Of a DNA stretch of 64,000 nt, positions 1 through 64,000 are shown piece by piece. Every line of letters starts with the position of its first letter. The first letter of the stretch is position 1. Below the pieces are notes generated by a model. That model did not search any database, was not told the DNA's origin, and saw nothing but the letters and a program-made list of their open reading frames with translations. The translations under genes were made by a program, and so were the position numbers. This DNA is from a virus, in IMG/VR virus record IMGVR_UViG_3300020446_001892, positions 1 through 64,000 of that record. One strand, written 5' to 3'.

Positions 1-1502
1 GCAGTAATATCGCCTGCTGGTGTTGTGTGATAAAATACGTGTCCATCATTCCAGTTATGAGCAACAACTCCTGATTGCCCTGTAAGAGTTTGAAACTTTT
101 CTTCTACACCTCTATCAAAATGCACGTCTTTTGTAAAGGTTGTTTCTGTGCCTGTGGTTGCGGCATCTGTAATACCATATCCACCAAGTGTGGTTGGTTT
201 TCCTGTAAGGTCAGCAAACGCAACGGTTGTTAAATAATCTGTACCTGCCACTGCCGCTGAAATGTTTCCTGAACCGTCTGATTTTACTAATCCTGTGATA
301 GCACCTACCACTGGATCTGTTTCTGTATAACTTGTTAAGAAACTTGTTCCTGTAATAGTAGCACCTGAAAAGTCTACAGTCGTTCCGCTTGGGAAGTCTA
401 CATTGTTAGAACCACTTCCTATTGTTACTAATGTTGTTTGTGTTGTACCAATGTTTACATTACCAGGTTGTAATGCTCCACTACCACCTGTGATGTTTGC
501 ATCACCACCTATGCTGTTTACTTCAGTAGCATCACCACCTGAGATTGCTAAATCGTTGCCATCTGCAACACCTGCTCCTACTGCCTCTGCTTCTAAACCA
601 GTACCAGTCAAAGAACCGCCTGTTGTAAGTGCATCTGTTATTCCATAACCTGCAAGTGTAGTCGGTTTTCCTGATAATGAACCAAATGCTCCATCAAATC
701 CTGTAATAGTAATATTGCCTTCTGCATTACTGGCTGTGGTAATGCCTGTGCCGCCAAGTATTAGGAAACTTTCACCTTCACTGATAGTTCTAATAGTAGA
801 GTCATCAGCACCTACACCAATGTTGGTAAATGCCGCTCCACCACCGCCTCCACTGATTGTGATATTGCCTGAACCTAGAAGACTTTCTCCATTTACGGTT
901 TTGATGTTTGTTCCACTTACCAATGCTGATTGTGCATCAGTAATACCGTATCCTGATATCGTAGTTGGTGTGCTTGTAATGTTTGAAAATGCTGTTGTCA
1001 CACCTGTCAACGCACTACCATCTATTGCTGGTAAAGCACCTGTAAGTGTTGTGGCGTTTAATGTGCCGTTTACACTATCAACCAATACAGTAGAATCTGC
1101 GGCTACAACGTCTATTGATTGCGTTGAACCACTTTGTATTACAACACTTGATGTAGCATTTGTAATTGCAGTGTCAACTTGTGTTTGTGTGTATGCATCT
1201 GTAATGCCATATCCTGAAAGTGTAGTTGGTGTGCTTGTCAAATTACTGTAAGCAAGGCTTGCACTAATTGATCCTGTAGCTGTAATATTACCTGTGATAT
1301 TTAAATTACCAATACCTGTAATATCATTACCACTAAGATCTAAATTACCACCAAGAGCGGGAGTTGTGTCCGATCCTAAAGTAGTTGTACTTCCTGTATA
1401 TACTTCATCAAAGTTGTCATTAATTTTGTCAAATGCTGAACGAAGGCTTTCACCGTCTCCTGCTAGTTCTGCTGATCCAATGTTAATTGTTTGCTTTGCC
1501 AT
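1..1502 (-). CDS. Tail fibre/virion structural protein, 3' end outside the window (missing from ORF track)
   Basis: ATG at 1502 gives MAKQTINIGSAELAGDGESLRSAFDKINDNFDEVY, a T4 gp9/gp10-like N-terminal motif. Four PTT(L/I)xGYGITDA tail-fibre repeats. Frame appears to run off the window edge. Confidence 0.85.
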   Translation of the reverse strand, partial: MAKQTINIGSAELAGDGESLRSAFDKINDNFDEVYTGSTTTLGSDTTPALGGNLDLSGNDITGIGNLNITGNITATGSISASLAYSNLTSTPTTLSGYGITDAYTQTQVDTAITNATSSVVIQSGSTQSIDVVAADSTVLVDSVNGTLNATTLTGALPAIDGSALTGVTTAFSNITSTPTTISGYGITDAQSALVSGTNIKTVNGESLLGSGNITISGGGGGAAFTNIGVGADDSTIRTISEGESFLILGGTGITTASNAEGNITITGFDGAFGSLSGKPTTLAGYGITDALTTGGSLTGTGLEAEAVGAGVADGNDLAISGGDATEVNSIGGDANITGGSGALQPGNVNIGTTQTTLVTIGSGSNNVDFPSGTTVDFSGATITGTSFLTSYTETDPVVGAITGLVKSDGSGNISAAVAGTDYLTTVAFADLTGKPTTLGGYGITDAATTGTETTFTKDVHFDRGVEEKFQTLTGQSGVVAHNWNDGHVFYHTTPAGDIT

Positions 1503-1511
1503 TTTTCCACC

Positions 1512-1916
1512 TTAATGATTTAATTTTATACTAGTTACACTACCGTCAGTCCAATTAGAAATATATACTCTTACCCAAACAAAGTTACCTGTAAAATTAT
1601 ATGATTTACTAGAAGTTTCGTTTGCAGTGTATTCTAGTTTAGTAGAGGTGCTTACAACTAGTTTTCCAGTAGTATCAATAGTTTGTCCACTACCTAATGC
1701 TATTGGAAAATAATCATCCGCTGTAGGATTAATAGCAAGAGTACCTTGCAATTCTATGTTACCTAAAAATCCATTTAGGTCTATTTGAAGTGTGTGTAAT
1801 CCGTCACTACGTCCGTAGTATCCGTCACCTTTGAATTTTTCACCTGTATGGGTTTGTACAGAACTGTCCCCTACGTGTGTTTGATTTGATATAATTGTTT
1901 CACTATTGCTTGGCAT
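1512..1916 (-). CDS. Hypothetical virion-associated beta-sandwich protein
   Basis: 134-aa ORF with beta-rich composition, late promoter upstream, adjacent to fibre gene. Confidence 0.6.
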   Translation of the reverse strand: MPSNSETIISNQTHVGDSSVQTHTGEKFKGDGYYGRSDGLHTLQIDLNGFLGNIELQGTLAINPTADDYFPIALGSGQTIDTTGKLVVSTSTKLEYTANETSSKSYNFTGNFVWVRVYISNWTDGSVTSIKLNH

Positions 1917-1920
1917 AGTA

Positions 1921-2577
1921 TTATTTATCAGAATTAGCTGATGACACTATCTTGTCGATTCTTTGTATTTTTCCAATAAACAAGTTTAATAGTTGTAATA
2001 TTTTCTCATCTCTTACATAAAAGTATAAGCCTTTTGTGAAACCATTTGTCTTAATTGTATTTAAACATACAGATCCTGCCTTTGCTTTAGTAGGATTATT
2101 TATTATCCAAGTTGCTAAATTTGGATCTACATCCAAATCCATTGTAACTTTATACTTATATTGAACTTCTGAATCTGTTAAAATTACATTAGGTTGTAAA
2201 TTTAATTTATCTGCAGGTTCCCAAAATTCTGTACATATATTTGCAAATTTTTGTGACAAAAATTGTAGCCAGTCATAGTCATGCGAATATATTTGCATCC
2301 TATATCCTTGAACCCTTAATTTAAAATCTTTTTGTTTACAAAATTCTATGTAAAGATTTTTTGCATCAACAAAACTATTTTTTTCAATATGTATTTCTTT
2401 TGACCAAGTTTTTCTTACTAAAGACCCGCCCGCTTCATACTGGTGTTGTAAATTATCTAATTCTGCTTTTGCAAAGGATAAATTTTTATCTCTAAATAAA
2501 TGACACAAACTATTTGTAACAGAAATTTTGTAAGGATATTCGTCATAAAATAGTTTGAGAGTATCAAACTTTTGCAA
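1921..2577 (-). CDS. Hypothetical phage protein
   Basis: 218-aa ORF overlapping the clpA stop, in operon. Confidence 0.65.
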   Translation of the reverse strand: MQKFDTLKLFYDEYPYKISVTNSLCHLFRDKNLSFAKAELDNLQHQYEAGGSLVRKTWSKEIHIEKNSFVDAKNLYIEFCKQKDFKLRVQGYRMQIYSHDYDWLQFLSQKFANICTEFWEPADKLNLQPNVILTDSEVQYKYKVTMDLDVDPNLATWIINNPTKAKAGSVCLNTIKTNGFTKGLYFYVRDEKILQLLNLFIGKIQRIDKIVSSANSDK

Positions 2578-4804
2578 TTACCTTTTTTCCTTTCGTCTCT
2601 AAAACGATTTCATTCTTGTCGATGTTTATATTCAAAACGCCGCCGTCTTTTAAGTCTCCAAATAAAAGTTCTCTAGCAAGTTTGCGTTTTATTTCTCGAT
2701 CAATTACACGTTGTAAAGGTCTTGCACCCATCTTAGGATCAAATCCTTTATCAACAAGATAATCTAATGTTTCATCACTAACTGTAATTTTTACATTTTT
2801 ATCTTTAACCATATCTTTTAATTCAACTAAGAACTTGCCTACAATTTTCATCATTGTTTCTTTACTTAGTTTTGCAAATGTAACAACTCCGTCAAGTCTA
2901 TTTCTAAATTCTGGCGCAAAGTATTTTTTCAATGCTCCGTCTTCATATTCTTTTTCGAAATCTTCCATAAAGCCAATGTTATTTTTCTCTGCTTCTGCAG
3001 CTCCAAGATTTGTTGTTAAAATTAATATGCAATTTCTAGCATCTGCTTCTTTACCGTTTGACCCAGTTATTTTACCATTGTCCATTATTTGTAGTAAAAC
3101 TTGAGATACATCTGGATGGGCTTTTTCTATTTCATCTAGTAATAAAACACAGTTAGGCGATTCTTGTAAACGTTCTATTAACAATCCACCTTTTTCTTCA
3201 TGTCCCACATATCCTGGAGGTGAGCCGAGGAGTTTACTTACACTATGACGCTCTTGATATTCACTCATATCGAAACGTACAAGTTTTACACCTAAGTTAC
3301 TTGCAAGTGCTTTTGCTGTTTCAGTTTTACCTGTGCCTGTTGGACCCATGAAAACAAATGCACCAATAGGTTTGTCACTTGCTTTTAGTCCTGCTTGGCT
3401 AACAAGTATTTTATCTACTACATCTTCAACTGCTTTATCCTGACCGTATACCTGTCCTTTAATATTATGTTCAAGATTAGCAAGGTTTTCTGTTTCTTTT
3501 TCCGCAACTTGTTCAGTTGGTAAATTTACTGCTTTTGCTAGTTCAAATTGTATATTTTCTGCTGTAACAATTTTCTTTTCTACTTTAGGAAGTAAATTAA
3601 ATCTTGAACATGCTTGATCAATTAAGTCAATTGCTTTATCAGGAAGTTTTTTATCTGCTTGATATTTAACACTCAATTTTATACTTTCATCAATTGCATC
3701 TTGTGTTATTTCAGTAGCATGATAGTCCTCATAATATTTTTTAATGCCATTCAATATATCATTTGTAACTTCAGGTGAAGGCTCGTCAACCGTTACACGT
3801 TGGAATCTACGCATCAATGCTCGATCTTTTTCAAAATATTTTCTATATTCCTCCCACGTAGTGGATGCAACAACTTTTAGATCACCTTTAGTCAATGCAG
3901 GCTTTAGCATATTTGCTAAGTCATTTGAACTTTGACCTCCTCCTGCGCCTGCTCCATTCATCATATGAGCTTCGTCTACAAACATTATTGTTTTACCTTG
4001 CTTTTTCAATCCAGCAAGAACTAATTTGAACCTTTCTTCAAAATCTCCTCTATATTTAGAACCAGCAAGCATCGCTCCTATATCTAAATTATATACCTTG
4101 TATTCTAACAAAAATTCAGGCACGTTACCTTGGACAATATTAAAAGCCATACCTTCTGCAATAGCAGTTTTACCTACACCAGGATCACCTACCAATAATA
4201 CATTGTTTTTGCTACGTCTACCCAAAGCAAGTGAAATACTATCAAGTTCTTCTTGTCTACCTATTACAGGATCTATTTTGTTATTTTTTACTTGTTCGTT
4301 TAAATCTGTAGTGAATGCACGTAATGCTCTTTGTGCCGCACCTGACATTTCTTCATCTTCAAATCCTGTTTCAAATTCTGCTTGTAAATATTCTGCAAAT
4401 TTTTCTTTTATTATTCCTGATTTTTCCATGAAATAATTTGCATGAGTCTTCTTTTCCGATAATATACTAAGTGCAACATCACTTAATTCGATATTAGGTC
4501 GACCAGCAAATAAAACCTGTGTAAATGCTCTATTGAGTACTCTTTCTACAGTTTGTGTCTTCTTAGGTTTATATTTTGTATCTTCAATTTTAATTTCGTT
4601 CATATTATTTTTCAAATGATGTTCTAAATTAGATTTTAAAAAATCAACATCAGCACCAAAACCTTTACATAAATTATAAAAGTTGTCACTACACATCATA
4701 GAAAATAAAAGATGTTCTAATGTTACAAACTCGTGTCCTAACTTTTTTGCATCTTTTATAGACTTGTCAAATACTAACTGCAAATCTTTGGATGGTTCAA
4801 CCAT
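2564..4804 (-). CDS. clpA: ATP-dependent Clp protease ATP-binding subunit ClpA
   Basis: Clp N domain, two AAA+ modules (GDPGVGKT, GPTGTGKT), IGF ClpP-docking loop (NNIGF), GARPLQR, no ClpB middle domain. Confidence 0.93.
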   Translation of the reverse strand: MVEPSKDLQLVFDKSIKDAKKLGHEFVTLEHLLFSMMCSDNFYNLCKGFGADVDFLKSNLEHHLKNNMNEIKIEDTKYKPKKTQTVERVLNRAFTQVLFAGRPNIELSDVALSILSEKKTHANYFMEKSGIIKEKFAEYLQAEFETGFEDEEMSGAAQRALRAFTTDLNEQVKNNKIDPVIGRQEELDSISLALGRRSKNNVLLVGDPGVGKTAIAEGMAFNIVQGNVPEFLLEYKVYNLDIGAMLAGSKYRGDFEERFKLVLAGLKKQGKTIMFVDEAHMMNGAGAGGGQSSNDLANMLKPALTKGDLKVVASTTWEEYRKYFEKDRALMRRFQRVTVDEPSPEVTNDILNGIKKYYEDYHATEITQDAIDESIKLSVKYQADKKLPDKAIDLIDQACSRFNLLPKVEKKIVTAENIQFELAKAVNLPTEQVAEKETENLANLEHNIKGQVYGQDKAVEDVVDKILVSQAGLKASDKPIGAFVFMGPTGTGKTETAKALASNLGVKLVRFDMSEYQERHSVSKLLGSPPGYVGHEEKGGLLIERLQESPNCVLLLDEIEKAHPDVSQVLLQIMDNGKITGSNGKEADARNCILILTTNLGAAEAEKNNIGFMEDFEKEYEDGALKKYFAPEFRNRLDGVVTFAKLSKETMMKIVGKFLVELKDMVKDKNVKITVSDETLDYLVDKGFDPKMGARPLQRVIDREIKRKLARELLFGDLKDGGVLNINIDKNEIVLETKGKKVIAKV

Positions 4805-5309
4805 TGTTTTTAAACTCCTGCATTATTTTCTTTTGTTTTTTCTTTGCCATTTCTAGTTTCAATTTTGATACTCTATCAACAAATTCTATTCCATTTAAAT
4901 GGTCAAACTCGTGTAGAAAGCATCTTGCATCTATGCCTTTAAACTCTATTATACATTCTTTACCCTCAATGTCAAGAAACTGTGCAACCAATCTCTTCGA
5001 TCTTCTAATATTTAACACTAAACCAATATGACTTAAACACCCTTCTTTTCCTAGCTCTGTCTTATCGTCAAGTTCTAGTATTTTTGGATTAATTACTGCA
5101 AAAGGCTTTGTTATTTCCTTGTGTTCTAGAGGTCTTTGAACAAAAATTTGTGCATCTAATCCAACTTGATTAGCAGATAAACCTATTCCGTTTTTTGCTA
5201 ACATAAGTCTAGCCATTTGTCCAGAAACAAGTTTTGCATCTAAGTTGTCAAAATCAAAAGGCTGTACAACTTTTTGCAACCACGGGTCAGGACTGCTTAC
5301 CAATAACAT
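4797..5309 (-). CDS. def: Peptide deformylase
   Basis: Motifs GIGLSANQVG, EGCLS, HEFDH. Confidence 0.95.
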   Translation of the reverse strand: MLLVSSPDPWLQKVVQPFDFDNLDAKLVSGQMARLMLAKNGIGLSANQVGLDAQIFVQRPLEHKEITKPFAVINPKILELDDKTELGKEGCLSHIGLVLNIRRSKRLVAQFLDIEGKECIIEFKGIDARCFLHEFDHLNGIEFVDRVSKLKLEMAKKKQKKIMQEFKNNG

Positions 5310-6105
5310 TCTTTATATCCTTTAATTTACTAATTGTATAATCGTTTAATTTTGGCATATGTGCATCTATTTTAATGTGTACATTGCCAGGTCGCCTAGT
5401 GTTAACATTAGGTACTCCATGTCCTGAAATACTAAATGTGGTGCCTGGTTTTGTGCCTTGTGGTATGTTCAAACTAAATTTTCTATCAGCTGGTGTCTTT
5501 ATATCTATAGTAGTGCCTACTAGTAAGTCAAAAATATTCACAGTTTCTATAGCATATATATTATCTCCATCACGTTTCCATTTTGGATCTGGACGAACGT
5601 GTACTTTTAAAATTAAATTACCTCTAGGTAATTGTTTAATTGTATCATCACCTAAGCCTGCAAATCTTACACTTGCACCATGTGCTACACCTGGCGGAAT
5701 GGCCGCATCTAAAAATTCTCTCTTGCCACTAGGAAGATTAAATTGAATAGATACAGCAGTGCCTGTCATTACTTCTTTAAAATCTATATTATATCTTAAT
5801 TGAACATCTTGATTTCTTTGTTGCCTCTGAGGTTGATTAAACTTAAAACCAAACTGAGAAAACAGATCTTCAAAACCGCCCATTCCTTCAAACCCGTTAG
5901 GACCAAAACCTTGGGGAGTAGGATTATCATATTGCTGTTTTTTTGCAGGGTCTTTTAAAGTATCATATGCTTCATTAATACCGGCAAAAGTTGCATGATC
6001 ACCTCCCTTATCAGGATGATGTTTTATTGCAAGTTTTTTATAGGCTCTCTTTATTTCATCAGGGGAAGCATTACGAGAAACACCCAGACGTTCATAGTAG
6101 TCCAT
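5287..6105 (-). CDS. DnaJ-class co-chaperone (CbpA-like, no Zn finger)
   Basis: J domain with HPD motif, G/F region, DnaJ C-terminal domains. Confidence 0.92.
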   Translation of the reverse strand: MDYYERLGVSRNASPDEIKRAYKKLAIKHHPDKGGDHATFAGINEAYDTLKDPAKKQQYDNPTPQGFGPNGFEGMGGFEDLFSQFGFKFNQPQRQQRNQDVQLRYNIDFKEVMTGTAVSIQFNLPSGKREFLDAAIPPGVAHGASVRFAGLGDDTIKQLPRGNLILKVHVRPDPKWKRDGDNIYAIETVNIFDLLVGTTIDIKTPADRKFSLNIPQGTKPGTTFSISGHGVPNVNTRRPGNVHIKIDAHMPKLNDYTISKLKDIKNVIGKQS

Positions 6106-6122
6106 ACTATTACTTATTGAGT

Positions 6123-6503
6123 TTATTTCCTAGACTTGTCAGTTCCGGTATATAGGCCAAACCAGGCTGCGCCTGCGCCTACAACAATACTAATCAATCC
6201 TGATTGTTCCATTGTAGGGTCTGCTAGATTCATATACCATATAACACATTTGTATAATAATATGATATATACAGTTAAAAACAAACGTGGAAAAATTCTC
6301 CATGCATCTACAGCTCTTGCCATATGTATTATTTTAGCATACGGATTAGGACCAAGATCTTTTACACTTGTATCAACTTCTAAATCTAATTTTACTTTTT
6401 TTGTAGCACCACTGCTAGTTGCTGGCACAACTACTTCTGCATCTGCTTTAGGTTCTACAGATGGTTTTTCTTTTTCTAAATCTTCAAGTTTTTTTCTTGG
6501 CAT
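6123..6503 (-). CDS. Two-TM membrane protein (holin/antiholin candidate)
   Basis: Two C-terminal hydrophobic helices; last gene of the lysis cluster. Confidence 0.5.
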   Translation of the reverse strand: MPRKKLEDLEKEKPSVEPKADAEVVVPATSSGATKKVKLDLEVDTSVKDLGPNPYAKIIHMARAVDAWRIFPRLFLTVYIILLYKCVIWYMNLADPTMEQSGLISIVVGAGAAWFGLYTGTDKSRK

Positions 6504-6780
6504 TTTTACCCTCCAATTTTTCTAAACGCTTTTCTATTTCATCTATTTTTGAAGTAATACGTGGATATTTAGTACGCCAAGCATTGGGATCATCTTGTAA
6601 CCATGTCCATCCCCAACGTATTGCAAGATATTCAAGCATACTATCAAATTTACCTACTGCCCAAATTGCTATTTTAGTATCTTTGAACCAAAATAGAAAT
6701 GCGGCACCAAACAGTGAGCCTGCTAACGCTGTGTATATCCACAATCGGTCGCTTGCCATTCTTTCAATCATTTCCCACAT
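6484..6780 (-). CDS. Membrane protein with C-terminal coiled coil (holin candidate)
   Basis: N-terminal TM helix; SD and TAAATA upstream; next to the spanins. Confidence 0.5.
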   Translation of the reverse strand: MWEMIERMASDRLWIYTALAGSLFGAAFLFWFKDTKIAIWAVGKFDSMLEYLAIRWGWTWLQDDPNAWRTKYPRITSKIDEIEKRLEKLEGKNAKKKT

Positions 6781-6807
6781 ATTAATCCCTCGTTATAATA
6801 TATGTAT

Positions 6808-7176
6808 TTATTTAGATTGACTAGCTTCTTCTTCCGGCTTTACTGCGTTTTCGTAATATACAATGATCTCAGTTTGCTGTTCTATGTATCGTCTTAGGTC
6901 TGCTATGTTGATTGCTAGGTTTTCGTAGTCTTTCATAGATAGTACAACATAGGCTAATTCACCATGTTCTTCTGTAAATTCTTTCACAAAGGATTCGTAA
7001 TTGTCTTTGGTTACAACGTATACTCTAGTATCTACTAGATCAATTGGTTTTGGTCGAGCTACTGTCGGTACTGTTGTCTTCTCTATCTGTGTTACTACTT
7101 TTATCTCCGGTTCGCGGAACGACGAGCAACCAGTTAGGAAGAGGAGTATCGCCATCACCGCCAGTAGCGGCTTCAA
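6808..7176 (-). CDS. Outer-membrane spanin lipoprotein (Rz1-like)
   Basis: TTG start at 7176 gives MKPLLAVMAILLFLTG-C lipobox; overlaps the 3' end of the i-spanin in another frame. Confidence 0.8.
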   Translation of the reverse strand: MKPLLAVMAILLFLTGCSSFREPEIKVVTQIEKTTVPTVARPKPIDLVDTRVYVVTKDNYESFVKEFTEEHGELAYVVLSMKDYENLAINIADLRRYIEQQTEIIVYYENAVKPEEEASQSK

Positions 7177-7528
7177 GCTCGCGCCATAATTTAGCTGTGG
7201 CACCATTCATCCTTCCTTCTAAGTCTTTACTATCTCTGATAGCATCTTGTACAAGATCTAATTCACGTAATCTATTGCGTAAATTATCTCCGTATGCTTC
7301 TGCTTTTTGTAAGTCTTTTGTCAATTGGTCTGATAAGTTGTTTAGTCTAACGTTATCTTCCTTTAGTAAAGCAATACTTTTTTCGCTAGTTTCTACTGCG
7401 GTTTCTAATTTTGCATTATTAAGTCTTGCTATTTCGAGATTAGATTGTAATTGTTTTACGTAAAATAAGCCGCCGCCAGCCGCGGCTAGAACAATAAACA
7501 CCAAAGCAATTTTTAATCCACTAAACAT
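7040..7528 (-). CDS. Inner-membrane spanin (Rz-like)
   Basis: N-terminal TM helix plus long coiled coil; directly downstream of the endolysin. Confidence 0.8.
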   Translation of the reverse strand: MFSGLKIALVFIVLAAAGGGLFYVKQLQSNLEIARLNNAKLETAVETSEKSIALLKEDNVRLNNLSDQLTKDLQKAEAYGDNLRNRLRELDLVQDAIRDSKDLEGRMNGATAKLWRELEAATGGDGDTPLPNWLLVVPRTGDKSSNTDREDNSTDSSSTKTN

Positions 7529-7536
7529 AGTGTTAT

Positions 7537-8385
7537 TTAGCCTAGCAACTTTCCCAATGTTTTAGGACCAACAATACCGTCAGCAGTAAGTCCGTTTGCA
7601 CTCTGCCATTCTTTTACAATTCTAGCAGTGCCTGGTCCGAAAATACCGTCAGCAGGGTTGATGTCTAGTTTCTCTTGTACTTCTGCTACGAGTGGACCAC
7701 GTGATCCTTGTCTAATTGTTTGATTGTAGTCTACTTCTGGTTCTTCAAAATCGCCACCTAGTACATCCATTGCATGTAGATAGTGTTTCTTACGATCATC
7801 TAAACCTATAGTTCCACCATTGATACGTTTTGTTGCTCCTACTATATCCATTGCATCACAATATTTGTTAAGTCCGTTTGTATCCCAGAACCAACATGCT
7901 GAATCTAATGCACCTTTTTTAGTACGTACATAGTCTACTGCTTCTTCTGCTGACATGTCCATTTCTTTTGCAAATTTTGTGTAGTTGTATCTACCGGTGA
8001 GTTGAAGAATGCCGCCACCACGGAATGTCCACCCGTCACCGGAATCTGTATCACCGTTGTCCATTCTGTTTGCATAAATGACATTAGCAATTTTTTCAGG
8101 TTGTCTATGATATTCATTAGCATCTCTACCTGCCCTTCTAAAATATTTAGGAAATATAGTGTTAAGTGCTTTGGCGCTGTAATTTAAGTTTTCACTTAGT
8201 ACTCTGAAGCCGCCGGACTCGTGTCCACACTGTGCGATAAACATTGCTACACGTTCTGCTGTATTTACTTCCCATAATGGAAGTATTTCAAGCATTGCAT
8301 TATACCAATCTCGCCAATCCTCTCTATGGATTAATTCTTCGGCCATCCAAGGCTCGAAATCAAATTTGAAATGTTCTTTTGCCAT
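7537..8385 (-). CDS. Endolysin: GH19 domain plus C-terminal peptidoglycan-binding domain
   Basis: AQCGHESGG, ENLNYS, RGGGILQLTGRYNY, TKRINGG; PG_binding_1-like WQSANGLTADGIVGPKT. Confidence 0.92.
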   Translation of the reverse strand: MAKEHFKFDFEPWMAEELIHREDWRDWYNAMLEILPLWEVNTAERVAMFIAQCGHESGGFRVLSENLNYSAKALNTIFPKYFRRAGRDANEYHRQPEKIANVIYANRMDNGDTDSGDGWTFRGGGILQLTGRYNYTKFAKEMDMSAEEAVDYVRTKKGALDSACWFWDTNGLNKYCDAMDIVGATKRINGGTIGLDDRKKHYLHAMDVLGGDFEEPEVDYNQTIRQGSRGPLVAEVQEKLDINPADGIFGPGTARIVKEWQSANGLTADGIVGPKTLGKLLG

Positions 8386-8530
8386 TTTTCATATCCTCAT
8401 TTTCGCACGATTTGCATCTGCAATGATCACAAATTTTAATTTGATAAGTAGCACCATTATAATCAGTTTCTAAACGATGATACGGAGTGCCGCAATGTGA
8501 TTCATGTCCGCAATTTTTGCAACTGTGCAT
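8360..8530 (-). CDS. 56-aa Cys/His-rich metal-binding peptide (missing from ORF track)
   Basis: MHSCKNCGHESHCGTPYHRLETDYNGATYQIKICDHCRCKSCENEDMKNGKRTFQI; TAAATA 5 nt before the ATG. Confidence 0.7.
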   Translation of the reverse strand: MHSCKNCGHESHCGTPYHRLETDYNGATYQIKICDHCRCKSCENEDMKNGKRTFQI

Positions 8531-8538
8531 ATTGATAT

Positions 8539-9255
8539 TTATGTGATACGTTCGACTACTAATGTTTGTCCTGAATTGTCAAGAGTAAATTTGTTACCAT
8601 ACTTTGTTATATTGTAATCTCCAATATACTTGCTAAGAAATATAATTTCGGCAAAGTCATTAGTGTTAAAAGATTCTTTTATACTATCAATAACTTTTTG
8701 TGTTGCACCAAAGTTGATATATTTAAATTGTAACGGGTCTGCATATGCTTTTTTAATTGTAATTATATTATCTTCCATTACAACGTCATCAACATAGCTT
8801 TTACTAAAGAAATTTTTGTAATTATTTAATTTGGATTCCTGTACTGTAAGTCCATAATTATCAGGGTCAGTAGGAACATGTTCGTTTAAACTATCTATCG
8901 ACAAATCATGTCCTTTAAAACTTTTGTAGTAACGAAAACGCCAATCTTTTATTGTAGTTAGATGGCTAACACCATCTATAATTTCCATGATGTTTTCATT
9001 AGCATCACTGTTTCTTTCTATTTCAACAAATACTTTATATGTACCATCATGTTGTTCGCCTGCTGTTACGTCAGAATCTAGTATAAAAGTATACCCGCCC
9101 TCTAAAAATTTGGATAAATCATCTGCAGGTTCTTTATTTGCAACACTGAAACTTAAGGTAATAATATTTTTATCTTCTCCCATTTTACTTGCAAATGAAT
9201 CAATTTCAAAAATATTATCAACAAGATTTTCTAAATCACCATTACGTAATCCCAT
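8539..9255 (-). CDS. Hypothetical phage protein
   Basis: 238-aa ORF, TAATG-coupled to the upstream gene. Confidence 0.7.
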   Translation of the reverse strand: MGLRNGDLENLVDNIFEIDSFASKMGEDKNIITLSFSVANKEPADDLSKFLEGGYTFILDSDVTAGEQHDGTYKVFVEIERNSDANENIMEIIDGVSHLTTIKDWRFRYYKSFKGHDLSIDSLNEHVPTDPDNYGLTVQESKLNNYKNFFSKSYVDDVVMEDNIITIKKAYADPLQFKYINFGATQKVIDSIKESFNTNDFAEIIFLSKYIGDYNITKYGNKFTLDNSGQTLVVERIT

Positions 9256-9809
9256 TATAATGCTCCTGTAGCAGGTGCTTCAGCCGGTGCTGTAGCTGAT
9301 AAGCCAGCATCTGGAGCAGGTTGAGCGGCAGATGCATCTGCAGGTTGTGTTTCACCTGGCACACCGCTTGAATCTGGTGCAAGTGTTTCTAGTTCTTTTG
9401 TGCCGCCATATATATCAGCAATTAATCTTTTAGGCATTTTGATTGTAACTAACCAAATTGGGTGTTTATCTAGTTTTCCTTTTTTGCTACCTGGTCTTAT
9501 ATCATCTGGTTTTCTAATTTTTCTAGGTTTAATAACATGATCTTTTGAAAAATAAACTTTGCAGTCATAGTCTAGTAACCTCTTACCGCCCATAGGATTA
9601 GGCATGTTTTTTCTAGGCCACATAAAAGAACATTCAACCCAATGTCTAGATATTTTAGGACCTTCAGCTAGTTCACCTTCTTCCCAATTATCGAATACAT
9701 AGATATCTAATTCGTCTAGTACACGTTCGAAATCTTTTAACACACTGAACGCAGTATTGCTATCATAGATGCCTTCAATATTTTTTACAATGTTGTGTAT
9801 ATCTTGCAT
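9255..9809 (-). CDS. Hypothetical phage protein with Ala/Pro-rich tail
   Basis: 184-aa ORF with AGGA SD and TAAATA promoter. Confidence 0.7.
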   Translation of the reverse strand: MQDIHNIVKNIEGIYDSNTAFSVLKDFERVLDELDIYVFDNWEEGELAEGPKISRHWVECSFMWPRKNMPNPMGGKRLLDYDCKVYFSKDHVIKPRKIRKPDDIRPGSKKGKLDKHPIWLVTIKMPKRLIADIYGGTKELETLAPDSSGVPGETQPADASAAQPAPDAGLSATAPAEAPATGAL

Positions 9810-9892
9810 GAAATAATCCTATATTTACTTATACACTTATTTATCCGTATTTGCATAGGAAATAACTTTTCTTTAAATTTGTAGATCAATTA

Positions 9893-9960
9893 TATAAATA
9901 CAAATGTAGGGCTTATGCCCAGCAGGGCGTTGCTCTACTTACATTATCCATGTAAGGAGG
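9893..9960 (+). promoter_or_regulatory. T4-type late promoter TATAAATA plus structured phoH leader
   Basis: TATAAATA at 9893-9900; stems 9906-9912/9932-9938 and 9938-9944/9950-9956; SD AAGGAGG at 9954-9960. Confidence 0.6.
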
Positions 9961-9967
9961 ACACTTA

Positions 9968-10684
9968 ATGGGTGCAAAAAAGAAAGCGATTAAATCGCAT
10001 TCAACTTATAGTAACGTTGTAAACATCAACACATTTCAAAAAAAACAAACAGTCAAAATACTTCCGAGGAATAAAAATCAAGAACAATATGTTATAAAGC
10101 TACAAGACGAAACTAAAGACATAGTCTTTGGTATCGGCCCTGCAGGTACGGGAAAAACTCTGTTAGCGGTTCAAGTAGCAGTCAAATTATTCAAAGAAGG
10201 CAAAATTGACAAAATAATAGTAACTAGGCCTGCTGTTAGTGTAGACGAAGATTTAGGATTTTTGCCAGGTACATTAGAAGATAAAATGGCACCGTGGACA
10301 AGACCTATTTTTGACGTTTTACGTGAATATTTTAATGCTAGAGAAATTGAAGGAATGATTCAAGAAGGCATAATTGAAATAGCACCATTAGCATACATGC
10401 GGGGTAGAACATTCAAGCATAGCTTTATACTTGCAGATGAAATGCAAAACGCAACACCAAATCAAATGAAAATGCTATTAACACGTTTAGGCGAAGGAAG
10501 TATGATGGCAGTTACAGGCGATTTAGCTCAAGCAGATAGGCTTCAAGATAACGGTTTGATAAACTTTACTAAACTGTTACAACAAAGCAATTCACAGCAT
10601 TTGGACATAGTCCGGTTTTTACAAGGAGACATCGAAAGGCACAAGGCAGTCAAAGAAGTCCTTCAAGTGTATGGAGATGAATAA
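9968..10684 (+). CDS. phoH: PhoH-like ATPase
   Basis: GPAGTGKT, LGFLPG, RGRTF, DEMQN, GDLAQ motifs. Confidence 0.95.
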   Translation: MGAKKKAIKSHSTYSNVVNINTFQKKQTVKILPRNKNQEQYVIKLQDETKDIVFGIGPAGTGKTLLAVQVAVKLFKEGKIDKIIVTRPAVSVDEDLGFLPGTLEDKMAPWTRPIFDVLREYFNAREIEGMIQEGIIEIAPLAYMRGRTFKHSFILADEMQNATPNQMKMLLTRLGEGSMMAVTGDLAQADRLQDNGLINFTKLLQQSNSQHLDIVRFLQGDIERHKAVKEVLQVYGDE

Positions 10685-10687
10685 AAT

Positions 10688-10712
10688 GGAGAGGGTGTAA
10701 AAACCCTCTTCA
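10688..10712. terminator. Hairpin between convergent phoH and methyltransferase genes (likely bidirectional terminator)
   Basis: AGAGGGT-GTAAAA-ACCCTCT stem-loop; T-rich tail on the minus strand. Confidence 0.6.
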
Positions 10713-11837
10713 CTTTCTAAATACATATACGCCTTCAAACTTTTCTCGGCCAGCAAGTTTATTGTTGCCTACGCCTGGGCGAGTATTCAACATCATTTTT
10801 ATAGTACCTACATGTCTGAAACCTATTCTTTCAGATAGTGTGATCCAATCATCGACGACTTTGTATTCTTTTTTTCCGTAGGTTTTGTAATCCGCAATGT
10901 TTGTAGCGAATATTCCATCTTGGTTAAGACTGTTATAAATGTTTTCAATAGTAGGCTCAGCATATCCACTAAACCATTCGTCAAGGGTGCGATAACGTAC
11001 CATACATTGTGTGTCTTCATCTGAATATTTCTCCAAGTTAAAATAAGGTGGTGAACTAAATGCTAAATCAATATCGGTAGGTTGATATTCTTCGCTAACA
11101 TTTTGTATTATAGTTCCTTTAACACCAACAGCTTCTTCAATACAATCGTTAAAATAATTTAAGTATTTTACTGTTTCAGTATTAGGGTCTATTCCAATGT
11201 AATTATATTTCATATTACTAGATCCTATGCCCAATAATCTGCCTCCATAACCTGAACTATAATCGTATACATTCCCCCACATGACAGGACAAAGTTCTTC
11301 TACTATTGCTCTTGCATTTTGTGGTTTGAAATTTTGTATATTTTCTCCTGTAACTAGTTCTAAAGCCCTGCGTAATGCAGTTGGAAATACAAGATTATTA
11401 CCTTCACGCATTTCAAAACAAATTTTTATTGCACGTTTAAGTTTTGTATCGTTATAGAATCGATCTTTTAGACTGTTTGATCCTCTACCTTTAGGTTCAG
11501 CTGTCATCATGTTAGGAAACAAAAATCTACTCAACGGTTGTCCTTTGTTATTTCCTAAATTAATTTTGCTATCTTTTACAGAATTATAGCTAGTGCTTTT
11601 AAAGTCCTTTATTGCGGTTAAAATGCCATCTTTTGTAAAATATATAATAGGTACTAGATTTATTGTTCTATATATGTCAAAGACACTATCTATAGTGCCT
11701 ATAGGGTCTTTTTCATAAGATTCTTTTGTAAATTGTTCTAATTGTGAATATACTGGTTCATACCCCGTAAATTCATTTTTATGAATATTATGAGGTTTAA
11801 TTTGCCAAAATTTGTATATGTCGTCAAGTACTGCCAT
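10710..11837 (-). CDS. DNA amino-methyltransferase (N4-C/N6-A)
   Basis: SAM motif YDYSSGYGG, GIDPN, catalytic SPPY. Confidence 0.85.
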   Translation of the reverse strand: MAVLDDIYKFWQIKPHNIHKNEFTGYEPVYSQLEQFTKESYEKDPIGTIDSVFDIYRTINLVPIIYFTKDGILTAIKDFKSTSYNSVKDSKINLGNNKGQPLSRFLFPNMMTAEPKGRGSNSLKDRFYNDTKLKRAIKICFEMREGNNLVFPTALRRALELVTGENIQNFKPQNARAIVEELCPVMWGNVYDYSSGYGGRLLGIGSSNMKYNYIGIDPNTETVKYLNYFNDCIEEAVGVKGTIIQNVSEEYQPTDIDLAFSSPPYFNLEKYSDEDTQCMVRYRTLDEWFSGYAEPTIENIYNSLNQDGIFATNIADYKTYGKKEYKVVDDWITLSERIGFRHVGTIKMMLNTRPGVGNNKLAGREKFEGVYVFRK

Positions 11838-12504
11838 TAATTTTATCTGTCAAAGGAAATATTTTTGTAATTACTTTTGCACATGCATGAGCAATATCCA
11901 TATGCTCTTTTTGCGTACCATGCCCTCCTCTAAGATCAATATAATGTATCCAACTCCTTAATGTACCATTCATATATAATGTAGTTTTTGTAAGTCCTTC
12001 TGGCAACACTTTACGGGCTTGTTCTTTTGCAATACCTTTTTTAATAGCCCAATCATATTCTTTTTTAGCAAGATGTGCAATACGCATTTGAGCCCATTCC
12101 CATTCTTGTTGTAATTTTTTATCTTCTACACTAATGCTATTTTGCCTATTTTTCTCGTCTTGTAAACGTGCTTCACTATAGATAAACATATCTCCTTGAT
12201 CTTCAGGCTTTGCATAACGTTGGCTGAACTCCTGAAACGCAAAACTTCTATGTCTTACTATTTGATGAGCAATGTCTCTAGTGGTTGTTATTTCCATACA
12301 TGCATTTACCATTTCCAGAGGAGACCAGTGTGCATGCTTTATCAAATATTTTACAAGTTTTTCACTTGTTTCTGTATTCATTTGGTTTGATGGATTACTT
12401 ACCCTTGCACAATACGCAACTAAATCTAATAAGTCAGTATTGCTCATACCTTCACTTCTAAATTCTTCTGTAGGTGTAGTGTAACTTACGAGTCGAACGG
12501 CCAT
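11824..12504 (-). CDS. thyX: FAD-dependent thymidylate synthase
   Basis: HWSPLE and RHRSFAFQEFSQRY ThyX signature. Confidence 0.95.
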   Translation of the reverse strand: MAVRLVSYTTPTEEFRSEGMSNTDLLDLVAYCARVSNPSNQMNTETSEKLVKYLIKHAHWSPLEMVNACMEITTTRDIAHQIVRHRSFAFQEFSQRYAKPEDQGDMFIYSEARLQDEKNRQNSISVEDKKLQQEWEWAQMRIAHLAKKEYDWAIKKGIAKEQARKVLPEGLTKTTLYMNGTLRSWIHYIDLRGGHGTQKEHMDIAHACAKVITKIFPLTDKINGST

Positions 12505-12671
12505 TCTTTTTTCCTTCCTTTTAAAATTCTTATTCTATCCTGTATAAAATTTATAGCAGTATGTACATGTCCTGTATCAGTTGGTCTTATTAATGTTTTA
12601 TAATATTCAACTTCTTCTTCTAAAACATCTATTCTTACTAAGTCGTTAATTAATTTTCTTTTGTTTTCCAT
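12486..12671 (-). CDS. Hypothetical protein
   Basis: 61-aa ORF coupled to its neighbours. Confidence 0.6.
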   Translation of the reverse strand: MENKRKLINDLVRIDVLEEEVEYYKTLIRPTDTGHVHTAINFIQDRIRILKGRKKEWPFDS

Positions 12672-13033
12672 TAGCCTGTCCTATGTATAATATGCATTCC
12701 GTATGGACTTTCTATAGGTTCATCTAGCAAATCTCCTACTTCGTGGATTAAACATGCATTATATAATTCTGGAGTTACGCCATCATTCAAATCAAACCAA
12801 CCTAAGTCCCCGTCTCTGTACCAACTGTTTTCACAAGCACTATGTTCTTTTACTGCTTTTTCCCAACTGATCCGTCCATTTTTAAGTTCTTTTATAATTT
12901 CCTTTGCTTCGAATACTGCAAAATATATACCTCTTGAATGAGTGCTATTTATAGCTGTATCAAAACTAAGTAGTATGTGACTGCATCTCACCTTCTTCAT
13001 GTGGTTGAGATTGAATGTCTTTTCCAATGCCAT
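12671..13033 (-). CDS. Parvulin-type peptidyl-prolyl isomerase
   Basis: CSHIL, EHSAC, GDLGWF, PIESPYGMHII rotamase motifs. Confidence 0.88.
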   Translation of the reverse strand: MALEKTFNLNHMKKVRCSHILLSFDTAINSTHSRGIYFAVFEAKEIIKELKNGRISWEKAVKEHSACENSWYRDGDLGWFDLNDGVTPELYNACLIHEVGDLLDEPIESPYGMHIIHRTG

Positions 13034-13655
13034 ATTGGTGATGTTCCTTTGATAAAATTATTGTATCTTGATACGTCCTACTATTGAACGCTAATTGATC
13101 TATCATTGTGTGATTTATATCTTTATAACTATGCACAGTAATGCCTATTGTAATTCTATCTTCATCAGTTTCTATCGGCGGAACCATATGAAATAGTTCG
13201 CAAGGAAACACATGAATATGTCCTTTTACATTTTCTTTTACAATAGCTTTTTCGTTAAAGGGCTTGTAAGTTATTCCTGGTTGAGTAGGGCCATCTATAA
13301 AAATATTTGCACTAAAACTTTTACCCATACTACCTTGATGATTATGCCACTTAATGCCTTGACCTTTTCTGTATATGTTTACCCAACTTTGGACAGCGAT
13401 CGGCCATTCTACATCTTTATTTGTTTGCCACATAAAATCTGCAAATCTATCTGCGAAATGAGGATGAGCCGCAAAAAAATTATATCTGAAATAATTATTA
13501 GTAGTTACAACATCTCCTAGAGCATGATTTTCTCTATGTTTATCGAAACCATTATCAATTAATTCTTTTTCTACTTCATAACAATATGGTTTGATACTAT
13601 CACATTCTTCTTCTGTAAAGAAAGGTAATTCTAAAACGTTATCTTTAAATGGCAT
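12966..13655 (-). CDS. Putative 2OG-Fe(II) oxygenase
   Basis: SWVNIY..WHNH, FP..LFHMV, RITIG pattern. Confidence 0.7.
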   Translation of the reverse strand: MPFKDNVLELPFFTEEECDSIKPYCYEVEKELIDNGFDKHRENHALGDVVTTNNYFRYNFFAAHPHFADRFADFMWQTNKDVEWPIAVQSWVNIYRKGQGIKWHNHQGSMGKSFSANIFIDGPTQPGITYKPFNEKAIVKENVKGHIHVFPCELFHMVPPIETDEDRITIGITVHSYKDINHTMIDQLAFNSRTYQDTIILSKEHHQYGIGKDIQSQPHEEGEMQSHTT

Positions 13656-14009
13656 TTAATCTCCTTTGCCAGGCTTTTCACTAAAGTGTTCTTCATATTT
13701 ATTAGGTACTCCGTTCCAGTCCTTTGCGTCTGAAGGAACATCTTCAGGACGAGCTTCTGTTATGTTAGGCCAAATTTCAGAATATTTTCTATTAATTTCC
13801 TCCCACTTTACTGCTTCTTCAGGAGCAAACATGCTTTCAGATAAAATTGCATCTGCTGGACATTCTGGTTCACATACCCCACAATCTATACACTCATCAG
13901 GATTAATGACAAGCATATTTTCACCTTCATAAAAACAATCTACTGGACATACTTCGACACAATCCATGTGCTTGCACTTAATGCAATTTTCGTTTACAAG
14001 ATAAGTCAT
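13656..14009 (-). CDS. fdxA: 7Fe ferredoxin (FdxA type)
   Basis: [18 protein letters not shown] and [12 protein letters not shown] with C-terminal extension. Confidence 0.93.
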
Positions 14010-14016
14010 ACTGTAT

Positions 14017-14931
14017 TTAGATTCTAGCTAGCCTAATCAATGTAGCTGCCAGATTAATTTCTGGATCGACTACGAGTGTATGATCAACTAGGCCTTGTTT
14101 AATTGTTAATACTGCGGTGTCTTGTTTTTCTTCATCACCAAATAGTTCAATATTGTCATATAACCAACGATAAATTTCTTCCATCTCTTCTGGTCGTACT
14201 GCGCCACAAAGCAATTTACGTGCATCGTTTATTTTGCCTGCTTTGAACAGCTCGACCATCTCTAGCTTCCAATCAGCTTCACCTGTATCACCTTCATTAG
14301 GTCTTAGCAAGCTATTATCCTGTACATTCATTTGTACAGTATTGATACACTTACGCAAATCAGGATAGGTTGCTTTTACATATGTATCTAAAATATCTAA
14401 GTCTGGCTTTACACCTTCTGTGATAAGTATCTCTGCAACTCTTGCAGTAAATTCTGTTTGATCAATCTTTGCAATATGGAAACCTTGACATCTTGAATGT
14501 AGTGCAGGAATAATTCTATTAGGATAGTTACATGTTAAAATAAATCTTGCAGTAGTATGATACTCTTCCATTACGCCACGCAATGCGGCTTGTGCGTTTG
14601 GACTTAGATAATCTGCCTCATCAAGCAGTACAACTTTGAAATCACCAAATGGAATCATTTGTACAAAGTTTACAATCTTATCTCTTACGTCATCTACTGA
14701 ATTAGTTCTACTTGCGTTTATTTCTAAAACGTCTAAACTGTTGATTTCTAATTCGTTGAATAATAGTTTTGCTAAAGTCGTCTTTCCAATGCCAGCATTT
14801 CCAGAGAATAATAAGTGCGGAATTGTTTTGTCTTTTATCCATTGCTTCACCTGTGTTCTTTGCCCGTCATCACGGAAAACGTATCCGTCAACAGTCTTAG
14901 GTCTATATTTTTCTACCCATAATTCTTTCAT
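14017..14931 (-). CDS. Sliding-clamp loader small subunit (RFC/T4 gp44-like)
   Basis: [24 protein letters not shown] motifs. Confidence 0.93.
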
Positions 14932-15467
14932 TCATTTACTCCAAAATACTTATATGATTTTTGAACGCATTTTGCTTGATAATAGCAATCTGCTAATGCA
15001 TTATGTAGCTCTTCTTGTATTTCTTTTCTGGGATCTTGGTCCATCATAGAAAATAAAGTTCTACTATCTCTAATTTGCCAATAATTCCACGGCACAGGTT
15101 TTCCTATATTCTTATATAAGTCTTGCAAAATAACAAAATCAAATGTAGGACCTTGGCACCAAACGTAGTCCAAACCATTGCACCACTTGTTCAATTGTTT
15201 TGTAAGACTATCCATTGCCACACGATTTTCTTCACCGAACGCTTCTTCTTGTATATCTTTAGGCTGTCTACTCCACCATGCTAAAGTATTGTCATCAATT
15301 GAGCGATTAAGTTGTTCACTTTGTTCTTCAACATCACATTTTAAGTAGAGAGGGGTATGTGGTTCATCATCAGTAAATGGATTAAATTTAATTGCGCCTA
15401 ATGTCATAATGACACTGTCAGGTTCTACACCCAGTGTTTCTAAATCAATCATGCCGTGTGTTGCCAA
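14928..15467 (-). CDS. DEDDh 3'-5' exonuclease (DexA/ExoVIII-like)
   Basis: IDLET, GPTFD, RDSRT, HNALAD; TTG start with AGGAG SD. Confidence 0.85.
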   Translation of the reverse strand: MATHGMIDLETLGVEPDSVIMTLGAIKFNPFTDDEPHTPLYLKCDVEEQSEQLNRSIDDNTLAWWSRQPKDIQEEAFGEENRVAMDSLTKQLNKWCNGLDYVWCQGPTFDFVILQDLYKNIGKPVPWNYWQIRDSRTLFSMMDQDPRKEIQEELHNALADCYYQAKCVQKSYKYFGVNE

Positions 15468-15473
15468 AAGAAA

Positions 15474-15525
15474 ACTCCTATCAATTTTTTATATATATTA
15501 TAGCTTAAAAATTGATAGGAGTCAA
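15474..15525 (-). promoter_or_regulatory. Sigma70-type promoter nested in a 16-bp perfect inverted repeat that includes the RBS
   Basis: TTGACT-17-TATAAT; arms at 15474-15489 and 15507-15522. Confidence 0.75.
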
Positions 15526-15532
15526 GTATTTT

Positions 15533-16204
15533 TTATTCTCTGTTGCCCAAAAGCATCAGTAACATCTGAAATAAGTTAATAAAATTAAGATATAAACTTA
15601 TCGCAAATTGTATACCAAAGCGTGGATCTCCGCCGTGGTTTAAATAAATTTGCTTTGCATTTTGTGTGTCCCATGCTGTCAATCCAGTAAAGATAAAAAC
15701 ACCTAAGACACTAATTGTAAACATTAATGCTGAACTTGCAATAAAAATATTTACAATCATTGCAATAATTATTCCAATCAATCCCATAAAAAGAAATTGT
15801 CCGAATCCTTGTAAGTTCTTTTTAGTTGTATATCCATAAAGACTTGCACTCAAAAAAGTACATGCAGATATAAAAAATACTTGAGCAATACTTCCGCCAG
15901 TATATACAGCAAAAATAGGTGCTAATCCAACTCCCATTACAGTAACAAAACTGTAATAGAAAGTTCTGAGTGTTGAATAACTCCAATTTCTTCCTGCAAA
16001 GCTATACCAAAGGATCATACCCAACGGAGCAAATGCAAAAAGTAACATTGCTCCAGCCATTTGATATAATAATCCACTAGAATATACAAACCATGCAACA
16101 GCACCACTTAGGGCTAATCCAGCCGCAGTATGATTATACATGTTAATCATAAATTGGCGTAAACCTAAATCATATTGTTCACGTGCTTCTGTTAAAGTAC
16201 TCAT
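15533..16204 (-). CDS. Bax inhibitor-1/YccA family membrane protein
   Basis: Seven hydrophobic segments, GLTAWDTQ, ISLYLNFINLF. Confidence 0.9.
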   Translation of the reverse strand: MSTLTEAREQYDLGLRQFMINMYNHTAAGLALSGAVAWFVYSSGLLYQMAGAMLLFAFAPLGMILWYSFAGRNWSYSTLRTFYYSFVTVMGVGLAPIFAVYTGGSIAQVFFISACTFLSASLYGYTTKKNLQGFGQFLFMGLIGIIIAMIVNIFIASSALMFTISVLGVFIFTGLTAWDTQNAKQIYLNHGGDPRFGIQFAISLYLNFINLFQMLLMLLGNRE

Positions 16205-16626
16205 TATAAATCTCCCTCTTTTCTATTTTCACTATAAAAAACATCAAATTCTCCATCTGGATATCTTGATTTTAATTTATTTACGTTTTCTGCAATCACT
16301 TCGTTAGGGTCCAAACCAAGAGAACGGCAACTAGTAATCCAATACCACATAATATCACCAAGTTCTCGTTTGCAATGAAATATAGTTTCATCGTCCATTG
16401 GTTTACCTTGGAAGATACACTTTTTAACAATTTCTGCAAATTCTCCTCCTTCGCTAGATAATCCTATAGCACCTGTCATTAAAGATGCCGCATTTACTTT
16501 CATTCCGCTTTCTGTAGTTTCTATATCAATCATGCGATTATACATCTGCATTGAGGATAGAGATTCACCACTTGTAACTTTTTTTACAAAGTCATTATAT
16601 GCATTTAAGTCTACTTGTTTTGTCAA
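16204..16626 (-). CDS. MazG-like nucleotide pyrophosphohydrolase
   Basis: EGGEFAE..KK, ELGDIMWY, NVNKLKSRYP. Confidence 0.88.
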   Translation of the reverse strand: MTKQVDLNAYNDFVKKVTSGESLSSMQMYNRMIDIETTESGMKVNAASLMTGAIGLSSEGGEFAEIVKKCIFQGKPMDDETIFHCKRELGDIMWYWITSCRSLGLDPNEVIAENVNKLKSRYPDGEFDVFYSENRKEGDL

Positions 16627-16635
16627 TTTTACCTC

Positions 16636-17043
16636 TTATACGTTTACAAATTTTGATGGATCAATCGTTGCATGTTCGCCATCGCTAAATTCAGCACCAA
16701 TACGTAATCCAGTTTCTGGTTGCTCATTGCTCCAAGCAAGTATACTTTCAGCTTCAACCATTCTTACTTCTAAATCTTCTTCTTCTTGTTCTAAAAGCAC
16801 ACTTCTAGTCCAACGTCCATGTTCTATAAGCACCCAGTGACCAATTTCATATGGATCATCATTTTTTGGACCTTTGTCATAAACTTTACCCCAGCGTGGA
16901 TAAATGCCTCTAGTTTGACCATCATCACTAGAGATAATTAATCCACCTGCTGTTCTCTGTTCACCAAAATCCATGTGTGTAACTAAAACACGATTACCTA
17001 TTGCAGTCAGACTGCCTTTGAACTTCTTATAATGTATACTCAT
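16636..17043 (-). CDS. groES: Co-chaperonin GroES-like protein
   Basis: IGNRVLV, RTAGGLII mobile loop, VEAESILA. Confidence 0.8.
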   Translation of the reverse strand: MSIHYKKFKGSLTAIGNRVLVTHMDFGEQRTAGGLIISSDDGQTRGIYPRWGKVYDKGPKNDDPYEIGHWVLIEHGRWTRSVLLEQEEEDLEVRMVEAESILAWSNEQPETGLRIGAEFSDGEHATIDPSKFVNV

Positions 17044-17345
17044 TATGATCCTCTTTGAACAAAATTACCATCTTCATCTTCTACCCAATCTTCAGTTAAA
17101 TCTTTTTCTGCTTGATTTACAGGTGTTTCTTCTTTGACACCAGGGTTAGAAGCATAATATTCTTTCATTATATCTTCACGTTTGCGAATTATTTTACCAC
17201 CTGGACCTAATTCATCTCCACGTGCATTTACTCGAGCATTACCTACCGCAGGAGTAAGCTCATTTTTTTGACGTAGCAAATCCATGTCAACAATTTTGCC
17301 GTTGGCACTTCTATGTAGCTTTCGTCCTGTTTGTTTCATTGGCAT
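17043..17345 (-). CDS. Hypothetical phage protein
   Basis: 100-aa ORF with GGAGG SD. Confidence 0.7.
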   Translation of the reverse strand: MPMKQTGRKLHRSANGKIVDMDLLRQKNELTPAVGNARVNARGDELGPGGKIIRKREDIMKEYYASNPGVKEETPVNQAEKDLTEDWVEDEDGNFVQRGS

Positions 17346-17374
17346 AATTATACCTCCTAGTTATATATTGTTAC

Positions 17375-17905
17375 TTATCTTAAGAACTCTCTCCAATCCA
17401 GGTCATATTGGATTGAATTTACTCTGTGTACACCTATTAAATACAGCACATAACTTGCAACACTAGATCCTCTGCCTACACCCCATACGATGTTATTACT
17501 ACGCATGAAATCAACTAGATAGATCATGTAACGCAATAAGTTGTGCATGTCACGCTCTTTAAATGCATCTAATTCTTCCCATATACGATCTTGTATATTT
17601 TGTGGACAGGGTACTTCTGCTTTTCCAAGAACATATTCATATACATTAATATCTTTATACTGATCAGGCATAAACCATTCTGATTGGCAAACACCATCAA
17701 AAGTTTTTTGGTCTACATCTAATGGAATATATTTCTTTAATTTTGCAAGGCCTTGTTCTTCCATTGCTGTATTAAACTTATCTATATCATCAGACTGATC
17801 GCACAATACCACATGGCATTTATCAGCATGACCTGAATAAATCATATCTACAAGGTCTTTATTAGAAAATCTAGGTATACCGAGTTCGTCTGTCTTCATA
17901 AGCAT
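17375..17905 (-). CDS. Stand-alone DNA polymerase III alpha (DnaE) fragment-like protein
   Basis: GVGRGSSVASYVLYLIGVHRVNSIQYDLDWREFL matches the DnaE GxGRGS..LLFERFL region; only 176 aa. Confidence 0.75.
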   Translation of the reverse strand: MLMKTDELGIPRFSNKDLVDMIYSGHADKCHVVLCDQSDDIDKFNTAMEEQGLAKLKKYIPLDVDQKTFDGVCQSEWFMPDQYKDINVYEYVLGKAEVPCPQNIQDRIWEELDAFKERDMHNLLRYMIYLVDFMRSNNIVWGVGRGSSVASYVLYLIGVHRVNSIQYDLDWREFLR

Positions 17906-17911
17906 TTAGTT

Positions 17912-17940
17912 ATATTAACTGATATTAATCAGATTGTCAA
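17912..17940 (-). promoter_or_regulatory. Sigma70-type promoter, probably giving a leaderless transcript
   Basis: TTGACA-17-TAATAT, ATG 6 nt downstream, no SD. Confidence 0.55.
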
Positions 17941-18157
17941 GAGAATTATTATCATCTTGACTGTTATTTTGTTGTTTTATTAGAGCTTTTGCTCGTCTAG
18001 CTTTTGCTTCTTCTTTATACATATCTATCACTGTAGAAAGTTGCTGTTGAAGCTGTAGGTTTTTAGTTTGGAAATATTTTCTAGATAGTTCAGTAACTTT
18101 ATTTTCTACTTCTGCATCTGTTAGCTGATCCATACTATCAACTAAAGGATTAAACAT
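17915..18157 (-). CDS. Hypothetical protein
   Basis: 80-aa helical ORF, TAATG-coupled. Confidence 0.65.
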   Translation of the reverse strand: MFNPLVDSMDQLTDAEVENKVTELSRKYFQTKNLQLQQQLSTVIDMYKEEAKARRAKALIKQQNNSQDDNNSLDNLINIS

Positions 18158-18714
18158 TAATCGTATACGCCATGATATTTTGCAAATACTGTGACGCCGT
18201 CATTTATAGTCCAAAAGTCAACAATAATTGGATCAGTTTGACTAGAAACAGTAAAAGTCACAGGCCAATCACTATCTGTTTTAAAAGACCCTCCGCCTGC
18301 GGCCGCCCAAGTAATATTCCTTGGATTACCATCACTTGTAATTTGCATTCTCATGCGTCCTAATTTAGAACTAGTAGGAAAATCTGCAAGAGTCAATGTA
18401 ACATCAGCACCTACTTGTATTGTTTGGTAATGGCCAAATTCCCAACTTATATTTTGTGATGCAGAAACATTTCCGTTTGCGTAAACAGTTTCTGTGTTTG
18501 CAAGCATTTCAGCTTCTCTGATTATACTACCGTTGAAATCGTTACTTGCATTTATCTTTGCTGTATTAGTTTGTAAAGCTGTGATTTCATCACGAGCCGC
18601 TTCTAATGCTGTTTTTGTAACCGTAAAGTTCGTTCTAAAGCCTTGGCTATCGTTATCTTGTCCGGCTACAGGGTAAGCTGCATCAAAACCTGTTGTTGTA
18701 ATTGTACTGGCCAT
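18157..18714 (-). CDS. Virion structural protein
   Basis: YPVAGQDNDSQGFRTNF coiled-coil N-terminus plus beta domain; late promoter and GGAG SD. Confidence 0.7.
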   Translation of the reverse strand: MASTITTTGFDAAYPVAGQDNDSQGFRTNFTVTKTALEAARDEITALQTNTAKINASNDFNGSIIREAEMLANTETVYANGNVSASQNISWEFGHYQTIQVGADVTLTLADFPTSSKLGRMRMQITSDGNPRNITWAAAGGGSFKTDSDWPVTFTVSSQTDPIIVDFWTINDGVTVFAKYHGVYD

Positions 18715-18745
18715 ATTTTATTCTCCTGCAATATATTTATCTTTG

Positions 18746-21562
18746 TTAAACATTGTATTCATAATTTGCGAAAACTATATATTGTTCATCTGATACGCCT
18801 TCTGAACTATCTATAATTACTCTGTCGATATCTAAATCATATTCTGTAAAATCAATATTTTTTAGACGTAAGTTGCTTGCTATCAAAGTGCTTGTATCTT
18901 TCTTACAAAAACAAAGCGGAATAGCATTTATCATGCCTAATTCAGCAATTTGATTTGGTTGGCTACTTCTCATCCACAGTGGCATGAAGTTTTTTTCTGT
19001 TTCTCCTAGAGCACGTATATTGTCTTTTATATGAGTTAAATTGCTTATATATCTTGTTCTATCATTTGATCCATCAACAGTCATTGCAGATAGATCAACA
19101 GTTATAGTATTTTCAGGATCAGGTCTTAGTTTTCTACTTGGTATTATACCAGGCGTGAAAGGTATTTTTTTATTGGTACCATCTCTACATGTAATGAAAA
19201 GCTCATGGGCAACATTTTGCGGTATGTTTGTACTTGTAATATTTCTTTCTGGAATAAGTGTAGGGTTTCTAGAAGGTATTAATAAATCATCTCCAAATTT
19301 ATGTGTAACTGCTCCGTCCTCTCTTGTAGATATGTCAATTTTGTAATATTCTGCATCATAGTAATCATTTCCGCTTTCGTATTTTGTACTATTGACTAAA
19401 ACTTTTTCATTATTAAAAATTGTAATCTTCTTTTTTGTTTTATTTTTTGTTTTACTTTCTTGTAGATCGTTTACCTCAAGATAAACAACTTCATATACTA
19501 TGTCATTTGTACCTGGATTTTTTGCTACTGCTGTTTTTATTTTTCCAGTAGTATATTTCTTTCTTTTTGCATTTTGTGATAATGCCGCTACAAAAGATGA
19601 TACGTTCTTTGATTCAATTCCTGGGTATACAAGCATCTTCATTTTTGTTTGTAATCCAAAATTAGGATCATTAGGACGATACAAATATGACGGAGGAAAT
19701 ATTTCAGAATCATTTATTAAGTCACTGAATAATCTGCGTCTTTCTGGAGTTAGCATAGGAGCCATATGAATATTACTATATAATTTATTGTCTGGATCAG
19801 ATAACGTTATAGTAAATTCTCTATCAATAGCACTATATCCAAATTGATCCCTAGCTGTCACAGTAAACTTATATGTTCTATCAAACCTTGTTGCATTTTG
19901 ATCTAAGGTAAAAGTTTGTGAATCGAATACAGTTAATCCTGGTTTACCAATAGATCCAAAGCTATTAACTTTACCAATTATTTCTCCTTCTAATGACAAA
20001 GATAAGCCAAAAGGTAAATTTCCTGATTTTATTGTGTAAAGCATTGTAGCGTTAGGAACAGTTGTATTTGCTTTTAATGCTAACGTGCTTATATAATTTG
20101 CACTGAATTCTCCAAGATTTGCAGGAGTTGTCCAAGCAATGGTACTGTCTACTTCTCCTAGCATTTTTACAACAAATGTTTTTTCGCTTTCTGCTATTTC
20201 TTCTTCAACTAATGCAATAGTACCTAAATCTAAACTTGTCTGACTAGGAATAGTATCAATTAATGGAGACGTAAGATTCACAACATCAAAGTCGTTACTA
20301 ACATTTACTTGCACGTTAGACACAGTGTATGTTCTACCTAAGTAAGTAAATGTTCTTCCTGGCACTTTTCCAACATATGTAGGATCAAATTTATTCATTT
20401 TAATTTGTGTCAAGCCAGCATTAGTAGACTCATAGGCAAATTTTAAAAGTTGGACTCTATCTGTATCATAACCTATTCTTTTTGCTACAACAGTAAATTT
20501 ATATTCAGTTGTAACTGCATTTTGATATGGTACACGCCCAGCTACTTCACCTGTGGTTGTATCCAAAGATAATCCTGGAGGAAGCAAGCTAGGACTACCG
20601 TCGTCGTTAGTACCTTTAAGATAATAAGATACTACACCACTAAGTGTATTTGCATCTATAATATCTAATATTAATGTAACATAATTATTTGCTCTCCGAA
20701 AGCCAAAATCTCTTGGGGTAATCCAGATAGGAACTCTAATATGTGAAATATCAGCAGTAAAAGTATTTGTCCCTACTTGCATAATAGTGTTATCAGAGCG
20801 TAAGAAGTCGTCACCGACAACGTATATTCTAAATTTTCTATTTGCTACTGTATCGCCGTCACTGACAGAAACTATAAATTCATAGTACCTATTTAATTTT
20901 TTTGGTGATTGAGTAGGTGTGCTTAAATCATAAGTTGTTGTATCATAGTAAAAACTATCAAAACCATTATTATCAGGAATACTCCAGTCATAACCAGTTT
21001 TAAGATCTTCATCATATCCTACTTCATCATAATAACCACTAGCACTCCTTAGTTCTATGGCCCTTATAGGATCAACTATTCCAACTAACCTACCATCTGT
21101 AGTTAGTCTTATGCCTGGAGGTAATTCTCCGCCTAAACTACCTATAAAATATTCTAATTTTTGGCCAGCTTCGGTATCAGTGTCTATAACTTCTAGCTGA
21201 AAATCTATAGGAGCACTATCTAATATATAGTATACACCGTTGTTCCCTGCTGGTAATAAATCTTCAGGAGTTTGCCAAACAGGCAAATCTGCTCCTTGAA
21301 CTATTATATTAAATGTTCTATCACTTATTTCGTTATTAAACGTTGCCCTTAAAACAAATCTAAAATTAGTTTCTCTCGGGACTTCTCTTGGTGTGCCTTT
21401 AAGTTGTATACCATCAAGATAAATTCCACCAGGTAACTTTCCGCTTATCAAACTGACTGTAGCATTTGTTTCTGATAGCGGCAAGGTATAAGGAGCAATA
21501 GTTACTTGCTCGTCAAGTGTAAGAAGTGTTTTACCTGATATTTCTGTCCAATAATTTGCCAT
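18746..21562 (-). CDS. Baseplate wedge-like protein with repeated Ig-like (He_PIG-type) domains
   Basis: Repeated G.LP.Gl.L...G.i.G motifs; 938 aa in the structural module. Confidence 0.7.
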   Translation of the reverse strand: MANYWTEISGKTLLTLDEQVTIAPYTLPLSETNATVSLISGKLPGGIYLDGIQLKGTPREVPRETNFRFVLRATFNNEISDRTFNIIVQGADLPVWQTPEDLLPAGNNGVYYILDSAPIDFQLEVIDTDTEAGQKLEYFIGSLGGELPPGIRLTTDGRLVGIVDPIRAIELRSASGYYDEVGYDEDLKTGYDWSIPDNNGFDSFYYDTTTYDLSTPTQSPKKLNRYYEFIVSVSDGDTVANRKFRIYVVGDDFLRSDNTIMQVGTNTFTADISHIRVPIWITPRDFGFRRANNYVTLILDIIDANTLSGVVSYYLKGTNDDGSPSLLPPGLSLDTTTGEVAGRVPYQNAVTTEYKFTVVAKRIGYDTDRVQLLKFAYESTNAGLTQIKMNKFDPTYVGKVPGRTFTYLGRTYTVSNVQVNVSNDFDVVNLTSPLIDTIPSQTSLDLGTIALVEEEIAESEKTFVVKMLGEVDSTIAWTTPANLGEFSANYISTLALKANTTVPNATMLYTIKSGNLPFGLSLSLEGEIIGKVNSFGSIGKPGLTVFDSQTFTLDQNATRFDRTYKFTVTARDQFGYSAIDREFTITLSDPDNKLYSNIHMAPMLTPERRRLFSDLINDSEIFPPSYLYRPNDPNFGLQTKMKMLVYPGIESKNVSSFVAALSQNAKRKKYTTGKIKTAVAKNPGTNDIVYEVVYLEVNDLQESKTKNKTKKKITIFNNEKVLVNSTKYESGNDYYDAEYYKIDISTREDGAVTHKFGDDLLIPSRNPTLIPERNITSTNIPQNVAHELFITCRDGTNKKIPFTPGIIPSRKLRPDPENTITVDLSAMTVDGSNDRTRYISNLTHIKDNIRALGETEKNFMPLWMRSSQPNQIAELGMINAIPLCFCKKDTSTLIASNLRLKNIDFTEYDLDIDRVIIDSSEGVSDEQYIVFANYEYNV

Positions 21563-21592
21563 ATACTAATCCCTATATAGCATATTTATCGT

Positions 21593-22291
21593 TTATACTA
21601 TAGAGCCAAAATCTGAAATTGTTGATGACGGAGTAATTATAGACCCATAATCAACTGTTGTATTTGCAACTACAAAATCTAGAGCAGAAGTGTAATTATT
21701 TGTAACGTCACCAAAATCAAAACCTCTTACATTCCTCATGCTATTGTACATTGCTGTAACATTAATACCGTCAACTGTACCTGTAAGAGCACCATTCAAC
21801 TCGGTAGCTGTAAGTGAATTGACATTGTTTATGTTATTGTTATTAGCATCTAAATTGCCACCTAAAGATGGATTTGTATCACTTTGCACTAATCCTGTTG
21901 CATCTATGTTTACTGTAATTGTGTTGCCTAGTGCTGTAGTGCTTACATTTGTGCCTCCTTGCACAATTAACGTCCTATTTGCACCTGTTACTGCACCTGT
22001 TCCGCTTGTTGCTTGTAAATTGATTGTTCCAGCATTGTTAATTGTTACTGTATTTTCATCGCTTGTAATTTCTATATTTGTACCAGCAACTAGACTTTTA
22101 AGTCCAATGACACCGTTTTCTTTGCTATAGAATATACCAGTACCAGACCCTAAATTAGTTGCAGTAGCTTGACCTTGCACTCTTAAGTCTAAATCGTCAA
22201 AATTATTGTTGACTTTTACAAAAGCCTGCCTTAGGTCATCTCCTGTACCATCATTTGCTAGTGTTCCTACATTAATTCTATCTATCGGCAT
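21593..22291 (-). CDS. Tail fibre/baseplate-associated protein
   Basis: INVGTLANDGTGDDLRQAFVKVNNNF gp9/gp10-like N-terminus; PSLGGNLD motif. Confidence 0.75.
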   Translation of the reverse strand: MPIDRINVGTLANDGTGDDLRQAFVKVNNNFDDLDLRVQGQATATNLGSGTGIFYSKENGVIGLKSLVAGTNIEITSDENTVTINNAGTINLQATSGTGAVTGANRTLIVQGGTNVSTTALGNTITVNIDATGLVQSDTNPSLGGNLDANNNNINNVNSLTATELNGALTGTVDGINVTAMYNSMRNVRGFDFGDVTNNYTSALDFVVANTTVDYGSIITPSSTISDFGSIV

Positions 22292-22306
22292 ACTTGTCTC
22301 CTACTA

Positions 22307-24334
22307 TTATTTATTCTTCTTAATCCTTATGTTAGGATTACGTATTTGTATACCCTTACTTAAAACACGTCGAATGCCTTTTCTTGTTCTACGATCTATA
22401 TTACCTTGATATAAAACTTTAGCATCTCCTCCTTCAAGGCTGTTATAGTCAAACCAATTAGAATCATTAGTGCTTGTAGATTCAGTCCCTATATAAAAGT
22501 CTGACCCGTCTTGTACATCTAAACTTTGTATCCATTTTTTAACCTGTTTATAAGTCCAATCTCTATTGTGTTCTAATACAGTGGATATAAATCCTGCCGC
22601 CACAGGACAAGCCGCACTAGTCCCTCCGAAACCTGTATCTTCAGGGACACCTACACCAGATCCAGTGTTTGCAGTAAATCCTGGATATGTAGAAGGATAT
22701 CGTCCTTCAGATGCGTAATAAGTGTTTGCGGCGAGAGTACCGTCGGCAGGTAGATAACAGTCTATACCTTCACCTCTATCACTATAACCTACTTTGGCTT
22801 CTTTTGAACTTTTATATTCATCGTCTAAAGCACCTATGTTGATTGTTTTGTAATCTATTGCTCCATTACTTTTTACATGTTTACCACCTTGTTGTGGAAA
22901 TCCTCTACGATTAGTTGTTCCGGTAACTTCTACACTAAATTCAAAAAATGTGCTTTCTTCTAATGTGTCTGAATTATTTTGGGCGATATAATTATCAAAA
23001 TCTGGGTGTCCGTAGTTTACTTGTTTTTGATTACTGTTGCCTGCGGCACATACAAATATTACACCTGAATCAATTAATTCATCTAGAGCAGTTGTTAAAG
23101 AATTTGTTTTCATTTCTGATTTCCAACGCCCGGCGTCTCCTTGTGAGCCCATGTGGCTTAACCAAGCAATACCTGATTCGTTCGTATAAGAAGTTGCAGA
23201 ACCACCTCTGTAGTGATAATAATATGTGCCGCCTGGCTGTTTATTAGCTCTATACCCCCAACTGTTTGAACTTAAGGTTGGATTTTTATTCCCGTAGTCT
23301 GGATTGATTGGCTTCATCTGATGAAAAAGTTTTTGTAAATCGAAACCTTGTTCAATACCTGATCCATAGGAACCATACAAATTCAGCACCCATTTATTTG
23401 CATTGTAAGCCCAACCTTGGGTCCTACCGAAAGTTAATGCACAACAACATGTTGAATGCCTTGTTACAGAAAAAGGTGGAGGGCTTGTGTTATCTCCATT
23501 ACAGTTACTTCTAGTGTAGCTTGAACCTAAAGAACTTACAGTTCCAAATGATTGAAATTTTGTACTCCTGTTAGATGAATTTGTCCACCATCCTCTTGCA
23601 AAACTTTCTACAGGGACAGTGGTCCCGTCGAATCTCGTTGTTAGCCTATTTGCAGAATCTGCGTTAAAATAATCTGGATCCAAGTAGTAAGGAGCATCTA
23701 AAACTAAGTCCAACAAGTCACATGTACCGTTTCCAGGTAATAAATTGCCTCCTACATAATCTGCAGGCGGAGGTGCACCTGTGCAGTTGTTTTGAAACTC
23801 TGGATGTCCTATCCATCCTGCACCGTCGTCTGCTACTATGACATCAACATCTTTACCTGAGCCATATTGCTGTATATTGACATCTCCTACATAATTATCT
23901 GCATAGCCATTTTCTACCCATGGATCTAATTTTTGCATACATCTCCATAATTGGTATCCTGTTCTATTGATGTCATCGTTATTTAAATTATTAGAATTTT
24001 CAAACTCTCTATGGACTTTTACAGTAGTTTGATACCTATCTATTAATTCTGGACGAGTTGCATATATCTCATCTGGTGGTGGAGCATAAGTTTCAGGATA
24101 TTTCATGTAATCTATATTGATAAATTTTACTCTGGGATCTGCCTTTAAGGCTGTTGCCTCTTCGTCAGTCAATAAATAAGATCCTCTAGTAGGACTATGT
24201 AATTTTTCATCTTCTACTGCAACTTGTCTACTAGGAACTGATTCATAGGTGTTGCCATCAGCTATTAATTCTGCATGTAATTCAGTCCATTGTTCTGTAG
24301 TGTGTGTTCCTAGCTGGTAGTACTTTTCACTCAT
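22307..24334 (-). CDS. Subtilisin-like (S8) serine protease
   Basis: VIVADDG (Asp), HSTCC (His), AAGN (oxyanion Asn), GGTSAACP (Ser). Confidence 0.8.
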   Translation of the reverse strand: MSEKYYQLGTHTTEQWTELHAELIADGNTYESVPSRQVAVEDEKLHSPTRGSYLLTDEEATALKADPRVKFINIDYMKYPETYAPPPDEIYATRPELIDRYQTTVKVHREFENSNNLNNDDINRTGYQLWRCMQKLDPWVENGYADNYVGDVNIQQYGSGKDVDVIVADDGAGWIGHPEFQNNCTGAPPPADYVGGNLLPGNGTCDLLDLVLDAPYYLDPDYFNADSANRLTTRFDGTTVPVESFARGWWTNSSNRSTKFQSFGTVSSLGSSYTRSNCNGDNTSPPPFSVTRHSTCCCALTFGRTQGWAYNANKWVLNLYGSYGSGIEQGFDLQKLFHQMKPINPDYGNKNPTLSSNSWGYRANKQPGGTYYYHYRGGSATSYTNESGIAWLSHMGSQGDAGRWKSEMKTNSLTTALDELIDSGVIFVCAAGNSNQKQVNYGHPDFDNYIAQNNSDTLEESTFFEFSVEVTGTTNRRGFPQQGGKHVKSNGAIDYKTINIGALDDEYKSSKEAKVGYSDRGEGIDCYLPADGTLAANTYYASEGRYPSTYPGFTANTGSGVGVPEDTGFGGTSAACPVAAGFISTVLEHNRDWTYKQVKKWIQSLDVQDGSDFYIGTESTSTNDSNWFDYNSLEGGDAKVLYQGNIDRRTRKGIRRVLSKGIQIRNPNIRIKKNK

Positions 24335-24342
24335 AGTAACTC

Positions 24343-26226
24343 CTATACAATATTAATTGTGCCGTTCATATTTGTGTGAGATGTACATTGGTAATACAGT
24401 GTTGCAGGAGCACTCATAGGCACCTTAAATGTAACCACACCAATTGTGCCGTTATTTGTTACACCATCGTTATATGGTGTGCCACTTGTACCAGTTGTTG
24501 ATTGTATTCTAAAAGGATGGGCTCCTGAGGTATTATTAAAAACATATGTTTCACCTCTACGTAAATATAATGTAGGATCATTTTCTGATGAAGGAAACCA
24601 AACATTCCCTGGGTCAGTAAACACATAATGATTGATGCCATCTGCACCTAAGTTAAATTGATACTGCACTGTTTTGCCATTTACATCTAAATTTCCACCT
24701 AATTGTGGAGTCGTATCTTCCACTACATTAGCTATGCCTGCACTACCAGATAAGTTTACCCAAGAACCATTTGCACGACCTTGGAATACATTAGTAGATG
24801 TGTTATATACTAAATCTGCATTTTCAGGACTAAGAGCATCTCGCTGTGAAGTTGTAACAGCAAGCATTTGAAATGGACCACTTGTTGCTTGTATCCTTGT
24901 TCCTGCATTTAATTCTATTTCATTATCTGAAAATATTTCTGGTGTTCCTGATCCAACTGTATTGAAAGATCCTGTAACATTTAAGTCGTTGTCTACTGTC
25001 AAATTATTTTGTACAATTAAGTCGCTTTCGAAAGTTACTGCTGGAGTAATTGTCATTGCACTACTATCAGATGTATCAATGTTTGATCCGCTTAATACTA
25101 CTGCACCGCCTGTCAAAGATGTTGTAGCATTTAAAGATAATATACCTGAAATATTATCAGCTAAACTTAATGATAAAGCAAAAGCGGCCGCTTCTACATT
25201 TATTTCATTTGTAGTGCCTAGAACTTGCATAGTTTCACTTGCAAGGTTTATACTTCCTGTACCTGTGTTTCCTGCTGTGTTAAGAGTGCCTGGCGAACCA
25301 TTAATAGTAATTTCACCTTCTGCATCACTTGAAGTAGTAATACCTGTGCCTCCACTTATTTTAAATGTCTCGCCTCTGTTTATAATTCTTGTTGTACTAT
25401 CGTCTGCCGCTACGGTAATGAATCCACCGCCGCCACCGCCTGACCCACTGCCAATAACTATGCCGTTCATTGTACTATTAGGCGGTAAATCTATTGGTAC
25501 AGCATTAGAACCAAATTTTATTTCACCATTAATATACAAATCTTTAAATTGGTTACTTAAACTTCCTAAATCATATAAAGTATCTGCATGCGGTTTGACA
25601 TTACTTCTAATTGTTCCATCTAAATTAACCGCGGCCAATATGCTATCTATCATAACAGTGCTATCGTCTGCAAATACACTACCTACTAAATCTCCTGAAT
25701 TGTTAACATCTACTGTAATTGATCCATCTGTAAGTTGCGTTAATGTAACAAATCCTGCATCATTTGTTAGAGTAGAAATATTATCTGCAGGCTGTAAAGC
25801 AGACTGTGCTAACGCTCCTTGTGCTTGTGTCGCCGCATCAGTAATACCATAACCGCCTAGTGTAGTAGGAAGACTAGTTATATCATTAAATGTTACTGAT
25901 GTCAAATATCCAGCATCATTTGTTAACACAGAAACATTTTGTCCTTGGCTAACATACTGTGAATCATTTGCAAAAGTTGATACTTGTGTTGGGGTACCAA
26001 TTAAATCACCATAGTCGCCCGTTGTTGCAACCGTTGCAAGATTAAGACCGTTAATAGCAACACCATTTGTAATATTCAAATCATTTGCTGTAATAGTGCC
26101 AGTTGCAGTAATATTAATTGCTCCTGTAATATTATTACCAGTTAGATTTAAACTATCACCATTTGGAAGTTCTTTAATTTTATTACTGTCTGTTGTGTCT
26201 ACAACTAAAGGATATCTATCAGCCAT
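24343..26226 (-). CDS. Tail fibre protein with C-terminal cupredoxin-like domain
   Basis: PTTLGGYGITDA and S.L.ND.G repeats; C-terminal HPF...YYQCTSHTNM. Confidence 0.75.
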   Translation of the reverse strand: MADRYPLVVDTTDSNKIKELPNGDSLNLTGNNITGAINITATGTITANDLNITNGVAINGLNLATVATTGDYGDLIGTPTQVSTFANDSQYVSQGQNVSVLTNDAGYLTSVTFNDITSLPTTLGGYGITDAATQAQGALAQSALQPADNISTLTNDAGFVTLTQLTDGSITVDVNNSGDLVGSVFADDSTVMIDSILAAVNLDGTIRSNVKPHADTLYDLGSLSNQFKDLYINGEIKFGSNAVPIDLPPNSTMNGIVIGSGSGGGGGGFITVAADDSTTRIINRGETFKISGGTGITTSSDAEGEITINGSPGTLNTAGNTGTGSINLASETMQVLGTTNEINVEAAAFALSLSLADNISGILSLNATTSLTGGAVVLSGSNIDTSDSSAMTITPAVTFESDLIVQNNLTVDNDLNVTGSFNTVGSGTPEIFSDNEIELNAGTRIQATSGPFQMLAVTTSQRDALSPENADLVYNTSTNVFQGRANGSWVNLSGSAGIANVVEDTTPQLGGNLDVNGKTVQYQFNLGADGINHYVFTDPGNVWFPSSENDPTLYLRRGETYVFNNTSGAHPFRIQSTTGTSGTPYNDGVTNNGTIGVVTFKVPMSAPATLYYQCTSHTNMNGTINIV

Positions 26227-26256
26227 TTTGGTCCTCGCTACTATATTTATTTTTCA

Positions 26257-29200
26257 TTAAACTCTGCCTACCACAGCGTTTACAACACCTTTGTCCGCAT
26301 CGTCTTTTGTATCTATTGCTTTTCCAATTACACTTCCAACTTTTGGATCGTTATCAGCTACTGCATATCCTGGTATTGCACTTGCAACAAGCATGTCGCC
26401 TTTTTGTATTTTGCCGATTACGTTTACAGGGACTTTACCTTGCAATGCAACCAATGTTTTAATACCTGGGCATTCTTGGTTCATTGTATATGCACTTTGA
26501 TCACTGACAACTCCTGCTACTTTTGTAGATTTGTGTTCTGTGCTTTCAGTAACTTCTTTTTCTCCGCCAAATATTAATACAGTGCCTACTTCATATTCTT
26601 TATCGCCTTCATAGTATTCCGCCAAGTCAGCATATGTAGCTTCGAATCTAGAATTTGCTGTTAGGCTCCATCTACCTGTGACACTACCTGTGGTTGTTGC
26701 GGCACCTGTTGTTAATGTAGTTGCTTGAATAGTCCCTACAGTCAAACTATGTGTGTTTGGATTGTATGTAAAATGGGCGTCATCAGTATCTATGTAAGGA
26801 CGTTGGAATGATGTTCCGTTAGCATCACTAAATAAAACTTGGTAGTTTACTGAATCATTTTTCTCATCAACATTGATATTATTTGCGTTTGTTGCATTAT
26901 CTGCGTTGTCAATAGTTCCTGTAATTTGTCCTGTAACAGTCATTGTATCGTTTACATAAACTGTTCCAGTACCATTAGCTTGAATATTAAGATTTGTATC
27001 AGTTGTCATACTTCTTATGTCATCTGATTCAATACCTGTTGTAGTTACTTTTGCTTCAACGTTACCTCCTGTAACAAAGGTTACAATATCTGCACCACCT
27101 TGTGAGAATCCTGTATTTTCTCCTATACCTATTCCAGTCCCTGTTCCATCTAATTCATCTGGAGCTTCTATGAAACTTGTATAAGTCCAACGTGTTCTTA
27201 CAGCAGATACTTCCGTTGTGCCACCACCTGCTCCGCCTACAGAACCAAACGGTGAGTTTCTATGCAATACACTTTCTGTATATGCAGATATATCTCCAAC
27301 TCTTATTACACCACCTGTGTTAATAGTAGGCTTACTTGATCCAACTGCATCAAGTATTTTTCCTTGTTCTGGTGTGCTAAAAGTAAGTGTATTTGAACTT
27401 TCACTTAACACAACGTTTGTAGAATTTGCACCTACAATAAATGCAGTTGCGTGTAAGTTTCCGCTATCATCACGTTTTGCAATACTAACATTTTCGTTAT
27501 CATATGCAACTTCACTTGTTGTATATACTCCTGTGCCTGTTGTTATAAGTGCTTTTCCAGGATCATTTACTGGATTGCCATATGGCTGTACCGCAGTAAA
27601 GTCTCCGTCTGCTATACCAAGACCTTTATCAACAACATTTGCATAGGTATCAATTTCTGGATCACCAACACCTGCTGTAGTTCTACCAATTATTTGATAT
27701 TGATCTAGTTCAGGTAAATCTGCTAAATCTACTTGATTTTCTTTAAGTGTAACCCAACCATCAGTAACAGTAAAGTCATCGTCATCAAAAGCCGCAACAC
27801 CTAATGATGCTTGTATTGTTTGTGCATCTCCTGTAGGAGCCGCCGCTATTGCTGAGGCAACATTCATATTCAGTTTGCTTTGTACAATAGCATCTGTAGT
27901 GAATTCTGTATTATCAATTGGAGCATGTACATCTGCATTGATTATGCTATCTGCTTCAATCTGTAAATCCCATTCTGTATTTGTTGCACCTCTTGTGACA
28001 GTTAAATTAATATCACTTGCTGTACTTTCTACAGCTCTTACATATTCATCGATAGGTGCTTCTAATATTGCACTTGAAACACTTGGACTTGTTTGTTGGA
28101 CAGATCCTAAATTTGTAAAATCAGTTGCGCCAGGAGTATATGTAAGAATAACAACATTAGCATTCTGTACTTTATCAAATCTTGCTTCCCTTGCTATTAA
28201 TGTACCTGTAGCTCCACCTGATCCTGTTATTTCTTTGTTTGCACTATTAGGGTCAAATAATGTACTTGATTCTGCCTCTACAACTATCTTTCTTACACCT
28301 GTAGGAACAACTAGTTGTTTTGTTAAATTAGCAGGTGATACAGAATGATCAGTCCAGTTTCTTAAATCTGTAATTTCATCATATGCTGATACAGCCTCGT
28401 CCATAAACTCTTTTGTCACAGCATCTTTTAAATCTGTAGGATCTTGAAGGTTAGCAATTTTATTAGAGCTCATGTCTAATGTAGCTTCCATTCCAGTTGA
28501 ACCATTAAGTGCTAAAAATCCTGGATCAAATCTATTTGAACCTGTTAATTGAGCTGTTCCATTATGACCTAATCTTCTGCTCACATAGTTTGCTATAGCT
28601 TTTTCTGTAGGAACTGCTGTATCACTATTATCTGTAAATAGTTCATCATTTGAAAATTCATCAATAGTCACACCTTCTTTAAATCCTAAAGAAGCAGCTC
28701 TACTAATTCCAACTTCACCTGCAAAAGTAATTGATCCTGTAGATTGGTCAACAACAAAATACTTACCTACTCTAAAGAATCCATCGTTATCAGAACTAAT
28801 AAAGAAGACTCTTCCTTTTCTTCTTTCCCATACTTGCGAGCTTGTAGCATTATCAGCATCAGTATAAGGACCTGCTTTTGCTTCTAATCCTCCGACTGCA
28901 CTACCTAATAAAACATTAGGATAGTTACTTGTGTTAAATCCACCTGTACCAATTTCAGTAAAGTCGTGTCCTGTTGCTCTAAGTAATGAAATTGCTATTG
29001 TTATTTCAGCTGTTGTACCATTTATTAATCCAGCATAAACATTTCTTTGAACATCATTTACATAACCAATATTGTTGGCTGTACTACCTGTTACGTCATT
29101 AGCAGTTAACGCTTGTACTTTTAGGAAGTATACACTTTCAGCATCGACCCATGTGCCGCTTGGACCTGTATATGCAGTAAATGTGCTTCCGTTTGTTTTT

Positions 29201-32200
29201 GATGTTAGTCCTGCATCTTCATACAATACAAAAGTGTTTAGCGTTACATCGCCAACAAATTTAGTTGTGCCATTTAATTGTGTAGTTCCTAATATATCTG
29301 AAAATGTAACTTGATCACCATTTGATAAGCCGTGGGTATTATCTGTAATTGTAATTTCAAAATCACCAGATCCTGCTATCTGAATATCTGTAATTGTTCC
29401 TGTTGTTACAGCACCGTATTCTATGGCTTGCAAAATTCTTGAATTGTATGAAAATATCATACCACCTGTGTATCCTGCATCACCAGGATTTTTAATTGTT
29501 TGATTTACTGTATCAGTAGCATCTTGCAATATACGTATTGCGTCACCTGCGTTTAACGCTTTGACAGAAAGATATTGGTCAGTGTTGTTTGCACCCATTT
29601 GACCTGTACCGCCTACCAATGATGCTTGTGTACTACGTCCTAAAGGATCTAGTTCAACTTCTACATAGTCAAAATCAGTATCAAATATTGCTTTAATTTG
29701 TGTGCTAGGAAGATTAGCTCCTTGATCATCAGTAATTGTAAATGAAGTACTTCTATATGTCTTTGTATCACTTTCATCAAAGTTTACTGCTGTACTTGGA
29801 CGCTCAGTAATATCTTGACTGTTCACACCATCAAATATTAATGTTTCAGAATGTCTATATTCAATTAAATCATCGTGTGCAATATTTTCTTGTATATCTG
29901 GAAAGAAGTCTGTGTTAGATCCTGCTTCTTGGATTGTTAATCTATAAATTTCGTTACTGAATGTTCCAGCAGTGCCTTGGAATATTGCACCTACCTTAAC
30001 TGTAAGATCGTTTGTAGGAGAAGCTCCTCCCATACTTGTACCTAACAAAGTAATTTCGTCAGCAATAGCATGTCCTTGACCGCTATTTCCTATAGTGATA
30101 CCACTTACAGTACCTGCTGATATACTAACTACAGCTTTAAAACCTGTGCCAGTTCCTGTAGTTGTATTTTGTGTAATTGTAAAGTTTCCGGTTGAGTTAG
30201 CTGGAGTGCCTGTGAAGCCTGCTCCACCTCCAAATGTGCTATCAAGCGAGTTTATACCTGTAACGACAGGAGCTCCATCTGCACCAATGTCACCATTATT
30301 GTTAGGATCTGATAAATTTTGTATATTTGTAATTTTATAATTTAATGGTCCAACTGTAGAATGCGGAACATAAACAATAGCATTTTTGAGTGGATTAACT
30401 TTATAATCATAAACTGTAATACTTGTATCACCTACAGCATTTGTAAATGATCCAAAAGTAAATGCCTTGATAGCTTGTGCTTGGTCTCTTGCCAATGTAA
30501 CCTGATCTGGAATTTCGTTAGGATCAGCTCCTTCAGCAACTAATCCAAAATTACCATAACCATTAGAACCGTTAAGTGATCTAATCTCTGAACCGTTTGC
30601 CGCATAATATGCCGCATGCGTATAATATGTAAACATACTAACCATTTCAGAGAATGCACCATTATTTGTAACTAGACCATATGCTAAATCATTAATTTGC
30701 GTAAAGTCATTACCTAATATAGATCTATTACCTGCTGTTTGTAAGAATAAATCTTGAATAATATCATCGTCACCGTGACCTGGATCGCCTGGCGAATCTC
30801 CACCAGCTTTATTATATCCGTTACTACTATTACTACCTGGATCTAAATATAAAACAGCTTTACCTGTTCCGCTATCATAATTTGATATAGCATTAACTTG
30901 ATAGCGTATTCCTTCAAAATAGAATGGAGCTGGTAATTGTGGCAGACGTAATTTAAGTCCTTGTGGTTGTCCTCCTACATCTAAACTTTCTACAGCAATA
31001 GTAAAAGAATTTAATGTAACTGCACCTCCACTTACACCAACTGATGTAGAACTTCCACTATTTGCAAGGATACGCATAGGAATATTACCTGTATATGCAT
31101 CAACATACATACCACCTCTAAATGCTTTTTTGTTTTCACTTTTGGAAAAACTAGATGCAGTTTGAATATACGGTGACTTTGTTAACACTTGTCCTTCTGG
31201 ATCAAGCACACACATAAAGCCGCCGTGTCCTTGCACAGTTACATTTCTTACAATAGTTGCATCGTCCAACAAGAAAACATCCATTTGATCATTACGTAAT
31301 GGCGGATTCCAAGTACTTGGATTTTCTAAAGGATATTGTACAATATCAATTAATTGTCCAACAAGTGTTACAACACTGGTTACTTCTACCCAAATATCTG
31401 GATCTAAAATTATATTTGATGTGCCAGGGTCTACAACTTCATTTGCAGATGTAGATGTATGTTTCCTAAGAGCCCTATAATATCTTGCACCGCCTCCAGT
31501 GCCTCTGACTACAAAATCTCCTTGTGCATAAAGATTACCAGCTGACCAAACCGGTTGTACATCACCAGCAGATATATCTGGATCAAAATTAGTACCAGCA
31601 TGTTTTGTAGGAGCAGTTCCAACAAGCAGTTGTCCTGCTAAGGTGCTTATGTGACCAATGGCCGCGGCTGTTTGTGATTCCTGTCCTGATACAGCACCTG
31701 AATAATATTCTCCTTGATTTTCTAAGGCAAATTCTTTACCACCATTTAGCAAATCTCTTACAAGTCCGTCAACAATAATTCCTGTATCACGTCTACATTT
31801 TTCTTCATTATAAGTGAAGGTGCCTTGAACACCTACATTGACAGTTATAGTGTTTGTACCTGTTGAATCAATATTGATAGCAGTATCATAAGCAGGGTCT
31901 CCTACTCTTGGATATGTATGATTAGTTGCATTATCATCTATATCACACGTAAATGTTAATGAATTTGTAGCAATTTTTATACTTGTTCCTGCAGAAAGTG
32001 TATGAGGACCAATGGTTAGTGTCATGTCTCCTGTAGCTGGATCATAAATTGCATTAGTTACATCATGATTTACGATAGGTGATGCGCCTACATTGATAGT
32101 AAAAGTATTTGTGTCTGATGCAGTTATAGCAAGAGTTTGTCCAGATGCAGGATCAGTTGACCTTGGATATGTTTTGGTTGCTGTATTACCATCCATTGCA

Positions 32201-35151
32201 CAAGTAAAGGATAATGCATTATCAGCAATAGTAATTGTATTTGCTGTTGTTAATCCATGTGTGGCAGAAGTTATAACCATGTTACCGTCAGCAGGAGTAT
32301 ATACAATATCAGTAATTGGATTAGGTAAATTACCAACATTACTTTGTACTGATCCTGATACAAATGTATGTGCATAAGCACCGCCAGATTGAACTGCGTT
32401 GCTTGCTGTACCACCTACATATGTGTGCGGACTTCCAGTTACAAAACTTGCGTTAACAAAATATATAACTTCATCTTGAATAAATTGTTTATTGCTTTTT
32501 ATTACTTTTGCGGCTTGTTTGTAAAATCCTAAATTACTTACATCAGATCCCACTTGTATTGGTTTAGTGTTATCAGACAAGTAATGATTACCAAAAAATC
32601 CTGTTTGTATACCTTCTTGATTAAAGAACGGCGTTCCTGTGGTATGTAGGGTTACACCATCAAATTCACTATCTCTATAAAAATATGTTCTTGCCCATTT
32701 ACTTTGTGAAACACGTTGTTTCGGACGTATTATTACTCGTCTAAATTCATCACCTTTGAGTGATGTATTATTAGGCAGTCTGATTGGATAGTCTTCTTCA
32801 TATTGTCCTGTTTCTACTCTTATTGTAACTTGCTTTTTCTTAACAAAGTTACCCATTTCAAGTTCTTCGCCTGGTGATTGTGTAGCATTGTCCTGTGTTG
32901 CATCAAACTCTTTAGGCTCTAATAATTGCATGAAGAAAGTTGTTTCATTAGTTGTTTGAGAAAATGTAATAATTCTACCTAATGCACCTGATCTCTTACC
33001 TCTGATAACTTTTCCTGGTAAAGCATCTGTGTTGTCTGGATTAGTTTGGTCAATAAATCCGCTAGAGTTGTTATCTACAGTTAAGAAGTATCTGCTTCCA
33101 AACACTATGTCTGCACCTGACTCAATACCGTTTTGAATAATATTATTGATTAATGCTACATTGTTTGTCACAGAACTTGCGGCATTAGGTTCTGCACCGC
33201 CACCAATACCATCGCTTACTTGTGTGCCTGAAGTATCTTGTTGGAATTTAGTTTGATAACGTAATCCAATTTTTCCTACAGAAGTATAATTGCTAAAAGT
33301 GCTGTTGTCAAATGCAGTAGTTAAAGAAGCATCTGCAAATAATTCTGCTGTTGTTGCATCAATTACTTTTACAAAAGCAAATTTATCATTTATTTCAGTC
33401 ATACCTCCAACACCGAAAAATTGTATAATATTTCCGTCGGATAATCCGTGATCTGTCTGTGTTATAATTCTTCCAGGATTTGCTCCATCAAATTTTGTTA
33501 AACCATTGTTATTTGCAAGCAAATCTTTTTCATTAAGTTTTTTATTTTGTAATATACTATCTGTTATTAAAGTGCCTAAGAAACTAAATGCATTTACAGT
33601 TTGCTTTAATTGTGTTGTAATTGTAATTCTTCCGCTAACGCTAGAATAATATCTCTCAGCGGCAATCCTTGTCATACTGTTAGCAGTATCACCTCTATTA
33701 GCGTCTATTCTTAAAGAATCAATTATTAATCCTAAGTCTCTTTCGCAAGTTGCTTTATTGTATGTAAAATTAGGAAATGTGTAGCTTATATACGCACTAA
33801 CTTCTGCTATAATATAATCTTTGTTTAATTTTAAAGTTGCATTAGTAATTGGTGAAGTTGGATTTTCAACTCCTTGCGTATCAGTAACACAGTCGGTTGT
33901 AGTACCACCAGTTGTATGTGCTAATGTTTGAAAATATGGTCCTGGCTCTTCCGGTGCTGTTTTTACTAATTCTTCTGCTCGTCTTGCCGCGGCATTTATG
34001 GATCTAAAAGCATATGTAAATGATGTGCCTTCTTTTCCATTAGGTACACCTTGCATAGTATCGTCGCCGCTAGTACTAACATGCAACACCTCAGGTGAAC
34101 TATATGCAGTGTTATCAACATAATATTTTGTTGCGGCTTGTAAGTCTTCTTCTCCGTTTGGAGTTCCGTCACCTGCTAAATCACCAGGATGATCTGAAAG
34201 GAATAATGTTCCTTCCATTGTGTCACCTTGCCTTCGAGTAATGCTCTTTCTAGGCATACCAACATCACTTAAGAAGTTGCCTGGAAGTGTCGCATCATAA
34301 CCAGCATCTGTAATTTTGTGTGTATCGTTAGCAGATATTGTTCCTGAAACATTAATTTTATTGGCCGCCGCCTCTGATGAAGATTCAGTTCTTGCTTCTT
34401 CTGCTGAATTAAATAATGATAGTTGATCTGTGGTAGCGAATCTAATATAATAGGTTTGGCCTGTAACTAGATTATTTGGATCTGTATCTTCCGCTGTGAA
34501 AATAAATGCTGTACCATTAGCACCACTATCATATCCGTGCCCTGCAATGAATAGGTTACCATCTACATAAGATGTTATAGTTTTAATAAATCCTGAGGTA
34601 TCAGCTGGTTCTGGTGCAATTCTAATAGGCAGGCCACTTGTGATATATCTTCTATCTGCGTACCCTCTTGTGATAACAAGATCATCAATCGTGTAACTTG
34701 TTGTTCTGCCAGGTTGGGAGTTTAAGGCAACTGCGGCAGATTCAGTAATTGCTACGCCGGCAATACCAAAATTTGCGGCGTTAAGATGTGATCCTAATGT
34801 TGGAGCAGTATTATCATCTACAATAGCACTAAATGTTGTTGATAGGATAATTTTACCAGGTACTGATGCTGTATCAACTGATACACTATCATTATTAATA
34901 GGATTTAAATCTGAATCACTACCAATTTCACTGTAAATAATGGCTGTACCAGATGCATTGGTTGTAATAATTTTTCCGCCTTCTATGGAATTTGGAGTAT
35001 CTCCTAGTGTAGTAAATCCAATTTGTCCACCTTGTCCAAATACTGCATATAATTCTTGGAAGTTTTCATTTACTTTACGAAAGGATTCACGTATACTATC
35101 GCCGGTGCCGTCATTACCCTCAACACCAATGTTTACATCTTGTTTTGCCAT
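26257..35151 (-). CDS. Giant (2964 aa) virion structural/tail fibre protein
   Basis: gp9/gp10-like N-terminus, HGL.. beta modules, internal duplications, C-terminal YADLAEYY intramolecular-chaperone-like domain. Confidence 0.85.
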   Translation of the reverse strand: MAKQDVNIGVEGNDGTGDSIRESFRKVNENFQELYAVFGQGGQIGFTTLGDTPNSIEGGKIITTNASGTAIIYSEIGSDSDLNPINNDSVSVDTASVPGKIILSTTFSAIVDDNTAPTLGSHLNAANFGIAGVAITESAAVALNSQPGRTTSYTIDDLVITRGYADRRYITSGLPIRIAPEPADTSGFIKTITSYVDGNLFIAGHGYDSGANGTAFIFTAEDTDPNNLVTGQTYYIRFATTDQLSLFNSAEEARTESSSEAAANKINVSGTISANDTHKITDAGYDATLPGNFLSDVGMPRKSITRRQGDTMEGTLFLSDHPGDLAGDGTPNGEEDLQAATKYYVDNTAYSSPEVLHVSTSGDDTMQGVPNGKEGTSFTYAFRSINAAARRAEELVKTAPEEPGPYFQTLAHTTGGTTTDCVTDTQGVENPTSPITNATLKLNKDYIIAEVSAYISYTFPNFTYNKATCERDLGLIIDSLRIDANRGDTANSMTRIAAERYYSSVSGRITITTQLKQTVNAFSFLGTLITDSILQNKKLNEKDLLANNNGLTKFDGANPGRIITQTDHGLSDGNIIQFFGVGGMTEINDKFAFVKVIDATTAELFADASLTTAFDNSTFSNYTSVGKIGLRYQTKFQQDTSGTQVSDGIGGGAEPNAASSVTNNVALINNIIQNGIESGADIVFGSRYFLTVDNNSSGFIDQTNPDNTDALPGKVIRGKRSGALGRIITFSQTTNETTFFMQLLEPKEFDATQDNATQSPGEELEMGNFVKKKQVTIRVETGQYEEDYPIRLPNNTSLKGDEFRRVIIRPKQRVSQSKWARTYFYRDSEFDGVTLHTTGTPFFNQEGIQTGFFGNHYLSDNTKPIQVGSDVSNLGFYKQAAKVIKSNKQFIQDEVIYFVNASFVTGSPHTYVGGTASNAVQSGGAYAHTFVSGSVQSNVGNLPNPITDIVYTPADGNMVITSATHGLTTANTITIADNALSFTCAMDGNTATKTYPRSTDPASGQTLAITASDTNTFTINVGASPIVNHDVTNAIYDPATGDMTLTIGPHTLSAGTSIKIATNSLTFTCDIDDNATNHTYPRVGDPAYDTAINIDSTGTNTITVNVGVQGTFTYNEEKCRRDTGIIVDGLVRDLLNGGKEFALENQGEYYSGAVSGQESQTAAAIGHISTLAGQLLVGTAPTKHAGTNFDPDISAGDVQPVWSAGNLYAQGDFVVRGTGGGARYYRALRKHTSTSANEVVDPGTSNIILDPDIWVEVTSVVTLVGQLIDIVQYPLENPSTWNPPLRNDQMDVFLLDDATIVRNVTVQGHGGFMCVLDPEGQVLTKSPYIQTASSFSKSENKKAFRGGMYVDAYTGNIPMRILANSGSSTSVGVSGGAVTLNSFTIAVESLDVGGQPQGLKLRLPQLPAPFYFEGIRYQVNAISNYDSGTGKAVLYLDPGSNSSNGYNKAGGDSPGDPGHGDDDIIQDLFLQTAGNRSILGNDFTQINDLAYGLVTNNGAFSEMVSMFTYYTHAAYYAANGSEIRSLNGSNGYGNFGLVAEGADPNEIPDQVTLARDQAQAIKAFTFGSFTNAVGDTSITVYDYKVNPLKNAIVYVPHSTVGPLNYKITNIQNLSDPNNNGDIGADGAPVVTGINSLDSTFGGGAGFTGTPANSTGNFTITQNTTTGTGTGFKAVVSISAGTVSGITIGNSGQGHAIADEITLLGTSMGGASPTNDLTVKVGAIFQGTAGTFSNEIYRLTIQEAGSNTDFFPDIQENIAHDDLIEYRHSETLIFDGVNSQDITERPSTAVNFDESDTKTYRSTSFTITDDQGANLPSTQIKAIFDTDFDYVEVELDPLGRSTQASLVGGTGQMGANNTDQYLSVKALNAGDAIRILQDATDTVNQTIKNPGDAGYTGGMIFSYNSRILQAIEYGAVTTGTITDIQIAGSGDFEITITDNTHGLSNGDQVTFSDILGTTQLNGTTKFVGDVTLNTFVLYEDAGLTSKTNGSTFTAYTGPSGTWVDAESVYFLKVQALTANDVTGSTANNIGYVNDVQRNVYAGLINGTTAEITIAISLLRATGHDFTEIGTGGFNTSNYPNVLLGSAVGGLEAKAGPYTDADNATSSQVWERRKGRVFFISSDNDGFFRVGKYFVVDQSTGSITFAGEVGISRAASLGFKEGVTIDEFSNDELFTDNSDTAVPTEKAIANYVSRRLGHNGTAQLTGSNRFDPGFLALNGSTGMEATLDMSSNKIANLQDPTDLKDAVTKEFMDEAVSAYDEITDLRNWTDHSVSPANLTKQLVVPTGVRKIVVEAESSTLFDPNSANKEITGSGGATGTLIAREARFDKVQNANVVILTYTPGATDFTNLGSVQQTSPSVSSAILEAPIDEYVRAVESTASDINLTVTRGATNTEWDLQIEADSIINADVHAPIDNTEFTTDAIVQSKLNMNVASAIAAAPTGDAQTIQASLGVAAFDDDDFTVTDGWVTLKENQVDLADLPELDQYQIIGRTTAGVGDPEIDTYANVVDKGLGIADGDFTAVQPYGNPVNDPGKALITTGTGVYTTSEVAYDNENVSIAKRDDSGNLHATAFIVGANSTNVVLSESSNTLTFSTPEQGKILDAVGSSKPTINTGGVIRVGDISAYTESVLHRNSPFGSVGGAGGGTTEVSAVRTRWTYTSFIEAPDELDGTGTGIGIGENTGFSQGGADIVTFVTGGNVEAKVTTTGIESDDIRSMTTDTNLNIQANGTGTVYVNDTMTVTGQITGTIDNADNATNANNINVDEKNDSVNYQVLFSDANGTSFQRPYIDTDDAHFTYNPNTHSLTVGTIQATTLTTGAATTTGSVTGRWSLTANSRFEATYADLAEYYEGDKEYEVGTVLIFGGEKEVTESTEHKSTKVAGVVSDQSAYTMNQECPGIKTLVALQGKVPVNVIGKIQKGDMLVASAIPGYAVADNDPKVGSVIGKAIDTKDDADKGVVNAVVGRV

Positions 35152-35222
35152 TATATTTACTCCAGGTTAAACTGCTTAAACATATTTATCGTTTGTTTTT
35201 ATAATCTTAATGTAAATACTAT

Positions 35223-35510
35223 ATGTTCATTAAAGAATATAGTATTAAAACTAAACATACACGTAAAAGCAAGTTAGGTGCTGAACATACATATATGAGA
35301 AGCCAAACTATTGCTTTATTTAAGTGTGATAGTTGTGATGAGGAATTTAAACGGCTTAGAAGCAGTATGGATCCTAAGCGTCTAAGTAATAATTATTTTC
35401 ATGTTTGTAAAAATTGTAATGCAAAAGTTTTTGCACAGAAAAAAGGCATAGAAAAGAAGCAAATGTGGGATTTGCCTGCAAGTTCTGATATCCCTATTAG
35501 TAAACTTTAA
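35223..35510 (+). CDS. Zn-finger hypothetical protein
   Basis: CDSC...CKNC; TAAATA 4 nt before the ATG. Confidence 0.7.
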   Translation: MFIKEYSIKTKHTRKSKLGAEHTYMRSQTIALFKCDSCDEEFKRLRSSMDPKRLSNNYFHVCKNCNAKVFAQKKGIEKKQMWDLPASSDIPISKL

Positions 35511-35791
35511 ACAGCAAATGATTCACCACAACCGCAACTGGCTGTAGCATTAGGATTTACTACTTTTAGATAAGATCCGCCTAGCTCTTCTACATAGTCA
35601 ACAGTGCAACCAAATACAAACATTTCTGCCATAGGATCTAACCATAGATTTCCTATTGTTGCTTCTTTGTCAGTTACACCCCATTCGTATTGAAAACCAG
35701 AACATCCTCCACCTTTGACTGTTAGAGATACATTAGGCTTACCTACTTTTGCAAGATAAGCCTTTGCATTATCAGTCAATTGAAGTTTCAT
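35507..35791 (-). CDS. A-type Fe-S cluster carrier (HesB/IscA/ErpA family)
   Basis: GGGCSG and CGCGESF; start placed at the ATGA overlap (35791). Confidence 0.92.
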   Translation of the reverse strand: MKLQLTDNAKAYLAKVGKPNVSLTVKGGGCSGFQYEWGVTDKEATIGNLWLDPMAEMFVFGCTVDYVEELGGSYLKVVNPNATASCGCGESFAV

Positions 35792-35952
35792 TCGCTTTTC
35801 CAGATTGTCCATGCACCGTATGCAATAGCAATGCCTGCCGCAATTTTAGCTAACGGAGCAAGAAACAAAACCATTAAGCCTAGTATTACAAGCGCCGCAC
35901 CATCCCAAGATGTGCGTTCCTTCATTCTTGAATCTAACCACTTTTTAATCAT
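35788..35952 (-). CDS. 54-aa membrane protein (missing from ORF track)
   Basis: MIKKWLDSRMKERTSWDGAALVILGLMVLFLAPLAKIAAGIAIAYGAWTIWKSE; ATGA overlaps on both sides; GGAG SD. Confidence 0.75.
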   Translation of the reverse strand: MIKKWLDSRMKERTSWDGAALVILGLMVLFLAPLAKIAAGIAIAYGAWTIWKSE

Positions 35953-36134
35953 GCGTACTTCTCCCCTTTTGATGTAAAGGAACCGGTAGTTTTCATTCCT
36001 TTTACTTGTTTTTTAACTAAATTAGATTGTTTTACATTTAGTTGTGTTCGACTATTACCACCTGATCCTATTTTATCTGGTCTAGGACTAGTAATTTTGT
36101 CAACTTTTAAGTCTTTTCCACTATCAATATACAT
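35949..36134 (-). CDS. Small basic hypothetical protein
   Basis: 61-aa ORF coupled to its neighbours. Confidence 0.55.
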   Translation of the reverse strand: MYIDSGKDLKVDKITSPRPDKIGSGGNSRTQLNVKQSNLVKKQVKGMKTTGSFTSKGEKYA

Positions 36135-36427
36135 TACTTACTCCTTACGAAAGTATTTAAACTTTCAAGTGTTTTACTTTGTCTGGAGACAGTTCTTTCA
36201 AGAACGCTTATAGCCGCTCGTTGTTTACGTATTTGATCCTCTAAACTTTGCACATACCTAAAACTAGGTACTTGTTGTTCTGCACCGTCCTCACTAACCA
36301 TAACAATATGATCAACTCCTTGCCCTTTTAATCCTCCTGTGACTCTATTTGGATTTTTACCAGAGGGGAGCGAAGGTTGGTCGGTTTGAATCGGCTTTCT
36401 GCCGTACATTTTGTTTAGATAACTCAT
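36134..36427 (-). CDS. Hypothetical coiled-coil protein
   Basis: Start at 36427 with GGAG SD and TAAATA. Confidence 0.65.
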   Translation of the reverse strand: MSYLNKMYGRKPIQTDQPSLPSGKNPNRVTGGLKGQGVDHIVMVSEDGAEQQVPSFRYVQSLEDQIRKQRAAISVLERTVSRQSKTLESLNTFVRSK

Positions 36428-37493
36428 TATTGTTCTCCGTATAGTATTTATGCAGTGCAACAGATGCTAGATTTTTTGCTTTGCTTTCTACCATAATATC
36501 TGCATGTGCCAAAAAACTAAGTGCCCAGTCATTTACAGCATTATTCCACATGTAATCTGAATGAGCTCTAAGTTTAGCTTTTTTGTATTCGCCTGATAAT
36601 AAAATATCCATATCAGGTTTGCTGTCAATAGGATGTTCTACAAGAATATCTTCGCGTGATACGCTGTAATGAATCACAGGACGTACACCACGCCACGAAT
36701 CTATTATGCGAGCAAATCTATCGTCGGAGGGAGATATATATTCTCCTGAATTGACCCAGTGATGGTGTATGTCAAGTACAAGTGCGACATCTTCGCATAG
36801 TTCGAGCGATGCTTCGATCCCCCATTTGTTCTCGTCATTTTCGATTGTAATTGTGTTTCTCGCCTCCGCAGATAATCTTGGGAGGACTGCTTTGATACCG
36901 GCTGGACCTTGCCTGCCGGATATGTGGACGTTACATTTAAAGTCCTGGAACGATTTGCCATAGCCCATCCATCTGATGCAATCAACATGATATTCAAACT
37001 CCTCTATAGATCTTTCAACAATGTCCGGGTTGTCGCTTGCAAGTACAGTAAATTGGCCTGGGTGCATCGATAATCTGACATCGAGGGCTCTTGCTGTTTC
37101 ACCGACTGGCTTGAAGTGTTTCTCGCAGTAGTCACGAACATCTTGCTTACGCCAATAATAAGACCAAGTAGGCTCGGTATAAACAGGAAGCACATCGCTA
37201 CCCAGTCTGACCATACGAAGTTCTGGAGGAAGGCTTCCCACATACTCAATTAACCTTTTGTATGACGCAATGTTGTGAACCATTATGTCCCACAAGCGTT
37301 CTTCAGCTACGTCACGTGTTTGTCTATTCAACCATGCGACAGTTGTGCTACGTGTATTTAGCGGACGTTGTATTTCTTCTAGTAATTTTTTCTTTTGTGT
37401 TTGATCAGGATGCAGATATTTGCAAGCAAACCCTATACGTTTTTGCTGGTTCTTCAAAAAGTCACCTGCTGATGTAAATATTAAATCATTCAT
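36357..37493 (-). CDS. uvsE: UV DNA damage endonuclease (UVDE)
   Basis: RIGFAC, RLGSD, RLSMHPGQF, IENDE, LDIHHH, AHSD, MVESKAK. Confidence 0.93.
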   Translation of the reverse strand: MNDLIFTSAGDFLKNQQKRIGFACKYLHPDQTQKKKLLEEIQRPLNTRSTTVAWLNRQTRDVAEERLWDIMVHNIASYKRLIEYVGSLPPELRMVRLGSDVLPVYTEPTWSYYWRKQDVRDYCEKHFKPVGETARALDVRLSMHPGQFTVLASDNPDIVERSIEEFEYHVDCIRWMGYGKSFQDFKCNVHISGRQGPAGIKAVLPRLSAEARNTITIENDENKWGIEASLELCEDVALVLDIHHHWVNSGEYISPSDDRFARIIDSWRGVRPVIHYSVSREDILVEHPIDSKPDMDILLSGEYKKAKLRAHSDYMWNNAVNDWALSFLAHADIMVESKAKNLASVALHKYYTENNNELSKQNVRQKADSNRPTFAPLW

Positions 37494-38193
37494 TAATTAT
37501 GCCTTTAATTTTCCAGGGTGTAAAGCATACACTTCCTAGACTTATGTGGTCTGCTCCTGCATTGATATATGCTTGAGCATCTTGTTTTGTACTTACACCG
37601 CCACCTGCAATTACTTGCACATGTGAATGCTTGTTTTTTATGTATTCAATTAGTTTCATAGTATATGGCATAATAATTTTGCCTGATAATCCACCCTTAT
37701 CGCTTGGTATTGTATTACTTGCATGTATTTGATTATAGCCTATTTCGACTAATTTGTCAACCATATTATTATCAGCTATAGGAGGTATTTTTACAATAGT
37801 AAATTCTCCACGCATATGTTCAGGAAACTTATCAAAACTAGGCCAATTCATAGTATCATTACATGCATCTAAATTAGGACAACTAATGTTAAGTTCTATA
37901 TTTCTTTCTGGACCTATGGCTAATAGTATTTTCTCCCAATCAGAAGGATCTAGAGCCGCTAAACTAAGCACCTGGCTGTAAGATGTTTTAAGCATGCCTG
38001 CGAATAGTCCAGGATTACGCAATCCCAATTGATTACGCCATCCCCATCCGGCTTCAGTCTTTACATAACGTAAAGTTTTTATTATCTGTTTAATACGGCC
38101 TGGTCTAGGGTTAACTGTAAATGTTCCTTTAACACTTATAGCATTTTTAAATTTTAAATAATTCCCAAATGGTGCACTTATAAAATATTTCAT
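37486..38193 (-). CDS. Dihydroorotate dehydrogenase-like FMN enzyme
   Basis: NQLGLRNPG, ELNISCPN, SNT, GGLSG, GGGV. Confidence 0.8.
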   Translation of the reverse strand: MKYFISAPFGNYLKFKNAISVKGTFTVNPRPGRIKQIIKTLRYVKTEAGWGWRNQLGLRNPGLFAGMLKTSYSQVLSLAALDPSDWEKILLAIGPERNIELNISCPNLDACNDTMNWPSFDKFPEHMRGEFTIVKIPPIADNNMVDKLVEIGYNQIHASNTIPSDKGGLSGKIIMPYTMKLIEYIKNKHSHVQVIAGGGVSTKQDAQAYINAGADHISLGSVCFTPWKIKGIINE

Positions 38194-39008
38194 TTCCAAT
38201 TCTCCAATACCCAAGGATCTTCACAATTAGCAGGATTTGGATCTCCGTGAAATACACATAAACAAGTTTCAGGTCTTGGTTCTACATGTTCTATTGTTGC
38301 AAGTTTCCTATTGCCTTTGACACCGCCAGGTGCAAACGATCTATCTGATCTAATTTCCCACTTCCAACTCATTATCCATTCATCTGGGAATAACCTTGCA
38401 TTTTTTCCGTTACGGACTGATTCATCATACAAATAGTCTTGATCACCAAAAAATTGTTTTTGAATAGCTAATGGATCTCGCGAGTATTTGTCCCACAAAA
38501 ATCCTAATTGTCCAGTTTGAAATCTAACTACACTACTATTGTATCGTTGCCATCCTGGTCTCATAACTCTTGTAAAATCTCTAACTGTACACCAGTATCC
38601 CGGTTGAAAAACAAATAACCTATCTAAATTACCTGCAACCACAACGTCGAGATCCATATATAAAATAGTGCCTTTAATAGGCAAATCCGCAGAATACATA
38701 TATGGTTTGCACCACCATCCTGCTAAATTACTTGGTAATGGAATAACTATAATATCTTCATGTAAGCCGTTGGAATCTTCAGTCATACATGCAAACTTGA
38801 AATCAATAGTTGTGTTACGTTTTACCATTCTAAATAAACGGTTTACATAGTCAGCAGAATACTTTGTTCCATGTTTCAAACATAAAACAAAATATTCACT
38901 TTCCGTTGTTGGAATAGCTAATCTTTTAGACTCTTTTTCTCTACGTCTTAATTCACGTATCCGATGCCATTCTTTTTTAGTGTAAATTTCTTTTTCAATC
39001 TTAGCCAT
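38190..39008 (-). CDS. Glycosyltransferase (GT-A fold)
   Basis: KYSADYV, WW.K, YMDLD (DxD), NSSV, GDQ, VFHG. Confidence 0.8.
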   Translation of the reverse strand: MAKIEKEIYTKKEWHRIRELRRREKESKRLAIPTTESEYFVLCLKHGTKYSADYVNRLFRMVKRNTTIDFKFACMTEDSNGLHEDIIVIPLPSNLAGWWCKPYMYSADLPIKGTILYMDLDVVVAGNLDRLFVFQPGYWCTVRDFTRVMRPGWQRYNSSVVRFQTGQLGFLWDKYSRDPLAIQKQFFGDQDYLYDESVRNGKNARLFPDEWIMSWKWEIRSDRSFAPGGVKGNRKLATIEHVEPRPETCLCVFHGDPNPANCEDPWVLENWK

Positions 39009-39480
39009 CTATGTGTGATATCTTTTGCCATGTAAAGGGTGTATAGATAGCACTATTGGCACCATGCTCTGCACATTCTGCTGACTCGCACCATACTCTG
39101 CCACCTGTGTCATTCTTAACAAGTTCATTAGCAAAGTTCCAAGCATGATAAGCAAAACGCTCTGCACCTACACCATCAAGTTGTACAATCTGTGCAAGTC
39201 CTTTTGTCTCAAGCAATAGTAATTCGTCTTTCATTGGATCATTTTTATCAATCACAGTTTTGTGATCAAAAGTATCTTCTAGCCATTGCTTCAAAGGTTT
39301 CAATCCACCAAAGTCCTGTACCCAGTTCCTATGATCTAAATCACTAGAACCAAACGTAAACTTAAATTGTAAACTGTATCCATGTAAAAATCTACAGTGT
39401 GAATGATCTGCGTGTGGTTGACGGAACACCGCTGAAAGTCCGATGTTGTGTCCGTATGTTTTTGTACTGTAATAAGCCAT
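39001..39480 (-). CDS. queD: 6-pyruvoyl/6-carboxy-tetrahydropterin synthase
   Basis: HCRFLHGY, DFGGLK, FDH, E..NSA. Confidence 0.85.
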   Translation of the reverse strand: MAYYSTKTYGHNIGLSAVFRQPHADHSHCRFLHGYSLQFKFTFGSSDLDHRNWVQDFGGLKPLKQWLEDTFDHKTVIDKNDPMKDELLLLETKGLAQIVQLDGVGAERFAYHAWNFANELVKNDTGGRVWCESAECAEHGANSAIYTPFTWQKISHIDG

Positions 39481-39505
39481 ATTTCTGTGTCCTTGTGTTT
39501 AGTAT

Positions 39506-39534
39506 ATAATACTATATATTTTCTATATTGTCAA
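39506..39534 (-). promoter_or_regulatory. Sigma70-type promoter
   Basis: TTGACA-17-TATTAT upstream of queD. Confidence 0.7.
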
Positions 39535-40084
39535 GCGAAACATTTTCAAATAACCAATTTTTTGGACATGTCCAATCTATTTTATTATATATTTTAAAGT
39601 TAGTATTAGGATAATGTTTAAAAACCATTTCTATTTGATGCACCCAATATCGTGGGTCAACTGCATTTTTTGTACCAGCATCATAACCTAACGTATCTTT
39701 ATAGATATTATTTACATTATTTGTGTTTGAATAAAGATCAAATCCAATCATCTTTATATCTTGTGACATTTGAGCACCTAATAACACTGCATAAGGACCG
39801 CTCCCCCATTGAAAAGGTTCGTCCCAACGTTCATTGCCTTCATATGGCAAATTAGGCACTGTAGCAACATTTTTAAATTGATTTACCCAATCATGACGTG
39901 TATAAATTTTTCCTTTAAATTGTGCAGACTGGGCTTGTTGCACCATGCGTCTATCTACGCATATAAGATGGTCAACATAAAAGTCTCTTTGAATAGCATT
40001 GCAACCTATTTTTATGCTGTCTATATTGTTTATATCTAAGCCGGATCTACTTTCACCGTTTCCAATTATCAGAGTCATTTTCAA
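39512..40084 (-). CDS. Hypothetical protein, possible sugar-transferase/Rossmann-like fold
   Basis: IIGNGESR, GCNA, MIGFD motifs. Confidence 0.55.
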   Translation of the reverse strand: MKMTLIIGNGESRSGLDINNIDSIKIGCNAIQRDFYVDHLICVDRRMVQQAQSAQFKGKIYTRHDWVNQFKNVATVPNLPYEGNERWDEPFQWGSGPYAVLLGAQMSQDIKMIGFDLYSNTNNVNNIYKDTLGYDAGTKNAVDPRYWVHQIEMVFKHYPNTNFKIYNKIDWTCPKNWLFENVSLDNIENI

Positions 40085-40361
40085 ACATCTTCTTTGTTTC
40101 TTTTATTTCTTTCAATACTTCTGCAAAGGTTAGTTCGTTTGCTTTTTGATAAGCAAAAATAATTTTTATTTTATCTACGCACCACCACCACCAAAATACA
40201 CTAACACTTAAAAAAACTAATATTATTGTACAAATGACATTACGCCTATAATCTTCGAAGCCTATTAAGTCTGTCGTCATAAGAATAAAAACAGCCAAAA
40301 ACGGTAATGTCCAGGCTGCATATTTCCAATATTTAACTTGCCTTTGTATTTTTTTCCACAT
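40053..40361 (-). CDS. Two-TM membrane protein
   Basis: Start at 40361 with GGAGG SD; two hydrophobic helices. Confidence 0.65.
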   Translation of the reverse strand: MWKKIQRQVKYWKYAAWTLPFLAVFILMTTDLIGFEDYRRNVICTIILVFLSVSVFWWWWCVDKIKIIFAYQKANELTFAEVLKEIKETKKMFENDSDNWKR

Positions 40362-40416
40362 ATTATTGCCTCCTTGCCTTTTAGCAAGAGTATTTAATCT
40401 TTTTTTCATTGTTATT

Positions 40417-41526
40417 TTATGATGCTATTTGACCAAAAGGTTTCCAGTCTCCAGGTGAACCTTCTCTTATACATATCCATCCTACATAGCCTGTAGGTTT
40501 AGGATCGTTATTCCATACTATATCACCTAATCTAAAACTTCCTTCAACTGGTGATCCTTTACCAACTTGCATTTTTTTACCTTGGACTTTTAAAGGCCCT
40601 GCAATAGTTAGATCTGCGTCTTCACTAAAATTAGTAACATTAATACCCATTTTTCCTTGCACACTTACTTTATTATTAAGAGTAATTGCACCTGTATCTT
40701 CTATGTGTATTCTACATTTATTATCAGTAATAATTTTTAGTTCACTTGTCGTCCACGTTCCTAAACTAAAAGTGCCAACATCGTTATGATCTACAACAAA
40801 TTCATGTTCAAGAGACCCTACACTTAATGCACCATTTGGTGATTCATGACCTATTCCTAAACGCATTGTTTCATCGTCATAGAATACAAAATTATCTAAT
40901 GTTAGTTTACCATCTATGGACAAATTATGTAATGTGCCTACTGATGTTAAATTACTAGATGTAATATTTGCACCTAATGACTGTTCGCTAATAACAGGGG
41001 TGTTTCCTATTCTAAAATCTTTACCTCTAGGTAAATCTATGCTTTGACTACTAAAAAGTCTATCTTGTTGCATAGTAAGCTGTCTGGTGTTTCCTTCGCC
41101 AGACCAAATTAAGCCTTTGTTACTTACAGAATTATTTTCAGCTTTGAATTCTAAATTACTTGTAGTTTCGTTTCTTACGTCTGCTACAACTTCATCAACA
41201 TTTATCTTTTTTGCATTTATAACTCCGTCAACATTTAAATGTCCGTCGATATTAAGTTCATTTGGAATTTTTTTGATATGAGCAATGTCTACTGAAATAC
41301 CTTTATCTGTAACTTTTAATATATAGTCAGAAGCAGTATCTTTTATACCAGCACTACTAAACTGTGCAATTCTGCCGCCTTGTAATTTATTTCCAGATAT
41401 ACTTCTATCTAATACACTAGATAAATCAGGTGCTTGTGGATTTTGTTTAGCAATGGCTTCTACTGCTTGTGATACAGCTTCAAATCCATTACGCATTTCG
41501 TTTAATTTTTGATTCATATTGCTCAT
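40417..41526 (-). CDS. Virion structural/fibre-like protein
   Basis: SNLTSVGTL fibre motif; C-terminal GDIVWN..P..YVGWIC...W.PFG; TAAATA 5 nt before ATG 41526. Confidence 0.7.
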   Translation of the reverse strand: MSNMNQKLNEMRNGFEAVSQAVEAIAKQNPQAPDLSSVLDRSISGNKLQGGRIAQFSSAGIKDTASDYILKVTDKGISVDIAHIKKIPNELNIDGHLNVDGVINAKKINVDEVVADVRNETTSNLEFKAENNSVSNKGLIWSGEGNTRQLTMQQDRLFSSQSIDLPRGKDFRIGNTPVISEQSLGANITSSNLTSVGTLHNLSIDGKLTLDNFVFYDDETMRLGIGHESPNGALSVGSLEHEFVVDHNDVGTFSLGTWTTSELKIITDNKCRIHIEDTGAITLNNKVSVQGKMGINVTNFSEDADLTIAGPLKVQGKKMQVGKGSPVEGSFRLGDIVWNNDPKPTGYVGWICIREGSPGDWKPFGQIAS

Positions 41527-41537
41527 GTAAGTATTTA

Positions 41538-42830
41538 TCAAGAAACCTTGAGTATAACAGTTTCAGGGTTACATCTACCATTTAGTTTAGTATCGGTTGT
41601 TTTTATATCATCTAAAAATTTACGCAATTTTACTTTGCCTGAATCCTTAAACTCCTTAAGCTGTTCGACTGGTTTACGTAGAGTTTTCTGTATACTTAAT
41701 GATTCGTCATAACCTTGTATTGTTGTGCCTTTTACACTCAATCCAGTGCCATCACGTTGCATGCCTTTAGGGTCAATATTGCTTGCAATATATTTGCCCA
41801 ACTTACGTGTTTTTATGTTGAACACCCAAAGCTCATTTGCTCCTATTATCTGTGCAGGATCAATACTTGCTAATTTAAATTTTTCGTCAACTTTACAAAA
41901 TTTTAATTTTGCAACAAGTTTATCTGCACTATACACTTTTGGCTTTCGCGGTTTACGTGTAGCTTTTGCACTATCAATTACAAAATCAAGTGCCGCAATA
42001 AGTTCACCTATTGCAATACGATAATTTTTTATATCAGCTTTTTTAATATGCGAATAACCTTCTTTCAATTGTGCCCAAAGATCTTGATCTAATTCACTCA
42101 TTTTTTTAAGTTGACCTGCTGTAGGGAATCTTTCAAGCTGGTCAAAATCTACAAGAGCATCTACATAAAATGTTTTTAATTTACGTGCATGTGCTTGCGT
42201 TACATTCTTTTCCCTAAAGTGTGTTTTGAAATCAAACCCTTTAGGGTCGAACGACTTTGGGTCAACTAACCAACCTTCAAGCCAATCTTCTATTGCCTCG
42301 CTTTGTATATATGCTTGATCTCGGATACGTTCTTGTATACTAGGAATGTATACGTTTGCTTTCTGCTTTTCTTCTTCCTTTTTGGTTTTTATAGCCTTTG
42401 ATCCTGCGCCTATAGCCCGTTCGATGCGTTCTTTCAAAAATTTAGAAGCAGGAGCAACTTTTCCGGTAGTACCAGGTAATGTATCCCAGTATTCGTCTTC
42501 TTTAGGATTGTAATCAGGCATGCCATCTAGTAGTTGTTTTGCAGTGATTGCCGCTGTGATACTAAGTTCATATGATGGAGCGGCTTTAGCATACTTTATA
42601 TCTTCTTTTGTATATCCGTTAGATTCCATCCATTTAAAAGTATGAGGAAATAAATCAGCTGGTTTGTAGTTTTGATAGTAAAACTCTCTACTTGCACCTT
42701 TGAATCTATGAAACTTTTGGCCGTCCCATTCTTCCCAACCTTCCCATTTAGGTGCTGAAAGTTTATCACCTCTTCTAGTACGAGGTGCCGCACGGACCGT
42801 TCTCTTTTTAGTTCTTTTCGGCAATGGCAT
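41538..42830 (-). CDS. Hypothetical phage protein (basic)
   Basis: 430-aa ORF with GGAG SD and its own promoter. Confidence 0.75.
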   Translation of the reverse strand: MPLPKRTKKRTVRAAPRTRRGDKLSAPKWEGWEEWDGQKFHRFKGASREFYYQNYKPADLFPHTFKWMESNGYTKEDIKYAKAAPSYELSITAAITAKQLLDGMPDYNPKEDEYWDTLPGTTGKVAPASKFLKERIERAIGAGSKAIKTKKEEEKQKANVYIPSIQERIRDQAYIQSEAIEDWLEGWLVDPKSFDPKGFDFKTHFREKNVTQAHARKLKTFYVDALVDFDQLERFPTAGQLKKMSELDQDLWAQLKEGYSHIKKADIKNYRIAIGELIAALDFVIDSAKATRKPRKPKVYSADKLVAKLKFCKVDEKFKLASIDPAQIIGANELWVFNIKTRKLGKYIASNIDPKGMQRDGTGLSVKGTTIQGYDESLSIQKTLRKPVEQLKEFKDSGKVKLRKFLDDIKTTDTKLNGRCNPETVILKVS

Positions 42831-42856
42831 GAAAAATCTCCTTAACTGTTTATAGC

Positions 42857-42885
42857 AGTATATAGCAAAGGTTGTATTATGTCAA
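42857..42885 (-). promoter_or_regulatory. Sigma70-type promoter
   Basis: TTGACA-17-TATACT. Confidence 0.7.
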
Positions 42886-42895
42886 GAGAAAATGA

Positions 42896-43873
42896 TTATC
42901 TAAAACGATTCCTTACCATATCTACAAAAATTTTAACATTAGTAGGCGGTGTTTCTTTTAGTATGCCATGGCCTAAACCACAGACCCAGCCAGTAGTATC
43001 ATTAATTGTATCAAGCCATTTATTAATTTCGTATCTTAAAATTGTTTCTGAATTTTGTAGTAACAAAGTTTCATCAAAGTTTCCCTGCACAAAACCTGAA
43101 GTCACTTTTTGTAATGTCTTGTTGAGATCGATAGTGCTATCTATTCCTATTCCAGTGAATCCTATATCAATTAATTTGTTTAAACTATTGTATGGCAGAT
43201 TTTTTGAATAATATACAGTGTGTTCAACTTGTGCTAATTCTTTTAGAATCTTCAAATATTCTTTATCGAATACTCCTTTAGGCATATTGTGTAATCCACT
43301 GTCAAAAATCATCACACAATCTGCACCAGCATCTGTCTGTTGTCTAATACTTGCTTTTAATAACGGAAGCAAATTATCATTAATAAATTTTATTTTAAAA
43401 TTATTAGTTACTTTACTTTTTCCACAGGCATAATTCATAAGTGTCCAAGGCCCGCCTACAAACCCAACAAGATTTTTCTTATATGGTAATTTTTCTCTTG
43501 TAGTTTTTATTGCCCTTGCCTGAAAATCTAAGTGTTTCATCTTACTTTGTCTATATTGATGATTTTTATAATTTTCCTCGGTAAGGTCAAATTCAAACTT
43601 TGGGCTAGGATTAAATTGTAAAGGTATTCCTAGAGCTTCTATATGGAATAATATATCGCTGAATAAAATTGCCACATCAAAATCATATTCATTTATAGGT
43701 AGCATAGCTACATCTGATGCAACTTGTGGCAGTTTACACATCTGCACAAAAGAAAATTTTTCTTTAAAAGCTCTATATGATGCTTGATATCTTCCTGCTT
43801 GTCTCATCATCCAAATTGGAGGACAAGATTGTTCTACCCTGTTACGGGCATTGTCGAATAATGTTTCGGTCAT
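42896..43873 (-). CDS. hemE: Uroporphyrinogen decarboxylase
   Basis: PPIWMMRQAGRY, ILFSDIL, GFVGGPWTL..Y, IFDS, QGN, LGHGI. Confidence 0.92.
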   Translation of the reverse strand: MTETLFDNARNRVEQSCPPIWMMRQAGRYQASYRAFKEKFSFVQMCKLPQVASDVAMLPINEYDFDVAILFSDILFHIEALGIPLQFNPSPKFEFDLTEENYKNHQYRQSKMKHLDFQARAIKTTREKLPYKKNLVGFVGGPWTLMNYACGKSKVTNNFKIKFINDNLLPLLKASIRQQTDAGADCVMIFDSGLHNMPKGVFDKEYLKILKELAQVEHTVYYSKNLPYNSLNKLIDIGFTGIGIDSTIDLNKTLQKVTSGFVQGNFDETLLLQNSETILRYEINKWLDTINDTTGWVCGLGHGILKETPPTNVKIFVDMVRNRFR

Positions 43874-43914
43874 CACTTATTTAATGACAGGATAAAAATT
43901 ATTATATTGAGCTT

Positions 43915-44103
43915 TTATTTTTTGACACATTCTATATTGTCAATGTTGCTCTTTTTAAATTTGCCTTCAATATAGATATTAGGTGGGTTGCCATCTATAA
44001 ATTTTTGTTTTGCAATACTGCAACTAAAATAAGTACCCATTTTAATTTCCATGTCTATTTCTGGAACCCCAGAAATTGAAAGTACAAACACCAACCAATA
44101 CAT
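43915..44103 (-). CDS. Small hypothetical protein
   Basis: 62-aa ORF with hydrophobic N-terminus and GGAG SD. Confidence 0.55.
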   Translation of the reverse strand: MYWLVFVLSISGVPEIDMEIKMGTYFSCSIAKQKFIDGNPPNIYIEGKFKKSNIDNIECVKK

Positions 44104-44303
44104 TAAAAATCTCCGTCCATACCATTGATTGTATAAGTTTTACCTTTATATCCCGCATCCATTTTTTCTTTATCGGACATTTCTTCTGCATCTTTACGTG
44201 TACGAGGGTTAAATTTTTTCTCCTGCTTCAAATCCTCTGAAGCATTTGAATCTTGGGAACCTGAGACTATACGTTTCAGAATCTTGCGACCTAGTCCTAG
44301 CAT
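44103..44303 (-). CDS. Small hypothetical protein (start uncertain)
   Basis: Fills the gap after the ligase and is TAATG-coupled downstream; 5' part overlaps the ligase. Confidence 0.35.
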   Translation of the reverse strand: MLGLGRKILKRIVSGSQDSNASEDLKQEKKFNPRTRKDAEEMSDKEKMDAGYKGKTYTINGMDGDF

Positions 44304-45552
44304 CAGCTCTAATCTCTACTAAAGAACCAATGAGGTTATCACGGTTAGCCCAGAACTGATCACGCTGACTGTCAGTGAAACCACTTCCACAGTTAAGGTG
44401 ATAATTGTATCCATCGTCTTCTCCTTCTACTATTACGGCACCTAGTCTTCCTTCGTTACGTCCTGTGCCTTCTTCAACTGCAATCACATTAAGTGATACT
44501 TCAATAAATGGCTTTGCTTTAAGCCAACTATGTGTTCTTTTGCATTCGTATGGTGCGTTAGGATCTTTGATCATAACCCCTTCATAACCACCGTCTACAG
44601 CCGCTTTATTAAGCTCTACAAAGCGGTCTTGTCCTTGTTGGGTATCTAAGTCCACATCTTCCCAATCAAGTGTTTGTACGTGTTTTAAGACGTCTGTATT
44701 TTCATTTACCCAAGCCTTAACTGCTTGGCTTCTAAAAGACTGAGGTTTATCCCACAAACCTTTTTTGAATTCAGATAGTGGGCACATGTCAAACAAATGT
44801 AAAACTGCATCCTCTGATTGTTTACCATCTTTACGATGTACCTGTTTCATAAGGTCTTGAAAGTTTGCACTCATAACTTCACCATCTAACACTAGATCAT
44901 ATGGTGGTTGTTTGTCTTTAACTACTGTTTCTATTTCTGATATAATATGACCAAAGTTATGAAACTGTTTGCCGTTTCTACTAAACATTTCTACTTTACA
45001 TGCTTGCTGATGGCTTGTATCACCTCTAATAATCGTAATCACTCTTACACCATCTAGCTTAACTTCAACTTGCTTTTTTCCAACCATTTTCTTTTCATGA
45101 TTAGCACTATCATGTGCAAGAGGACAAGTAAAAATTGGAATACTATATTGAGGGAATTCTTTTGCAATCTTGTTTACAGTTTTTTCTGATACTCCACAAC
45201 GTAAATCCTTAATTAAGATACGTCTGTAGAAAGTATTCCATTGTTCTGTAGTAGCTACACCCATTGCAAGTTCTATTGCATCACGTGCCGCATGTCCTGT
45301 AAGTTCTCTGTTAATAAGTTGTTCTGCAAGTGTTTTAAAATTTGTCCACGATAATCCTTGACCAGTAAGTACATCATTTCTTTCTGGTACTTGTTTTACA
45401 CCGAAAGTTACAAGTGGATCAAGTGCCATTTTGACACCTTCAAAAAATTCATCTAGCCCTTGTTGCATTGCTACTTTTAGTATTGCTTCTTTAGCTAGTC
45501 TTGAATTATTCTCTTCTAATTGATCAATTATTTCTTGTGGTTGTGTTCTCAT
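44209..45552 (-). CDS. ATP-dependent DNA ligase
   Basis: EVKLDGVR (KxDG), LDGE, EGVMIK, WLKAK, CGSG, LRFPRF. Confidence 0.95.
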   Translation of the reverse strand: MRTQPQEIIDQLEENNSRLAKEAILKVAMQQGLDEFFEGVKMALDPLVTFGVKQVPERNDVLTGQGLSWTNFKTLAEQLINRELTGHAARDAIELAMGVATTEQWNTFYRRILIKDLRCGVSEKTVNKIAKEFPQYSIPIFTCPLAHDSANHEKKMVGKKQVEVKLDGVRVITIIRGDTSHQQACKVEMFSRNGKQFHNFGHIISEIETVVKDKQPPYDLVLDGEVMSANFQDLMKQVHRKDGKQSEDAVLHLFDMCPLSEFKKGLWDKPQSFRSQAVKAWVNENTDVLKHVQTLDWEDVDLDTQQGQDRFVELNKAAVDGGYEGVMIKDPNAPYECKRTHSWLKAKPFIEVSLNVIAVEEGTGRNEGRLGAVIVEGEDDGYNYHLNCGSGFTDSQRDQFWANRDNLIGSLVEIRADARTRSQDSETYSLRFPRFKCFRGFEAGEKI

Positions 45553-45580
45553 TGGTGCCTCTCTAATTAATTATGTCTAT

Positions 45581-45609
45581 ATAATAGCACCAACAAATGC
45601 ATTTGTCAA
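45581..45609 (-). promoter_or_regulatory. Sigma70-type promoter for the ligase
   Basis: TTGACA-17-TATTAT. Confidence 0.7.
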
Positions 45610-45616
45610 CCTAAAT

Positions 45617-45690
45617 TGGACACCTAGGCCGGACTCGAACCGGCATACACGGAGTTGCAGTCCGTTGCATAACCATTCTGCCACTAGGTG
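45617..45690 (-). tRNA. tRNA-Cys(GCA)
   Basis: Acceptor CACCTAG/CTAGGTG, U73, encoded CCA, anticodon arm ACGGA-CT-GCA-AC-TCCGT, GTTCGAGTCC. Confidence 0.95.
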
Positions 45691-45691
45691 T

Positions 45692-45766
45692 TGGCATAGG
45701 TGGAAGGAATCGAACCCTCTCTTTCAGGTTTGGAATCTGACGTGCAACCATTGACACTTCACCTAC
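45692..45766 (-). tRNA. tRNA-Trp(CCA)
   Basis: Acceptor GTAGGTG/CACCTAT, G73, encoded CCA, anticodon loop TT-CCA-AA, GTTCGATTCC. Confidence 0.95.
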
Positions 45767-45802
45767 AAAAAAAGCCCCTAAACAATTTCTTGCTAGGGGC
45801 TT
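45767..45802 (-). terminator. Intrinsic terminator abutting the 5' end of tRNA-Trp (putative attenuator 3:4 hairpin)
   Basis: AAGCCCCTAGCAA-GAAA-TTGTTTAGGGGC followed by T7. Confidence 0.85.
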
Positions 45803-45828
45803 CTAAATAACTTTTTTAAAAAGTCACG

Positions 45829-45888
45829 TCAAGACATACCCCTGGGCGTAGGAGAACACCAAAATTGTAATGTATTAGTCTTGATCAT
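45829..45888 (-). CDS. Putative attenuator leader peptide MIKTNTLQFWCSPTPRGMS
   Basis: AAGGA SD 8 nt upstream; adjacent TGG-TGT codons match the two downstream tRNAs. Confidence 0.75.
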   Translation of the reverse strand: MIKTNTLQFWCSPTPRGMS

Positions 45889-45911
45889 GTATCTATTCCT
45901 TCTTTATTATC

Positions 45912-45945
45912 TATTTATAATAGCACCTTCAATTGACTTTGTCAA
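45912..45945 (-). promoter_or_regulatory. Overlapping sigma70-type and late-type promoter for the leader/tRNA unit
   Basis: TTGACA(45945-45940)-17-TATTAT(45922-45917), overlapping TATAAATA (45919-45912). Confidence 0.75.
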
Positions 45946-46102
45946 CATCTTTTTTATCAATATTTCCTTTATGTCCACAATGTGGACAAAAGAACGTAAA
46001 TCTTTCTATGCATAACTTGTCTTCCATAGTTGCATATGTAAACCAATTATTGCATTTATTGCAGGTCAAATGCCAAATTATTTCTTTGACTGCATTGAAC
46101 AT
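45929..46102 (-). CDS. Zn-ribbon small protein
   Basis: CNKC...CPHC; start revised to 46102 (TATAAATA 4 nt upstream) to avoid tRNA-Gly. Confidence 0.7.
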   Translation of the reverse strand: MFNAVKEIIWHLTCNKCNNWFTYATMEDKLCIERFTFFCPHCGHKGNIDKKDVDKVN

Positions 46103-46117
46103 AAAGTATTTATAAAC

Positions 46118-46191
46118 TGGAGCGGTATACCGGATTCGAACCGGTGACAAGAGCTTGGAAGGCTCGCATGTTACCACTACACCAATACCGC
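46118..46191 (-). tRNA. tRNA-Gly(TCC)
   Basis: Acceptor GCGGTAT/ATACCGC, U73, CCA, anticodon arm GAGC-CT-TCC-AA-GCTC. Confidence 0.95.
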
Positions 46192-46200
46192 AGTTTATAT

Positions 46201-46572
46201 CTATTCGTGTTCGCCACCTGGATCATTAGGATCTAATTTTACTTTTTTTCCATTGATCCACATGTTCTGTCTTGTGCGGCTTTGTGTGTGATATCCGTCT
46301 TTTAAAAAGAAAGTAGGTTTTTTATTTGCAACTTCAAACGTACCTACGGTAACTGCAATAGCACCTAATAGCATGACGTGAGCTATAGCACTTACCCCAA
46401 ACACAAAAAAACTACCTACGTAAAAACTGAATACAATACACCACATCCAAGCTAGTACTTGTAAAACCATGTGTCTTGCATGTAGGTCTGGAATGTGTCG
46501 TAACGGATTTTTTTCTGCATTCATTACAGAATTCCAACTGTCATATACAAATTCTCTCATTTTATTCTCCAA
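46201..46572 (-). CDS. Membrane protein
   Basis: Two hydrophobic helices; start may be 46560. Confidence 0.7.
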   Translation of the reverse strand: MENKMREFVYDSWNSVMNAEKNPLRHIPDLHARHMVLQVLAWMWCIVFSFYVGSFFVFGVSAIAHVMLLGAIAVTVGTFEVANKKPTFFLKDGYHTQSRTRQNMWINGKKVKLDPNDPGGEHE

Positions 46573-46582
46573 AAAGTTTCAA

Positions 46583-46658
46583 TGGTGCTGGCACACGGAC
46601 TCGAACCGCGGACCTACTGATTACAAATCAGTTGCTCTACCAACTGAGCTATGCCAGC
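46583..46658 (-). tRNA. tRNA-Thr(TGT)
   Basis: GCTGGCA/TGCCAGC acceptor, TAGCTCAGTTGGTAGAGC D arm, anticodon TT-TGT-AA, CCA. Confidence 0.96.
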
Positions 46659-46678
46659 TTTCTATACTTATCCTAAGA

Positions 46679-47119
46679 TTATTTTTTAAATCTTAAAGTA
46701 TATTGCTTACCGTCACTATAAAAAGTGACTGTTGAATGACTATAAACTTCTTCAGATACTTCGTTATATCTTGTGAAATCTTGACACTTTCTTTCTTGTC
46801 TGTAGCCAATAATAGTTTGCTTATTTTTTTTCTTATCAGCGGCAATCATTCCACCAATAACTGCACCAGCGGCTGCTCCGTTGTCTTTTTTCGTAACACC
46901 TTTGCCAATTAGTCCGCCAATGATCATTCCGCCAAGCACATCTCCTGCACTTGCGCCACCCCCTGTATCGCCATAAATTGGAACATCTACCCAATTACAA
47001 ACTTGTTCACTATAAGGGATTCTTTTGATTACCTGTTTATAATGATCTTGTACAGTTTCCGCTATGGCAGGAGAACATCCTGCTAAACTTATTAAACATG
47101 CAACTAGAAATTTTTTCAC
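46679..47119 (-). CDS. Glycine-zipper exported/lipoprotein
   Basis: Signal peptide with LAGC; GxxxG repeats (LGGMIIGGLIG, AAAGAVIGG). Confidence 0.8.
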   Translation of the reverse strand: MKKFLVACLISLAGCSPAIAETVQDHYKQVIKRIPYSEQVCNWVDVPIYGDTGGGASAGDVLGGMIIGGLIGKGVTKKDNGAAAGAVIGGMIAADKKKNKQTIIGYRQERKCQDFTRYNEVSEEVYSHSTVTFYSDGKQYTLRFKK

Positions 47120-47425
47120 CTATTCCTCCTTTAAAATTTTAATTGCTTTGAGTCTATCATATCTAAAACTTCTAAATCCTTTAGACTCGATTGCCCATAC
47201 CGCAACTACATTATCATGCTTTTGTGTACTTTCTTTCTTAGGATCTGGAAAATACTTTGCCTGTAGTGTGCAAGGCATCACTCTTTCATCACCATCTAAT
47301 TTAGTAAAGGTGACTTCTACTACTTCATTATGAAGTAATTCAATTAGTTCATCTCGTGTTGGTAGCCCTTTTTCTTCTGCTACAAATTTTTCAATTGGTC
47401 CTGTTACCATAAACGCACTCCTCAT
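47120..47425 (-). CDS. WYL-like/SH3-fold phage protein
   Basis: VTFTKLDGDERVMPCTL...GFRSFR pattern typical of T4-like phages. Confidence 0.7.
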   Translation of the reverse strand: MRSAFMVTGPIEKFVAEEKGLPTRDELIELLHNEVVEVTFTKLDGDERVMPCTLQAKYFPDPKKESTQKHDNVVAVWAIESKGFRSFRYDRLKAIKILKEE

Positions 47426-47583
47426 AATTCTTCTAATATTCCTAAGCCTTCTGCGGCAATCAAAAAGAAGCCAGCTAAGACAATGTTACCCATTACAAGC
47501 ATTACGCCTGCAATAATCCTTACAGCACTTTTTACAAGACTTATATAAAAATGCTTTTTTGAAACGTCAACTGGTTCAGCCAT
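47422..47583 (-). CDS. 53-aa membrane protein (missing from ORF track)
   Basis: [53 protein letters not shown]; coupled on both sides. Confidence 0.7.
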   Translation of the reverse strand: MAEPVDVSKKHFYISLVKSAVRIIAGVMLVMGNIVLAGFFLIAAEGLGILEEL

Positions 47584-48170
47584 TATCTTTTCTCCACAAC
47601 TTTATCAGCTAACCCATAATCCACTGCTTCTTGTGCAGACATAAATGTGTCACGATCCATATCTCGTTCAAGCTCTTCATATGTCTTGCCTGCCGTATTG
47701 TGTTTTACATAAAGCTCAGTCAGCATAGTTTTCATTTTTGTTATTTCTTTATATTGAATCTCAATATCGCTTTGTTTACCTCCTGCACCACCACTTGGTT
47801 GGTGAATCATTGTTCTACTGTACGGAAGTACTACACGTTTTCCTTTCGTTCCTGCTTGAGCTAAGAAACTACCCATCGAACATGCCTGTCCAAGCACAAT
47901 CGTTCTTACATCTGGTTTAATATATTGCATAGTATCATATATAGCCATTCCAGCAGTTATAATTCCACCAGGTGAATTAATATACAAATTTATATCCTTT
48001 TCAGGATTTTCGCTTTCAAGGAAAAGCATTTGTGCAACAATTAAGTTTGCAGTAACGTCTTCAACAGGACCGTTCAACATAACAATTCTATCCTTAAGCA
48101 AACGGCTATAGATGTCATAGCTACGTTCTCCTCTAGATTCTTGTTCAACAACCATAGGCACTAAAGGCAT
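47583..48170 (-). CDS. clpP: ATP-dependent Clp protease proteolytic subunit
   Basis: [20 protein letters not shown] (Ser), MIHQP (His), RD (Asp). Confidence 0.96.
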
Positions 48171-48361
48171 TATTTTACCTCCACTAATGGTTCAGAAGTA
48201 CTAGTATCATGCCAGTCGCCGTTTTCCATAAATCTGCGTGTTGTAGTTTCTTTAACAAACATTCCATCACGTTTTCTATATGTAATAAATTCTTGCTTAA
48301 CTACTCCTTTAGTATCAGCTTCAAAAGCACTTACTAAAGGTCCTTCTAATTTACTATTCAT
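48170..48361 (-). CDS. Hypothetical protein
   Basis: 63-aa coupled ORF. Confidence 0.6.
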
Positions 48362-48585
48362 TTTCTTCCTTCCTTTAGAACAAAACTATCAGGTCCTGGC
48401 GTTGTGAATTCCATTCCAAACGCATCGCCTACATAAACTCTGCCATTATATTTCATGAATATTTTATTTGTAGCCATATAAACATTCATAGATTCTTTTA
48501 CTTTAAAATTGTCTACCTCTGCTTCAACAACTTTATCATTATTTGTGCATGTTACCATACATTTATTATCAAATACTTCTTTCAT
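48358..48585 (-). CDS. Hypothetical protein
   Basis: 75-aa coupled ORF. Confidence 0.6.
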   Translation of the reverse strand: MKEVFDNKCMVTCTNNDKVVEAEVDNFKVKESMNVYMATNKIFMKYNGRVYVGDAFGMEFTTPGPDSFVLKEGRK

Positions 48586-48884
48586 TTTCTCCCTAACAGT
48601 TTTAAATTTAAAACAAAGTTCTCTACCATTAGTTTAACACATGTAGCTTTCAAAGTCAACACATTATCTTCCAATTCTGCCATATGCATAGCCATAAGAT
48701 TAAATGCCTCTTCTTCAGAAATATTCAGTTGACCCCAATCTATAGGATCAACTGAATCACATTCTTTTGCAAGTTCAGCAATTAGTCGCCAGTTTTTAGT
48801 GTACTGGACCAATTGGCTTCTCCTGCCCGTTTGCATACTGCCAATGAGTGACATCACCAGTAAGCCAATATCGCTTACATTCAC
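48582..48884 (-). CDS. Hypothetical protein (start uncertain)
   Basis: ORF in operon; 5' part overlaps the upstream gene. Confidence 0.55.
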   Translation of the reverse strand: MNVSDIGLLVMSLIGSMQTGRRSQLVQYTKNWRLIAELAKECDSVDPIDWGQLNISEEEAFNLMAMHMAELEDNVLTLKATCVKLMVENFVLNLKLLGRK

Positions 48885-49038
48885 TTAGAAAAATATGCAT
48901 GCCTTTCCAAGTCTTTCCGTCTTCATCCATATACAAACCTTCAAAAGTACCCTTCCAAACTCCACACGGTTCAAAATAGTACCATAGAGGACGCTCTGCA
49001 TCAGGCAAACCATCCTCTATATTATTCCATTCACTCAT
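48796..49038 (-). CDS. DUF551-like small phage protein
   Basis: MSEW..IEDGLP...VTHW pattern. Confidence 0.65.
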   Translation of the reverse strand: MSEWNNIEDGLPDAERPLWYYFEPCGVWKGTFEGLYMDEDGKTWKGMHIFLSECKRYWLTGDVTHWQYANGQEKPIGPVH

Positions 49039-49544
49039 ATAATCTCCTTTACATTAATTGGTGTATAGTTAATTTGTTCTACACTTACACACTTGTATGG
49101 TCCTTCTGGAGAAGGATTACTATGTATGTGTCCATGTACATTTGTTAAATTATCTTTCCACCTATGTGTTTCTTGTAAAGTTGTTATATGCAATGGCGTA
49201 TGACTAAGCACAAGTCCAGGTAATTCTTTCCATAAACTAATGCTTTTGAAGAACGGTGCAAGAAATTTAGGATTATCATGATTTCCTAAAATTAAATGTT
49301 TGGTACCATTTAATTTTACAAAATTTTCCTGCATCCACTCTACTTTGTTATGACCAAAAAGCACATCTCCTAAATGGTAAACAATATCGTTAGGTTTGAC
49401 AACACTATTCCAATTGTCTATCATTGTAGAATTCATCACTTCAACATTAGGAAATTGCCTACAAGGCTTACCTGAGTAATCGTTAAACCTTAATATTGCT
49501 TCGTGATTAAAATGCGTATCACTTATTACCCATGTGTCTTTCAT
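49035..49544 (-). CDS. Calcineurin-like metallophosphoesterase
   Basis: SDTH, LGD, GNHD, HGHIH; start at 49544 fits the GAGG SD. Confidence 0.9.
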   Translation of the reverse strand: MKDTWVISDTHFNHEAILRFNDYSGKPCRQFPNVEVMNSTMIDNWNSVVKPNDIVYHLGDVLFGHNKVEWMQENFVKLNGTKHLILGNHDNPKFLAPFFKSISLWKELPGLVLSHTPLHITTLQETHRWKDNLTNVHGHIHSNPSPEGPYKCVSVEQINYTPINVKEII

Positions 49545-49573
49545 GATGTGCCTCATACCTTAACTGTAAATAC

Positions 49574-49602
49574 AGTATAAGACAAAGTTACACTAAAGTC
49601 AA
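49574..49602 (-). promoter_or_regulatory. Sigma70-type promoter
   Basis: TTGACT-17-TATACT. Confidence 0.65.
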
Positions 49603-49620
49603 CCGTTATTGGTAAATTAA

Positions 49621-49854
49621 TTAATGAATAGTTTCCTCTGCGGTCACATCAACCCCAAAATGTGTTTTACATAAACTTACAATAACCTCAGGAACCAAAT
49701 CTTCTTCTTTGCCTTCTGGTATAAAGAGTCCTTTAAGTTCTCCCTTATTAGAAATAATTAGACCCCAATCGTCGTCTTCTAGGCTTTCTTCAAATGTTAT
49801 CATCTCGCTCATTGTAGACTTTCTCCTCTTGGATATATTATTTTTCATCTTCAC
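49621..49854 (-). CDS. Hypothetical acidic protein
   Basis: Short ORF; likely start 49812 after GAGG. Confidence 0.6.
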   Translation of the reverse strand: MKMKNNISKRRKSTMSEMITFEESLEDDDWGLIISNKGELKGLFIPEGKEEDLVPEVIVSLCKTHFGVDVTAEETIH

Positions 49855-50437
49855 TTACTTTTTTACTTATCATTTTGTGGATGCCTGGATTGATTTCTAA
49901 TGCATGAGGCATAAAATGATGTCTAATATAATTTCTCCTAAACCCAGTGTCATCATTACTAGGATCAACAAGATAAGGAACATTATGCATATGAGCCCAA
50001 AGTTCAAAATCACGTTTTCTTGTTTTTCTAAAAGGCCTAACAATATGATTTCTACGATACGGAATAATCTTCCCCTCACCATGTAATGAACTAAACAACC
50101 AAGTTTCTACACAATCATCTAAATGATGACACGTAATGATAGGATAATCATTATGTCTTTCTAAAAAATTGTATCTTTTTTCTCTCCAATAATCCTCTCT
50201 ACTTCTGCCTGGAGGTATAGTGCCTTTTGTATAATCATGAAAAAACTCTAGGTCATTATCTCTACAATATTTTGTTACAAATGCATGAGCATCTTCAGCA
50301 TGTGCAGTACCATGATGAAAATGATACACAGTAATTTCATGATTTCTTTTCAAAAAATCTAATGCGGACATGCTATCAACTCCGCCACTTACAGCCACAC
50401 CGATCTTACGTGGCAATTTTCCTTGCAATTTGATCAT
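49838..50437 (-). CDS. tilS: tRNA(Ile)-lysidine synthetase-like PP-loop ATPase (catalytic domain only)
   Basis: AVSGGVDS, R..RY, CHHLDD..ET, RP, DPSN, RNYIRH. Confidence 0.85.
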   Translation of the reverse strand: MIKLQGKLPRKIGVAVSGGVDSMSALDFLKRNHEITVYHFHHGTAHAEDAHAFVTKYCRDNDLEFFHDYTKGTIPPGRSREDYWREKRYNFLERHNDYPIITCHHLDDCVETWLFSSLHGEGKIIPYRRNHIVRPFRKTRKRDFELWAHMHNVPYLVDPSNDDTGFRRNYIRHHFMPHALEINPGIHKMISKKVSEDEK

Positions 50438-51147
50438 TATACTTTATATAATTTTACGTAATTTAGACGTGTTTCATTTGCACTGAATAATTTATTTTGT
50501 GTTTGACTTTTAACTTTTGCTTTAACACGTTTCATTGTGCCTACTTCATGTTCAAATTTATTCATAAATGAAACTAGATTACCGTCCATGACAGCCACAT
50601 AGTTATATGACTCCCATTGTGAACTATATCTTTTATCTAGAATTTTAATAACACCTTCAACATCATCTTTTGCCTTACCGAGGTATTGACTGTCTCGATA
50701 TTCGACCCTAATTTCTTTTTTTAATCCTGTTTCATGTTTATCACGTATTACAAATTCAGGAAGAAATGCTACACGGCCTAGGTTGTTAAATGCCACAGTA
50801 TCAGTTGATACACTTTCAATCATGTCTCGTTTGAATTCATCTAGATCACCCAACCCAAGCATTACATATCTTTTCATCCATTTTTTAATTTCAGCGGCAT
50901 GTTCATAATCTTGTTCAATGGGCTTGAACATAACAAAATCTGGATCAACGTATTGATTTGCTTTATTAGCAAAATAAAATTTAACCATTTCTTTGTTACC
51001 ATGTTCTGTAGGCTTGTCTTCAGAAAAGCGTTGTGTATGCTTTTGATAACCACTTCTGATTCTATGTGCCGCACAAGCCACTGCAAGTGCATCTTGTGTT
51101 AAAACAGTTTTTAGTGGTACTGAATCTTTTGTAATAAATGTCATCAT
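50437..51147 (-). CDS. Hypothetical phage protein (possible C-terminal OB fold)
   Basis: 236-aa ORF behind its own promoter. Confidence 0.7.
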   Translation of the reverse strand: MMTFITKDSVPLKTVLTQDALAVACAAHRIRSGYQKHTQRFSEDKPTEHGNKEMVKFYFANKANQYVDPDFVMFKPIEQDYEHAAEIKKWMKRYVMLGLGDLDEFKRDMIESVSTDTVAFNNLGRVAFLPEFVIRDKHETGLKKEIRVEYRDSQYLGKAKDDVEGVIKILDKRYSSQWESYNYVAVMDGNLVSFMNKFEHEVGTMKRVKAKVKSQTQNKLFSANETRLNYVKLYKV

Positions 51148-51179
51148 CGTGTTGCCTTTCTTTGCCTCATTGTTTACTT

Positions 51180-51208
51180 AATATAGCATCAACTATAATA
51201 AATGTCAA
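51180..51208 (-). promoter_or_regulatory. Sigma70-type promoter
   Basis: TTGACA-17-TATATT. Confidence 0.6.
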
Positions 51209-51650
51209 TCATTCCTTTATAGAAAGTATCCAATTCTTCTTTTGATCCCATATCGCTTTTAAATTGATTTGCTTTTCTGCACACTATTACATAATTGCTA
51301 ATAACATCTTTCCCACCTAGTGATCTTGCAACTTTATGATCAACAGTAGGTTGAAAAAATCCATCATAATTATCTATATTAGGGTTAGTGACTTTGTTGC
51401 GGCCGCGGCCATAATCTAACGGAGTGCCAAAAATAGGACATACGTCTGGTGCAATTTTAGCAAGTGAAAACGGATCACCTTCCCATTTTACAGTGTGTGC
51501 CCAGATTAATTTTAAAAATTGATCTTGTTTTGTAGATTTCTTAAACATTTCAAAAAATGTGCCGTATGTGCTTGCATCATCTTGTGGATGAAATCTACGT
51601 GAGGAGAGAGCTCGTAAGCCCTCTTCTCTAATTTTGACTAAGTCTGCCAT
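51189..51650 (-). CDS. HNH endonuclease-like protein
   Basis: CPIFG...VDHKVARSLGG...NYVIVCRKAN..K. Confidence 0.75.
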   Translation of the reverse strand: MADLVKIREEGLRALSSRRFHPQDDASTYGTFFEMFKKSTKQDQFLKLIWAHTVKWEGDPFSLAKIAPDVCPIFGTPLDYGRGRNKVTNPNIDNYDGFFQPTVDHKVARSLGGKDVISNYVIVCRKANQFKSDMGSKEELDTFYKGMIDIYYS

Positions 51651-53105
51651 TTACATAAACTCCGCAAACTTATCTTCTTGATGTTTTTGTGCTTTATTAT
51701 TGAATGTGTTCACGTCAATAATACTTGTGTACTCAGCAACTTTGCCATTTGTATCTGTGTAAACATAAGGCATATCTATAGTAAAATCTAAGCCGCCTTT
51801 TTCGACAACAGGCAACAAGATATCATAACCTTTTTGTTTGCCCGGCTGTGCTTGAATGTGAGCTTCTCGATTATCTACAAGCGACTTGATTGCTGCCGCA
51901 ATCATTAGTCCTCGATTACCGCCTGAAGTAAAGCGATGATCCTTCCATTCCGTGTATTTGCCTGATTTTGTTTTTTCAGGATATTGAGCTCTAATGCCTT
52001 TTAAAACATCTGACCATACCTTACTGCTCGAACTCCAACGTTCGCTCATAACTTGGCCAATCTTAATAAGTAAGTCATCAGTTACAGACTTTTTAGGCAT
52101 TTGGGAAAACAATTCTGTCAAGCCCCATACAGGTGCATGATCGATTGCACTGAAGTGCCAAGCATTCCGTACACATTTTAAAGCCATTTCAAATGCAAAT
52201 CTATTAGAATAATTGTCTTTACAAAACTCTTTGAAATGTTTTTGCATATGAGCAGTGTGTTTTGTTTCACCTGCACCTGGTGTTGCACTTTCTGGTACAG
52301 GAGTAATATTTACATTGTCAAATACTCGCATAAGATTGTATGCAGGTTGATCTTCTAACTTTACATCAAGTCCTGCTTGAAGCATTGCTCTTGCACGATT
52401 GTTACGAACTTTTACAAAGTCGTAATCTGTAATTGGCACAACATCTGCATTACACGCCAAGAACTGATTAAAATCAATGTAAGGCATGTCCTTCATACTA
52501 AAACCTACAATAAGTGTTTTCACTCCGTGTAGTGCTAGTGCCATAGAACCTTGCATACCGTCATTTAAAAACACACGTTCTTCGTCTGATGCATAACGTC
52601 CTTTTGCACCAAAAACAAGACTGCTATCAAAGTTCATTGCAATTTCAAACATACGCCACAAGTAAATGACTCGTTGTGCTTTCATATTCATAGCGACAAG
52701 TGTTTGATCCACAGCCAAACCATTCATCACTGCTTCATCTAAATTATATGATTGAAGTTGCACACCGTATAGTACAGGCTTACCTGTTTCAGGATCAATG
52801 ATAGCATGGAGAGCATCTAGTGCCATTTTAAATGCAGTTACAAAGTCTACAGTGCCCATTGACTCTAAATTAAGGGCACCTTTGCTAACATTTAGATTCG
52901 GTACATTTGCACGTTTAATTAACGATAGCTTTCTTTGATAATCTTCAGGTTCAAGAAATTTAATAGGTGTCCGTTGTTCTTCCGGACCAAAGAAGATTGA
53001 AAGATCTTCTCCATAGGCGGATTTGATGCTGTCAGCATATCCAAAGTTAATTGATTGTTTCCAGTTGTCTACATAATTGAATAGACTTACATAAGGTTCA
53101 CGCAT
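51651..53105 (-). CDS. Hypothetical protein with degenerate ParB/Srx-like motif
   Basis: VFLNDGMQGSMAL resembles (V/I)DG(Q/H)xR..AL; followed by F..FLACN. Confidence 0.5.
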   Translation of the reverse strand: MREPYVSLFNYVDNWKQSINFGYADSIKSAYGEDLSIFFGPEEQRTPIKFLEPEDYQRKLSLIKRANVPNLNVSKGALNLESMGTVDFVTAFKMALDALHAIIDPETGKPVLYGVQLQSYNLDEAVMNGLAVDQTLVAMNMKAQRVIYLWRMFEIAMNFDSSLVFGAKGRYASDEERVFLNDGMQGSMALALHGVKTLIVGFSMKDMPYIDFNQFLACNADVVPITDYDFVKVRNNRARAMLQAGLDVKLEDQPAYNLMRVFDNVNITPVPESATPGAGETKHTAHMQKHFKEFCKDNYSNRFAFEMALKCVRNAWHFSAIDHAPVWGLTELFSQMPKKSVTDDLLIKIGQVMSERWSSSSKVWSDVLKGIRAQYPEKTKSGKYTEWKDHRFTSGGNRGLMIAAAIKSLVDNREAHIQAQPGKQKGYDILLPVVEKGGLDFTIDMPYVYTDTNGKVAEYTSIIDVNTFNNKAQKHQEDKFAEFM

Positions 53106-53201
53106 TGTTTTCTCCTTTTAGCGTTTCAAATTATAGGAACGTTTCTATGTTCCATATACAACAGGCTCATCGCAATTGAATTTTTGCCTCATTGTTTATT
53201 A

Positions 53202-53230
53202 ATAATAACATTATATTTTATTTTTGTCAA
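53202..53230 (-). promoter_or_regulatory. Sigma70-type promoter
   Basis: TTGACA-17-TATTAT, about 90-nt leader before the GGAG SD. Confidence 0.7.
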
Positions 53231-54273
53231 CTAAAAAGTTGCCCGAAGGTATTATCCGCTTGTGCCATTGCACCATAATCAGTTGCTTCATGTACTTCTT
53301 TTGGCACAAATAAACGGTCCATATACTTCTTAATTTGTCTATGTTTCATTCCTATGTCTTGTCCGAAAAACATGCCTCTTTGATCTGCGTTTGCAGGACG
53401 TCTTACAGCACTTACGCATACATAATCATATTTTGCCATGTAATCATATAAGTCTTGTGGATCATACCCAAACAATTGGCATTGCTTAGGAACTATTTCA
53501 ACTTGTACACTAGGACGACATCGTTCAATTGTGTCTTTTGCACCTTGCATAACTAATAGTTCACTTCCTTCTACATCAATTTTAATTGCATTTACGTCTT
53601 GAAAATTGTAACTGTCAATAGTTCTTGCAGGGACAGGAACTAAATTTTGACTTTCGCGAAGTTTAAGTTTGTCACTGTTTAATACAACATGATTGTGTCC
53701 ACCGTGATCTGTATGATCCAAAATATCAATTGTGCCTTCATTTCGATTAGTTGCGGCAACTTCATGTACAGTAATATTAGCAACAACATCCATAGGTTGA
53801 TGTACACCTTTGTAAGTATACCAACCTGATGTTGCTAATTCGTCACGATATAGATCACCTTCTTGATCTGTGCCTTTCCAATACACGCCTTTCAGTTTTT
53901 GTTGCTTTGCTATTGCAATATTTGCCTTCAACATTTTAAGTGTAGTTGGCGTAGGCTCAAAAGATTCAACATTTTCTGCCCATTCACTATAGGCGATAGT
54001 GTTATTACCTACATTTGCACCAACATCTACAATGCGTTTTGCATTAGGATATATAGTCCGTATCAGCCTTGAATTATTTCCTTGATAGTATACATTGTTG
54101 CCACTGAAACGTGGACCTTGTAGATTATCGTGTGCAAGTAACCAATAACAACGGCCAAACTTGTTTACAACGAGCCTAAACATTGGATCATTGTATAATC
54201 CACTTGCTTCGGCAAAATTAAAATTTTCTTTGAATTGTTTTGCTGAGATTTCAGCTGTAATTTTTTGCGGCAT
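53227..54273 (-). CDS. FkbM-family SAM methyltransferase
   Basis: VDVGANVG, SFEP, IKIDVEGSE..V.QGA. Confidence 0.88.
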   Translation of the reverse strand: MPQKITAEISAKQFKENFNFAEASGLYNDPMFRLVVNKFGRCYWLLAHDNLQGPRFSGNNVYYQGNNSRLIRTIYPNAKRIVDVGANVGNNTIAYSEWAENVESFEPTPTTLKMLKANIAIAKQQKLKGVYWKGTDQEGDLYRDELATSGWYTYKGVHQPMDVVANITVHEVAATNRNEGTIDILDHTDHGGHNHVVLNSDKLKLRESQNLVPVPARTIDSYNFQDVNAIKIDVEGSELLVMQGAKDTIERCRPSVQVEIVPKQCQLFGYDPQDLYDYMAKYDYVCVSAVRRPANADQRGMFFGQDIGMKHRQIKKYMDRLFVPKEVHEATDYGAMAQADNTFGQLFS

Positions 54274-54307
54274 GTTAATTCTCCCTTAACCAATTTTCGC
54301 TTTTGTA

Positions 54308-54775
54308 TTACTTATCGTGTGTCCACTTAAGGTGTCCTAATTTATGATGCTCAGCCCATTGGATGAACAATCCACATTCTCTACCATGTGCTTCTATTTC
54401 CCAAGGTTGATCCCAGTAGCCTGGTTCTTTAGTAAGCCACTTGCCTTGCCATCTGTGTTTGTTGGTCCGCGAACTTTCATATAGTTCACCACGAGCAAAT
54501 TGTTTTGCATGCACCATTTCATGTGCAACAGTTTCTAGCATCCTACGAAGTTTTGCTTGATTGTTTATTTCAATATCAAACTCTCTAGGACGATGACTAT
54601 CTGCATAGTCTGTAGGAATACAATATCCCCAACTGTCGTCTTTCCCAAAAGGCTTGATACCTATATTAAATTCTAAATTCTGCATACGTGGCATCATTTT
54701 TGAAACACAAAATTCAACCATACTTTTGACGTATTTTTTTTGTGATCTACTTCCACCGCGAACTGAAATAAGCAT
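54308..54775 (-). CDS. Zinc metallopeptidase-like protein (HExxH)
   Basis: VAHEMVHAKQ, PWEIEA. Confidence 0.8.
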   Translation of the reverse strand: MLISVRGGSRSQKKYVKSMVEFCVSKMMPRMQNLEFNIGIKPFGKDDSWGYCIPTDYADSHRPREFDIEINNQAKLRRMLETVAHEMVHAKQFARGELYESSRTNKHRWQGKWLTKEPGYWDQPWEIEAHGRECGLFIQWAEHHKLGHLKWTHDK

Positions 54776-54803
54776 ACAATTACTCCTAAGTATTTACTCA
54801 TTT

Positions 54804-54832
54804 AGTATAACAAAAGTTGTACTGTATGTCAA
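54804..54832 (-). promoter_or_regulatory. Sigma70-type promoter
   Basis: TTGACA-17-TATACT. Confidence 0.7.
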
Positions 54833-54842
54833 GTAATTTGGC

Positions 54843-55058
54843 TTACAAACGGTAGGAAATACGCCCTTTTTGTAAATCGTAGGGTGTCATTTCTACCAAA
54901 ACCTTGTCTCCAGCTACTAATCTTATGCGATTTTGACGCATTTTGCCCCCTGTATAGCAGGTAATTGTATGTCCATTTTCTAGTTGTACTTTAAAAGTTT
55001 GACTTGGCAAAACATCAGTAATTTCGCCTTTTATTTCTATTATACCCTCTTTACTCAT
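54843..55058 (-). CDS. infA: Translation initiation factor IF-1
   Basis: MSKEGIIE..G...LP...F.V.LENGH...GKMR..RIR...[17 protein letters not shown]. Confidence 0.96.
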
Positions 55059-55239
55059 TATCCTTCATTTCTTCAATGATAATGGTACCTTGATCGCCCC
55101 ATTTCACTTTAATTTTTGTTCCTTCAGTCCAACCCTGTTTTTTCATTATTGGTTCAGGTATTGTCATTATAACTTTTTTTTCGTCGCCCGGAACATCTTT
55201 AAATATTTCATCGGCTTTAAATTCTAACATATTAGTCAT
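55051..55239 (-). CDS. AbrB/MazE-like small protein
   Basis: [17 protein letters not shown] swapped-hairpin pattern. Confidence 0.55.
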
Positions 55240-55260
55240 TACTCCTTGCTAAATATTTAT

Positions 55261-55665
55261 ATGAAGGACGCTTATACCAATGCCTTTTACGGTATAATAC
55301 GCGAAACTCAAGATACACATGGTTATGAATTACCACAACATCTTGAGGCCTATATCGTTATGCTTCTTGCACAACATACAGACCGTCCTAACTTTGAACC
55401 TACAAAAAGTTTTGCAGAACAATACCTACAATTAAGTTCTAGAATGGATGCAAAAACATTAGGAGATACCTGTCTTTTTGTTACTGGTGTGTTTCCTAAT
55501 TATAGAAAGATGAAGAGATCATATTATCAAAATATCGGAATAGGTTCATATTCAAGTATGCATGGAGAACTGTTTGAACAACTTGCCAAACATTTTAATT
55601 TTTTAGGAGATTTTATTAGTTTAAGTGTTAGGACTATTAAATTTCCATATCGGCCGCTACAATAA
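55261..55665 (+). CDS. Hypothetical helical protein
   Basis: LGDTCLFVTGVFP...YY..IG motif; TAAATA 5 nt before ATG 55261. Confidence 0.7.
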   Translation: MKDAYTNAFYGIIRETQDTHGYELPQHLEAYIVMLLAQHTDRPNFEPTKSFAEQYLQLSSRMDAKTLGDTCLFVTGVFPNYRKMKRSYYQNIGIGSYSSMHGELFEQLAKHFNFLGDFISLSVRTIKFPYRPLQ

Positions 55666-56179
55666 ATCTACTATTTTTTGATGATAATATTCCTGGTCTA
55701 TGCCAAGTTTTACCAGGAAATATAATCCAACTACCAATACGCATTTCTGCAAAATATTTTCCAGCACCTTCTACGCCACTAGGAGCAAATTCTGTGCCTG
55801 ATGTGCTTATATCTATACTATCGTCTGGTTGATTCAAATAAAACACACCACTGACAACTAAATTTTGATCCCTTACATGTTGATGCCAATAAATGTCCCT
55901 GTCTTCTTGTGTATCTAAGTTAGTCATGTATCCCCAACTTTTGATACTTTTAATTTGTGCTTCTTTACTCATGAAAGCAAAGCAAGACCAGATAAAGCTC
56001 ATTTTTAAATTGATCCAATGATCTGAATTCAATCCAAATATATTAATATTAGTTTGGTAAGGAGGACTGTTATGCCAGAACTTGCCTGCTTTTATTGTAT
56101 TTTCTATATCTCTCATCATACATTGACGTGAGTGTTCAGATATTAGATTATTCCAATCGTAGTATTCATGTATTTGCAT
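55637..56179 (-). CDS. Putative 2OG-Fe(II) oxygenase
   Basis: WHQH, SGVFYL, GTEF, FP..WH, R.IVA. Confidence 0.7.
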   Translation of the reverse strand: MQIHEYYDWNNLISEHSRQCMMRDIENTIKAGKFWHNSPPYQTNINIFGLNSDHWINLKMSFIWSCFAFMSKEAQIKSIKSWGYMTNLDTQEDRDIYWHQHVRDQNLVVSGVFYLNQPDDSIDISTSGTEFAPSGVEGAGKYFAEMRIGSWIIFPGKTWHRPGILSSKNSRFIVAADMEI

Positions 56180-56712
56180 TATTCACCAGTTAAATAAGAC
56201 ATACAATTTTCTGGTGTCGTCTGCTCGTATGGATCGCTATCATCACCGTCATTGTTTATTCCTGGTTCCTGCCACCATTTTTCAACTACACCATCTTTCA
56301 GCACACACATATAGCGCCAGCTTCTCATGCCAAAACCTAAATGATTTTTACCTATTAACATGCCCATGTAACGAGTGAAGTTTCCTGATCCATCTGGAAT
56401 TACTTTTACATGTTGTAGTTTTTGATCCCTTGCCCAAGCATTCATTACAAATGCATCATTAACACTTATGCAGTATATTTCATCGATATCATGGTTTCTA
56501 ATATCATCATAATGTTTTTCAAAACCAGGTAGCTGGTATGTTGAACAAGTTGGAGTAAATGCTCCTGGTAAACTAAACAATACTACACGTTTACCGCCGA
56601 ACAATTCATCACTATTAACATCTTGCCAACGAAAAGGATTAGATCCTTCAATATTTTCATCTCTTACCCTTGTGCGAAATGTAACGCAGGGAGGCCGAAA
56701 ACCTTCAATCAT
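56179..56712 (-). CDS. Peroxiredoxin (Prx5/redoxin type)
   Basis: LPGAFTPTCS, SVNDAFVM, PDG, RSWRY. Confidence 0.93.
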   Translation of the reverse strand: MIEGFRPPCVTFRTRVRDENIEGSNPFRWQDVNSDELFGGKRVVLFSLPGAFTPTCSTYQLPGFEKHYDDIRNHDIDEIYCISVNDAFVMNAWARDQKLQHVKVIPDGSGNFTRYMGMLIGKNHLGFGMRSWRYMCVLKDGVVEKWWQEPGINNDGDDSDPYEQTTPENCMSYLTGE

Positions 56713-56739
56713 AAATTATCTCCTTATAGATATAGCTGT

Positions 56740-56768
56740 ATTGTAACAAATTACCTAGTAATTGTCAA
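56740..56768 (-). promoter_or_regulatory. Sigma70-type promoter
   Basis: TTGACA-17-TACAAT. Confidence 0.7.
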
Positions 56769-56862
56769 CCTCTAAATGATATATTGTATTTACTATTATA
56801 GCCAGTATTATTAGCATATTATGACTAAATACTATTAGCAGAGCGTGAGGGCGTTTTTGTAT

Positions 56863-57141
56863 ATGGAATTTTTATCATTTATAGGCGAGGTTGGGTTTCC
56901 GATTGCAGGTGCAATAGCGGCTGGTTTCTTTGTATTCACAACCTTAAAATTTATCCTTAGTAGTGTGACTGGGTCTGTCAACGGCCTAAAAAATATTGTA
57001 TCAGCACTAGATAATAGAGTGCAAACAATGAACAATGATTTAGTAAAAATTGATGCATTACTTAGTTATGTTCTTAATGTAAGGCCTAATATAGATAGGC
57101 TGGCTGCCAACGAAGGCAAAGAGGATGCAAGACGTGACTAG
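56863..57141 (+). CDS. YvrJ-like single-TM coiled-coil protein
   Basis: IGEVGFPIA plus TM helix plus coiled coil. Confidence 0.65.
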   Translation: MEFLSFIGEVGFPIAGAIAAGFFVFTTLKFILSSVTGSVNGLKNIVSALDNRVQTMNNDLVKIDALLSYVLNVRPNIDRLAANEGKEDARRD

Positions 57142-57466
57142 TGAATTAGCAACAGCGATCAAAGATTTTGGTTTTCCTATTGTAGCCGCGTGTGGTTTAG
57201 CATATTTTGTATATTACGTGTGGAAATGGGTAACTACAGAAATAAATCCTGTAGTAGGCGAAGCAAGTAAAACTTTGATAAAACTTGTTGATAAAGTTAG
57301 AATGCTTGATAACGACATGATAAGATTAAACACCAAATTATCTATGGTGTTAGAATATAGATCAAAACTTAATCCTAAGCGCCAAGACGAACTACAAAGA
57401 TTAGTAGATGAATATAAATCTGCTAATGAAAAGTTTGATAGTACAGGAGAGAAAAATGCAAAATAA
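57125..57466 (+). CDS. YvrJ-like single-TM coiled-coil protein (paralogue of the upstream gene)
   Basis: IKDFGFPIVA plus TM helix plus LDND..R pattern. Confidence 0.65.
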   Translation: MQDVTSELATAIKDFGFPIVAACGLAYFVYYVWKWVTTEINPVVGEASKTLIKLVDKVRMLDNDMIRLNTKLSMVLEYRSKLNPKRQDELQRLVDEYKSANEKFDSTGEKNAK

Positions 57467-57635
57467 AAACTTTGTTAAATCCTATGCTGGCATCATTAAG
57501 GATCCAAAAGGGCAAAAAATATTAGAAAGAAACTTTCATTTTTTTAAATTAAAATCTTCTCAGGAAAAAATGCGTGTAATCAAACGTAATTTTGGCGTCA
57601 ACGTCTACATTCCGGACAATGAAGATGCAAGGTGA
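57456..57635 (+). CDS. Small basic hypothetical protein
   Basis: Start at 57456 with GGAG SD. Confidence 0.5.
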   Translation: MQNKNFVKSYAGIIKDPKGQKILERNFHFFKLKSSQEKMRVIKRNFGVNVYIPDNEDAR

Positions 57636-57750
57636 AGAAAGAAAGTGTAAAAAGTGTGGCCACAGTTGCCATTGTTACCAACCAACCTGTGAAGATTGTG
57701 TGAATGACGTCTGCACAGGATGTGACTGCGAGGAGAAATATCATGAGTAA
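57619..57750 (+). CDS. 43-aa Cys-rich metallothionein-like peptide (missing from ORF track)
   Basis: MKMQGEERKCKKCGHSCHCYQPTCEDCVNDVCTGCDCEEKYHE (9 Cys, 3 His); overlaps both neighbours by a few codons. Confidence 0.7.
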   Translation: MKMQGEERKCKKCGHSCHCYQPTCEDCVNDVCTGCDCEEKYHE

Positions 57751-57895
57751 ATGGGATGATTGGTATCATAATCAAAATGATGCGACCCAGGCATGGTTCG
57801 ACGAACAATCAAAAAAAGATAACAATCTTATCTTAATGAGTATAGGTGTTGGATTCTTTTTTGGTTTTATTGTCGGCGCATTAGTTTTGCTTTGA
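57743..57895 (+). CDS. Small protein with C-terminal TM helix
   Basis: Start at 57743 with GAGGAG SD. Confidence 0.6.
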   Translation: MSKWDDWYHNQNDATQAWFDEQSKKDNNLILMSIGVGFFFGFIVGALVLL

Positions 57896-58088
57896 TATTA
57901 TTAAGTTCAGATTCTCTACTAGATTGATTGATATCAAGTTTTGGTTCTTTGCGGCCATCTGCATATTTTCCTAAGCCCATAGCCATTTGTGCATCGGCTA
58001 TTCTTCTTTTAAGTATTCGCACCCTGTCTTCAAGATCCATTTCATATTGGTCTATTTCTGTATTAACTTTTTTGAATAATCCAAACAT
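57867..58088 (-). CDS. Hypothetical coiled-coil protein
   Basis: TAATG-coupled to the cyclase stop. Confidence 0.6.
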   Translation of the reverse strand: MFGLFKKVNTEIDQYEMDLEDRVRILKRRIADAQMAMGLGKYADGRKEPKLDINQSSRESELNNIKAKLMRRQ

Positions 58089-60142
58089 TATTTTGTTGTA
58101 GCGATAAAAACGCCATTCCAATCTTTAGGTAAATCTTGTGTCTTCATATATTCACACCTTTCAATCCACATGTCATAGTATCCTTGCATTTTTCCATCAA
58201 AGTGATTGTGTATTTTATTACATATCTCAATAGCTTTATCAAACTGTTGAGCCTTATATGCTACATGCATGTCCTGATGGTAACGTCTTGTAGTATTCCA
58301 AGCAGGTTTAGAATTATCCAAGACAGTCCATATTCCTATACCTACAGTTTTTCCTTTAACTGCTAGGTCATCTATTTTTAAGTAAAAGAAGTCGTCTTTG
58401 GTTTGTTGATAAGTTGCATCACCAACAAGTAGTACACAACCATACTCTTTACATTTACTTTCTATACGTGCGGCTGTGCTAACACTATCGCCTAGTACAT
58501 CGTATGAGTGTCGTTGCGTGGATCCCATCTCTCCAAGATATCCAAGTCCAGTATTGATACCAGCACCCATACCAACGGGAGGTCTTCCTTCAGAAGTGAT
58601 TTTATCATTAAATTTCTCCACTGCATGTAACATATTAAGTCCGCATTGAACTGCTGTTTTAGGATGTTCTGGATCATCTATAGGTGCATTGTGTACATGC
58701 ATACTTGCATCACCTATATACTTTATAACCATACCATCACTATCTAATATAGGTTGTGTGATTGCATCCATGTATCCATTCATTATTTTTGTAAGTCCTT
58801 TTACATCATCACCAAATGATTCACCAAGAGGTGTAAAACCTCTTAGATCAGAAAAGCAAATACTTACTTCTTTTTTCATACCATCTTTGATTAACGAAGG
58901 ATTTTCTTGTAGCATACGCACAACAGTTGGTGAAGCATATCCAGCAAATTGTTTTTTAATTTTTTGCTTTTCAAAAAACTCTAATACAAATCTATTAAAG
59001 ATAGCATGTAATCCTACAATTAATACTGTCAACACAGGCATAGTAGCGTCAAGAAGATATAGATAATTTATCCAAGCATAATATACACCATATACTAAAC
59101 CACCTGTAAATGCTACTATAGACAACCCCGAAAACCAGTAAGGAGTAAATCTTGCAATCAGCACAAGGGCTATGCCCACGACTGCCGTTGTCAATAACTC
59201 TACGAGTAAAGCCCAAAAAGGCCTTGTTATTTGGTCTCCGTCTATTACTGTCTGTAATGTTACGGCGGCTGGTATGTAATTATATTGTGGGCCGTTGGGA
59301 CTTGCAATCAAACCACCTATACCTTCTGCTGTGACTCCTATAATGACAGTTTTGCCTTGAAAATTACTAAACATATCTGGATTAGATGCACTTATTGTTT
59401 CAAATTTTTTATTCCATCGTAACCAAATTTGTCCGTTAGGGTCAGTTTTAATTATAGGGTAACCAGGAACACGCACAGCTTCAATTCCACCTTCATTAGC
59501 TTTTATTTGATAACTAGGGTTTCCTGTAGCTGTCCGTATTACTTCAACTGCTAAAGCAGGATACGTATCTTCCCCGATACGCATAAGGAGAGGCACTCTA
59601 CGCACTACGCCATCAATTTCGGGGTTAGTGTTCAGTACACCAACACCGTCAGCATTGTCTCCTAGCAGTTTTATTGGTCCTAACATACCTTGCCATTCAA
59701 AAAGATATGGCAATGGATTTCCAATTTTCGCAACACCTCTTGGGACCGCGTTACGATTCATACCAGTAATAGTACCTGTTTGTGCAATTACTATTCCGTT
59801 ATCTACAAGTGCTTGAGCCAAATCAATATCTCCACCAAGTCTATCTGGTTCTGACATAATGATTGGAAGTACTATAATACCTGCACCTGCTTCGCGAAGT
59901 TTCCAGATTATATCTGCAAGGACATCACGCTTCCAGGGCCATTGTCCATACTTTTCAATGGCGGCTTCGTCGATAGTAACAATGCCAACATCCTGGGAAA
60001 CTACTTGCTCGCTCGTGTTTTGTAATAGATCAAACTGCTTGAGCCTTGCTGTTTGAACAACAGTACTATCCCCGTAGTGAATAATTAACATCACTATAGC
60101 CGTAATAAAAGCTATTGTCCAATGTGTGATCCATTTCTTCAT
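58088..60142 (-). CDS. CHASE2-domain membrane adenylate/guanylate cyclase (class III)
   Basis: TIDE..I.KYGQWPW.R and DGVVRR (CHASE2); 3 TMs; FSDLRGFT, KYIGD, GAGINTG, YDVLGDSVSTAARIE. Confidence 0.93.
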   Translation of the reverse strand: MKKWITHWTIAFITAIVMLIIHYGDSTVVQTARLKQFDLLQNTSEQVVSQDVGIVTIDEAAIEKYGQWPWKRDVLADIIWKLREAGAGIIVLPIIMSEPDRLGGDIDLAQALVDNGIVIAQTGTITGMNRNAVPRGVAKIGNPLPYLFEWQGMLGPIKLLGDNADGVGVLNTNPEIDGVVRRVPLLMRIGEDTYPALAVEVIRTATGNPSYQIKANEGGIEAVRVPGYPIIKTDPNGQIWLRWNKKFETISASNPDMFSNFQGKTVIIGVTAEGIGGLIASPNGPQYNYIPAAVTLQTVIDGDQITRPFWALLVELLTTAVVGIALVLIARFTPYWFSGLSIVAFTGGLVYGVYYAWINYLYLLDATMPVLTVLIVGLHAIFNRFVLEFFEKQKIKKQFAGYASPTVVRMLQENPSLIKDGMKKEVSICFSDLRGFTPLGESFGDDVKGLTKIMNGYMDAITQPILDSDGMVIKYIGDASMHVHNAPIDDPEHPKTAVQCGLNMLHAVEKFNDKITSEGRPPVGMGAGINTGLGYLGEMGSTQRHSYDVLGDSVSTAARIESKCKEYGCVLLVGDATYQQTKDDFFYLKIDDLAVKGKTVGIGIWTVLDNSKPAWNTTRRYHQDMHVAYKAQQFDKAIEICNKIHNHFDGKMQGYYDMWIERCEYMKTQDLPKDWNGVFIATTK

Positions 60143-60149
60143 ACAATAT

Positions 60150-60410
60150 TTATTCTTTAATGATTTTGTCTATGTCAGCATCGGTCCACTTATTTTTTTT
60201 GTGATCTCTATCTTTGAATAATAATGCCGCTCTGTCTGCATACAATGTCTTAGGACAGCGATAATTCTTAAGTGTGCTTGCAAATTCTCTTGAGGAATCT
60301 TGGCATTGGTAAAAACAATACAAATCTTCACGTTTTATTCGCTGTGTTACTAATGTACATTGTAACATTCCTGCCATTGCTAATTCAATGATCATAAATG
60401 TAATCTCCAT
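60150..60410 (-). CDS. Small Cys-containing hypothetical protein
   Basis: 86-aa ORF with 4 Cys. Confidence 0.55.
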   Translation of the reverse strand: MEITFMIIELAMAGMLQCTLVTQRIKREDLYCFYQCQDSSREFASTLKNYRCPKTLYADRAALLFKDRDHKKNKWTDADIDKIIKE

Positions 60411-60615
60411 CTTTCACATATACTGGTTTACAGTATGCAGTTATCCTATGTTCGGCAGGCACTAAATCTTTATATCTATAATTACCGTACTGTTTGGGAA
60501 TACGTTTTGCATAATAATGACATACATCTATGCTCCGAAAATACATAGGATTTGGTTGTTGTTTTGCAGTTTCACCTGATCCTAAAATTACTATTAGTAA
60601 AAAAGCATGTATCAA
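60385..60615 (-). CDS. Small exported hypothetical protein
   Basis: Hydrophobic N-terminus; YF....C...YC.P. Confidence 0.6.
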   Translation of the reverse strand: MIHAFLLIVILGSGETAKQQPNPMYFRSIDVCHYYAKRIPKQYGNYRYKDLVPAEHRITAYCKPVYVKDGDYIYDH

Positions 60616-60911
60616 CGCACAAGCCTCCTATCGTTACGTCTTGAATTTGTTTTCTTTTTAGGCTCTTCTTCCTTTTCCCAGTCTAACTTAGGCTCTCTTG
60701 TTTTTTTTACTTCTGCTTTTAATTTATATTCTTCTCTAGTGTCAAGTTGCGTTTGAAACATTGCTCTTACTTCAGGAGCATTTTTTGTTGCTGATAAAAA
60801 GAATAGTATGCCTGACCATCCATTTCCTTTAAATATTAAATGGTCACCTTTATAAAGTTTGCCCGTACCGTAATCATAATCGTAGACAAAGTCCTTATAA
60901 ACATAACGCAC
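60612..60911 (-). CDS. Hypothetical protein
   Basis: 99-aa coupled ORF. Confidence 0.55.
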   Translation of the reverse strand: MRYVYKDFVYDYDYGTGKLYKGDHLIFKGNGWSGILFFLSATKNAPEVRAMFQTQLDTREEYKLKAEVKKTREPKLDWEKEEEPKKKTNSRRNDRRLVR

Positions 60912-61393
60912 TAGAACAATCCTTTGGCCTTCCCTATAAAAATAAACATGCCGCCTACAAATACAACTAATACTAAAAGTAAAAATGCTATTGCAACACC
61001 ATCTAATAGTGCTTTTCTACGTTGCATTTGTTTATAAACTGTTTCCTCTCTTTGCTTACGAATTTTTCTTCTCATATCTTTGAGTTCTTCCATTGTGCCA
61101 TAACCAAATCTTAAATTTAGTAAAGCACCTAATTCTTTTTCTTGCTCCATTAATTTTTTTTCGTGTATTAAAAGTGCAAGAGCTTCTTCTTCTACAGAAC
61201 CTGCTGCAAAAAGTTTTTTAAATATAGGGGGTTTCTTTTGAGCTTGTTGAGCATGACGGAAGTCACTTGCGGCAGTATACCATTTTCCAAGCTGACTTGC
61301 TACTTGCTCAAATTCTTGACCAGCGTTAACAAATTTTTTTACTGTGCCAAATGCCGCGGTTGCCGCACTTATGGCAGTGATAGGATCTATCAT
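60911..61393 (-). CDS. Coiled-coil protein with C-terminal TM helix
   Basis: MIDPITAISAATAAF N-terminus; GGAGG SD and TAAATA. Confidence 0.7.
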   Translation of the reverse strand: MIDPITAISAATAAFGTVKKFVNAGQEFEQVASQLGKWYTAASDFRHAQQAQKKPPIFKKLFAAGSVEEEALALLIHEKKLMEQEKELGALLNLRFGYGTMEELKDMRRKIRKQREETVYKQMQRRKALLDGVAIAFLLLVLVVFVGGMFIFIGKAKGLF

Positions 61394-61442
61394 TGGGAAC
61401 CCTCCAATGGTATTTAACTACTAATATATCTCAATTAAGTGT

Positions 61443-61865
61443 TTAGTTAATATTGCACCAATACTGTTCTGCACCTGGCTGGAGAGACTCACAACCTCGT
61501 ATTAGTAATTCTAGCATTACAGGAAGATCCTGTGCTATGCCTGTAATTATTGCAAGTATAATAAACAAGAAAAATAATATGAAAGGGCTTAGTAACATCA
61601 ACCACCAATAGGTTCTAAATATTCCGTGTCCGTGTGCTTTACGATATTCACGTTTACGAGCAAACCAATGTACTATTGCTCTTGCTAAACGCTTGAGTCC
61701 GCCTACAAACCAGTCACCTATAAAATGTCTAATAATTCTAACTATTATAAGAACAGGACTTGCAATTACTTCCCAAATCAAAAGTAATGCATCTACTACA
61801 AGGTCAACAACATGATCGATTGTCCACCATTCTTTAAATCTTTGCCAGCGGCTTTTCTGTGCCAT
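61443..61865 (-). CDS. Membrane protein
   Basis: Two hydrophobic segments; TAAATA 4 nt before the ATG. Confidence 0.65.
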   Translation of the reverse strand: MAQKSRWQRFKEWWTIDHVVDLVVDALLLIWEVIASPVLIIVRIIRHFIGDWFVGGLKRLARAIVHWFARKREYRKAHGHGIFRTYWWLMLLSPFILFFLFIILAIITGIAQDLPVMLELLIRGCESLQPGAEQYWCNIN

Positions 61866-61872
61866 GCTGTAT

Positions 61873-62946
61873 TTAGTTTTGTGTTATTGTTATACCACAA
61901 CCGTTTGCATTGGTACATGTACCGGTTAGGTTGTATGTTTTGTTTGAATTGGCTGTTTGATCTAGGTCTAGGTTGTAACCTCCGCCTGCATTTGTTAGGT
62001 CAATGTTTGTGGTGTGATTTCCATAACGTTGAAAAATATCCACTGTATGTCCATCGTCTAATACTACGTCTGCAAACTGTGTATCAGTATTGCCACGTTG
62101 AAGTAAAGTAACATCATTGTTATCGCCGTTAATTTCTACAAATCCTTCATGTTCGCCACTACCACGTTGTGTATGATGAACAGTATTGCTATCACCTGTT
62201 ATATAGTTTGCTATATGTAACCCACCTTTATTGTTATCATCTGTTTGATAACTTTCAAGAGTATTGTTGCTACCACTTACTATCCAGTATACGTCATTAT
62301 CGCCTGTTTCGTTAGCATCTACTGTTCCGTCTTCATGCTTGCCTTGCCAGGCCTTAACGGTATTATTGCTTCCATTCACTGTGACTGTGTTAATGTTGTT
62401 ACTTTGTTCATGTATTTGTATATCAATACTATTTGTACTACCATCTAATACTTCTGTATACACTGTGTTAGTGTCACCTTCGTCTATAGTGACTGTAATT
62501 GTATTATTTACATCACCGCCATTTCCTATTTCTGTATGAGTAACATTACTATCTCCGTCAATAGTTACAGACATATCATTATTGTTACCGTGATTATCCA
62601 TAGCACTAATATTAGAATTACCTTGCTGTGTCAAAGTCATTTGTTGATTACCGCCGTGTGTCCATAGCCCTGCACGATTGTTGTTACCTTGTTGTGTTAA
62701 TGTAAAGGTTTTGTTATTGCCACCTAGATAAGCATCACCACTTGTAGTGTTAAGACTACGAACTTTGTTATCTTGGCCGTCTTGAGTTATAGTGGCAGTG
62801 AAATGATCACCTACCTGGTTTATATAAAGATCGTTAGCCCAACTAATTGTTGGACTGTTGAATATTAATACTATTAGTGCCTTCTGAACCCAACCTGTAG
62901 TCATAGATTTCAAAGTCTCCTTGTTTAACATCAATTGTATAATCAT
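61873..62946 (-). CDS. Curlin-like (CsgA/CsgB-type) repeat protein, secreted
   Basis: Signal peptide ending ISWA (likely start 62904-62913); many N-x5-Q-x-G-x2-N-type repeats; N/G/T/Q-rich. Confidence 0.75.
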   Translation of the reverse strand: MIIQLMLNKETLKSMTTGWVQKALIVLIFNSPTISWANDLYINQVGDHFTATITQDGQDNKVRSLNTTSGDAYLGGNNKTFTLTQQGNNNRAGLWTHGGNQQMTLTQQGNSNISAMDNHGNNNDMSVTIDGDSNVTHTEIGNGGDVNNTITVTIDEGDTNTVYTEVLDGSTNSIDIQIHEQSNNINTVTVNGSNNTVKAWQGKHEDGTVDANETGDNDVYWIVSGSNNTLESYQTDDNNKGGLHIANYITGDSNTVHHTQRGSGEHEGFVEINGDNNDVTLLQRGNTDTQFADVVLDDGHTVDIFQRYGNHTTNIDLTNAGGGYNLDLDQTANSNKTYNLTGTCTNANGCGITITQN

Positions 62947-63997
62947 ACTGTCTATTTAATCTCATACGGATAAAACCACCTTGTTCAAAATCTTCACGTT
63001 GCCATACCCAATATGGTTCTATTATGTCTAGTCTTATTTGAGTTTTAGGATCAAATCCAACTTGTGGTACGTTACTCAACAGCCTTTCGTTTTGTAAAGC
63101 CAACTCGTCTTTAAACAATGCGGCAAGAGCTTCATTTAATTTGTCTAACATATCATGAAGCATATCAGCTAACATAAAAGCAGTTTCATCTAGTGCTGTG
63201 ACCCATATACCTTCGATACTATCAGTTAGAGCATCACCTTCTAAAAAGTCAACTTCTAAAAAATCAATACCAAGGAAGTCTGCTAATTTTCTCTTCTTTA
63301 GTTGTTCTTCTTCGTTGTAATCTTCAATTGGTGAACGTTTACGAAGTATAAGTAAATTGTTTATCATATCTTCTGAAATCTTGAGGATAACTGGCGGCGT
63401 AGGTTTTCTCATGTTATGTGTAGTTTGCGTTGATTGGAATGCCTGATTCATCATCACTATACCAGCATCAGTTTCAACTGTTATTTCTCCTACAAAACAT
63501 GCACCTGCTACATCGCAACTTGGAAGTAATGTAATCATACTGCCACCAAATTCATCAACTACCATAATAAAGTCTGTTCCTCTTACTCCTATAGTAGCAC
63601 TAGGTGTTCTAATTTTTACATTTTGTTTGTATCTTTTTGCTATTTGTCCAGATGCATATCTTACAGTGCCAAGACTCGCTTTTAATGATAGTGTACCTAG
63701 ATCTCTACTAGGATCATACACAAATTCGTCTATTACTAATCTTGACTGTTCTGTAAGTTCTACTCTTGTTTGATCTATGAAATTAATTTTCATAGTGCCT
63801 TTTGCAGTTACAGCAGTGTCCATGCTTTCAACACCCACGCCTGCTTTACCCTCTATGATTACGGTAGATCCGCGTTCAATAACTCCAGAACCCTTAACTT
63901 GTCCGATCTCTCCAACATTTGGATATGCAGGAGTAACCAATAAAGCAAATAAAACTAGTAAGCCTAACATCAACCATGTAAATTTGTTAGGCGCCAT
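62843..63997 (-). CDS. FecR-domain periplasmic protein
   Basis: Signal/TM segment; F.D.T.V.L.E.S, L..GTVR, IRTPSATIGVRGTDF FecR signature. Confidence 0.88.
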   Translation of the reverse strand: MAPNKFTWLMLGLLVLFALLVTPAYPNVGEIGQVKGSGVIERGSTVIIEGKAGVGVESMDTAVTAKGTMKINFIDQTRVELTEQSRLVIDEFVYDPSRDLGTLSLKASLGTVRYASGQIAKRYKQNVKIRTPSATIGVRGTDFIMVVDEFGGSMITLLPSCDVAGACFVGEITVETDAGIVMMNQAFQSTQTTHNMRKPTPPVILKISEDMINNLLILRKRSPIEDYNEEEQLKKRKLADFLGIDFLEVDFLEGDALTDSIEGIWVTALDETAFMLADMLHDMLDKLNEALAALFKDELALQNERLLSNVPQVGFDPKTQIRLDIIEPYWVWQREDFEQGGFIRMRLNRQYDYTIDVKQGDFEIYDYRLGSEGTNSINIQQSNN

Positions 63998-64000
63998 ACT

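Follow-up and report, generated by a model that had tools for sequence, protein, structure and literature searches.

The window analysed here is a stretch of 64,000 nt of DNA from an uncultured marine phage (positions 1 to 64,000 of the IMG/VR record IMGVR_UViG_3300020446_001892). Upstream of two tRNA genes, it harbours a short leader with the following features.

45945-45917, minus strand: sigma-70-type promoter, TTGACA-17-TATTAT with a TG extension, 11/12 matches
45901-45897, minus strand: Shine-Dalgarno (SD) sequence AAGGA, 8 nt 5' of the ATG
45829..45888, minus strand: leader ORF of 19 codons plus TGA, MIKTNTLQFWCSPTPRGMS, with the ATG at 45888 and the stop TGA at 45831-45829
45878..45889, minus strand: 5' strand of helix P1, CAUG.AUCAAGAC, containing the start codon; its partner is the stop-codon region 45835-45825
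45861-45859, minus strand: putative control codon TGG (Trp) in the leader ORF
45858-45856, minus strand: putative control codon TGT (Cys) in the leader ORF, adjoining TGG
45854-45850, minus strand: segment 1, CTCCT (CUCCU in the RNA), partner of the G-run in the terminating fold
45843-45838, minus strand: segment 2, AGGGGT (AGGGGU), start of the antiterminator 5' strand
45795..45843, minus strand: predicted extended antiterminator hairpin, in which the G-run pairs with the C-run in the terminator 5' arm
45803-45767, minus strand: intrinsic terminator, a GC-rich stem and seven T (U7), ending one base before tRNA-Trp
45692..45766, minus strand: tRNA-Trp(CCA), with CCA encoded (Rfam tRNA model 45.4 bits, E 7.2e-8)
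45617..45690, minus strand: tRNA-Cys(GCA), 61.7 bits, starting 1 nt after tRNA-Trp

All the leader elements of the original prediction are thus present on the minus strand of the window. The tip of the antiterminator (45795..45843) carries a UGACUUUUU/AAAAAGUUA hairpin. The anticodon stem of the tRNA-Trp contains an A.C mismatch at its loop end; ARAGORN missed this tRNA gene at default settings and found it with -ps90 (45692-45766). The leader promoter (45917..45945, minus strand) overlaps the 3' end of an upstream small CxxC ORF, and a near-twin of it precedes the ligase gene (45609-45581, minus strand). A general sigma-70 scan of the window revealed no enrichment (22 found vs 22.4 expected); the specific promoter motif is enriched, with 13 matches vs 2.1 expected, all on the minus strand.

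Homologous leaders come from related uncultured marine phage contigs. By blastn, we found the leader in 29/80 ligase-anchored loci, every one ending at tRNA-Trp, and a motif scan of viral contigs yielded 110 stretches. Ligase-linked loci number about 600 in all. Together, these represent 75 distinct elements, 74 of which have an SD-ATG ORF of 15-24 codons. L097, a chance match with neither ORF nor tRNA, was left out of the counts; so were L028 and L128, which both carry the leader, because the terminator pattern required five T in a row after the stem. Collapsing identical SD-to-terminator sequences and removing L102, which contains one N, gave 66 distinct leaders. A blastn search of 50,697 phage records with the region and with a relative's leader matched only tRNA genes, and the ligase has at most 33.8% identity with isolates. 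The motif scan of bacterial and archaeal genomes gave 17 stretches, which is about chance by a rough estimate, with a full leader in 1/17. On sequence grounds, the putative leader unit as a whole goes beyond chance, as it is conserved in 66 distinct relatives.

The short ORF that was expected ahead of the terminator and tRNA genes in homologous loci is kept in 66/66 leaders, so that a first criterion for a leader-peptide attenuator, an SD-led short ORF in the 5' leader, is met. An SD-like word is found in 65/66 leaders (AAGGA in 50, AGGA in 10, AAGGAG in 1 and weaker words in 4), and TTGACn-N16-18-TAnnnT lies upstream of 57/66. Between the ATG and the G-run, no leader has a stop in the ORF frame (0/66), vs 37/66 and 45/66 in the other frames. 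The ATG and one in-frame TGG are invariant throughout (zero entropy), at a spacing of 10, 11 or 12 codons, the frame being kept through whole-codon indels. The G-run columns are invariant or nearly so, and the nucleotide motif extending from the G-run to TCTTGAC is kept despite a frame change and a moved stop in L008, L022, L032-34 and L108. The TTGAC of this motif was considered as the -35 box of a second promoter and dropped by eye, the matching -10 being poor, and because the resulting transcript would still contain the terminator. The 66 leaders encode 54 distinct peptides without third-position bias, and selection of the peptide as a protein was rejected since variation is equal at all three codon positions. 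In the absence of translation data, the conservation of the leader points to a translated ORF rather than to a conserved peptide.

These features bear on a different reading, which we regard as unlikely, namely that the element is a free-standing gene for a micropeptide or small RNA, bounded by a promoter and a terminator of its own, that leaky read-through supplies the tRNAs constitutively and that the Trp codon matters only for the peptide or the fold. The lack of third-position bias among the 54 peptides goes against a peptide selected as such, and an RNA gene would not call for an in-frame relation of ATG to TGG that survives whole-codon indels, nor for an ATG that is invariant although its pairing partners vary. 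It remains that a promoter-to-terminator unit of ~145 nt with a compact full-length fold (median -39.9 kcal/mol over the 66 leaders) resembles an sRNA gene, and that pairing with the stop region accounts in part for the N-terminal codons.

The 153-nt leader of the window is predicted to fold at -39.4 kcal/mol (z -2.65) into a structure showing the 1:2 hairpin and the terminator. When the terminator 3' arm is removed, the G-run pairs with the C-run (-18.0 kcal/mol, z -2.8). Over the 66 leaders, the terminator hairpins have energies of -15.3 to -21.8 kcal/mol and are followed by a T-run. In the full-length minimum free energy (MFE) folds, the terminator is formed in 65/66, upstream pairing of the G-run is seen in 62/66, and pairing between the AUG and the stop region in 49/66. 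The CUCCU/AGGGG pairing initially proposed as the 1:2 hairpin is present in the fold but constitutes only part of a larger 5' domain; the predicted anti-antiterminator comprises the start:stop helix, a Cys-Trp codon hairpin and a CCNCC:GGGG helix, and the antiterminator is modelled as an extended hairpin of ~50 nt.

Because RNAalifold on alignment A1 recovered only the CCNCC:GGGG helix, one small hairpin and the terminator, we named the helices from the per-sequence folds and then counted them. In the terminating fold, 91.1% of cells are paired, vs 40-51% with the partners slid, and 10/38 pairs have changed on both sides, a value reached in 1/500 shuffles. Pairing amounts to 91.4% of cells in helix 1 (start:stop), where one pair has changed on both sides, from G-C to A-U, to 91.4% in helix 3 (segment 1/G-run) and to 93.7% in helix 5 (the terminator), where four pairs have done so. 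The Cys-Trp codon hairpin has compensatory changes in 4/6 pairs, which a small RNA or micropeptide gene could also account for. The G-run and C-run of the antiterminator can pair in 99.1% of cells without covariation, as both strands are invariant; since these core pairs never vary, covariation neither supports nor tests them. That the G-run, able to open the terminator, is the most conserved part of the leader does not fit well with a free-standing gene.

The original prediction implied that a ribosome footprint should switch the fold, and this behaviour was reproduced in silico by holding the RNA unpaired from A-site -15 to +12 in the 66 leaders. The antiterminator is the MFE structure at every A-site codon from the second to W-1, and then in 64/66 leaders at W, 35 at W+1, 17 at W+2, 2 at W+3 and 3 at the stop. 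Similarly, with the terminator 3' arm absent and the RNA masked up to UGG+12, the antiterminator is the MFE structure in 64/66. A second criterion, that a stall at the control codon frees the antiterminator and a ribosome further on blocks it, is therefore met in these models. With no ribosome masked, the G-run:C-run pairing still forms in 59/66 leaders when the terminator 3' arm is absent. As an untranslated leader also favours the antiterminator in these 59 cases, termination without translation rests on an assumed folding order.

The position of UGG within a conserved hairpin might also suggest a translation-independent RNA switch, in which the leader binds uncharged tRNA-Trp in a T-box-like manner or a protein in a TRAP-like manner and the ORF is incidental. 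tRNA-reading or RNA-binding regulators of Trp genes are known and provide a precedent. T-box riboswitches respond to the state of one particular tRNA by switching a terminator/antiterminator pair, and the phage leader is likewise predicted to have such a pair tied to a specific tRNA, its switching being inferred. However, T-box riboswitches read the tRNA directly via a specifier loop without a ribosome, whereas the phage leader has a conserved, putatively translated ORF; its UGG is inside a stem rather than in a specifier loop, and SD, ATG, open frame and whole-codon indels are conserved. The Rfam T-box model gave no match in the leader of the window or in that of L035, and Rfam as a whole returned neither a T-box nor any other significant non-tRNA match at E up to 1. 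We consider this explanation very improbable.

As regards resemblance to attenuators, Trp_leader (RF00513) had no match at E up to 1. The non-tRNA matches in Rfam were all weak and below threshold (Phe_leader, His_leader, PyrG leader and trpB motif), including Phe_leader on the window leader (23.4 bits, gathering score 55) and His_leader on L035 (25.7 bits, gathering score 49). We did not retain these attenuator-type matches as homology and treated them as generic resemblance.

The leader unit is exclusively linked to tRNA-Trp. The first gene behind the terminator is tRNA-Trp(CCA) in 66/66 leaders. A terminator-like hairpin with a T-run at most 25 nt upstream was found in 51/77 distinct upstream regions of tRNA-Trp genes, and in 0/287 of those of 24 other tRNA species. 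The unit sits between the cluster promoter and the tRNA, and in syntenic relatives without a leader (L077 and eight others) the promoter directly precedes tRNA-Trp. The gap between the T-run and the tRNA is 0 nt in 36/66 leaders, and in these no room is left for a separate promoter. A micropeptide or small-RNA gene of its own would not be expected to occur only before tRNA-Trp, nor to be inserted in this manner between a cluster promoter and the first tRNA. Conversely, a leader-peptide attenuator should have a control codon cognate to the regulated product, which is the case here (TGG in 66/66 and tRNA-Trp first in 66/66). It should also have an intrinsic terminator that separates the ORF from the genes under control, and this is again the case. 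The criterion that the regulated genes be amino-acid biosynthesis or aminoacyl-tRNA synthetase genes is not met, as they are tRNA genes.

Both Trp and Cys codons had been proposed to control the leader, in the same order as the tRNA genes. The Trp part holds for all leaders, but a Cys codon is lacking in 10/66, none of which has a tRNA-Cys gene downstream (0/10). The order is not conserved, since Cys precedes Trp in 38/66 leaders and follows it in 20/66, and tRNA-Trp comes before tRNA-Cys wherever both genes are present. Trp would be the fixed sensor, and Cys a common but not universal one. A Cys codon is nevertheless found in 29/29 leaders with tRNA-Cys vs 27/37 without (Fisher 0.0018), a Tyr codon before W in 9/9 leaders with the matching tRNA gene vs 29/57 without, and an ATA codon in 8/8 leaders with tRNA-Ile(UAU) vs 14/58 without. 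A Gly codon precedes W in just three leaders, those followed by a tRNA-Gly gene. L086 and L179, which are close sisters, have GGT vs TGT before W, and tRNA-Gly vs tRNA-Cys downstream.

The co-variation of leader codons with downstream anticodons that the original prediction anticipated was borne out as an overall association, with 66/90 codon/tRNA matches vs a shuffled mean of 53.8 (sd 3.1), a value reached in 1/10,000 shuffles; the independent-pair tests, in contrast, gave weak support. Their sign tests yielded a median p of 0.25 for Cys, Tyr and Gly, and 0.125 when the presence of two or more ATA codons was set against tRNA-Ile(UAU) alone; p was 0.03 for ATA only when tRNA(CAU) genes were pooled with tRNA-Ile(UAU). 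In these tests, L085 and L093 were scored as unknown for any tRNA not encountered before their contigs end, and the leader tree, built on 217 columns, has 24/61 inner branches unsupported. No codon tracking was found for Pro, Ser, Gln, Arg, Met or Ala in the 66 leaders. The Gly codon used before W is GGT; by standard wobble, tRNA-Gly(UCC) does not read GGT. Moreover, the codon before W sits in the hairpin with compensatory changes, and RNA structure therefore constrains it too. The Cys, Tyr, Gly and ATA-Ile codons before W appear to follow the downstream tRNA genes, a trend that becomes weak when relatedness is taken into account.

Strict placement next to tRNA-Trp, together with codon tracking, favours a role in cis over the possibility, improbable in our view, that the attenuator serves mainly to produce a trans-acting molecule, either the terminated leader RNA or the peptide, as with rnTrpL and peTrpL of Sinorhizobium, with tRNA control being secondary. 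A terminated RNA of ~145 nt would be stable and structured, and published reports describe an attenuator-derived sRNA and leader peptide that act in trans (PMC6614838, PMC7298713, PMC7968998), which sets a precedent. For the phage leader, no target is known, and the peptide is poorly conserved outside W.

We consider it likely that the element acts as a leader-peptide transcription attenuator, mediated by ribosomes, which controls entry into the phage tRNA-Trp gene and the further tRNA genes that closely follow it, although the mechanism is inferred and no expression data are available. The original prediction of such an attenuator gains support from the retention of the ORF and its TGG, the invariable first place of tRNA-Trp and the folds predicted throughout. 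Parts of the stretch were found in sixteen DNA and four RNA sequencing runs; the latter are contigs that cover the two tRNAs, from relatives of which one is leaderless, and one relative's promoter-to-ORF part, and they give no ends or levels.

In the inferred mechanism, the host RNA polymerase would initiate at the sigma-70-type promoter, and a ribosome would engage the 19-codon ORF at its SD-AUG before synthesis of the leader is complete. A ribosome moving quickly past the Trp codon towards the stop would cover the G-run; the C-run would then join the terminator, and transcription would end at U7, one base before tRNA-Trp. Slow decoding at UGG or at earlier codons, and in the window also at the next codon, UGU, would leave the G-run free to pair with the C-run as the antiterminator, and the polymerase would read into tRNA-Trp and tRNA-Cys. 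In the absence of a ribosome, the 5' domain could sequester both the G-run and the AUG. The net logic would be a negative feedback on the supply of decodable tRNA-Trp. By inference, the phage probably makes tRNA-Trp and the tRNAs behind it only when ribosomes read the Trp codon slowly.

To our knowledge, all described leader-peptide attenuators regulate amino-acid biosynthesis or aminoacyl-tRNA synthetase genes. The class includes trp (trpL of Escherichia coli), his, phe, leu, thr, ilv and pheST. The thr and ilvGMEDA leaders are multivalent attenuators, in which codons for several amino acids report on several products. The phage leaders resemble the latter in that the presence of Cys, Tyr, Gly and ATA-Ile codons ahead of W is associated with the corresponding tRNA genes, but differ from them in that changes of tRNA cargo between related phages seem to be accompanied by a rewriting of the codon set, with modest support after correction for relatedness. 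The class is described in PMC1183508. Like its members, the phage leader contains a small ORF behind an SD sequence, with one or more control codons that match the product supplied by the operon; the genes it would regulate lie behind an intrinsic terminator, whose 5' arm also forms part of the predicted antiterminator. The stop codon is so located that a ribosome terminating there would block the antiterminator, and the competing hairpins are similar in predicted energy. Unlike them, it is located in a phage genome, has no sequence or structure homology with them, encloses its ORF in a start:stop helix and would regulate tRNA genes, with feedback on the tRNA itself; unlike trpL, with its two Trp codons in tandem, it has only one Trp codon that is invariant. 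Attenuation is known for amino-acid operons, and the point of novelty is that tRNA genes are the regulated genes. Our literature search found no description of leader-peptide attenuation controlling tRNA genes.

A stress-induced tRNA array, the trn operon of Anabaena sp. PCC 7120, has been described (PMC8421152, PMC10272220). Like the phage element, for which this is inferred, it is an accessory tRNA set that normally stays silent and is switched on upon impairment of translation. The trn operon is bacterial, however, and its control is reported to act on the promoter and to involve direct repeats together with TrcR, a repressor (PMC8421152, PMC10272220); the words 'attenuat-', 'leader' and 'terminator' are absent from the main text of PMC8421152.

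If the attenuator reading is correct, classic attenuation extends to a new class of regulated genes, and the leader represents a compact natural sensor of tRNA availability, of ~145 nt and with a single control codon, whose natural variants with differing codons and tRNA cargo would constitute a ready-made mutational series. In most discussions, phage tRNA genes figure as cargo that is expressed constitutively and either tunes codon usage or makes up for the depletion of host tRNAs. We propose only tentatively, with somewhat more doubt than confidence, that the leader is an evolvable, multivalent gauge of the decodable tRNA pool, that phages rewrite the codons before Trp to match their tRNA cargo, and that spare tRNAs are made only upon slow reading, e.g. 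when host tRNAs are scarce, degraded in the course of infection or cut by anticodon nucleases. Such a gauge, if real, would provide a self-adjusting tRNA supply and possibly a counter-defence sensor. With an attenuator of this kind, the phage would sense how fast particular codons are decoded and produce tRNAs as needed, with feedback on their supply.

The 83.7-kb record that contains the window is estimated to be 23% complete, has a G+C content of 35.7% and carries a single copy of the leader, a unit made of a promoter, an SD, a short ORF and a terminator ahead of a tRNA-Trp gene. Coordinates, tRNA detection and folds confirmed the elements listed for this locus in the original prediction. 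In gene order, starting with tRNA-Thr, the region comprises:

46658-46583, minus strand: tRNA-Thr
between tRNA-Thr and tRNA-Gly, minus strand: ORF of 123 residues
46191-46118, minus strand: tRNA-Gly
45929-46100, minus strand: small ORF of ~57 residues with two CxxC pairs, whose 3' end lies inside the leader promoter
45945-45917, minus strand: promoter TTGACA-17-TATTAT with TG, 11/12 matches
45901-45897, minus strand: SD, AAGGA
45888-45829, minus strand: leader ORF of 19 codons, with TGG-TGT at 45861-45856
45803-45767, minus strand: terminator, GC-rich hairpin and seven T
45692-45766, minus strand: tRNA-Trp(CCA), starting at 45766 (Rfam tRNA model, 45.4 bits, E 7.2e-8)
45690-45617, minus strand: tRNA-Cys(GCA)
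45609-45581, minus strand: near-twin promoter
45552-44209, minus strand: ATP-dependent DNA ligase gene

ARAGORN missed tRNA-Trp at default settings and recovered it at a lower threshold, probably because of an A.C mismatch where its anticodon stem meets the loop; the mismatch is absent in relatives such as locus L047. An 80-nt tRNA-Lys(TTT) (15828-15907, minus strand), found only at the lowered threshold, may be a false positive. The small CxxC...CxxC ORF is zinc-ribbon-like, with homologous text 5' of tRNA-Trp in loci L077 and L122, and a 195-residue ORF (47583-48170, minus strand) has a ClpP protease-like translation, judged by eye only.

To collect relatives, we searched viral contigs with the ligase protein, which yielded 595 related places, and fetched the best 80. 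The window leader gave blastn matches in 29 of these 80 loci (71-87% identity), each ending at or near tRNA-Trp. A 19-letter motif taken from where the leader is most conserved retrieved 110 stretches. Together with the window, these amounted to 75 distinct elements, 74 of which harbour an SD-ATG ORF of 15-24 codons; one element, L097, was a chance match. After drops, 66 distinct SD-to-terminator sequences were kept and aligned. No leader was found among 50,697 records of cultured phages, and the ligase shares no more than 33.8% identity with those of isolates. Bacterial and archaeal genomes gave 17 motif matches, of which the sole genuine leader (L199) is on contig PBPT01000016.1 (335,231 bases), in a MAG labelled Candidatus Neomarinimicrobiota. 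This contig may represent an entire giant-phage genome that binning placed in a SAR406-type MAG, and the label is at most a weak hint of the host. Its size agrees with the completeness estimate of the window's record.

The two promoters at 45581-45609 and 45917-45945 (minus strand) are near-identical, with GTTGACAAA...GGTGCTATTAT in common. A relaxed version of the motif has 13 matches in the window against 2.1 expected, all on the minus strand, which fits a set of early promoters of the host-polymerase type. A TTGACn-N16-18-TAnnnT promoter precedes 57 of the 66 leaders. TAAATA is also found between or over the promoter hexamers upstream of 61/66 leaders (TATAAATA, 45915-45922, in the window), although no chance expectation was computed. 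We take it to resemble a T4-type late promoter, and the leader may thus also be transcribed late.

The leader is linked exclusively to tRNA-Trp. The first gene 3' of the terminator is tRNA-Trp(CCA) in 66/66 cases, with no gap after the T-run in 36 and a gap of at most 11 nt in 49. Across all fetched loci, a hairpin and T-run within 25 nt upstream was detected in 51/77 distinct tRNA-Trp upstream regions and in 0/287 regions of 24 other tRNA species. Of 37 ligase-anchored loci with tRNA-Trp and sufficient upstream sequence, a set not selected for the leader, 28 have it (26 by motif, L044 and L063 by blastn), and the other nine have a promoter directly before tRNA-Trp. In L077, the upstream CxxC ORF and promoter are as in the window, without the leader. 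These syntenic leader-less loci indicate that the leader is a module inserted between the cluster promoter and the first tRNA. With its own promoter, ORF and terminator, it could be a free-standing small gene or sRNA whose terminator leaks; set beside the constancy of tRNA-Trp downstream, we consider this unlikely.

In 14/66 cases a structured insert of 70-131 nt separates the T-run from tRNA-Trp. A conserved insert of ~90 nt lies between terminator and tRNA-Trp in L035 (2524-2616) and in ~13 other loci, including L044, L098, L102, L105, L122, L126, L149, L160, L164, L185 and L188. The insert folds into a long closing stem with two inner hairpins (-27.7 kcal/mol, z -3.69). It matches nothing in Rfam, lacks an obvious promoter, and could act in processing or be a small mobile RNA element.

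The leader ORF itself is conserved as an open frame. Between the ATG and the G-run (AGGGGU, 45843-45838), stops occur in 0/66 leaders in frame versus 37/66 and 45/66 in the other two frames. The ATG and one TGG (hereafter W) are invariant, the ATG even while its pairing bases vary, and their spacing of 10, 11 or 12 codons implies indels of whole codons. Of the losses that would have refuted the original prediction (leader ORF or W/C codons), neither that of the ORF nor that of W was observed. The 66 leaders encode 54 distinct peptides, with codon positions 1 and 2 as variable as position 3. From the G-run to a TCTTGAC motif, conservation is at the nucleotide level and is retained where a shifted frame relocates the stop: in L008 and L022 a TAG lies over the G-run, and in L032-34 and L108 the stop comes later. 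Judged from sequence, these features fit a regulatory leader ORF, translated but free in sequence, and fit a functional micropeptide poorly. Given the peptide diversity, we regard it as very unlikely that a trans-acting leader RNA or peptide is the main product.

Folding predicted two alternative structures. The full-length window leader (-39.4 kcal/mol, z -2.65) forms CUCCU:AGGGG and the terminator; cut before the terminator 3' arm, it forms a hairpin between the G-run and the C-run of the terminator 5' arm (-18.0 kcal/mol, z -2.8). The full-length MFE architecture common to the leaders comprises a helix between the start- and stop-codon regions (AUG paired in 49/66), a Cys-Trp codon hairpin formed on its 3' side by the codon before W together with the UG of UGG, a CCNCC:GGGG helix (G-run paired upstream in 62/66), a small AU hairpin and the terminator (65/66). 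In the alignment, 91.1% of cells are paired in this terminating structure, versus 40-51% with slid partners, and 10/38 pairs change on both sides, a number reached by 1/500 shuffles; covariation is strongest in the Cys-Trp hairpin (4/6 pairs) and the terminator (4/12). The antiterminator core can pair in 99.1% of cells yet is invariant, and covariation is therefore silent on it.

Without the terminator 3' arm, the G-run:C-run fold is the MFE in 59/66 leaders with no ribosome masked and in 64/66 with the RNA masked to UGG+12. We also ran the folds with a ribosome footprint (A-site -15 to +12 held unpaired). The antiterminator was the MFE at all A-site codons from the second to W-1 and in 64/66 leaders at W, then in 35 at W+1, 17 at W+2, 2 at W+3 and 3 at the stop. 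The last stall position predicted to permit read-through in nearly all leaders is thus the invariant Trp codon; for the window leader, modelled stalls at W, C and the following codon still permit it. An untranslated leader thermodynamically favours the antiterminator before the 3' arm is made, such that termination without translation depends on folding order. With the ORF open throughout, a translation-independent switch appears scarcely tenable.

The tRNAs behind tRNA-Trp vary (none, Cys, Pro, Ile(UAU), CAU, Tyr, Ser, Gly, Gln and others), with gaps of 0-7 nt within clusters. In raw counts over codons 2 to W+1, leader codons go with the matching tRNA gene for Cys (29/29 leaders with the tRNA gene, 27/37 without; Fisher p 0.0018), Tyr (9/9, 29/57; p 0.008) and ATA with tRNA-Ile(UAU) (8/8, 14/58; p 6e-5). 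They do not for Pro (18/29, 29/37; p 0.18), nor for Ser, Gln, Arg or Met, for which no association was found in the 66 leaders. A Gly codon precedes W in exactly the three leaders with tRNA-Gly in the cluster. L086 and L179, close sisters in a tree built without ORF columns, have GGT and TGT before W, paralleling tRNA-Gly and tRNA-Cys in their clusters. Standard wobble does not let tRNA-Gly(UCC) read GGT, and the codon before W is also under hairpin constraint. Phylogenetically independent pairs gave weak support: they are few, none is opposed for Cys, Tyr, Gly or ATA, and median p values are 0.25 each for Cys, Tyr and Gly. Two or more ATA codons set against tRNA-Ile(UAU) alone gave 0.125, and ATA set against tRNA-Ile(UAU) and tRNA(CAU) genes together gave 0.03; Pro, Ser, Gln, Arg, Met and Ala gave no signal in such pairs. 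Across 52 distinct leader/cargo combinations, 66/90 matches were counted versus a shuffled mean of 53.8 (sd 3.1), equalled in 1/10,000 shuffles, without correction for relatedness. Tracking of the tRNA cargo by leader codons is likely but not established. Genes for tRNAs with anticodon CAT accompany ATA-rich leaders (L032-34, L086, L100, L103, L105, L122, L126, L163); these untyped tRNAs may not be tRNA-Met but tRNA-Ile2, the lysidine type that reads AUA.

The attenuator originally proposed is thus supported, with corrections, by the conserved ORF, tRNA-Trp link and predicted alternative folds. In the absence of expression data, we consider it probable that the leader is a trp-type ribosome-mediated attenuator with tRNA genes as the regulated genes. 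Slow decoding of UGG, or of codons before it, would allow read-through into the tRNAs, and fast translation to the stop would cause termination one base before tRNA-Trp. The leader matches leader-peptide attenuators in anatomy and proposed function, but to our knowledge all those described regulate biosynthetic or synthetase genes, whereas this one would regulate tRNA genes. It is not homologous to any leader family curated in Rfam, and full-text literature searches turned up no description of tRNA genes under the control of a leader peptide. The nearest published case found is in Anabaena, whose stress-induced tRNA array is regulated at its promoter through direct repeats and a repressor (PMC8421152, PMC10272220). 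The point of novelty would be the extension of the attenuator class to tRNA genes.
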